Source: Trichoplax adhaerens (Eukaryota; Animalia; Placozoa). Taken from it: 64,000 bases of DNA. Location: NCBI RefSeq assembly GCF_000150275.1, contig NW_002060976.1, positions 67,626 to 131,625 of the forward strand, in the 5' to 3' direction. The notes beneath the pieces are model-generated. The model searched no databases, was not told the origin of the DNA, and saw only the letters and a program-made list of their open reading frames with translations. A program made the position numbers and the translations under genes. This document shows, piece by piece, positions 1 through 64,000 of this stretch; within the stretch, counting starts at the first letter, position 1, and each line of letters begins with the position of its first letter.

Positions 1-124
1 CGTGCTCTAGAGACCATTAAGACTCTCTAAGGGTCTCCAATGTGCTCTGGTTCTGATTAGTAAAGTACAGTCATTAATGATTGAATTTTAGTCTTAAAAG
101 CTATTAAAGCAATGACTGTAATTA

Positions 125-630
125 CCAAATAGTAATTCTATTTGTTTGGCAGAGAGTAAAATTAATTTGAAAGTTTCCTACTTTGGTAAAAAGCAGACGA
201 GAAAATATTGCAACATTCTTTTTGGTACCTACAGTCTTTACTACAAAAACTTTTCAGATCCAAATTTATCCAAATTTGCATACTGTTCATTTGGCTGACA
301 ATAAAATTAATTAACTTGAAAGCTGTCTACTTTGCGAGAAAACATTGCGCTATTCATTATTGGTAATTACACTGATTATTACAATCCCTTTTCAGAGCAA
401 ACTTTATCCAAATCGGCATATTATTCATTTGGTTGAGAATAACAGTAACTTGAAAGCTGTCTACTTGGCAGGAAAATATTGCGCTATTCTTTCTAGCTAT
501 GGTGATTTATTACAATCACTTTTCAGACCAAAATTTATCCAAATTGGAATACTATTCCTTTGGCTGAGGATGAAATTAACTGGAAGGTTGTCTACTTTGG
601 TAAAAAGCAGAAGATAAAACATAGCGCTAT
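125..630 (+). repeat. Degenerate tandem repeat, about 130-140 bp x ~4; probably a decayed leucine-rich-repeat gene
   Basis: The block TTTTCAGA...TTTATCCAAAT...TTTGG(C/T)TGA...TG(A/G)AAG(C/G)T(T)GTCTACTT recurs near 251, 389 and 520, with a partial copy at ~125-185. Frame fragments such as YPNLHTVHLADNKIN*L fit LxxLxLxxNxL, with stops and frameshifts. Confidence 0.55.
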
Positions 631-2621
631 GCTTAAAGAAGAATAAACAGGAAGGTGTTAACTCCAGTTGAATCTATCACTGTCAAATCTAATTCTAAAT
701 TAGGGGTATTACCAAGTGTCGTTGAGAGATTGCTTGGTTTTACAGTAAGTTTTTATTAGCACACTATACAACTATCTTTTATTTAGATTTTCTGCTAGAA
801 ATTATCGCTATGTAACAATATCATGGATTAGGAATGCTTAGTTTTATAAGAAATAATTATTGATAAGGTTATGTTGAGTAAGGCTTCTTGATTTTAAACA
901 AATGTATTAGAGTCAAGTAGAAATCATAATTAGCTAGTGAACGATAAAAAAAAACTAGATCATTCTTTTATAAACCAAAATATTTGTACTGTAGTCGGCT
1001 GGAATTGCATTTTAAGAATTATGGTAGATGGTTATCATGTACAAGCATTCTAGCAAATTTAATGATAGACACAAGCGTAGTTGCAGTGAAGCTAATTATA
1101 CGCTTTTGCAACACTTCTGAAATCGATGGATTACTTTCCTTACTTCATCAAACTTGATGAACCTTGTTTTAACGCTACTCGTACATTGTAACATAACCCA
1201 AAGTGATCCACATTAGCATTTTATTCAAACTAAAACCTAGACACAAAGTGTAGAGATGCATCTCATATTGGATTACATTGATAGCTATATTTGATATCAT
1301 TCGATTTCAAAGATTTGATACTCGTATTATTAGCCAGTTTGCTATCGCATGATAATAGATCGATGCGACTTGATATCCTGTCATTGTGAAGACACCGGAT
1401 ACCTTCAAATGATGATGTTGGACATAATAGAAGATTAACGATATGTTTTTAGGTAGATTGAATTATACCGTAAAACATAGTGATGGTCTATTTAAGCAAG
1501 CATCTTCTGTTTCATAACTTAAGTTTGATATTAGGCAACTTAGTTACAGTAAATAGATTAAACGAATTGTACAAGAACTGATGAGATGAGCTTAGAGGAT
1601 ATTAAAATTCACTTCTTTTGATCTCAGGATACATTAGATTAGGCTCTTCCCCTGATTCATTTTTTGCCCTACTATCCTTAAAGTCAGCTGAAAAAGCCTT
1701 TTTTTTCTAAATTCTATCAGCTAGAGACAATTACTATGTGTGATAATTAGATTTAGATTGGATATACTTTTATAACAATGAATCCATTTTTAGACAATTG
1801 TTGCCTTTCTATTAAATAAGCAATCAAGCCATTAACGATAATGCTTTAGCGATCAATCCTTGGACCAAGGATTATTTCAAAGGTTAAGGATAACTAAAAC
1901 CAAGGACGAACGCTAGTTTGATCTACGTACAATCAGTACTGTACTATGCAATCGCGATATTTCTGTCCTTAACTACGTAACCAATATCGTCGACGACTTC
2001 AACTTAAAATGAAAGATGAATGCTAGTGAATGTTTGATAGTATATTAAGAGGAAATATCGCCAAAACATCAGTTTAATAATATAAACTATGCATGATAAC
2101 ATAAATAAGTATGATGGTAACGTAACGTAAGAGTTGCTCCAATTTTAAACGCAGGCAGCCTTCCCTTGAAGCAATCCGTGACAATTAGCAATCAACTTAG
2201 GGACTTGTCTAATCAAAACCAAAAGCAAAATATCATTTTAAAGCTTCAAGACAGTATAAAACTAAGCCCCAATGGACGATTTATTCTCTCATTTATTGCG
2301 GTAATAGATTGTATGTTAATCATTTGTCACGTAACAGTGCAATATAGATTATTGATTCCGGCTTTGTGACGATTAATTTATTGATTTGATAGATTAGATC
2401 TTGTCTTGCTCTTATTCTTCCTACTAGGCACGTGATTTTTTTTCACGCTATGGTTCAAATGGCGCTATAAGGCAATGATTGTTGTTTAATTGTCTTGTAA
2501 ATTAGAATTGGGCTCATTGAGTTGGCAAAAAGGACGACTGGATCCGACTACAAATAAAAATTATTTGTCAACAATTTTCATAGCACTTTCTTGCCTCATC
2601 TTACAGGAGGGCCTGAAAGCG

Positions 2622-5492
2622 ATGTTTAAAAGTAAACATTTACCGACAACTTCATCCAATTCATCCCGTGGTGGTATTTCTACAGCAATGGAGCAAAGGG
2701 ATGAAAATGATGAAATGGAGGAATCAACCATGTACCGCTATGGGCTGGGTCCATTTCAACCTCAATGCCTTCAAATTCTTAATCATCGATGGTGGCTAAT
2801 TACAGTCATTTGCTTGTATATCATCTTTGCCGGAATGCTAATGACTGGATTTTCTGCGGTAACAGTAACATCATTAGAGAAACGCTATGAGTTGAGAAGC
2901 ACTGAAACAGGAGCGCTGCCTTCCGCTGGCGAAATTGCCAGCGCCATCATTGGTATATTAGCAAGTTATTTCGCTGGTCGACATCATAAAGGAAGATATT
3001 TAAGTGTAGGTGCGATCGTTTTGGCGTTAGGGGCTTTGATGTATTCATTGCCTCATTTCGTCACGGATCCATACACCGTGGTCAGTTCTTCCACCAATTA
3101 TAGCGATTTATGTCTAGAAACGCAATCCACACCATCCAATCTATGCGATAAAGAATTTCATCATGGCGGACAATCAAACATTCGCTATTTCTTTTACATG
3201 TTTCTAGTAGCACAATTACTGATGGGAGCAGGGAATAATTTAATCTGGAATGTTGGTACGGCTTATATCGATGAAAATGTTCATCCCGTTTCTTCGCCGT
3301 TATACATCGCCGTTACTTATACCGTTAGTGTTGTCGGACCTGCTGCGGGCTATATTTTAGGAGGAATCTTTTTAAATCGGTACATCAATTGGCCAGAAGC
3401 ACCACCACCAGGTACAGTTTCTTGCCTCATTGAATTGTTAAATGATCTGTTTAAGCCATCATTTATTTTATTACTTCATTATTAAGTTAAAAGACAATTT
3501 GTAATGATATTATGGGACTCTTTAAAATCCCTATTGCTATATCAAGGTTTAACACCATATGATGCACGCTGGATTGGTGCTTGGTGGCTTTGTTTTATCG
3601 TCTCTGCTGCTTCTTTAGGATTCATTGCTGTACCTCTTTTTGGATTTCCACGAAAATTGCCGGGATATGAAAAGCACAAGCGGCTTCGCGAAGAGATGGC
3701 CAATAGTAATGGCCATCGTGATTATGGCATTAACCTGAAAGATTTTATTAAAGCTAGCCAAGAATTATTTCGAAATAAAGCGTTTGTCTTCCTAACATGC
3801 GCTGGAATATTAGAGTATCTCGCTACTATAGGAATCAGTTGGTTTTTTCCTAAAATTTTAGAGACACAATTTCGTTTACCTTCTTATGTAGCTAGCTTTA
3901 CTGTAGGCCTCATCACTGTACCAGGAGGGTGCGTCGGTATGATTTTGGTAAGCTAGATCAATTGTAATACTCCCCATAGAGATGCTCGAAAGATGAAATT
4001 GAGTGTAGTTCATTCAGTTTCGATAGCCACAATTATTTCAAATTAATTCGTGCTATTTTCACTTTTCCTTAGGGTGGTATGCTTGTAAGAATTTTTAGAA
4101 TGAATGGTCGTAAAGCAGCTAAGTTGGCTTGTATTCTTGGTTTTGTTGATTGTGCTCTATCAGCAGTTTTCTTACTTGGCTGTGATAGTCTTCCATTTGC
4201 TGGAGTTAATGCTCCATATACTAGTCATTCATTAACATCGTAAGTAAAAACTTGACTCTATCTTATGATCTATATTTCAATTTTTGATATTAACTTGTGT
4301 TAATAGAGTTCTCTTGACCATAAATTAGGAATATTAGCTTCAATGAAGTCAATTTAACTGCGATTTGTAATTCAGGCTGTATGTGCAATAAGGTCGAGTA
4401 TAATGCTATTTGTGGATCAGATGGAAAAACTTATTACTCTCCTTGTCATGCTGGTTGCAAGACAAGTTATTTTGATGCGGAAAATTTAACCTATGTAAGA
4501 CTTACTTACATAGAATTCTAGACGTGCAATAGTCTGTTCTCTAATCAGTATTATTTTAATATTGCAAAAATTCATGAAATGGATATAAAATTTAAATTGC
4601 TCTTTAGTTTCGCATATGATTTTGCTAAATCAGGCTAGGTGTACGATAATTTCTATTTACGATATACGTACAGACTATTTCTCTTATCAGTGTCACTATC
4701 GTGCAATAATTTATTGCAAGGAAGCGGCATTAAAACTACTTTTTAGTTCACTTGTGAATGACTAAATCGGAATAGGTTTATAATTTTCTTAAGTGAAAGC
4801 TACTTATATCTGCTTCTTTTCACTCTATTAAAGGCTTATCGTAACTGTAGCTGTATCCCAAAGGCAAGCGATACCTATTCCAATTATGATGCTATTCAGG
4901 GATCGTGCACATCAAATTGCCAAGAATTTAAACCATTCGTTATAGGTATCAGCATTGCAATAGTTGCCGTTATGTCGAAAACTGTTCCCTCTACCGAAGC
5001 TTTACTACGGTATGTCAGGAAGACTGGAGTATACTTATATTATTCAATACTCTTGAAATGATTTGATAAAAAAAATAAGTGCGCACTGCGTCAAAGATAC
5101 AATTGATGTGGTAAATTAATAACATATTAATTGATGATAGATCTGTACCTGAAAATCAACGAGTTTATGCTTTGGGCGTCAGTTCAGCTATGATTCGTTT
5201 GGCTGGGAATTTACCCGGACCAATCTTAATTGGAGCATTTATCGATTATTCATGTTTACTCTGGGGCAACGAATGCGATTCCTCGTCGACTTGTTGGTTT
5301 TATGACAGTAGAAAGATGGGAATGTACCTTTATATATCCCTAATTATGATCAAGCTTCTGTCTACTTTCTTATTTATTCTAAGTTGGAGGTATTATAGAA
5401 AAGATCAAGGTCTTTCTTCTACAGGAAGTACCCATTTACTCGATTTTAGCCATAAGAGTGAAGATATCACTCGAGGTAAGGATGCCATTTAA
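2622..5492 (+). CDS. SLCO: Organic anion transporting polypeptide (SLCO/OATP), copy A; exons 2622-3411, 3547-3947, 4073-4239, 4329-4494, 4834-5009, 5141-5492
   Basis: OATP signature DARWIGAWW, SLEKRYELRSTETG, AYIDENV, Kazal-like CGSDGKTYYSPCHAGC and GPILIGAFIDYSCLLW. All introns are GT-AG and phase-consistent. Confidence 0.93.
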
Positions 5493-6764
5493 ATCTCGAA
5501 AGTATTAGACATTGAAATGCTGACTTCCATTGTCGAAAGCATAAAATACTTCTAAAGAGTTAAATTTTGACTTGATGTACCGTGCAATCATGAATACTTT
5601 TGATTGTGATATGACTGTAATTCGATTTTTATAACCGCATTTTCGCCGTATTGGATCATGGACTACCTTTAGTAGTCTAGAATTTGATTAGCGCTGGTTG
5701 GTACTGAATGAAATACTGTATTAAGATTTAAAATCTTAATTAACTTAATCATGAGCAATTTTGTCTTTCTTTCTTGCGTATCTCATCTACAATCGTATTG
5801 ACAATATTTTACTTGCTACATACTTTGCAATTATAATTTATTCCATCTGTCTTTTATAAAGCTGATGCCCAGCAATAGAAGGTTTCATTGATAGGCCTTG
5901 AGAGTGGCCGCTTTTCAATCATGATAAAATTAATGTCCATTATTCCTTAGCTAATGGATATGCTACCGGAGTAGCTAAGTTGTTATACTTTAAAACTTTC
6001 TCTCAATATTGACTCGTAAAATTTTGCTTGAAAAATTTAATAAAATGGAATCCGTTCATACTCCATTTCGGATTGTGATTGCAATATCGACGCAAAATAG
6101 ATCCTATCCATAAGTAATTATATAATAATAATTATCCTAACGTATGGTATATTATTCATTTCAGAAATCTTAAATTAACGATAACAGCTAGCTTAGCGAT
6201 GTTTAATTCATTTTTTTTTTATATTAAGATTGATCTAACTGTTGCCCTTACCCATAGATATTATCGACTTTATGGGTAGTTTAATAAGAGGTTATATTTT
6301 ACATAGTTTATAATTCCTGTGTTAGTAATTGTGAAGGTCATTGATTACAGTCTACTTTATACGCGTACGCGTGTGCGTGGTTGATCTAGCTGAATTTTTA
6401 GGGTTCTAACAATGTATCAAGTAGCTCAGTAGGGCTAGTAGCAACTACTGGAACTATCCAACAAGATCCATGAACTAACCGTAGTTTTTTAATTACTTTA
6501 TGAAGCTGCGTCGTTGATACAGACTTCATTTCAGACCATACATTCCAGGGTTAGCGTTCAGATATGGATTGATCGTACTAAAATTAGATTTTACCCTAGA
6601 ATGTGCTATATGCCATCTTGTTGTTTCGTCCATTTCATTTTATCCAGATAGATTTGAGTGCTTGATGAATTTCAACCTCTTTAATCCTTTATTCAGTATA
6701 GACGCAAATTTACACAAATGCTTAAGATCGTCCGATTCATTAACTCGATACAAGTGGTAGCGTT

Positions 6765-7245
6765 TATCTTGATTGTTAATATAATAAAATTGGAGGGCTG
6801 AAGAGTCTACTTTGGAAATGATCAAGCAGCTCCATATAAGTACTAGCGCCTATCTTGATTGTTGATATAATAAAATTGGAGGGCTGAAGAGTCTACTTTG
6901 GAAATGATCAAGCAGCTCCATATAAGTACTAGCGCCTATCTTGATTGTTAATATAATAAAATTGGAGGGCTGAAGAGTCTACTTTGGAAATGATCAAGCA
7001 GCTCCATATAAGTACTAGCGCCTATCTTGACAGTTAATAGGATGAAATTGGAGACCTAAGCAGCTGCATCCAAACAGTAGCGCCATTTCGATAGAATGAA
7101 ATTGAAGACCTGAAGGACCTGTTTTGGATATGATCAAGCAGCTCCGTACCAGTACCCGTACCAGTAGTAGCGCCAATCTTGATAAAGTGAAATTGGGACC
7201 TTCAGAGTCTGCTGTTCAATTGATCAAGCAACTCCATGCAAGCAC
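6765..7245. repeat. 86-bp tandem repeat: three near-perfect copies followed by degenerate copies
   Basis: The unit TATCTTGATTGTTAATATAATAAAATTGGAGGGCTGAAGAGTCTACTTTGGAAATGATCAAGCAGCTCCATATAAGTACTAGCGCC starts at 6765, 6851 and 6937. A diverged fourth starts at 7023 and remnants continue to ~7245. Confidence 0.95.
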
Positions 7246-10227
7246 TTAAACTTAGATATTACCTGACTAATACCTATACTGTCATCCTAAAATGGAACAC
7301 ATTTTCTATATATCTAAAGTCAGAAGGATACTATTTCGAATTGATCCCTGACTACGAACCAGCGACTCGCCGTCACTTTTTATTGACCTAAAATAGTATG
7401 TTACTGTTGTACAGTATATTCTCCGTAGCTCATCTGAGCGCAGGCCAAATTACATGCGTACTTGCCCTAGTACAAGCCTTCCAAAAAACTTTTATTTCTT
7501 GTCAACAATCAAAAGTTGACCAAGATTTCGAGCTTGGAATGAAATTTTACCGTTGCCTTTTAATGCTCTGATTACCTCAAATCACTCCCTTCCAAGCTAT
7601 TCTGCTCACTTGATCTACCGAGATCAGATCCACGCGCCAACTGGAATCATTTTAGCGACGTCCAGAAGGCAGGGCCAGTGATGCTCATGCATAGGTACAG
7701 TGTCAAATGCAGGTAACTTTATGGAATTTGGCCCTAGCCTTTTATGCATGGATACCTCCAGCTCTGATTAACGTGGATATCCGATCCCAACCATATGAAA
7801 TGACTTTTGCCTCTAGATCCATGACCCTAACCATGCATCTAGAGGCAAAATACTTCCAATTGTAGGGCCAGATATCCATTTTGATCCAATACCTGCAATT
7901 GCTCCTTTCAAAAGTTATTTTGGCAACGTTATCCCACGACTATCATTCCACAGTCACGGTGATAATTGGCGTAGCACCAGCAACGCTTAAACAGAGGTTC
8001 CTTCTGTCGAGAACCCATAGCAGAATAGAGAAATTTACAGATACCAAAGACTGCTAAAGAGAAATCATCGACTTTTGAGGTATCTAGCAGTCCAAGACGA
8101 TACGAAACTGACAGTAAAAATAAATAATAAGGGGAAAATCAACTTCAAGTGTCTTTAACACAAGGTATGCCAAGGTGTTTGAAACAGTACCCTACAGTAG
8201 ACTAATGGTTGTATCATAGTAATCAGTCAATCACTTCGGTAGGAGGAAAGTGTGGAACAAAACTTTTTACAGTATCACAGTACAGTACGTACTGTACTTT
8301 TGGTACTACTTGTACTGTACACTGTACAGTACAGTACAAGTGTACAGGACTCAATACAGTATAGTATACGCTACAGTACAGTATAGGGGTATTGCTTTGA
8401 TTCTAGTACTAAAGCATACCAAAAACCAACCGGTCCGGTAGGCTCATTCACTCCAACGTTGCCATAGACATTGACGAAGGATTTTCGCCATTTTGGCTAC
8501 CTTGGACAAATTATTGACTGCAAGGCCATTTTACTCACTAATTAAAGCGTTGAATTTCACCTACTGTCGCCAAGATTGGCTGCCAACGCTTGAAATTGTA
8601 TCATGACGACAAAGTAATGGTACTATTGGATCTAGGGTGATACGTGCTATCTTGCAATCGTCTGTTTCTTATTGTTGATGGACATAAACCTAATCGAAAC
8701 GGATGTTCAATTAACTCGGGATTATCGTGCAAGTCCAAGGCATAGAATCGACGTAGTGGCCAATTTTGCTGGTTTTATCTCGCCTTAGTCAATGAGAGAA
8801 GGCAGTGACGACGATGGCAAACGTCAGCTGGAAAAGGAAAGAATGTACGGTAAGGAAGCCATAGATCCTAGTCGATGATGAGACTTTGCCGATGATCATC
8901 TTGGAGAGGAAAGAGGGAATACCTCAACCCTCTCAGCTTAATTATTATACTACAGTTTTATTCAGCGATAATTACACTAAATAGGTATCAATTCGGTGAA
9001 ATGATCACTTCGATCCATGCTAGTATATCTTGAACTTCTACATTGCAAAAGGACTTACTAGCGATGATGCACTTCAATTCACAAATGAGTATATCCAATT
9101 GAGATTGGATTTTAGTTTATTGACAGTGCCCACAAATAATGGCAAAATCCGGCATACATAAGTGATTTTGCTATTGTGTCTGTTGTACTGTGTCCTATCC
9201 TTAACGACTAGTGAACTCAATAATGACTGCCAAATCAATCAGTTGCACCAATGATTGAGAAAGTCAATAAAATATTCAACTTACTGATAATGGAAGTACT
9301 TAGGTATGAATAAACCTGTATCTAGGCGAGAGAGTGTTTGAAATCATGACTCACAGTACATCATGCCTTGGATGACATTCAACTCCATGGCAAAGCAGTC
9401 AGTCGTAATGGTCAGACTAAATCCGATAAAGAATAAGACCATTGATTTGATTTTAATTCAAATTTCACTTCTCTCTGCCTATTTCCAAATATTTTACCTT
9501 CACCTAACATCATAAATCATAATAGTTCTAATTAATAGAGTGCTTGCCCCGGATGACTGCACGACAAGTTAATTACGTAGATCGTCATTCTTGACTTTGT
9601 CTTATTATAATTACAATTTCAATACCATTATATAATACCGACCGAGTCATCTATAATTAATAAAAGGAATGGGCTTCATTAAATGAAGGCTATAAAGAAT
9701 ACCCTAGCATCGGTCTTCTTTGCTTTTCGGCTATAGTACTGTAGGCCTGTATAATTAGATTCAATTCCACAACTACTGTAGTTTGGCGTAACTCAAATGC
9801 ATTAATTAGATTGATGTTACTGTGCATTTATTGTTGGAAGTACATCTTAAAGAGTTTAAATAAGAGTATGAAATGCATGATATTAACTAATTCTCAAATA
9901 CCATCTGTAATGCCTAATTCTTCATCCTTTGATGGAGTAGTTATTTTAATCATCTTATAACGCGAATGGTGTAGAAGGTATGACTCATATATTCATATAC
10001 GTTAGACTCTATATCCTGACTTAGCAAAAGGAATGTTGTGCATGCAACTAGAAGACCTGGAGACATTGTTAAACATTCCACGATCTGCTTTCAATAAATA
10101 GAGTATTCAATCAAACAAAATAATTAAAAAATCGTCATGCACTTTTTTGTGCCTACAGATTTTGTTATAGAGTATTAAAATCAAGTGGATAATGTTTATT
10201 TCATTTTTACCATTTCTTATCTACAAG

Positions 10228-13200
10228 GATAAAGAAGATGTACATCTAATAAATATCGACAAGTTTATCAAGGAAAAGGTAAGAATCTGTCTGATTGACC
10301 AAATTGTTCGGTTTTTGTATTAATGACTAGCAAGTCAATTTTCATGACATAACATGTGTCGTGAATTGACCTACTTGTGCTCAATAACATCTAGATAGAT
10401 ACACTTAGATTAACAATTTTAAGTTCCGCTCATAAATATGAGACTGATAATATTTTATTCCTTAGTGCCTAGTTGAAATATAAAAGTTACATTGCATTCT
10501 TTTTTCTGTTATTTTAGAATAAGGTGTATAGGGGCTTAGATAGCCGTACCGCATTTGAAAAGCTTTATAATGAATTACAGCTACAATGCAAATTGTATAT
10601 AACAAAGTTGGATTCCCAAAGCTGGCGCAGTTTAATCTTAAGTCTGAGTAGAAATCGACATTCATCTTTGTCGATAATATCTGTTGGACTTCTTATCGTT
10701 GCCATTTGCATGCTCGTCTTAGCGTCTATATTCAGTAGTACTGTGTAAGTACTGAATAGCTTGTTAACTGTGAACGCGATAACGCCATAACATAACTGTA
10801 AGATGTTTGTGTTAGACGGATAAATTGTAAATGCCCACTAGTAAATGTTCATGAATACAGTTCCTTTCTTCAAAATTTTTCAAATGTCAATGAATATACT
10901 TCTCTTATTGATCGCAAATGTAGCCTATGCAGGAATGAGATTAGTTTCAAACTCATTTAAACTTTCTGTTTGTATATTGCAGGAACCATGTCGTAGAAAT
11001 ACTTATTTTGACCATGTTTGGTGTTGTCAATGTTTATATTGCTATTAAAGAGGAAAAATTACGAAGAACTGAAAGAGCTCGGCGCATGCTAGATATTCTT
11101 AGCGAAAACTTCGGTATTTTACCCCACTACAAAAAATACTACAAATTAGTTTACTGTATCCAAATTAGAGAACGGCTTGATTATACGAAAATGCATTTCC
11201 CAACACTTTTACTTTCGATGCATATTAAGTTACTGACTTAACAAGCCTGCAATATCATACTTATTTAGGGCGTTAAAGTAGTGTTCATTACATAAAAGAT
11301 ATAAGCCTTCAACTTAACATTGTTAATTGGAATTTGTTGTATGCGCTATAAACCAAACGATGCTATTGGTTTCTAGTTTAGTCGTATTTGTGTCAATGTA
11401 TCTTATTATTGTGTCTACCCGTAGTAAAACGTTTGTCATTGCTATTTGTTAGGTGACGAGGGCAAATCATTCCGTGGAGACATCTCATATATCAGTAAAG
11501 ACCGCCCTATTAATCATTCATTCAAAATGGTTTGGGCTTATCGTGATGGAAATATTGTTAATTTACCCCAAAATTTGCTCGTAGAAGAGGACGTAATCTT
11601 ATTGGCGCCTGGACAAACAGCCCCAATCAAAGTTTGTAAGGTATTTAAACACGATCCATTCTTACATGTTGTATACTTACTTTATCATGAATCGAAATGA
11701 TTTTAAAAAATCAGCCATTCAAAAATTTTCCTAGCTTGATTCATCCTGGAAGAAATCTGCATGTGTTCTCGATGCAGACCAAACGTTTACTTTATTGGAA
11801 AATGCACCTGATATAGGTGGTGAATGTCTAGACTTTCGTGGAAATTTCCTAGTTCTGGAATCATTTCTTGCAAATCTCTCAAGGTAAATAGCACTATGAG
11901 CTCAACAGGACTAATGCAAGTACATTTTATTCCTTTAATTTTATTAATACTGCTATTATATTATACCCATGTGGCCATTAGAGATGAATTGCTTGATGTC
12001 GACAAGAAACCTGTTTCTCCCGTGGAAAATGGTCAATATTGGATTATACAAGAAGCTATGTTTAAATATATTGTACCTCTACTGTCGGTAATGAGATAGC
12101 TTATGTTTTTTGCAGTTGTCAATATCCTGTTGAGCACCGTTATTGATTGAAACTCTGTAATCCATAGTGCGCTTCAATATTATGCAATGCTCTAAGATTG
12201 ATCTTAATTCCTGATGATGTCGGTCCGTGGTGGCATGTAATGTTAACATTGCAGGTGACAAAATGGAATCAATGTGATAGATGATCATGCTAATTAAGCA
12301 TTCTCGCTATACTGCGTCTGACTAGAATGCATGCAATAATGTGAAGAAATGACTTGTAACTTCGTTGTAGGTGTACGTAATCATACCATACTTGCCATTA
12401 TTTTATCCCATCTTTTGGACTGTGGGTAATATATACGGCGTTGCTAAAGTATTGAATACATTAAACAATCCGGAGGATGTAGAGGTAAGAGAACATTTGT
12501 TAAATGTTGTTAGAAGAGTATGCACCTATTAAGAGTAATCGGTATATTTTTATTAATTTGCTGTTTACAGTGGAAAGTGGTATTTCGTACGTTTTGGGAA
12601 ATAGTTCAAGGATCGAGTCAATTTCTGCCTAGATCATGCAATATTGTTCATCTCTTGGGAAGAGTCACAGTTAGTAAAAAAATGCATCAAGTTGTAATAG
12701 CTGTTCACACCAGTTTTCTGTATAAATCACTAGTATTAACTTTCTGATATTCTATTTTAGTCCTTCTGTTGCATGGATCAACAGTCGCTTTTATCACCTC
12801 CCAATCCTTCTGTTAGTAAAGTTGTATTTCCTGATCCTGACAACGACCGTCAAATAGAAGAGCGAATTTCAGTTAATACTTTCAATTCAGGTTAGAATTG
12901 GAATTATTTGATCTTAAACTTAATTTCTTTGTGAAGTGCAAACTTACACAAACTACCGTAATTCTTTAGATGGAAGTAAAGTTTCTTCACAATATTCGGA
13001 ATCGGCTACAAATGAAAACCCAGATATCGAAATGAAAGGTTACAAAGTTTAAATTGATATTTCCTTTAACTAGTAACTAATTTTGGGATTAATTTCTCCT
13101 TTTATACTATTCTAGATGCCAATGTTATAAGTCATGTAAAAGTGCTAGATTTATCCATAGATTCACAGGTACGAGTCTAGTTACCCTTGCATACTCAATG

Positions 13201-16200
13201 TAAACAAAGGATCCTTTATTGGTTCACTACTGTTTATAAGTGCAATTCTTACGTTAAACTATAAACTTATTTCCATACTAGATGATAGCATGTTTAGGTT
13301 TGGCAGCACTCATCCTGAACCTGACTTGTAAACTGTGCTACTTATTTTTATAGGATAATTTAAGATTTGACGATTATCAATGGCAGAATTATTTAAAGAA
13401 CTTAAAACCAATCGTGCGTATCGTACCGTATTTTTATATTGATTACAACTATTGTGATTCGCATCCTGCTAGTTAATACATTTAGTTTCTGCTATGATCC
13501 TATTGTGTACGCAATTAAAATTACAATTGACAATTTTGGGTACATCAATTTCAGTCGAGATAAATTTTGTTCCTTGTATGAATTGCGACATGAAATAGGG
13601 ATTAAATGCCTTGGTCACAATATCCAATCTATCAAATCATAATAAATTGAACATTCCTGATAAGGCTTTTGGCATCAAAACTTCACTGCCTATCACGATT
13701 TATGAATGGTCAGCTACGCTATAATATCCATAATTTTCTTAAACGCAGTAGTTTAAATTTAATAAATTTCTTTACTAGTCTTATACGAGTAATTCTTCCC
13801 TGAAATTTATAATAATTTCAGGAGCTTAAGGCAGCTAAGTTTGGCAATAGGATTCTCTGAGGGTGCCAAGAAGGCGTTTAAGCAATATGTAGAAATTTAC
13901 TATATTGATAAAGTGCAAAAGGTTTAGATGTTTCTTAATTAATTAAAAATGAATATAGCATTATCAATAATGATCTAGTGATAGATGTTCTGGCTATCTA
14001 TCGTTAATAGTTAAAATATACTGATATCGTAAATTGTTGTTATTACTGTTTCCTTTATTTATCAATACGGTGGATTACATGTAGTATGTTAAACCTTTAA
14101 AACGATGTCGAGTGCCGTATATGTTGTCCGCATGTTTAATAGAAGAAAGCATTGGTAATTATATTGTTTATTACTTTAAAAACTAATTTTAACCATTTTA
14201 CTTTTTATGTTTTGCTAAGTTATTTATACTTTACAGGAAATGTACAAATGTTCAGTCAGGGTGGTGCTACCATCACTCTTGATCGGTGCTCCGAATATTG
14301 GACAGGCAGTGGTATCTGTAAATTGCCTGTAAATAGTGGGTTAGTCAGATATTTACGAGATCTTGAGTGGAAATTAGAGTATTGACGAAACCTTTAACAT
14401 TTTCGGATCAAGGCTTCGAAAAGCAATTCTGGATGTTTTCAGACGTAATAATTCTACGGGATATTGCCTAATTCTTGCTTACAAGCCAATTGTCGAAGTT
14501 AGTCCATGAAATTTGGGATATGATAATTACGTAACATCAAGTTGGGGTATCTCGCCTAGATTCTAATAACTTGATGTTTTATGATTCAATCTAATCAGAA
14601 AATTTCAAATTTCAAAAATCGCTGCTTAGTAAGTCGACGAGTATCATTAGTCGAATCTAATCTTCCCCCACAGTATGAAACGTAAGTAAAGTAAATACAT
14701 AATATAACCTCTAATAGCAGCGCATAACTCGTTTGGGATTTGCACGTTAGGTATGCGATGATTAATAGCCAAACAGACAGTAGCCACAGGAAGCAGGTAT
14801 CCGTTAATAATTAATAATTATATGTATAAGTTGTGAACATGATTGTAATCATATTAATTAATCTTATAATATTTACAATATACAGTCTAGCAGTGATGCA
14901 TCTACCGATCATCTGAGTAATAAGAAATTAGTAGGTTCTGATGAAGAGGCAGTTCTGAGGTTCGTTTCAGATTCGCTGTTCTATAGTAGAATATTTTTGA
15001 TTTTCATTTGTTCATTATTGTTTAGGTTGTTAGAATCGCAAATTTTTATTGGTATGCTATGCTTTGAGCACGAAGTGAGACAGGTATAATACTCAACACA
15101 CGATAGAATTAAGCATCTGCAGTAAATAGCTTTTCCACAAAGGCTACTAACATCGTATTGCGATTATTGTAAACCCATTTTAATTAATTATTTTAACCCA
15201 TTTACTTGCATTTTTGTAATAGAATGTGGTTTCGTTGATTGAGCACCTTGATCATGCTGGTATAAGATTTGTATTATTTTCATCCGAGAATGAAATAAAG
15301 AGTAGGGTTAGTTAAAAAGTTGTAATAACCAGCTGCTTTTATACATTAATTTTAGTTTTAATGAGTATTTATAAAATCCATTGTCTGTTTACCATTTCAG
15401 GCATTTTCGAAAAAGCTTGGTCTCGAAACGGGATGGAATTGCCATATTTCACTTATGGAGCCGGAAAATAATCTTCGTAAAAGGACTGATACAAACTGTG
15501 GCATTGACTTAGATGATAGTAATTTAGATAACGATGAATTTGAAGCTACACATGAATATCACACTTCTACGGCGGTACGTAGTAATTGGTTTCTATTTGT
15601 GTTTATCATGAATTGAAAGAATGATTTGTAAATTATAGGCCAAATTACCTTGTGGTACTGCTGCAATTCGACCACATCTGGAAACCGTCGACGATGTACC
15701 GTTATTGGTGCCACTATTTACGGATTGCACTCATGAAGGTACCTTTGCATTGTTGAAATATTCATATTTTATGTTCATTACAAGACTTTGGTAGTTATAC
15801 ATCCCGTTGTGATTCATGTCATCTTGAAATGTAGCTTCATTAGAAATGATCACGATCATGCAAGAATACAATGAAATAACGTGTTGTGTAGGAAGTTCCA
15901 TGAACTGTGAAAATTCCAAATTATTTTCCAGATCTGATATTAGGTAGAAGCGAATAATACCGTAATACCAAATTGTGCACTGTAGATAGTTATTAGCATA
16001 TTCCAATTTTCATTGTTTTGATTACCATTTTACAAAAATCGCAAACCTCAATTCCTGCATCGCAGCATAGCTGTAAATCCTGAATTTCCAAAGCATTGCG
16101 AGAATATATCTGACGAAGATCGAGATCATTCCGTTAGCTATGAAGGTAGTTACAAGTGCAATAAATTTAAGATAGGCACTTTTATTGTGGCAAGTTACTA

Positions 16201-17738
16201 ATGCTTATTGGGTGTTTACCTAGGCAAAACACCCTTGGTGATAAGCTCTTTACTGAATACTTTTTGCTGTCCATTGTTGTATGATTGTAATAATTATGTG
16301 GAAGTGATTGAAGTCATGAAGGAGGTAAATTACATTTTTCCCTTTCCATTTATAATAAATGAAAAATTAAATACCATATCATACCAACTTTGTTATTAGG
16401 CCAGAATTTTGTGTTATGGTCTCCATTCTTGCTGTCTGTTTCTGGTTTCTTGCCAAATCTCTTTATCGCTATTGTTGTTGCTAAGCTCATTCTTACTAAT
16501 GCCACCCCCATTAGCCGGATATCACATTTTATGGTTTACTTGCGCTATCATCCCACTTATCGGAACTCCGTTGATATTATCACGCAGCTCCCATGATATG
16601 ATGTCGCTAATGACCGGAAAAAATAACCAGCATCGCAAGGTATGCCGACTTGTAAGAATTAATGGACAATTCTTTCTTACAGGAAATTTGAGATAACTTT
16701 GCTGCACCAATAATTATCAACTGTGCGAGCAATCATTGTACCTGAGACAATTAATTCATTTGCAGAATAAGAAGATGAAAGCTATGTACCTGCTATTGAG
16801 ATTTGTCCCATCGGTGATAGTCTCCCTTATATGCTATTATCTCACATTAAATTTTAATTGTAATAAAAACAGTGGTGGTGAGTGCCACTTTTTGTTAGGG
16901 AATAGGTGAGTTGGGTGTTGATTCGAACATAAAATCAACCGCAGCTATGTACTATGTACTAGAATTTATAACATAATTATCAATGATTTAATACTAATTT
17001 ATTGCTTAATCTGTGCTGCGATTTGGTTTAGAAATAAATCTGGTAATGGTTCATGGAATGGATGGTTGACGACCAATCATCGGGAGCTTACTATTGCTCA
17101 AAATCAAACGTTTGCACTCATGTGTATCTATTTCGGTAGGTCTTATATTCTGAAATAGAATAATATTATTGAATGGCTGACAATGAAATACTCTTGGATA
17201 TATTTATTGCAGTGGAGATATCGATAGGTTTTGTAGATACATTTAATCTAAGAATTTGGCGATCTCCTTTTTCCAATCGCACTTGGCTAATTTCATGCAC
17301 CATCTCGTAAGGAATCTTTGTCCTTTCAGTTTATTGAGTTAGCAGTGAAGTTTTGTATAGTTGATTATTACTACCATCAAATGTGTTAACGCTATCGAAT
17401 TATAATTAAAACCAGGATTCTGTTGGGACTGTTAATAGTCGTTGTAAATACTGCAGCGAACATGGTCGAATTTGATTTGTTTAGAATAGTTCCGACCTCT
17501 GTCTTTATTATATCGACGTCTTGGTCGTTGGTTGTTTTAGTTTTAAACGAAATTGTAAAATATTATGATATCAGGTACCAAGGGCAAATTAATAGTGTTT
17601 TGTGCATTAAATCATAATGTTTTTATGTCATTAATATTCATAATGGAATGGTTTCTTGTTTAAAGGCTTCAAGTACGATTCCAGAAACGAGAGAGACTAA
17701 AATTTGATACGAAACTTGGCATGAATTCTCCTTTTTAA
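10228..17738 (+). CDS. TMEM94: Transmembrane protein 94 (KIAA0195, P-type ATPase-like); more than 25 small exons; start codon not resolved (in-frame ATG at 10192 or a further upstream exon)
   Basis: Exon peptides GLDSRTAFEKL, WAYRDGNIVNLPQNLLVEEDVILLAPGQ, RFDDYQWQNYLKNLKPIGLN, AGIRFVLFSSENEIKSR, KLGLETGWNCHISL, AKLPCGTAAIRPHLETVDDVPLLVPLFTDCT and the C-terminus KFDTKLGMNSPF* (stop 17736-17738) match TMEM94. Confidence 0.92.
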
Positions 17739-20700
17739 AATTTAATTCATGAATTTTACTATTGTGATTATTAACATTGATTGATGAAACTTTTAACAAA
17801 TTTCGGTGATTTAATCTGATTTGGAACCTTAATTTTGTACATAGGAATAATGATAACGTAAATTAGATTTATTATCTCAATTGTATGTAAGAGAACAGCG
17901 ACCAGATAAATTTTTATTACCATTTCATTGTTGATAACTGAATAGACAAACTTTATTCAAAATCACCTTCCGAATGAGAAATAAAGAATCTTTTTTCAAA
18001 CTGTAAAATTATATCGTCGTCATTGATAATGATATGATCCGTAAGCTACCGCTGATATTATTACTTACCTAATCACTAGCTTTCAGCACGTAGATGATAC
18101 GATGAAATTATACATACCGTCATAGATAACGGTATTATCAACAAATACCAGAGTTTGTTATCTAATGAAAATTAAGATAAGCATTAGTTTACAAAAATCT
18201 CTTCATGACAGAATATATGTATGCTACAGCAAATAAACAATACGAGTATAACGCTAAAGGTTGCCCAAGAGCTACCGATACGTAATCGGAAGCTACAAAA
18301 GATTCTGTCACTAGTACAATTTCATTGTGCGGTTTGATTATTACTTTAGTGAGGATTAATTTTGCTATCCAACAATTGTGAAATTTTAATTTCTATTGCC
18401 AATAATTAATTGAGGCCAGAAGATTAATCATATCTATAAGAACAACGTTGGTGCTGCTGCTTACCTTTATATACAGGTAATGAAATGTTTTAATACAACA
18501 ATATATTAAGTATCGATGTTGTTTGTTTACTCGTTTTTTGATAGGTATAACTGGCATATTTTCAAACAGTTAATGTCTTCATTCATTAAGAAATGGATGA
18601 ATGAATTATTAATGCAAGTTAGTGTTGATGTTTGTTATTTTAAAATAGTCTTAATGATAATCTTCCATAGGAATAGAAATAACGTTGCAATAGCTTAGTT
18701 CTCGCTTCTTGATTTCCTTATGTCTATTTATTACAAATTAATGTAAACTGTCTCAGCAATACTTTCAGATAACTGAATACGTCGGCAATAAAAGATTTGC
18801 AATCAGTTTATAAGCAAATATTTTAAATTGTTTCTATCAGAATTATGGTTGATAAGTTGTGGATGAATTTAAACCAATGCTTACGTAACTATTAGACCGT
18901 GCTCAGTAAGCCTAATTTTGAATTTAAATTTAGCTAATTTTTAGTCATTGCTTTCAAATTCTGGGTAAATCTGCTGTAAAATACCCTTCTGAAATAGTGT
19001 ATCTAGCTAATAAAGGGGTTTATTTTTCGGCTAAGTTTAGGTATTCCTATATTCAGAGTCATTTGCTGTAAGCCAGAATAAACTTGATCTACAAAAGCAA
19101 TACTTACGAAATAAGCTAAGTTAAATAGACGTAGGTATCGTTTTTTTTTAGCTTGAATTTGATTTCATTCAGATCTTGATGAATATAAATCAGCATAATT
19201 GTGTAATAAACTATAGTAACATTTCTCCAGATCGGTATGAATCTGAAAGCTAAACACAGTCTCGAGCCAATACTATGGTTGAGATGAGTTTGGCTTCACG
19301 TTTTAGATATTTCTGCTGTAATGGATAATAGAATTTGGAAACATTGAATCAAAACGTAAGAATAAGTTATTGAGCTGGGCTAAATGAGTGCCAGTCTAAC
19401 TGAAATTTTATCCCTTGTAGTCACAATTTGCCATGAATGTATTACTAAGATATGTAGAACTGGAATCAAAGCGTACTATTGAATTTGGTGGCCTATGCTA
19501 AGACACCTTTCAATCAAAATGAAGCTTTGCTGTAATTATGCTTTATGGCAGAACTTTAACCTTAAAATAACACTGGAGTTTGCTAGAAGCTAAGTGTTGA
19601 TAATTTTGCTTTTTTTTACAGTAGCATTCTTTTAGGATCAACTAATTGATAGCGAAAAAAGTGGTGAAGACTGCATATCAAAGTTGTTATCTGTAAACTT
19701 CAAGAAAATATGTAGAAATTACTGAATGCGTTTATTTAAAATATAACTAAGATCTTCTACAATAAATAATGACGCAATCCGAACCATACTATAAAATCTT
19801 AGGTTACAGGCATACTTTTGAGATCAGTAAGTTATTATTGTGATGGATTCATTTCGATGGAAAGGCTATAATGCTAATTCTCCCGTCAACGAATTTAATC
19901 CGAACTGGGCAAGTTATCGGAGGACTAATAATTACTTGTATTAATTTGTACTAAGGAACGAAAATAAAAACTGTCAAAGTCGTGAGTAGTCTCACAGCAA
20001 ACCTGGTCAACACTCAACAAATGAATCCCGCCTTCCCACCCTATAAACAAGCAATGCGGGGGTATTTATTTATTTAAACTATTGTTAGATGACTCTGATT
20101 ATGGGTTCATTTCAATAGGTCAGTATAAGATTCTTACGGTACTTTTTACCTCAAGATTTCTTCATGTAAAACGAATAGCTCTAAAGTAGTCATTTCTGCA
20201 GAGTACTGATTATTAAAATAGTATTCGTTTATATCGGTAAGGGTGGCCACTGGGCCTTTCAATTTTGATTTGATGTAATATTCTGATGAAAATTGAATAA
20301 ACAGAGAATTTTTATAGAGTTTTCTACACAGCCATTTTGATTGTTCCATTTTCTTATAACAGTTGTTATCGACTGAGTAAGCTTTGCTTGCATACTCAAG
20401 CGATCCTTAGATACATTATCATGATTGGTATAGAATTGACCACAGTACTAAGGACATAGTACCGCACTGTCGATATCTTACAGTACCTGCTAATCTTAAC
20501 TTGGTATGCCCATCCCCGTACATTAGTTATCATAATGTGCTTTGGACCATTAACTAATCTTAATATAGCATTTCATAGCATTTCATTTGTCAATGCATTA
20601 TTGACAAGTAGTATTCTACTGTACAAGCAAAGCTGCGAATATAGTTGTGCCTGGCTATTACCGGGATATAAATAAATATTGTCGAACGGCAATACTATCT

Positions 20701-20789
20701 GTTTATTATTAACAAATGGGTACATTATCGTAAACCGTCATCAAAGCGACGTGAGTTTGTACTAGTACTACATTAAATGCAAGGAACAC

Positions 20790-23480
20790 ATGGAAAACGA
20801 TTGTGAACAAGAGAGTAATGACTGCACGGATAAAATGTTGCAAAGTAGTCCTGATGACGAATCTGAAGAGATCTCAATTCAATATCGATATGGATGGGGT
20901 GCATTTCAGCCACGATGGCTACAACTTTTAAACCACCGATGGTGGCTTGTTATCGTCATTTGTGTGTATACTACTTTTGCTGGAATGCTGATGACTGGCT
21001 TTGCTGTGGGAACGATTACTTCGGTAGAGAAACGCTTCGGTCTGAGTAGTACAGAAACAGGATCAATGCCGTCGGCTGCAGAAATTTCTGGTGCAGTAAT
21101 TGGAGTCATAGCTAGTTATTGTGGCGATCGAGGGCACAAAGGGAGATATTTAAGCATTGGTGCTTTAGTTATGGCAGTAGGAGCATTTACTTATTCGATA
21201 CCCCACTTCGCTACTGGAAAATATGTTGTCGCTAGTTTCTCCAGTAATTATACTGATTTATGTCTTGTCAATTCATCACTATCATCAAGCACTTGTGATG
21301 CATCTTTACAAATTTTTGGTAGTTCCAATTTGCGTAATTTCTTTTTCCTCTTTCTAATCGCTGAGTTATTGATGGGTGCAGGCAATAACTTAATCTGGAG
21401 TATTGGCATTACGTATCTCGATGAGAATGTTCCCCCGGTCTCTTCGCCGTTATATGTTTCTGCGATCTACACTATTAGCATGATAGGGCCTTCACTTGGG
21501 TATATTATTGTCAGTATCTTTTTAAAAGTATTTGTTAACTGGCCAGAGGCAGCACCACCAGGTAGATTGAATTGTTAAGCATAGTTGTTTAGTTGATTGA
21601 ATTATTAGCACTTCGTAATAACTACTTTCATCAATGTCCTATACTGCATGATAACTAATAAATTGACAATCGCTTGTGAACCATAAAGGATTAATACCTG
21701 CGGATGCGCGATGGATTGGTGCGTGGTGGCTGTCTTTCGTTATCTCTGCTGCTTGCTTGACTGCTGCTTCTATTCCTCTTTTTGGATTTCCACGTGAATT
21801 ACCTGGTTATGAAGCATATAAACGGACGCGACAAGAACAAGCTAAAGCTACTAACAGAGTTGATAAAGGATACGGCAATAGCGTTTCAGATTTTCTAAAA
21901 GCTAGTCGTGATTTATTCAAGAACATTCCGTTTGTATGTTTAACAATTACTGGAACATTTGATTTTATCGCAGTCAATGGCATTGGTTGGTTTTTTCCAA
22001 AGATTTTAGAGACACAGTTTCATTTATCTCCTTCTGAAGCCAGTCTTACCGTAGGTTACATTAGTATAATTGGAGGCTGCATTGGCATGTTGTTGGTGAG
22101 CAATGAATCAGTAATTGTAATTATATTGAGGGACAATAAAACTCATTGCTACTAATCTAAATTAAAATTTCTGGTACTTGCTTGACAATTCTTGTCATAA
22201 TGTTTCAACTTAGGGTGGACTACTTTTAAGAGCCTTCAAATTGAAAGGTCGTGGTGCAGCCAAATTAACTTGGATTATTAGTATATGTGATTGCATAGCT
22301 TTTACTGTTTTCTTACTCGGCTGTAGTAATCTTCCATTTGCTGGAGTGAATAGTCCTTACGGTAGTAATTCGTCGGTTACATTGTAAGTAATCTATCCTA
22401 TTGCTTTCATAAATATCTATTTTCTATTGTTTTATGCTGATGTATAACACGTACTTCATGATCTAGGAATCCAAGGATAAATACAGTTAATTTAACTGCA
22501 TCCTGTAATACTAATTGTATGTGTAATAGCGTTAAATATAATGCAATATGTGGATCCGATGGTACAACCTATTACTCGCCATGCCATGCCGGCTGCACCA
22601 GTAGCTATTTCGATAGCAACCGTACTACAACAGTATGTTACTTTAATAAGTAAATTACTTTTAATATACTACTTCGATGAATGACAAATAGCTGTATTCT
22701 AAAGCAGGTGCTCCGATAGTAATTGCTCTGTGTTATGATTATTGTATAGTTAATATATTGCTGCATTTATACGTTTAGGCAAATGTGTATAGACAGAGCA
22801 GATACTAGCATTTATTCGCTGTATATATACGCCTATTATTGATATTGAAATTCTATTTGTTTAAGATTTACCACAACTGCAGTTGTATTCAGAATGTTAA
22901 TCGGACAAGATATAGTTACGACGCTATCCAAGGATCATGTATCTCAGAATGTCCACAATATACGCTATTTGTGATTGGTATTTCTATTTCAATGGTCTCT
23001 GTTATGGCTAAAACTGTTCCAGCAATCGAAGCCATATTGAGGTAAACGAATTCATTGTAGATAAAATACTGGCAGTGTCTGGATTGTTTTTTATTCTAAT
23101 CTATTATCATATTATCCATGATAATTAGGTGTGTTGCTGATGATCAAAGATCTTATGGTCTAGGACTTATGTCATCGCTGGTACGGATAACTGGAAATAT
23201 ACCAGGTCCGCTCATTATTGGAGCTTTCATTGATCAATCGTGTATCTTATGGACACAAGAATGCACTTCCACTCGTACATGTTGGTTATATGATAGTAGA
23301 AACTTGGCGAAATACCTTTATGGTTCGATGATTTTTGTCAAGATCGTATCTACAACATTTTATGTGTTGTCTTGGTGGTTCTATGACAAAGGTAGCGGTA
23401 AGAGTTTAGAAGAAGAAAATAATTTACTGGATATTCCGCTTGAAGATGCGAATAACTCTACCGAAACACCTCAAGTTTAA
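20790..23480 (+). CDS. SLCO: SLCO/OATP copy B; exons 20790-21561, 21689-22095, 22214-22383, 22467-22632, 22866-23041, 23129-23480
   Basis: Same OATP motifs (DARWIGAWW, CGSDGTTYYSPCHAGC) and the same intron positions and phases as copy A. Confidence 0.93.
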
Positions 23481-24799
23481 GTAGTCGAATATAAAACAAT
23501 ATTCATAGAATATCAGTTTCTTAATTTGGCAAAATTATAAATAATATTGACCAAACCTCTTTGAAGTTTCAAAAATGACATTTAGATGGACATTTATCGA
23601 AGTATGTAAATACAGTACTGCATGTCAATATGACATCCTTTAATATAGTAGCATTATCAACGTTACTCCTTTTTTTGTGAATTTTACGCAAGTAACCATG
23701 TATTATGATATTTTTATTCTAATGTTGAGCGTTAATTGATAGTAAAATAGTAGATTAGCCAATCTTGTTTTATAAAAATGATTACTAAGCACTATTTTAG
23801 CCTTGGCAAGTAAGGAAATTTAATAAATCTCCTGCTATAATATGTAACTCCAATAATGTAAGTAATCTTGACGAATCAAGTCAAATGGTCTGGATCATTA
23901 CTTATAATGCTGAAGTGGTCATACGTTGAGCAATTTCACCTGAATTAGGCCTGGAATTTTATGAGCGCTTTTTATATTTAATTTTTATCAATTCTAACTT
24001 TCTCCAAAATGATGGAACATGTTTACATTTGTTAGGAGTCCGATCTTTGATTGGAGAACAAGCTAAAATAGATTTATGTCATCACAGTGATGTATCGCGT
24101 ATTTAATTGTATTGATAGATACATTTAATATAGTTTAATTTCCAAAATTAGATGTTACTACGATGCTAATATAAGATTATTACTAATTATTTTATTAGAC
24201 ATTGTTGATTATCCATATTAGTAAGTTAACTAACTTTAGTGCAAGACTTATATGATTTGATGTACGGTAATAGTGAAGATACTCAATACCCTATTGTGAT
24301 AGACTTTAATAGAATGATGATATTTTAAACCGATTAATTTGCACAAGGCTACATTTTGTATATATATTGTTATGTAATTATTTATTTGAAGGAAAATGTT
24401 TTATCTTATAACCAAAGTTTGATTTAAAACAACCTCGTTACTATAAATAGATGGAGTTAAATGAATTTCAGAACTGCAAATATGATCTGGGACTATAGTT
24501 CTTTAGAGCTTAAAATATTATACATTAGATTCATGCTACTAGTTAACTATTGCTCATTGTTCTTAAACCCTGTAATAAAACTTTTTCAATTCTATCTTGG
24601 CTCAGCCAATTGATTTGTTTCAATTAGATGTTTTTGGACTAGACAGAACAGTTTGAGATAAATAAATTGTATCACCGTCATATTGTCCGCGCACAAACAT
24701 AAATAAAAGCAAGCATTTTCTCTACTTGCTTTTCCATTATCGTATCAAAGATACAATCGAATTTGGATTTGGATTTATATATTAGGTGTAAATAGATCT

Positions 24800-25775
24800 C
24801 ATCTAAGTCAAGGTTTTGAGCGAGACATACATTTAATAGGCTATCTTGCAACGTTAAAGCCCTATGTTTGCCTACAATTGTGTGCTTATATCATGCTTTG
24901 GGCTGAAATTGCTAGACAATATCCGCTTTAATAACTTTACGAATACTGAAAATACTGTAATATAATGATGATCTCTCCAAATCTTCTACTATGTACTATA
25001 GCCTATTTTTATTCTCTAGCTTAGATAACTCAATTACATGCTTTTTGTTGGTTTTATGTATGAAGTTGTATATTATCCTACCCATGTTTAAGATTCTTTA
25101 ATCACCTTGATATCATAGGATCGGAATTTCTAATCAAGTCCTTCTGCTCTCTGATACAAAGTACAACTGAGCTCTCCCGCCAACTATGCTCTTCCTCTTC
25201 TTCAAGCTCATTTTATTGTAGGCGTATTGGTCAGCAGTAATACTATCAGGGACTGGTTAATAGTCTAGAGCGTTAACAGCAGCACTTTTATACGGCATTG
25301 AGGGCATTTTAGATTGTATTTCAGTGGTATAAGCAAGCTCAAGGTTAGATTATTGTAGACTTTTTTAAGATCGAATAAGAGAAGTCACTTGGTTGCATTA
25401 ACAGCTGCCTATTCCTACTTTAGCGTAGGCCAATATAGACTACTTTATTGAGTCTGACCGAATCATTTTAAATGCCTAGATATACAGCGAAATGCCGGCT
25501 AGAACAAGCACCATATTGAACATTTGAGCTGTTAAAACTCAGTTTCATGAAAAACTGAAATGCTTTATAGACTTTGCTATGTTCTTACATCAATACTTTT
25601 CAAAGAGTACAGCACTGAAGCAACAGATAAAAAATTCGTCTCTGATGAAAGTAATTGTTGATTGTTCGAATTTTCAATTGAAATCTTTTATCTAATAGGA
25701 CGTTGTGGTTCAGCGCTTCCATCATTGCTATTGGAGGCAAAGTTTGTTGTTGTAATAATGTTTCTTTCCATGTAA
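24800..25775 (-). pseudogene. Decayed coding remnant of unknown family (possibly TPR-like), paralogous to ~31150-31720
   Basis: The minus strand reads MERNIITTTNFASNSNDGSAEPQRPIR* followed by stop-ridden frames. 25372-25480 aligns by eye with 31592-31700. Confidence 0.3.
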
Positions 25776-27460
25776 TTTATAGTAATATTTGATTTAGCAA
25801 ATGAATATCTTGCCTCTTATGATGTCATATCAAATACCGAAACTAACTTTAAACTGAAATAAAATCAATTAATTATATAAGATCTTTAAGCTTCTGGTCG
25901 GAATTTGGCATGTAATTTTTATATTCTCAAGAAATATTATTGAATTCTTAAGAATAACAGTTAATGCATCCAATATTACAACTCCAAATTATTAACATTT
26001 CTTATGGAAATATACCATATTGGACTATCTAGATTAGCTCGTTAATGCTCTAAGATTGGATCAATATTAAAACAATTTAAAAATTCTCTACATCTTACAT
26101 AATATAATCACTTGCAAATAAATGTACAAGTTCTGTGTTATTTTTATTTATTTCATTTATAGATACTGATGTAATGACTTCCATCAATATTAAATATGCA
26201 AATTAAGGTAATGTTCCTTATATTCAGGACCGTATCATAAGATGATTTAATTAAACCGAACATTTGTCATCATATTTTACTCTAGAAGATGAACAGCATT
26301 ATAAAGCCGATGCAGGCATGCCCATGGGTTCTAGGTCATGGGAGAATTTTGGTTGTTTTAATCATGTTACCCTTTACTAAGATATCAGTTTTGGCCTAGT
26401 TTTGTGCTATATTTCTCATCGGCAATATCTATATTTCTAACTAAATAAATTGGTTCAATTGGTGGATCTAAAAGTTTCATGTGTAATTTCTAATAACCCA
26501 TTATTCAGTATGTGTCTCTAAAGCGATATATTATTTCCATGCTATTACTGCTGAAAATGAAGACAGCCTATAGTTAAGAAGGGCCTTAAATAATTTTTAA
26601 CCCTTGAATGAATTTTATTTACAACTATAGTATGTATCAGTACCAGATGCAGAAATGCCCACTTTTATAGCAATATTATTATTTTCCGACTGTTTTCCAT
26701 ATAGATTAAAGGTACTTTGAACCATTACCAAGCTGCTATTTTAATTATTTATTTGTTTCGACTTCTGTATGACAGGAAATCTGTAATAGTCGGATATGGT
26801 ATCTAACATAAACTATCATTAACACCTTTTGATTCATTAGCCTTATAAAGGCTTCGTTGATTATTACTTTGATGGCCATTTTTCATTCTAATACGTGGTA
26901 TGGATTCTGTAAGTAGCTCCTACTTAACGAAGCAACTGCATCACCATTCCAATGTACTTCCTTATAGTAAACACGAATAAATATAACCATAAATGAAAAC
27001 TGATACTAAGAAATTGCAATTTATGATATGTTATAATTACCTTGGCTTCTAAGAATTTAAAAGTTCATGGAGAAATGTAATAATACGTAATGATAGCATA
27101 TTATTACAAAATGGCATAGCCACCTGTAACCCATGGAAACAGAATACATATGGGCAAGGCCCATTGACAATGAACAATTGCAACGGAGAGATTATTGCAT
27201 TCAACTTTCGACCTTGTGTATAGAAAAATTTAAAACCTTCTTTTGCCTGGTTATTATTTGTACATGCTCTCAGAGCCAACGCCTAATGTTGGTTTAATTA
27301 CACGTGATATTTATGGCGTTATATCACAATAGGTTAAGCCAAAGAAATTAGTAATAGCTTAATTACCATTAGTATGATTTATCACTGATGTCATTCAAGG
27401 TGAGGTAATTGTTAATTGACATTAAAATCAGGACGAAATAAGGAAAACATTGTCGATATC

Positions 27461-30186
27461 ATGGGTAGCCCTCAAAACGAATCTGGCCAAGATTCACACA
27501 GTGAGTCCACTATTACCCGTAAGGAACATTTGAAAAGTGATTTTAGACAAGATAATGACTTGACTGATGAAATGTTGCAAGATAGTGTTGACGATAAATC
27601 TGACAAGGACTCAAGTCAATATCGATATGGATGTGGTCCATGCCAGCCACAATGGCTACAGGTTTTAAATCATCGATTGTGGCTAGTTATCGTTATTTGC
27701 ATATATGCTACTTTTGCTGGAATGCTTATGAGTGGATTTGCCGTAGGAACGGTTACTTCGGTCGAGAAACGTTTCGGTCTGAGCAGTACAGAAACGGGAG
27801 CCATGCCATCGGCCGCTGAAGTTGCTAGTGCAGTAGTTGGAGTTACGGCTAGCTATCTTGGTGATCGAGGGCATAAAGGAAGATATTTAAGCGTGGGTGC
27901 TTTAGTTATGGCAGTAGGAGCGTTCACTTATTCGATACCCCATTTCGCCACCGAAAAATATGTTGTCGCTAGTTTTTCCAGCAATTATACCGATTTATGT
28001 CTTGTCAATTCGTCGCTATTATCAGGCAGTTGTGATGCATCCTCATCAGTTTCCAGCAATTCCTATCTGCGTAATTTCTTTTTCCTGTTTCTAATCTCAC
28101 AGTTATTGATGGGTGCAGGAAATAACTTGATCTGGAGTGTTGGTACTACTTATATCGATGAGAATGTTCCTCCAGTCTCTTCGCCGTTATATGTTTCATC
28201 GCTCTTTGTTATTAGTATTATAGGCCCTTCGCTGGGCTATATTATCGTCGGGATCTTTCTAGATATGTTTGTTAACTGGCCAGAAGCAGCGCCACCAGGT
28301 AGATTGAATTGCTAATCATGCTCTTTGAGCTGAATAAATTATTAACAATTTGCATGGACTACTTTAATCAATGTTCTTTAGAGCACGATAACTAATAAAT
28401 TTAAAATTTTAATCGAAATATAAAGGTTTAACACCTCAAGATGCGCGATGGATTGGTGCCTGGTGGCTGTGCTTCGTCATCTCTGCTGTTTGCTTGCTTG
28501 CTGCGTCTATTCCTCTTTTCGGATTTCCACGTAAATTACCTGGCTATGAAGAATACAAACGTATCCGACAAGAAGAAGCTAAAGCTACTAACAGAATTGA
28601 TAAAGGATACGGCAACAGCGTTTCAGATTTTCTGAAAGCTAGTCGTGATTTATTCAAGAACGTTCCGTTTGTCTGCTTATTCATTTCTGGAACATTTGAG
28701 TTTCTCGCAGTCAATGGCGTAACTTGGTTTTTTCCAAAGATTTTAGAGACACAGTTTCGTTTACCTTCTTCTGAAGCTAGCCTTACTGTAGGTTACATTA
28801 GTATAGTTGGAGGATGCATTGGTATGTTGCTGGTAAGTAATGAATCAATGATTGTCGTAATAGCATTGAGGAACAATAAATCTCGCTGCAACCAATCTAA
28901 AATATGATTTGATTGCCAACTCTTGTCTTAATAATTCAACTTAGGGTGGAGTACTGTTGAGAGTCCTTAAATTAAAAGGTCGTGGTGCAACCAAATTAAC
29001 TTGGATTATTGGTATATGTGATTGTATAGTTTTTACTGTTTTCCTACTCGGTTGTAATAATCTTCCTTTTGCTGGAGTCACCAGTCCTTACGGCAGTAAT
29101 TCGTCAGTTACACTGTAAGTAATGCGCCAAGTTGCTTTCATGAGTATCTTTGTTTTCTTTTGATTTATGCTGATGTCTAGTACGTACTCCATCAATTAGA
29201 AATCACAGGGTAAACGCAGTTAATTTAACGGCATCCTGTAACACAGATTGTATGTGTAACAACGTCAAATATAATGCAATATGTGGATCCGATGGTAAAA
29301 CCTATTATTCCCCATGTCATGCCGGCTGCACCAGTAGCTATGTCGATAGCAACCGTTCTGCAACTGTATGTTATCCTCAAGTAGATTACTTTATTTCTAT
29401 TTTAAGTGATAGCTGTACTCTAAAGCAAAAGATCTAATTTCAAGTGCTTTATTTAGGAATATTTCATCGTTATTATAAGCATCGATACGTTTGAGCATAT
29501 TTTTAAATGGATAGATAGAGCAGGTGCCGGTTTTCTTGTTGACGTTGATATTCTATTTGTTTAGATTTACCACAACTGCAGTTGCATTCAAAATGTCAAT
29601 CGGACAAAATATAGTTATGATGCTATCCAGGGATCATGTATCTCGGAATGCCCACAATATACGCTATTTGTGATTGGTGCTTCTATTTCAATGGTCTCCA
29701 TTATGGCTAAAACTGTTCCATCCATAGAAGCTATAATGAGGTAAGATAGCTGATAAGGGCTACAGATTCTGAAATTGGCTTCATTGATTTCACTTATTCC
29801 AATCTATTGATTCGTTATTGATAATACGTAGGTGTGTTGGTGATGATCAAAGATCCTATGCTCTGGGGCTTGTTTCGTCCTTGGTACGCTTAGCTGGAAA
29901 TATACCAGGTCCGCTTATTATTGGAGCTTTTATTGATCAATCGTGTATCTTATGGACACAAGAATGTAGCTCTACCCGTACATGTTGGTTATATGATAGC
30001 AGAAACTTGGCGAATTACCTTTATGGTTCTATGATTTTTGTTAAGATTGTATCTGTAACATTTTTTATATTGTCTTGGTGGTTCTATGATAAAGGTAACG
30101 GTAAAAGCTCGGGAGAAGAAAAGGATTTATGTGATATCCCGTTCGAAAAAGCGAATAATATTGCTACGGAAGCAACTCGTATTTAA
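27461..30186 (+). CDS. SLCO: SLCO/OATP copy C; exons 27461-28298, 28426-28832, 28945-29114, 29200-29365, 29565-29740, 29832-30186
   Basis: Close paralogue of copy B in both exons and introns. All OATP motifs are intact and GT-AG phases are consistent. Confidence 0.93.
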
Positions 30187-33100
30187 AGCAGTTCAATGCA
30201 ATAGAACCTTTAAAACATAATCGGTTTCTTAAGTTGATATAGTCAAACTTGACCTGTCAAACTTAGACTGCAACCATGACTGGAATCCTTCTATGCTACA
30301 TCAAACGATAAAAACCGTTTAAGATCATCTTAGATATACACATAGCAGTGCATGTATATACGGTATGTAATATCCTTTGATAGGGTAGCCATATCCAATT
30401 TTCCATGTTATGACAAGTTTGTAAAATTTGATGTAGATCCATTATGCACTGGCATTATTTTGTTAGTTTGATATCAGTGTTAAGCATTAATTGAAAATAT
30501 AATAGTAGATTAGTCAATCTTGTAATATAATTGTGGGTAATGCTCGCCATTTTACCCTTTGTTAGAAGGAAACTTAACGAATTTTCTGCTCTATTACAGT
30601 ATGTGACTGTGTTGTAGGCAATAGTCGTACTTGTTTCATTGATATTGTTGAATAAAATTGACTAGCGTATTATTGGACACTTTATTTAGTAATGTTTGCT
30701 AATTGATGTGAGTAAACCTTAATGAATCAAGTCAAGGTGTTTTCATCAGCATTCACGATGGCAAAATGGCCATTTGTTGAGGACTGCTATTCGTACTATG
30801 CCTGATAATTTGATGAGCATTTTGAAGTTTTACTCTTCAATTTTAACATTCTATGAAATATCATTATCATGGATCAGTTTACACTTGCTCGAAGTTATAG
30901 ATTTAATTTAAAAATGCGCTCAAATGATTTGGAATCATGCTATCCTAGTACAGTACATGAATTGAAGCTAGTAATTCCAGTTACCGCTTTCAAATATCGC
31001 TATAGTTGCATCATATTCAATAAAATGCAATACTGAACTAACAACATGATTTATATGTGTCTGTATGCATTTCAATGATACGATCAAATCGGATATTGAC
31101 ATCAGTCATGATTACTTCTTGTCAATACAATTGTCTGTTTGGATCAAGGTTCAAGTTTGAACCAGGCAGGCATGATACAGACCTTTCGGCAAGTTAAGAC
31201 TTGTTATGCGCGCTGCAATACTATAACGTTATGAAATCTTTTCCTTGATAGAAGGATGGGATTTTTATTGACATAAATAACTTGCTAAGTATTAAAGAAT
31301 TGGCTCATGGTGATCTCTCCATTTCTATAACTATCATAGTACTTTCTTGATTCACTAGTTTCGATAACCCGATAGCCAACTTTGCATCTACACTATTTTG
31401 TAAGTATAAAGTTGTGAATGGTCATATAATTATTTACCTTAAAAGTATTCAATTAATATTCGTCAATAGCCATGAATTTCTCCATACGGATTGATTGTGT
31501 ACTTATCTAAAGGAAATGAAAATCAACTCTCATGCCTACTGTACTCTATCTCTCTTCAATTCCATTTATTCGCAGCTTCAAATGAAATAGCCAATATGAA
31601 GAAGAATTCCTTGACGACATAGTAACTGCCCACTTCCACTTTAGTATGGATCAAAGTAGATTATCCTATTGGCAATGACTGCACCATTTTCAATGCCTAT
31701 GAGTTACATCGCCATAGCATTTAGAGTCAGAAGGGAAATCACAACTATAAAAATTTTTCCCTTTCCACCTTTCACTCTTGGCCGAAAAGAAACTTGCAAG
31801 CTTAGGCGTAAAGTTTATTAGCAGATATCACATAAACTAGGGCTTAATCCCTTATGTTTATAACATTTGAGTAAGGAATATAATCGCTTCTTGTAGATAG
31901 AGTAAAAACTTTGCTTTATAAATCTATACAGTATATAGACAGCTTGATTCTAGGCTTACTTAAAATGTCATTTATATTGTGAATAAGCCGTTACTATTGT
32001 ATCAAAGTATAAAACACGAAATTTATTACTACAATCAAATGTACTCGTGGACATAGCTTTTTACCATCTAATAACAGTTCAATTTTCTACTTTATAGAAT
32101 ATGAAACTATACTTCCGTATTCAAAAAGAACACTTTCAGTTTAAAATAGGAATAAATGTGTCTTTAGATAAACATGTTCACCTTTAAAACTTTAGGATTC
32201 AATCTAAACTTTAGATATTATAAAAATTGACGGTGTGTTACAGAGTATTTCTTTTAGATGAATACCCGAAATGTATCAAAAAAGACCTACGAAAGTATTG
32301 ATGAGATTTCGTTTTAATAGCATTGGATTTATTGGGTAGAATGGTATCTATCATGTAGTACTAGTAAAGAAAACAGTATGATTTGGGTTAACAGATATTC
32401 TACGACCTATATTCTTCATGGAGACGTGGAAAATTCGATTTTCTGGATTTGTAAATTAAAATTGAAAATGTCTAAGCTGTACAGTAGACAAAGAACGTTC
32501 ATAGAATATGAGAATGTGAAAGTTTTCCGAAATAATTACATGGATATAAATAAATATTTTTTAATCTAATTAGTTCTAATCATCAAATTAGACTATTGTT
32601 TACATTTTGTTATTGCATTTGAAACAATCATTTTTGCTCATGTTATATAGTATAGAAGTAATTGTCCGTTAATAGAACTTGAAAACGATCCATATTAAGT
32701 CTTATTTATATTTTCCTAATGTGAATGACTAACCTATAGAATAATGAAGCCAGGTAAACAAAGAATGAATTCTACAGATTTATGTGTATTATTTTCAAGA
32801 TTGTTAATTAATTGATAATACTTCTCTAATTGCGTAATTTGAAGGTTTAGTACCAGTAGCGCATGCGGCGAACTGTTAGAAACTTATTGTCTAAGCAGTG
32901 ACAGATAGCTCTTGAATTGTTTTCAATTTTATCCAATCGCTATTTACTACTCAGTATTATGAACTACTACATGTTTTATTATGACTCCTAAGGTAGAAAA
33001 TCGTAGAGAAATCATATCTGCGATTACAGTTGTACTTGAATCTTGTTTCATACAAATCGTCGTGAAATTGATTACTCTCTAAAGATAATCTAATTCAATC

Positions 33101-34331
33101 ATCTAGTTTACGTGGCTTAACAGCTTTTGACCGGTGTTCAGAGAAAATCAAAATTAAGCCTTCTCCGATAATTAGATACGCTAATAAAGGTCGTTTGGAA
33201 GGCGGAATTTTGTCTAGATTTCAGTTGCTTCAGCATTTTAAGGAATTTTTGACTATGCTAAAGCAACTGAAATTCAATTCTACATATTCAAAATTTAAGT
33301 TGATTTGGCTGCAATAATGGCCGTCAAAAAGCCATTATGGCACTTTCTTTGGCCATTAGCGTACGCTGTACCCGGTACTAGTTTTAAACTGAACATTTTC
33401 TACTGGGTTTGAGTATGAAAGTTTAACTCTACTTTGGGTAGCCATACTCGTACAGTATTCTTCGAACTATACTGGAGTAACAAGTTGCCAGCCTATAGGG
33501 ACTATAGTACTAGAAAGAAAGATTCGAAATGGAAATCTGCAGATCTATCATTTTTCTGGTCGTTCTATACTACAACTTTACTGCTGAGAGCGTATACACT
33601 ATACTCTCACTATACAGTAGAATTAAATCAATCAAAGCAGCTTGTGTGGATGATAATGATGGACGGTGACACTCACTGTGTATCGTTTCAGATCTACGTT
33701 TCAGCACGGTTTCACTTGAAGTGGCCAGTCCGTTGAAACAGTAAAACTGATGCGGGTTTTCACTGTAATGACAGGATTTGTATGAGTTTGTGGAATGGGA
33801 CTGTAGAGGGAACGTTACCGTTGACAAGATTAGTATGAGATCTACCGTTACCACTGAAGAGATACACTATAACAAATGAAAAACGTTACGACAAAACCAT
33901 ACAGTACAATTTGACCACTTTACAGTATGTCGCGACTGGGCACAATGGGCAGAGAGCAAGCATTTCTCGGACGGATGTACAACGGATATGCCAGGCAACC
34001 TTCAAAAGGAATTGATTGCATCCACGTGGACCTTCACTTCGTTCGCCTTCTGCTGGTAGTTAATTGAGCTAATCGAACTCTGCGTTGCAAGTTGAACATG
34101 GATCCAGCATGGAGCAGATGAGAATTCTACTTAATCAAGTTAGAATGGTGATACACAATGGAAGGAAAGTCGCTTGATGTATTGAAGCAAGCTCAAGGTA
34201 AAATAGTTTTCAAGTTATGCACAGTAGATGAGTAGAGGTTCGCCTTGTAAGGAAGTTCGGATGACCGAGCGAGAATCTTATGAGGTGATCGGAAAATTCT
34301 GCTTAACACGATTAAACCATGCTAGAATAGT

Positions 34332-34419
34332 AGAATGTCATGATGATAGAGGTAGATTTAGACTAGAGTCTCTGATCAATAAATATGACGAGTCTACCCT
34401 TGGCTGTCTGAAACATTCT
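34332..34419 (+). ncRNA. Box C/D snoRNA, double guide U52(snR78)/U53-like, copy 1
   Basis: Terminal stem AGAATGT/ACATTCT; C ATGATGA 34340; D' CTGA 34372; C' ATGACGA 34385; D CTGA 34408. Guides AGACTAGAGTC (anti-28S GACUCUAGUCU) and CCCTTGGCTGT (anti-28S ACAGCCAAGGG). Confidence 0.92.
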
Positions 34420-34785
34420 TGACCTAATAGCTCCAAAGTCGGGTTTCGAGAGATTAGGTTGATTTGTCTAGGTAGTAGTGGCTGATCGACAATTTCAGTT
34501 TGATGCCATGTATTACGTTGAGTAAGAATGTTTGTAATAAGGGCGTTGCAATTTTATTTCTTTAATGTAGTGGCAGTGAAGATGGTCCTGGATGGGCGAT
34601 ACTGAAAGGAAGCGTCGGATAAATGGGAGCGAGAATTGGGTATTTTCCGGGATCAATTCTATTTCATGGACCAACCAATGGAATTGACCCATTTTCCGAT
34701 GGCGTGCTTGCCATGTTGTATGCGGTAAGTTACAACGGCGAAGAACATCGAGATGCAGCTCAAATTTGACACTAGCTTAGTGTAG

Positions 34786-34914
34786 GATCATTGATGACAC
34801 AAGATGACGATCTGAAATCATGTTACTTACTTTAGCACGATCGAAATTCTTTCGCTTGGCTAAAACGTAACTATGATTTGTTTTGATGGACATTCGAGGC
34901 ATTTGTCTGAGATC
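34786..34914 (+). ncRNA. SNORD15: Box C/D snoRNA U15-like, copy 1
   Basis: GATC/GATC stem; C TTGATGA 34791; D' CTGA 34812; long central hairpin; D CTGA 34907 preceded by CGAGGCATTTGT (anti-28S CAAAUGCCUCG), as in vertebrate U15. Confidence 0.9.
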
Positions 34915-35640
34915 ATCTTGCTACATTGATATAGATTATAAGTAACACCGGATAATTATCATATATATGAAATTAGTATACACAACATTTGATATAATAT
35001 ATAATTGGAAATGCACTGTACAATTTTCACGTCATTGCCGTGGTTTGCATCACCGACTGCAGTTCTTCTTTTACTAGTCCTAGCTCTTACAGTAGAATTA
35101 ACGATTATGATGTATTTTCCCTTTTAGCTTTCTTTGACGGCGTTGGAACTGAGAAAATGGAAATAAGATGTGATCCGCCGTTACCATGCAGAGGTCTATA
35201 CTCCTCATCCACCATTTGACTAGCATAATATGGCGTAAGTCTGAGATATTCTGTACACAGTGATTACGTGTATGAAAACGCCCTTTTCAGCCATAATTTA
35301 GCCACCATTCGTGTGTAATAGTGCTGCTGCAAACATTATGAATAACATTACAGGAAGTAGGTGTATCGCTTGGAATACTTTAGCCTTGACTGCGTTAATA
35401 TACACATTTATATCGTACCAGTTATGACTATATATTGTATCATGCAGTAATTATTTAGCTATCTGTAATACAAGGCGGTTAATATATACTTTTTAATGGC
35501 ATGATACCGCAGGGACTACCGTACTTAGTATTTTAACCAGGCAGTAGTGGGTATAGGACCTAGTCAGGGCGTCTGCTAAAGAAAACCTTAAAAACAAAAT
35601 ACGTTCTCCAAAACTGTATTCCATAATAGCAACGATACAA

Positions 35641-35729
35641 AGAATGCGATGATGATTAAGGTAGATTTAGACTAGAGTCTCTGATCTTCTACTATGACGA
35701 TTCTACCCTTGGCTGTCTGAATGCATTCT
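35641..35729 (+). ncRNA. Box C/D snoRNA, double guide U52(snR78)/U53-like, copy 2
   Basis: Stem AGAATGC/GCATTCT (compensatory change relative to copy 1); C 35649; D' 35681; C' 35694; D 35717. Both guides are identical to copy 1. Confidence 0.92.
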
Positions 35730-36185
35730 TAACGACACGGCCAGTCTGCAGTATGCACTACAGGACTGACAGTCTGTATTTGCTGCTACAGATCGCGATG
35801 TGGCTGTTCAACTTGCTATGTAGTTATGCAATTTATCCCTACAAATGTAGAATTAAAGATGAGTAACTGTAATGGTCTCGTCATATTAGCCACCTGCTGG
35901 ACTATACTACTACAATTAGCTGAGATCAGGACAGTAACCTCCAATCTTCAAAATTGTTAGTTAATTCATAATTTCCTTGAATGTTACATTTTGTAGGAAT
36001 CTTTGTTGCATTCCTTAAAACATGAATGGAAGGCTACAAAATGATATTCCAGAACATTGTTGAATTTTGTGGAATAACGATTGCGACGGTAATGGATAGA
36101 ACAGTCTTAAAACGTGTTCTCATTAAGTGAACGGTTAATTTCGATCAGATAAAACTGTGATAATTTCGTCTTTTAGCTTTGTTTG

Positions 36186-36318
36186 TGATCGTTGATGACA
36201 CAAGATGACGAGTCTGAAATCATGTTACTTACTTTAGCACGATCGAAATTCTTTCGCTTGAGCTAAATCGTAGCCATGATCTGGTTTGATGTACATTCGA
36301 GGCATTTGTCTGAGATCA
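36186..36318 (+). ncRNA. SNORD15: Box C/D snoRNA U15-like, copy 2
   Basis: TGATC/GATCA stem; C TTGATGA 36192; D' guide AGATGACGAG-T-CTGA (36214); central hairpin; D guide CGAGGCATTTG-T-CTGA (36310). Confidence 0.92.
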
Positions 36319-39040
36319 TATGTTGACGTTAATTAATTAAGGGTTGATCAGAAGTTTTGTACAGTCTGTAAAGAGACGACTAAAGATTCTCAATTAACTA
36401 CCGTAATTGTTATGATGATGTTTACAGTTTACAACTTTTGTCGCTTTGTATTAGGTTTATGGATATTAACTGAAACCATCTTCCGTAGCAACAATGGTGA
36501 TTGTCTGTCCACCACGTCAGGGTCTGTTCTTCCGATTGGCCACTGAATTGTTTTGCAAACATATAATGAACGAAACAGTCTGTAGTATAACAATGCGATT
36601 ATACCCTTGTAAATAAATTTATAGTAGGCAGAAAAACTTGGCTTCTGCTCTAAATTGTAGAAGTCTAGATCATCAGCTGTTGTGCTTTAGTTAAGGACTG
36701 ATTGCTGGCTATCGTAGCTATTAACGTATAAATATATTGGGTCTACTTTGACTTTGTTATTCTAATTTAATTTTAATTGCCTTACTGCTGTTTCAATGCA
36801 TCTTGCTAAACCACAAAGAAATATAATATCAACCATGTTGTATCGGTACGATAACTTCTGTTAAAATTCTTAGCAAAGACTTTTTATCGATGATTGGAGT
36901 TAATTTTTATCTCTTGAAAATACCATATGCAAATACTATTTCTTGTCGACGTGTTTTATCTAACTCATTATTTAATAAATTCAGTAATGAAAGTCTCCCG
37001 AAATGATTTACTTATTGATATGACGGTTAAGATATTTTCTTAAAATTTACGAATATTTATAGACATCCACTGCTTAATAGCAATTTTCTTAGTAATAATG
37101 GAGACTTTTAGACCTCACTATTTAGTTCTCCAATGAATGAATTACTCCTCAATCTAACATTTCAACGCTTTTGTACATTATCGCTCATAGTTTGGATGCT
37201 ATGCTTTCGTTGTCACCATATTTTTATTTTAATACATGACATATCATGCCAATACGTAATTTAATTCTCTATTTTAACTCGCATTGATCGTAGAGCTAGT
37301 GGAAGTGCTGCTTTATTACTCTAGATAATACAATACGCGTATTTCGTTTCCCTAGATGCAAACAACTGTAACATTACTGTATAATTCCAGGGTAAATCTT
37401 GATGCCAAAAGATACGGTTAAGATTGTCTTGTGATACTAGTACTGAACCTCCTCGATCCAATTATTTTTTACAGATTCATTTCCAAAATTTATATCAGCC
37501 CAGCTGAATGATCAAATTGATTAACTTTTGATACCGAGCATATTTTAAAATTGCGAAGTATTTGCCACAATAATTTCCTGAATTATTGCATCTAACTTTA
37601 TTACACACTGAAATATTAGAAATTACTTAATTCAAGTACGGTATTCATACTCATTTATAGATTTCACTAATATTACAATTATCGACTTTCATCGAGCGTG
37701 ATTGCAGAGTACAGTATGTAGACATTCCGTATTTAAAGCAGGATCAAAAAATTTATTGACTAATGCATTAAAATAAGACATGTTGAATAAATGTGAGAAC
37801 TGCCGTTGATAGGTAGTAATGGAAATTATATGACAATGTGAAGCAGTAATGAAGTGACGATAGATTATATTAATGCCTGCTTAATGATTAACTATGATTG
37901 GTTAATAGTTTGTTATATTGGAATATTGTTACGTAACCTTTATACTTTAGGCTTACATGAGTTAGTATGAGAGACTCAAAGATTTATATTGGAAAACCGC
38001 GCAGAGCCAATTTTGTATGAAATTTGAAAAGATAGATGCTAGTTAGAGATATCTTAAGGCAGTCGCCTGCCACATATTTTACTGCTTCTGTTGCATTTAG
38101 ATCTACTCGCGAACCTTTTAATTAATACATGCAATAAGTAAAACTATTACCCGAATCTATTAATTAAAGTTAATTTTGGAATAACAATAGTAGGTCTAAT
38201 AGTAGGGATTATTACAGTGATCAATCTACGAAATCGAATCTATGTATCTGATTTAAAAATTACTTCAGCGATATTCATAGTGATAAAATAGAGACAGCTG
38301 CTATTCCAGTTCATTGTGAACCAATACAGACAGCGATAGATATCACTTGCTGTTGCTAAGAGCTCTAGATATAGAGCAGCTGAATATTACGACATAGCAC
38401 GACGATAGCAGTTGTTGGTGAGTTCTTGTAGTCATAGATTAGGGAATAAATTTTAAATGTTAAAAAGTAACATTTTTTATAAATTTATTTTTAATAAAGA
38501 GATAAAACTGTAGATTTATAATTCATGTTGTAATCTTCTTTTAAATACAAATATCTTTTAATAGGATAATACAAAAAAGTATTGATGGTGCACCTTATTA
38601 AATCTAGGGGGTATTAATTTCCCTAGTACGATAGATAATACACCAGGTTTAGTTAATCGATCTACAGTTCATGAAATATACTGTAAGTTATTGAATGAAG
38701 AGAGACTTAGCTAGGTTTGATTTCTCAGTAGTTCAAAATTCCAATAAATAAAGAAAGTATAAGTTGTTGTTTGAAGAAATGAAAAATAAACAGTGATTAA
38801 CAAAATACTTATAAAAATTACCTACAACTAAGGTATTTATCTTCAGTTCCTACGTGCTAGCTAATTTGCCAACTAAGTACCAAAACTTTAATTACTCATT
38901 TTTAAATGAAATTATCATTAGATTAATTGGTAAATTTACACGGATGTGTACCTTCTCTAATTGGATTAGCCATAATTTATTTTTATTTTATTTTACAATT
39001 GCATGGAACAGCTCTTTGATGAGTTTAAAATTTAACTTAC

Positions 39041-40718
39041 CAAAATTAATTTTCCAATTTAATGCTACATCTAGCCTGATTTGATTAAGCAACGATATTT
39101 GCTTTGCGGCATCTTTGGCGTTTAGCTTCAATTCTGATCTTAGCGATTGTAATTCGTCTAATCCGCTTCCCATTATGGCGTTGCAAAATATATAATAGTC
39201 GACGTCGTCAGTCCTATTGAGCATTTCCCATAATGCAATATTTCATTCACTTTTTAGTTGCAAGGCATCAATTTCTTTAATTTTTTGCGCTTAAAATTCC
39301 TTTCGAGTATAATTGTTGTTTTATTTTGTCATATGGATTACAGATTAAAAATTCTTGACGATAAAACTTTAATTTATTTTGCTGCACTTCACAAAATGGT
39401 AGAGGGCTTGATAAAATTTGCACCAGAAATAGAAAATAATCGATTAATGAGAGAATTTTTGAAATACAACTAGCGTACATGTTACAGATGAATCTTGTTT
39501 AGAACTAAATTATAGTTTTAAGATGTAATTGATACTGGTTATAAATTTAAATCTAGAAATATCCAAACGTTGTTAGCTGACGGTTACAGGGTTAAACTGG
39601 AGGTAGATTGCATTTTAAATAGAGCTGAGCTTCTACATTTACGTAATCGTTGAAATAGCAACGAACGTTAGATCAACTTGGCGACTACAGATTAATTTAA
39701 TTTTCTTTGCAGTACGGTAGCAAGTGCGGGGAGTTGGTGTCGGAATATTGCTCATTTTGTTGCAGTAAATATATCATGATCATTTGTTATCATAAAGTCT
39801 GGTAATTATATCAGCAACTTTACAAATACTTATAAGAAATTGTATCAGTACTGGCATTAAAAATTATCTTGAAGATGCCATAGAATCGAGAGGTAATTAC
39901 TCAAGAATAGAGCAACGATGTAGACATTTTATAGCCACGAATTAACCTTTAGAAAGTTAGTACAAACTGTAATTGCTTTTAGATGAAAAAATAGCACCAC
40001 GTAGATGTAAAAGATATATTTTTGTAATTAAAAACATCTTTGATTTTGCTGATATGCAGCTATTGCCTTTAGAAAATTTTCGAAAACAATGCGATTTATA
40101 CAGATTTACAGGATGTGTCTTTACGATCAAACTTAATTCAACGGATTTGTTTCTTTAATACAGTCAATAAGTCATTTTGCGAATACAAATATGTTCGCTT
40201 CAGAAAATGAACTCACCATCTTCATATGTTAACCATTTACGTGGCCTATCGTAGCCATCTTCAGAACTGGAATGATTTCTTTTTCTTTTATTGTCAAAAG
40301 TTGAAGATGGCGACGCAATAAGCGCATGGGAGCCAAGTTTCGAACTATTCCTGCAGTTAGAATCATCTACAGTAGATCGATATCCGCCTTCATCTCCTAA
40401 AGAAAAATAATATGAAATGATCACGATATTTAGATTTTAATGGTAGACATGGGTTGATACGATTTGAATGCACTTAAACGAAAAAAATACTCATGTATGT
40501 GATATAAACTTAGTATTCGCAATTCAGGTAAAGTGTACTAAAGTTGAAATGAAGAAGTTTCTAATACTACTAGTGCAAACTCCCGTCGCTTTGCTGACGG
40601 TTTACGATAATGTGCTCATTTAACAGATAGTATTACCATTTGATAGACCTGTCGGTTCAGGACTATTATCATTCAATTCCTTGGATTTCGCTATTACCAT
40701 TGGTGTTACATCTTTCAT
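39041..40718 (-). pseudogene. CARD-domain gene, apparently disabled; exons ~40718-40637, 40396-40217 and ~39406-39041
   Basis: Joined frames read KLKFYRQEFLICNPYDKIKQQLYSKGILS/AQKIKEIDALQLKSE*NIALWEMLNRTDDVDYYIFCNAI, which is a CARD-like pattern. There is a frameshift near 39288 and an in-frame TGA at 39245-39243. The two upstream exons splice in phase 1; their link to the CARD exon needs an unidentified intervening exon. Confidence 0.65.
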
Positions 40719-41675
40719 AATCACAGGCAAGTAAAAAGCTACTATTATTTTTAGTATAGTTATGGTAAACTGATAATAAATCTAATATAATATCAAAGCA
40801 TGCTTATTTTTCCTTAAAAGCAAATTGGGCAGCAAACTATGTATATATATATACACGGAAATTACCGTCAAAATTATTTTCGAAAGAATCATGTCCTTTT
40901 CCTGCTGTTTGAAAATTATACAAAGAAGTAATCAACTTAATCACAAACTAAATGATTAGTACGACAAAATTGGTTTACAATTTCAAAAACACTATGATGT
41001 TAATAGCTGGAGAATAGCCCTGCGTAGCTAAATATCGGAGTGTACATTGTAAATTGTCGATCAACTATTTAGTTATATTTAGCAAAGCGTTATTACTGAC
41101 TGACTGTAAACCGTACCGGTAATGCTTGGAGATACTGTACTTCGCTAGATTATCGATGTTCAAAAGTAGCAGAGTACTGATCTACAGTACTCTATATATC
41201 TATTAATGATAGAGATAAATATAGGCGACTAGTTCACATATTGACTAATTAATAAATAGTCACGGCAGTCTGTTGTACCGTAGGTAGAGAATAATAATAA
41301 TTGCAGAATTACAGTAGATGTTACCGAGACAGTAATTTCGCAGAAGTTTATATAGCTGATTATAGTAATTTAGTCTTAAAATTCTGGCTAGAATGGAATA
41401 TCACTGTGCAGGTTGTTGCTATAAAAAGTTTATGAGTTTACAATTTTAGATGATTTGGTAGTGCTTTCTAAGATTTTCTAGATATTATATTTTATTTATT
41501 ACTGCAAACTCAAAAATATGTCTGTGTACTGCCTCACTACTGAGTATCCTCAATCAATAGTTTTAAAACTCTTATTCGCACAGCATAGTGTACGAATTTG
41601 GCTAGTTTATGTTATACACGCGTAAAAAGTTTGTTTGATAATTATCGTGCAACTAACTCTTAACTCACTAAAAAG

Positions 41676-44600
41676 CTACAATGGTTCAGTACCTAAAATA
41701 TCGTCTAATTTCCAATCTTCTATTGTCGCAGGTGGAAAAGAATAAATACAGCTTGAGCACTTAATATATCTTTCTACAATCTGATTTGGACAAATGGTAA
41801 CTCCATGGCATTCGGGACACTTAATATAATAATCACACTTAGCATCCTGCCAGCCGGAAATTTGATTTTCGACTACATTCAGCAACGCACTTCTAAATTT
41901 GACATGAGGTTGATCTTCAAGGATTGATTTTAATGCTTTTGCTTTAAACCAATTGTGCCCATAGTCATGGTTATTATCGGATTGGTAATAGTACTGCAGA
42001 CCAATGTAAGAATTATTCTTTACAATAATTATTGTATAATTTCTATGTTCTGGTAAAAATTTGGCATAGTTTTGGTATATGACAACTTTCCATGGTAGCT
42101 GAATAGATGATAACAGCTTGTAAAAAATGCAATCAGTAATATAAGGTACTTTTTCTTGGCTGCAACTCAAATATAGCCAGCTAGAATAAGACAATTCGCT
42201 AGAAGAATTTTTTGATTCTGACTTGTAGGGTGACAGTAAATTAGGAATAAAGTAGTAATCATCATGTTTAGCCGAAATTTCATCTGAAATTCCTCGAAAC
42301 TGATAAATAATATTGCTTAGCTCCATGGCATGCAATACTTCGTTAATATCCGCGTTGCTCAGTTGATATTCGCTTGCTGCATATTTAATTGAAGCTTTGG
42401 ATACAATGCCAGCCTTACTTGCTAATTCATAATAGCTTCTATGCTCACCAGAATTCGGAAGAATTGCATTTTTATCCCCTAATGATAGAATTGCATCGAG
42501 GAATCTTATGAAAAAACTAAAATTGACTATTAGCGCGTCATGATAGTTCTTATTTGTAGGACAAAATAGCAGATCACCTATGCTGTGTAAGTATTTGAAT
42601 AAATTCCCAAATTTCATAACTCCAGAATTGTGAATATCAAACATTTCCGCCAAAGTCGCTTTGTGTTTAATAGGTTTGATTTGCACAGTGCCCATTTTTT
42701 TATCATCAATCTTTGACATACTGCGTAATACGGCTGATCCGATATCAATCAAACTAGTATTTGCGTTTGCATTTATCACAATGGAAGGTATTACTTGAAT
42801 AAAACCTGCAAGAAGGGTGCATAACTCCTTTAAATTATGGTCATTGTGAAGCGGTAGCGAACCGTTGTCATCATTAGCACTTGGAGACCATTCCATTACT
42901 AATTTTGGACAAAACAAATTTGCTCTATAAGAAGATAATCTTCGGTCTAATATCTTTATAAATTTATTCCGTCTTTCAAATTGCTCAATTTTATCTAGTT
43001 TATCGCCATGGTAGGTAGGAATTATTAGAATTAACGGTAAAGCAAATTTTTCACTTCGTCCGTCGAAATTAGCAGGAAAGCGCTTCAATTTATAAGTGGG
43101 TTCAATAACATTGATTATCCAGTCCTGTATAGATGTAATATATCTACTACCAGGATCGTTTAGATTGCTTTCAACCGCTTCACTTAGGTCGATATTGACA
43201 TCAAATGTTATTATATAGATGTTAGAGTGGAACTTGAAAGGCTGATAATAAATCGCGTCATGGAAATTCCATATTTTAGCATAAAAGCTAGTACCGTGTT
43301 CATTGGATCTAGTTTGTTGCAATAATTGACTTGAGTCTACCACCGTACTGCCATTCGAGTACCTGTTGCCGTTTGTTTTATTAGATCTATACGAAATATT
43401 TTTAACCGTTAATGGAGCACTGCTGGCATAGTGTGGTTGTATATTTGCAGCATCATCTGTAGTTTTACTTTGTCTTATGAGCTTATTTACATCAACAATG
43501 GCGGGATCAGGATTGGCATTACTGGTATGGGCTCGCCCAGTTAGTAATTTGAATATATAAGATTTGCCTTGACATTTCGATCCAATTAACATTATGTTAA
43601 CAAAACGGATACAACAGTCATTGTTCTCAAAATCATTTCCATGGGATGGCATAGTTATTTCTGGTAATTGGCGCAACCGTAGAAAGAATTTAAAAATAAT
43701 AATTAGAAAAATTGAATTGCTCATGATCTAAAATATCTTAGAGAACGTTCCAGATGTGATTATGATAGCAATCTGATAAATTAGTGAATGGAATTTAAGA
43801 AGAATTAGCAATTACCAATTTAAAACATCTGACAATGGTGCTACAGTTTAATATAGTAGACATCGATACAAAACTGCTTTAGAATATTATGCTATAATTG
43901 CTTGCTAATAAATTTATACCGTACAAAGCAGCAGTAGGAGTAAATTGCAGTGCCATTGATGTAATATTTGGGCACATAATTTGATAATTGAAACTGAGAA
44001 AATTACAGGACGATCTTCGGTGCTAAATAAAGGAATTACAACAGATTCTATCAAATGTACCGTATTAATTCCATAATTGGAGCGTACACTACTGATACTT
44101 TAAAATTAAAACGTTTACTAGACAAATGGTTTATAAATGCAAACTACTAAATGTTCAACGCTACATCACTTCAAGCTTACCAGAAGGCTATAAGACTAAT
44201 ACATAGACGATGCGATATTGTGGAAGTTATTTAAGCACATTCTTGCATGAGTATAATGGGATCTTGTATCATTTCTATTACTTATTTATTAACCAAGTTT
44301 TTACACGAAGTCTCTGAATCATATTACGGTAGTGAAAAACATCAAGGCATAAATTCTTATATTAACTCTAACTCGAATTGAGCATAACCTTCTTTGCCAT
44401 TAAAATCTTACCGATTTCAATTTCCTTCTGTATGGAGCTATTCTTATTCCTCTCTACCAAATCTAGCCAAATACAAATTTTACAATATTAGCAGATCAAT
44501 CGGGAAATTTTTTTAGATATCAATAGATTCCTCTTAGCAATTAAGCATAATAAGAATTTACTTAACTTTTTAATTGGAAGTTATGCTAATAAATAGATCA

Positions 44601-47072
44601 TATGATAGTAAATTTAGTTTGATCTTTAGGCTTAATTTGCAAATTAGCTTATCGTAATTATAATCCTGAAATCGATCGTATAGTAATAGATGAATGACTA
44701 AAGGCATCTCTATCTTCAATGATCTATCTACGATTTAACAGAACCTGAGACGTGATAGACCTTGGTGTTGTTGAATGAATTAGATATTAAGTAATAAAAT
44801 AAAATTTTTCCAAGTGATTCTAGTGTTGCTTTAATACCTTGAAGGAAATCTATCGCACCTTTATAATATCAATTGAAAGTATACTAATATTACTTCTATG
44901 TTTCATCTAATTAAGTATGGTGATACTAATTTTACTTAATTTAGTGGTATAGTTGCATTTCAGAAGCATTCTGATATGGTATCAATCAAATGCTTACTCA
45001 GGTGTATTTTATACCATCGGGGTAAATTTTTCATGTAAATTAACTGACTTTTCCAACTACCATTAACCATTTAGTCTAGCAATAATCTGTATTTCTGTGA
45101 TCAATTAAAGACGATTACATTAAACAGTAATCTTTATTCCAGTACCTGGTGATGAAAGTATTAACTCGGGTGGACTTTTGTGATAATTTGTGCCAATTTT
45201 AGTCCTGAAGAAATGTTCCAATGTGCTGTAAACTTTTTCTTCTAACTTTTTTAAATCTCCATTATTTTTTGTATTTGGAGTATCATTTTCTTTTATTGCT
45301 TTCTCATAATTCCATAATGCACGGACATAGTCCGTGGGTAGCTCATGGATTTCATTGATAAGAATATAAATTTTAGCTTTATTGGCGGGTGTTTTTGTTG
45401 CATTCAAATACTTTAAGTAGAATTGTTTAGCTTCACGATAACGCTTTAGTAGTTCTAAGATTGACCCAAAATCTTTAAGTAGACCAAAATTAATGATACT
45501 TTCATGCATAATCAGGTTTTCGATTATTTCTTTAGCTTTATAATAATAATTATAAGCATTTTGAAAATCCTTGAGTAAAAGGTAAATTTTTCCAATTTCA
45601 TAGTTTGACTTAAAATGGCCTAAACTTATTTTATATTTTTGTTTCTGCCGAATATTCAGTGACTTGATATGCAGCCTTAATGCTTCATTAAAGTTTTGGC
45701 AATGCTTATTTAGGTTTCCTTCTTGGTAGTACCTTTCAATATTGACCTCTTCATCATCTAAGAATTTTTTTCTAATTGCTGTAGATGCCCCTAGTTGTTG
45801 TCTAGCTGCCTCAAAATTGCCCTGTAACATATATACTTTTGCAATGCTATCGAAAATTTCTGTAATTAGCCTATCTTTATCACTGAAATCACCATGTAAA
45901 ATTTCTTTTGCTTTATTATAATAATTTAATGCGATATCCATTTCATTCCTCGTAAAATGGAATTTTCCAATCCCTAGCAAAGATTTACTCTGTTCGATCG
46001 TATGCTTATAGCTAAATTTTTCTTGAGAGAAACTTTTTCTAGCTTCATCATAGTAATATCGAGAGGAATCATAATCACATTTTTTAAAATATATTTCTCC
46101 CAAAATGTTGTTTAACTTCACCTTCAATATTTTGCTGCTTGTATTTGTTACATTCTTGAAATACAATAATTTTTTATAGTAGTCTTTAGCGTTATCTAAA
46201 CGATCAGATTCAAAATAAACTTTAGATAAGTATTCAATTGAAGCAACTCTACGCCAGTTGTTGGAATGAAACAATTTACGTTTCAAATGTTCGGACTTTG
46301 AATAATATTTTATTGCTTGCACGTAGTCACTCCATAAATAAAAGATAGTACCAATCGTGTCGTTCAGCAACGCCGTTTTTTCAGTATTACTGGTATTTAT
46401 ATGTTTCTTTTTAGAATACTCTAGCGTTTCTATAACGGCATTTAATGCAGCTTTGTATTGCTTTTGTCCATCACCGAGTAGCCTGTAACACTCAGAACGT
46501 GATAAAGGTTTATCCTTACTATCCCAATAGCTTTTTAGTTGAACTTTTAACGAATTTATGAGAGCGCTTTCAGCTTCATCCAGTTTATGCTGCCTAATAT
46601 ATAAGTCAGCCATATCGTTCAGGATTTTAGCCTTCAATAGACTTGAGTTTGCTTGATCTAGGGATGTCATTGCCTTTTCGAAATTGAACAAACTTTCTTC
46701 ATACTGTTCTTGCTCCATGAAAATTTTGCCCAGTATATGGTGAGATTCAGCAATTTGTTCGATTGTGTCTCTTCCTGTAGCTTTTAATAGAGCTCTATTA
46801 CAATATTGCATAGCTCCTTCAAAATTGAGCTGCTGATATTTAGACTTTGCCAGGCCCATATATATCTTCCATTTGTTGAGGATAAATTCGTTATCATCGC
46901 CCTCATTGGAAGACTTATTAATAATTTTGTACGCCTCTGTATATTTAGAGAAAGCTTCAGTATACTTTCCTTGATCAAAAAAAGTATTTCCTTCCAGAAG
47001 GAAAGATTTCCAGTCTCTATCATGCGGTGTGAAAGTATTCTCTACAACGGATTTATTTTGCAAGAATTCCAT
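41676..47072 (-). CDS. TPR-ROC-COR (Roco-like) protein of about 1303 aa; exons 47072-45146 and 43660-41676
   Basis: The 650-aa TPR ORF has a donor CCAG|GTACTG at 45146/45145, and the 682-aa ORF has a pyrimidine-rich acceptor TTACCAG|AA at 43661/43660. Both are phase 1. The second exon has a P-loop IMLIGSKCQGKS, ROC-like KIWNF, NIYIITFD and TYHGDKL, COR-like YLHSIGDLLF and YYFIPNLL, and C-terminal CPEC...CSSC. Confidence 0.75.
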
Positions 47073-50059
47073 TTCAATAATGATATTATTAGCAACTTGT
47101 TAAATGGTCGGTCGTAGATAACAAATAGTTTCGGCAAGTTTGCTTCACACAATATTAGTGACCTTGCTTATATAGATTTTGAATGATCTTCAATATTGAC
47201 TTTTAATTAATATTACGCTATTGAAATGGCAATGTACTCAATTAACTGTTGAGATTCAAAATTATTTCAATAGAATAGATAAGCATTAGTAGCTTAGCAA
47301 CGCAACCTTAGGCTTCCTGCTATTCGCCTTATAACCGATAGAAAGTATTATTTACATGAATTATCATCCTAAAACTTCTCCGCTTTTATTTACATTAATA
47401 ATTCAATAGACCAAGCACACCAATTTGTTTAATTATTTACATTATTTACAAGCACTCTATGCGACAGTATCGATTCTTGTAACCACTAGTACACGCCTAC
47501 CCGTTTCCGCTTTATTGTAGCTGCATCAAACCTTTCGCAAATCATGATTTCATAAAGGCTGTTGATGATATTATCAAATGTTGTAATGACTGCTACCTTT
47601 TCAACTGTCTATTTCTTTTAAAAAATTTTAATCAAAAAGTTACGATTAGAGTATCTCCAAATATCACAACTAGCTCGGCAGGTCTAGATATTTGCTGATC
47701 CTTACACGTTATAGGCAAACTTCGAAGTAGACGTGGAATAAGGAATCTTACAAGAAGAAACGGCCTGTGTATCAAGGATTGTTAAGGAAGAGCGTATAAT
47801 AAATACGTGGATAAACATATTTAAAAAGTACACAATACAGGAGTAACTCGTTTTGGAGAAAAGCCTGTAATAAAGGTTGATTTTTAGAATTCTCTTTCAA
47901 GTTTTCATTTTTTAAAACGCATTACACGTAGCTTTTAAAAGTAGTTTAATTTGGTTTAATTATATTAGAACTTTTCTTAGTGTCCTAGCATATTGTATAT
48001 TCGACTATTTAATGTAGGTTAAAATTTGGCAACATTTTGTAACATAATTTTGTTAAGAATTATACAAGTGAGATTATAAAAGAAGTAGTATATTTAGCTA
48101 GTATAGTATTCATGCTGTAATTCTGATAAACTGGCAACTCATTTTGGATATAAAACGCTTAGAAGTTACGTTCCTTGTGATAAATTACTGTGTGAATCCG
48201 ATAGTTTTGGTCTAGGTTCTAATTTAAGCATGTTGGTCTGTCTTAGTGTTTTTTATAGTTGTATGCCATACTGTATACCGTAGAAGCATACAATTTGTAG
48301 TAAAGCTATGATCATTATTAAATGTGTAATATTGGGCAGGGGAGGGAAGGAATTCAGGAATCCAGGGCATAATTTATGTAATCAAATGTGCTTAATTGCT
48401 AATTTTTCAGAATACCATAGGTGATAATTTGATAGTCTGGTACCAGCAACTGTTCTATACAGTACGTAAAAGGTGGCACACGTTAGTTTAGTAATTAAGT
48501 GAAATCTAGAAAGTGGAGTAGGCGATCAAGATTAAGATTTTCCTGAAATGTTAATCTTTTAAAGAAATTTCGTGAAAAATGTTATCACAAATAATAAACT
48601 GATGCTTTTCCGAACTATGATTTGTGTTGTGCTTTAAAAGCTATTAGTTTCTAATAGTTTTTAAGTCCATCATTATAGCGAATCCATATTCTAGGCCCAC
48701 CTTCTAAGTACTACTGCTGTTTTCCATAGGTTATTTGAAACGAATAAACTCTTTTTATCTTTTACATTTGGAGTCAACTTATGGAAAGATTGTCGTTAGT
48801 GTTATGACAGGAGTGTTGACAGTCAGTGACCTCACTTTCCACTGATGAATTCTAATACAGTTTGGCCCATTACCATTGCAGAGTATCGATATTGGCAAGG
48901 TTTATGTTTAACTACTGTTGAAGGCAGTTTCGGTGTTACATTTGTGTTTGTAATATCTCGGTGACATCATGGGTGAATTACTGAAACTTGAGGTTGCTAG
49001 CACTTATGCCAGCCAGATGATCCAGTTTATGCCCTAAATTACCTTTCAGATATTTTTATATTTTACCGGCATGAAAGCGGTGTTGAAGGTATTTTCGCGT
49101 GCATTATTCTGAATTCCAATAAATTTTACCTTTTTATATCAACTGAAGTTTCAAGAAAGATTCTATAACGGGTAATAAATTACTTTACATGGAGTATTAC
49201 CGTAATTAATCTATATTATAATCTTGTTTTAGCTGATTAACTTCTGAAAGATGTACTCTTTAACGATTGTAAAATCATCCTTATCTATAGTAATAATTTG
49301 TATGAATTTTATACATATTAGAAATAACTTTAAATGGGTTCATTTGAGATGTTAAGACTCCTTATAATCACTATGTATCAAGTTTCATATTACTTTAATA
49401 CTGAACAAAGCTTATGCTTGTTTAAAACTAAAACATGTTCCTGTATAACACGTTTTGACTTCGATGAATTTGTAAATATTGAAACGTGTATAAATTGTCA
49501 TTTATTTAATATTTAAATTTCCTTATTCATTTTTTATCTTACGGTGTGAAATAAAGTAATATTTAAATCTAAATCTAAAATGCATAAAGACTTTTCTCTG
49601 ATTTCACAATAGTATTAACATAATTATATTGGCACCTCTGTTAATTAAATTTTATTTATTGCTAGTCATTAGTATTGCATTTAGCAATTATCAACTTTCA
49701 CAACTACCAACCGATTTTCTTGTCGAAGTTTACTGGATTTAAATAGATATCGTCCATGCTTTGAGATAAATCCAGTAACATCAGCATGATTAACATGATG
49801 AAAGTGTAATAATTATAATTGATATTTCAGCAAATACTCATTCATAAAACGTTATAATAATGATTTGCTATACAATTTTTGATATATAATGCTGTAACCA
49901 CTTATTAATGCTTATGGCACTCTTTATAGGAATAGCAAATATTGCCTGATATGATTTTAGTAACATTGAGAAAAATGTGATCAAAATTTGACAATTAAAT
50001 TCTGAATGATTTCGAATAGATAAAATCGGCGTCTTCATACTTACTTTGGTCGACATACA

Positions 50060-50950
50060 TATTTCCTAGATCGTTTTATAACGTAGTAACATCGGGATGA
50101 TAATCGCTTAAGACTAACTATCTAATTTTAAGAGGCTTCTTATGCATAGCAATAGCTTCATTATGCTTTCCCTGATGTCCATAGACAGCTCCCATGTTGT
50201 TATATAAAGTAGCAACATTGAGATGATTAGCTAAGACCAAGAACCAACTGCTAAATTTTGAGTGATTTCTTATATGCTATTATATAATGTAGCAATTTCG
50301 GGATGATTATGATCAAGGACTACCTATCTAATTTTGAGCGACTTCTCCAACTTAGAAATTGCTTCTTCATACTTGCTATGATTCCGTTATAATCGTACAA
50401 CTTCCACGTTGTTGCACTCGTATAATGTGGCAAGATCAAGATGATCGTGATAAAGGTCTAACACTAGGATTTTAAGTAATTTCTGATACACAGAAATAGC
50501 CTCTTTATACTTGCCATGATCTAAATACACACTTATTAGATTGCTATATAATTTGGCAACATTGATATCATTATGGCAATCCAATTTTGAATGATTTTTT
50601 GTTCAAAGAAATAGCTTCTTCATGCTTACCCTGAGTATTATACACGGCCCCTATGCTGCTACTATATTATCGAACAGCATTACTAAGGTTGTAAACAAGA
50701 ACTGATAATCCAATTTTGAACGACTTCTCATACATACAAATAGCTATTCATGCTGGCTCTGACAATAATTCACTTGTCCTATTTCTTCATGTGAGTTACT
50801 ACAATCCGGATCTTCCTTACACAAGTACCTTAATTTATATTAATTGACTTGTTATAAATATTCAATGCCTCATTCCAATCCCATTGCACTCTTATAATGG
50901 CACTATATTTGTATAAACACTTGGCAATCGTCAATTCATCCTTCAGCTTT
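50060..50950 (-). pseudogene. Decayed TPR-repeat gene (kinesin light chain/nephrocystin-3-like repeats)
   Basis: Fragments such as NVAKLYSNLISVYLDHGKYKEAISVYQKLLKI..LYHDHLDLATLY and EAIAMHKKPLKIR..LSDYHPDV are broken by stops and frameshifts. Confidence 0.8.
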
Positions 50951-52933
50951 CACCTACTTTTAAAATAATAAGTAAGTTAATGTTGTCGTTATGGTCTAAA
51001 CCGATACTGGTAAGGTTTCGTCGAAAAATTAGTAAATCTTAGAGTATTAAGCAACTTGAGCTGTAGTAAGCTATTAATTCAACAGTACTAATCTTATCTG
51101 TGCTTTACAGTTATAATAATAGTAAAGAAAGTAAATAGTTTTACTGAAAATCTAAATTGAATAAGAGTTCTGTTAGGAAATCAGGAAATGTATTACTAAA
51201 TTACGCAGAAGTAAATTATTAATAAACATGAAATGATGACAATAGAGTTTTATACGCGTCATTTAAGCTAATACCCACCTATTAGGTATAATAATAATAA
51301 ACTACTACATGATTTGAAAAATATTATTCTGTGCTACAAATTTGTAATGACATAAACTTGGAACTACTACAGAAAAACTAACACTATGGGTCTATTTCAG
51401 GTCATCCTGCCTAAAAATCTACCTACTGTATGATATGACTCTGATACCGACGATCTCCCATCATTAATGCAAGAAAATATGATTGCGAAACATATTATAA
51501 AACTTTTAGAATGACAACAGAGATGGTAACTAATTTTTTTATTCCTTAAAGCTTACTAAATTGAAATGAGCAATTAACTGACAACTTCTTATCTAGTAAT
51601 TATATTGACTAATCATGGTAAAACCGCGATAATGTCTACGTTTAGCTTTGCTCATGATAAGTGATTGGAGATATTTAATCTGAAATCACTTTAATTATTT
51701 ATCTTAGACGAAATTCTTCCGTTTAGTGAAAACGGGAGCGTGTATTGATTTGACGTACTATCACGGAATTTTTGGAGATTAAATTCTGATATTAAGGTTA
51801 ATTACTAATTAGAATAATTTATTTGTGGAACGGTAGCTAAAGAATTTAGTTTATTGCTATAGTTGTTGTCACATATATTAGGCACACTCAATATCAAATG
51901 CGCACTTTGCTTTAGGTTACTGCATTAGATTTTAACTGAAATCAAATTTTCAATTGGAAATGTTGTGCACTGCAGTTATAATGATATGATCTGTGCTTCT
52001 GATGTACTGTCAAACTGTTATCTGTTATATCATAGATACTGTCAAACTGTTTGAAAGCATTATACAGTGTGTTAGCTAATAGTATTACTGAATTTACGTG
52101 ATCCATATGCTTCTTATAATTGATTAACAATTTAAGCTATAAGAAACGCTAGTGCAAATTTTTGAATAAAAAAACTATAACATATTAATTCAGTACTTCC
52201 TATGTAACTATGAAAAATTCGTGCATATCTATTGTGTAGTGTTCGCACAAAATCTTCTATTCCAGTTTCTAAACCGATACCATTTATCAATGTCTTGAGT
52301 CGATTTTATTAATAATAAGGTAGCAAAGCAGGTGGGACAAGATACAGTGTATGGTATTTATTAAGGTACAGGATAAGAGGCAGTTCCATGGAATAGGATA
52401 TACTGGCTGTAGGGGATAATTTAACAACAATACGGTGATTCTTGTGTTCGGACATATAAATAATTATTATATATATATATTAGTAAGGCTCATACTATTT
52501 CAGCTTCTTAGATAGTGCTATGACACAATAACCTATGATGAATCAGAGTATTTACGAATCTGAATGCATAATGGTCTGACTCTTGCAAATGACCTAAGTA
52601 GTAATTTATCCAATTTCTAGAATAAATACGGGGTATGATAAATAAATTAGATTTGCATAATTTTAAAGAAGGCAGTTAATCTATTATAAGATATGCTATC
52701 TTATTCGGAGGCTTATGTGCACTGTAGCGTAAGTGTAGCATAATATCTACTTCATTCTAATGCTTAAAACATTTAAATTTTATAAGGGTATCAATTAAGC
52801 TCGTATTTATAATCATAAAGGTGTATATATATTATTGTCTAACTGTAAATAATAGCTGAAGAGGATGAACAATAAAAACAAAAATTAATGGGCATCAATC
52901 TACGAAAAACTGGAAATGTGTACTTGGGAATGT

Positions 52934-64000: not shown

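Follow-up and report, generated by a model that had tools for sequence, protein, structure and literature searches.

The Trichoplax adhaerens genome carries, on the + strand of the 64-kb stretch that we analysed at its full length (the window, in whose positions all coordinates are given), four box C/D snoRNAs in the order A-B-A-B. The four snoRNAs are real: B is a homologue of SNORD15, and A, which carries two guides, belongs to the snoZ157/SNORD52+SNORD53 type. Most likely, they sit one per intron of a spliced, polyadenylated non-coding Pol II transcript; that the four share one transcript, that it is spliced and where its exons end are the parts of this reading that are deduced from sequence signals. 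The snoRNAs and their elements are as follows.

34332 to 34419, + strand: snoRNA A1, the first double-guide copy (box C/D, snoZ157 / SNORD52+SNORD53 type); boxes C 34340-34346, D' 34372-34375, C' about 34386-34391 and D 34408-34411; terminal stem of 7 bp, AGAATGT/ACATTCT.
34786 to 34915, + strand: snoRNA B1, a SNORD15 homologue; boxes C 34791-34797, D' 34812-34815 and D 34907-34910.
35641 to 35729, + strand: snoRNA A2, the second double-guide copy; boxes C 35649-35655, D' 35681-35684 and D 35717-35720; terminal stem AGAATGC/GCATTCT.
36187 to 36318, + strand: snoRNA B2, a SNORD15 homologue with both guides intact; boxes C 36192-36198, D' 36214-36217, C' about 36287 and D 36310-36313.

Each of the four snoRNAs has the boxes C, D', C' and D together with a terminal stem, and the B copies have TGATGA and CTGA boxes with a 4-5-bp GATC stem. 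When Rfam matches in the interval were reported by E-value, exactly four were returned, all on the + strand: snoZ157 (RF00333) for A1 (34331-34420, 46.4 bits, E 1e-7) and A2 (35640-35730, 53.9 bits, E 7e-10), and SNORD15 (RF00067) for B1 (34786-34915, 31.6 bits, E 4e-4) and B2 (36187-36318, 38.4 bits, E 9e-6). None of the four reaches the Rfam gathering score, which is 55 bits for RF00333 and 75 bits for RF00067; the snoZ157 matches are just under it, and the SNORD15 matches have 31-38 bits versus 75. A standard Rfam scan at gathering thresholds is therefore silent at this locus, which is also hidden from ORF-based annotation, as the initial annotation had pointed out. A profile search of the whole 105.6-Mb genome (1414 contigs) with RF00067 and RF00333 found these four as the sole matches, BLAST agreed, and a de novo box-plus-guide scan of both strands of the 64 kb returned the same four as the sole strong candidates. 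Other CTGA sites in the interval had no convincing guide to rRNA, spacers, U1, U2, U4 or U5, and a C/D candidate at 36413-36473 had neither stem nor target. The best local alignments for decayed further copies of A or B within 30-41 kb fell inside the shuffle range.

The guides of the four snoRNAs pair with the 28S rRNA of the same genome over 9-14 bp with zero mismatches. In the SNORD15 homologues, the duplexes put A2386 and G2393 opposite the fifth nucleotide before D and D', respectively. The D' guide of A1 forms a 14-bp duplex that points to U2526 and its D guide an 11-bp duplex that points to C2470, and the guides of A2 are identical to those of A1. The D guides of B1 and B2 both form 11-bp duplexes at A2386, while the D' guide pairs over 10 bp at G2393 in B2 and over 9 bp at U2394 in B1. 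In B1, unlike in SNORD15 and B2, one nucleotide is missing from the D' guide, which moves the predicted target by one position, from G2393 to U2394. The predicted sites A2386, G2393, C2470 and U2526 lie at offsets 0, +7, +84 and +140, all within 141 nt of the conserved 28S core; the human sites Am3785 and Gm3792 (SNORD15A/B), Cm3869 (SNORD53/92) and Um3925 (SNORD52) have identical offsets (PMC11550049). A would direct 2'-O-methylation of 28S U2526, the human SNORD52 site, with its D' guide and methylation of C2470, the human SNORD53/92 site, with its D guide; B would target A2386 with the D guide and G2393 with the D' guide. Since the four genes are the sole genomic copies found of both families, they probably supply all the guidance for these predicted 28S methylations. 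A conserved B region (48 of 48 nt, 34811-34858) was also considered as an rRNA-pairing element, and its pairing was no better than that of shuffles. Taken together, the Rfam matches, the boxes, the stems and the 28S guide pairing bear out the four same-strand snoRNAs in A-B-A-B order that had been proposed for this DNA, and the names U15 and U52/53 given to them were correct, the matched families being SNORD15 and snoZ157 of clan CL00063.

B resembles SNORD15 (U15A/U15B, RF00067) in its length of ~130 nt, in guides that aim at the equivalents of Am3785 and Gm3792, and in that both B guide sequences match the Rfam consensus. In contrast, the human copies lie in introns of RPS3 and the B copies do not, with no further copy in the Trichoplax genome. 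In yeast, the counterparts of SNORD15 are snR13 and snR75. Like snoZ157/R69/R10 (RF00333) and Tetrahymena TtnuCD15 (RF02291) of the same clan CL00063, A carries both guide elements. The guides of A serve the equivalents of Um3925 and Cm3869, as do human SNORD52 and SNORD53/92; however, the human guides are two separate snoRNAs in different host genes, whereas A is one RNA, as in plants and ciliates. The double-guide layout of A was also found in at least 120 environmental eukaryote contigs.

The A-B cassette is an old tandem duplication, and selection on the duplicated snoRNAs is visible in the comparison of the copies. A1 and A2 are 86.5% identical, with all differences outside the boxes and guides and a compensatory change in the stem; B1 and B2 are 93.2% identical. 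Boxes are unchanged between the duplicates, as are three of the four guide pairs. Direct repeats are limited to the snoRNAs and ~13 nt upstream of B, and alignment of the flank pairs was no better than that of shuffles. The similarity of the duplicates, described earlier as largely restricted to the snoRNAs, indeed ends at the snoRNA borders, except for the ~13 nt before B.

Each of the three spacers between the snoRNAs holds a candidate exon, and an acceptor-like block lies behind each A copy.

34547 to 34570, + strand: TGCAATTT-N9-AATGTAG block, 127-150 nt downstream of A1; it would hold the 3' splice site of the A1 intron.
34571 to 34724, + strand: candidate non-coding exon between A1 and B1; acceptor AATGTAG|, donor GCG|GTAAGT.
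35128 to 35234, + strand: candidate non-coding exon between B1 and A2; donor GGC|GTAAGT at 35235; alternative acceptors at 35083 and 35095.
35827 to 35850, + strand: TGCAATTT-N9-AATGTAG block, 97-120 nt downstream of A2.
35851 to 36088, + strand: candidate non-coding exon between A2 and B2; acceptor AATGTAG| at 35850, donor ACG|GTAATG at 36089; alternative acceptor at 35997.

In the 64-kb window, the TGCAATTT-N9-AATGTAG block is confined to these two places, one behind each A copy, and the donors in the A1-B1 and B1-A2 spacers are consensus GTAAGT. The exon 34571-34724 is the best acceptor-donor pair of its spacer, with a score that only 2% of length-matched random genomic segments reach (p about 0.02). 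On the other hand, the exon 35128-35234 is no better than random, with 29% of segments scoring as well, and the score of the exon 35851-36088, which has 4-8 stops per frame, is not above that of random segments. With generic splice-site matrices, the summed score of the three exons has a p of about 0.12. Thus, the GT/AG sites reported between the snoRNAs are present but statistically weak, one exon of three beating random segments. Acceptors are weak even in the real introns of a transporter gene next to the locus, which makes sequence by itself a poor guide to splicing here. The U18 locus of the same genome is ORF-poor, and hence it provides no coding-host calibration of the distances between snoRNA and splice site.

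The following elements bear on the ends of the putative transcription unit.

33233 to 33364, no strand assigned: copy of a dispersed repeat, ~125 nt, holding CTTTCTTT (33345-33352) and a palindrome (33315-33337).
36612 to 36617, + strand: AATAAA, the first + strand poly(A) signal after B2, 294 nt downstream; candidate 3' end.

At least 12 further copies of the dispersed repeat, with 75-88% identity, lie elsewhere in the genome, and in the alignment the consensus of the repeat family is CTTTCATT where this locus reads CTTTCTTT. The 5'TOP-like start that the initial annotation placed at 33343 is therefore not supported. The palindrome TAATGGCCGTCAAAAAGCCATTA, considered as a promoter motif, is likewise part of the dispersed repeat; genome-wide, the TAATGGCCGTCAAAAAGCCATTA paired motif was merely 1.7-fold over control and a longer motif was not enriched. 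Between 33189 and 36611, the + strand has one other AATAAA, within A1. The scarcity of AATAAA was considered as a mark of a transcription unit and rejected, since it is not significant given the local composition and not strand-specific.

The four snoRNAs could also be processed from an unspliced polycistronic precursor, as in plants and yeast, in which an RNase III-type endonuclease would cut between the snoRNAs before trimming. The splice signals of two of the three spacers, which are at chance level, are consistent with such a precursor, and in environmental eukaryote contigs both families are packed closely on one strand, with spacers as short as ~100 nt. In 4 of the 120 listed contigs with the double guide, a U15 guide lies 0.1-1.2 kb away on the same strand, and two of those four share the order U15, SNORD24, Z157. 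The same-strand clustering of a U15-type with a Z157-type snoRNA is common to the Trichoplax locus and these four contigs, a likeness to the polycistronic snoRNA clusters of plants, yeast and protists. However, the spacers in Trichoplax are several hundred nucleotides long (366, 725 and 457 nt) and contain splice-like signals: one has a strong acceptor-donor pair, and the acceptor-like block is kept behind both A copies. In addition, snoRNA biogenesis in animals is overwhelmingly intronic. These points make an unspliced precursor unlikely. It is similarly doubtful that the linkage of U15 with U52/53 goes back to an early eukaryotic cluster, kept by Placozoa and embedded in a host gene, and that the duplicates have begun to share the work between G2393 and U2394.

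We consider it quite unlikely that the snoRNAs occupy introns of an unrecognised protein-coding gene, either one whose exons are very short or fast-evolving or one that carries them in UTR introns. About 11.5 kb (30.2-41.7 kb) holds no recognised gene, which leaves room for an unannotated one, and in a codon-usage scan, which is weakly discriminating, a 48-codon ATG ORF at 34623-34766 had the best score of the interval, with nothing else notable. That score is only 8 bits, however, and read exon by exon the ORF would stop 12 codons into the following candidate exon. Open frames in the interval reach at most 105 aa, versus a shuffle mean of 99 aa, so that no ORF is above chance length. Six ORFs of the interval had no Pfam match; among 16 ORFs in and around it there was none except a weak one (E 0.16), far under the cut-off of the family, and a homologue search with the longest ORF, of 100 aa, was empty. 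Stops occur in all three frames of every candidate exon, when the exons are read singly rather than joined. The interval has no protein-coding capacity, and its earlier description as ORF-less holds.

Upstream of U1, U2, U4, U5 and U3 in this genome are a PSE (CCATAATTGAAG, about -58) and a TATA box (about -30), and the snRNAs, which are single-copy, have the PSE described for Trichoplax by Hertel et al. 2009 (PMC2655684). It is very improbable that the snoRNAs are four independent genes, each with its own promoter: the PSE of the independently transcribed U3 is divergent, which means that a weak promoter might escape detection, but a snRNA-type PSE and TATA box are absent upstream of all four snoRNAs, where the best PSE score is 4.5 bits versus 16-20 bits at U1, U2, U4 and U5, and the upstream sequences of the duplicates have diverged while the snoRNAs themselves are conserved.

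Because there is no ORF beyond chance, no Pfam match or homologue and no snRNA-type promoter, a non-coding and probably spliced host is the best reading of this interval. The transcript would end past the AATAAA at 36612, and splicing, debranching and exonucleolytic trimming would release the snoRNAs, as in hosts of the GAS5/UHG type. The locus is like vertebrate GAS5/SNHG and Drosophila Uhg in that an ORF-less interval holds several same-strand snoRNAs separated by candidate exons, with no independent promoters found and a poly(A) signal downstream. Unlike those genes, which carry sets of different snoRNAs, it carries a duplicated pair, and its sequence is unrelated to that of any named host gene. 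Thus, of the dedicated SNHG-type host that the initial annotation proposed, the snoRNAs, the tandem duplication and the lack of coding capacity stand, the 5'TOP start is not supported, and the splicing is deduced from sequence signals. Most likely, the locus is an ordinary non-coding snoRNA host gene.

In the published ncRNA annotation of Trichoplax, the box C/D snoRNAs are only U3, U18, U36, U76 and U106 (Hertel et al. 2009, PMC2655684). Since neither family is listed there and the Rfam thresholds are silent, the locus extends the placozoan repertoire by two conserved snoRNA families, and it predicts four conserved 28S methylations. In plants and ciliates, the U52 and U53 guides are known on a single RNA; this form survives in an animal as well, so that the human split is derived, and U15 is not bound to RPS3 in the placozoan lineage. 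The concept of this gene type is unchanged by the locus, which is useful for the annotation and the dating of non-coding snoRNA host genes.

When the Rfam scan proposed in the initial annotation was run, gathering thresholds reported only a tRNA in the whole window, and the SNORD15 and snoZ157 (clan CL00063) matches emerged only with E-value reporting, all four of them on the + strand and within the ORF-less interval 33343-36620. A tRNA gene lies at 63135-63216 (- strand, 56 bits) and has a long variable arm.

Rfam matches of the four box C/D snoRNAs
34331-34420, + strand, A1: snoZ157/R69/R10 (clan CL00063), 46.4 bits
34786-34915, + strand, B1: SNORD15, 31.6 bits
35640-35730, + strand, A2: snoZ157/R69/R10 (clan CL00063), 53.9 bits
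36187-36318, + strand, B2: SNORD15, 38.4 bits

The Tetrahymena TtnuCD15 model matched the same elements, and a wider Rfam scan of 24-46 kb returned nothing further. Each of the four snoRNAs has canonical boxes and a terminal stem, with predicted lengths of about 88 nt (A) and 130 nt (B), and a de novo scan for boxes, stem and an rRNA guide on both strands of the whole window found that these four were the only strong candidates. The guides were then paired with rRNA from the genome's own rDNA, with the target read off at the fifth position upstream of each box.

Predicted guide duplexes with 28S rRNA (numbering of the genome's own 28S)
A, D' guide: 14 bp, target U2526
A, D guide: 11 bp, target C2470
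B, D guide: 11 bp, target A2386
B2, D' guide: 10 bp, target G2393

In human 28S rRNA, Am3785 and Gm3792 are assigned to SNORD15A/B, Cm3869 to SNORD53/92, and Um3925 to SNORD52 (PMC11550049). Since the offsets of the predicted targets (0, +7, +84 and +140) equal exactly the human spacing of these sites, the names U15 and U52/53 given to the RNAs in the initial annotation are right.

A genome-wide search of the assembly (105,631,681 bases in 1414 contigs) with BLAST and both covariance models found two copies per family and no more; with no copies elsewhere, U15 is therefore encoded here without RPS3 as its host. Sequence identity is 86.5% between A1 and A2 and 93.2% between B1 and B2, and none of the differences touches a box. 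A1 and A2 share identical guides, and their terminal stems differ by a compensatory change (AGAATGT/ACATTCT vs AGAATGC/GCATTCT). In B1, the D' guide has lost 1 nt, so that its duplex is 9 bp long and the predicted target shifts to U2394. Apart from the snoRNAs and some 13 nt preceding B, the two units aligned no better than shuffled sequence, so that the similarity is largely confined to the snoRNAs, as first noticed; the duplication is therefore an old one, with both copies retained under selection. Both the four snoRNAs and their duplication are genuine, on good evidence. The B copies also share an internal region downstream of D' (34811-34858 vs 36213-36260) that is identical at 48 of 48 nt, a higher conservation than in the 3' half; no significant pairing of this region with rRNA was seen, and gene conversion or internal structure are possible causes of the identity.

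The description of the interval as ORF-less is borne out: no open frame, whichever the strand, is longer than 105 aa, and the corresponding mean in shuffled sequence is 99 aa. None of the six ORFs of at least 50 aa in the interval matched Pfam, and a word search found no homologue of a 100-aa ORF. Taken singly, the candidate exons each contain stop codons in all three frames, and the top segment by codon usage, a 48-codon ATG ORF at 34623-34766, scored an unremarkable 8 bits. In the flanks of the cluster, which together cover roughly 8 kb (30.2-33.2 kb and 36.7-41.6 kb), no ORF had a credible Pfam match; the sole match among ten flank ORFs had an E-value of 0.16, far under the family cut-off. 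Upstream of the interval lies an organic-anion-transporter-like gene with short introns. The window is AT-rich (G+C 30-41%), and a palindromic AAATGGCCATTT is found at 30764-30775 in the flank of the cluster.

Against a host gene, the initial annotation had set the possibility that each snoRNA has its own promoter. A proximal sequence element has been described in Trichoplax adhaerens (Hertel et al. 2009, PMC2655684). U1, U2, U4, U5 and U3 each have one match in the genome and share a clear proximal sequence element, CCATAATTGAAG near -58, together with a TATA box near -30, as derived from their upstream regions. Both elements are absent upstream of all four snoRNAs, and the duplicates are not conserved in their upstream sequences; judged by these signals, independent snRNA-type promoters are unlikely.

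A dedicated non-coding host gene with candidate splicing is the best reading of the interval, and one that we regard as moderately probable from the sequence signals.

Candidate splice donors
34198, + strand, weaker donor
34725, + strand, GTAAGT donor
35235, + strand, GTAAGT donor
36089, + strand, weaker donor

The predicted junctions pair a donor at 34198, 34247 or 34285 with an acceptor at 34570, the donor at 34725 with an acceptor at 35083, 35095 or 35127, the donor at 35235 with one at 35850 or 35997, and the donor at 36089 with one at 36364 or 36454. A spliced host is favoured because of the GTAAGT donors, a candidate exon (34571-34724) whose acceptor-donor pair outscores 98% of random segments, the block TGCAATTT-N9-AATGTAG, which occurs only twice in the 64 kb, 120-150 nt downstream of each A copy, and an AATAAA 294 nt downstream of B2. 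The snoRNAs are thus interleaved with GT/AG sites as initially claimed, but two of the three spacers had acceptor-donor scores no better than random segments, with a p of about 0.12 for the summed score. Since the real introns of the neighbouring gene have weak acceptors, sequence alone is insufficient to fix the exon structure. GTAGAATTAA occurs three times in the 64 kb (33617, 35092 and 35847; 0.42 expected per window), each time on the + strand, inside the interval and directly after an AG; they may represent a repeated motif of acceptors or exon starts. At 35884-35930, a 45-nt block with CTGA at its end is shared with one unrelated locus on another contig (G000:C1411:2589644-2589698, minus strand), where the flanks are unrelated and the C box is missing; no rRNA target was found for the block.

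The proposed 5'TOP-like start near 33343 is not supported. BLAST identified 33233-33364 as one copy of a dispersed repeat that has at least 12 others in the genome (75-88% identity), and in the alignment the family consensus is CACTTTCATTGGCCATTAG where the window has CACTTTCTTTGGCCATTAG. The octamer is thus a variant of the repeat and was rejected as evidence for a TOP promoter. The remainder of the interval is single-copy. As a guess, the CACGTG box at 34022 and the pyrimidine-rich run behind it (34022-34055 together) are an alternative candidate start. Members of the repeat family span about 125 nt, in some cases more; in other copies (L020-L029) GTACAGTAC-type simple repeats often follow, and contig C391 has a tandem arrangement. 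Folding revealed a strongly structured stretch at 33140-33450. At 33216-33282, part of the repeat copy has been duplicated locally in inverted orientation, which gives a near-perfect hairpin whose stem measures about 20 bp; the 276 nt around it have a z-score of -4.5, and Rfam gave weak, sub-threshold miRNA and H/ACA matches to it.

A scan found the double-guide layout in at least 120 metagenome contigs, and the single-RNA form of the U52/U53 guides is therefore widespread. Among the matches listed, four contigs have a U15 D guide as well, at a distance of 0.1-1.2 kb and on the same strand. This co-clustering may be a coincidence, because snoRNAs often cluster. In the metagenome contigs L060, L064, L089 and L100, a U15-type guide clusters on one strand with the snoZ157-type double guide; L060 and L100 have the order U15, SNORD24, snoZ157 in common, and in L064 the U15 guide lies inside a TtnuCD10 match. 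SNORD18 (U18) has a single match in the genome (G000:C1414:11716855-11719928, minus strand, locus L031), at 52.8 bits and above the cut-off. The locus is ORF-poor, has a second C/D-like element about 330 nt downstream, and is probably another non-coding host gene. Placozoan annotation and the study of snoRNA evolution can both make use of the snoRNA cluster described here.
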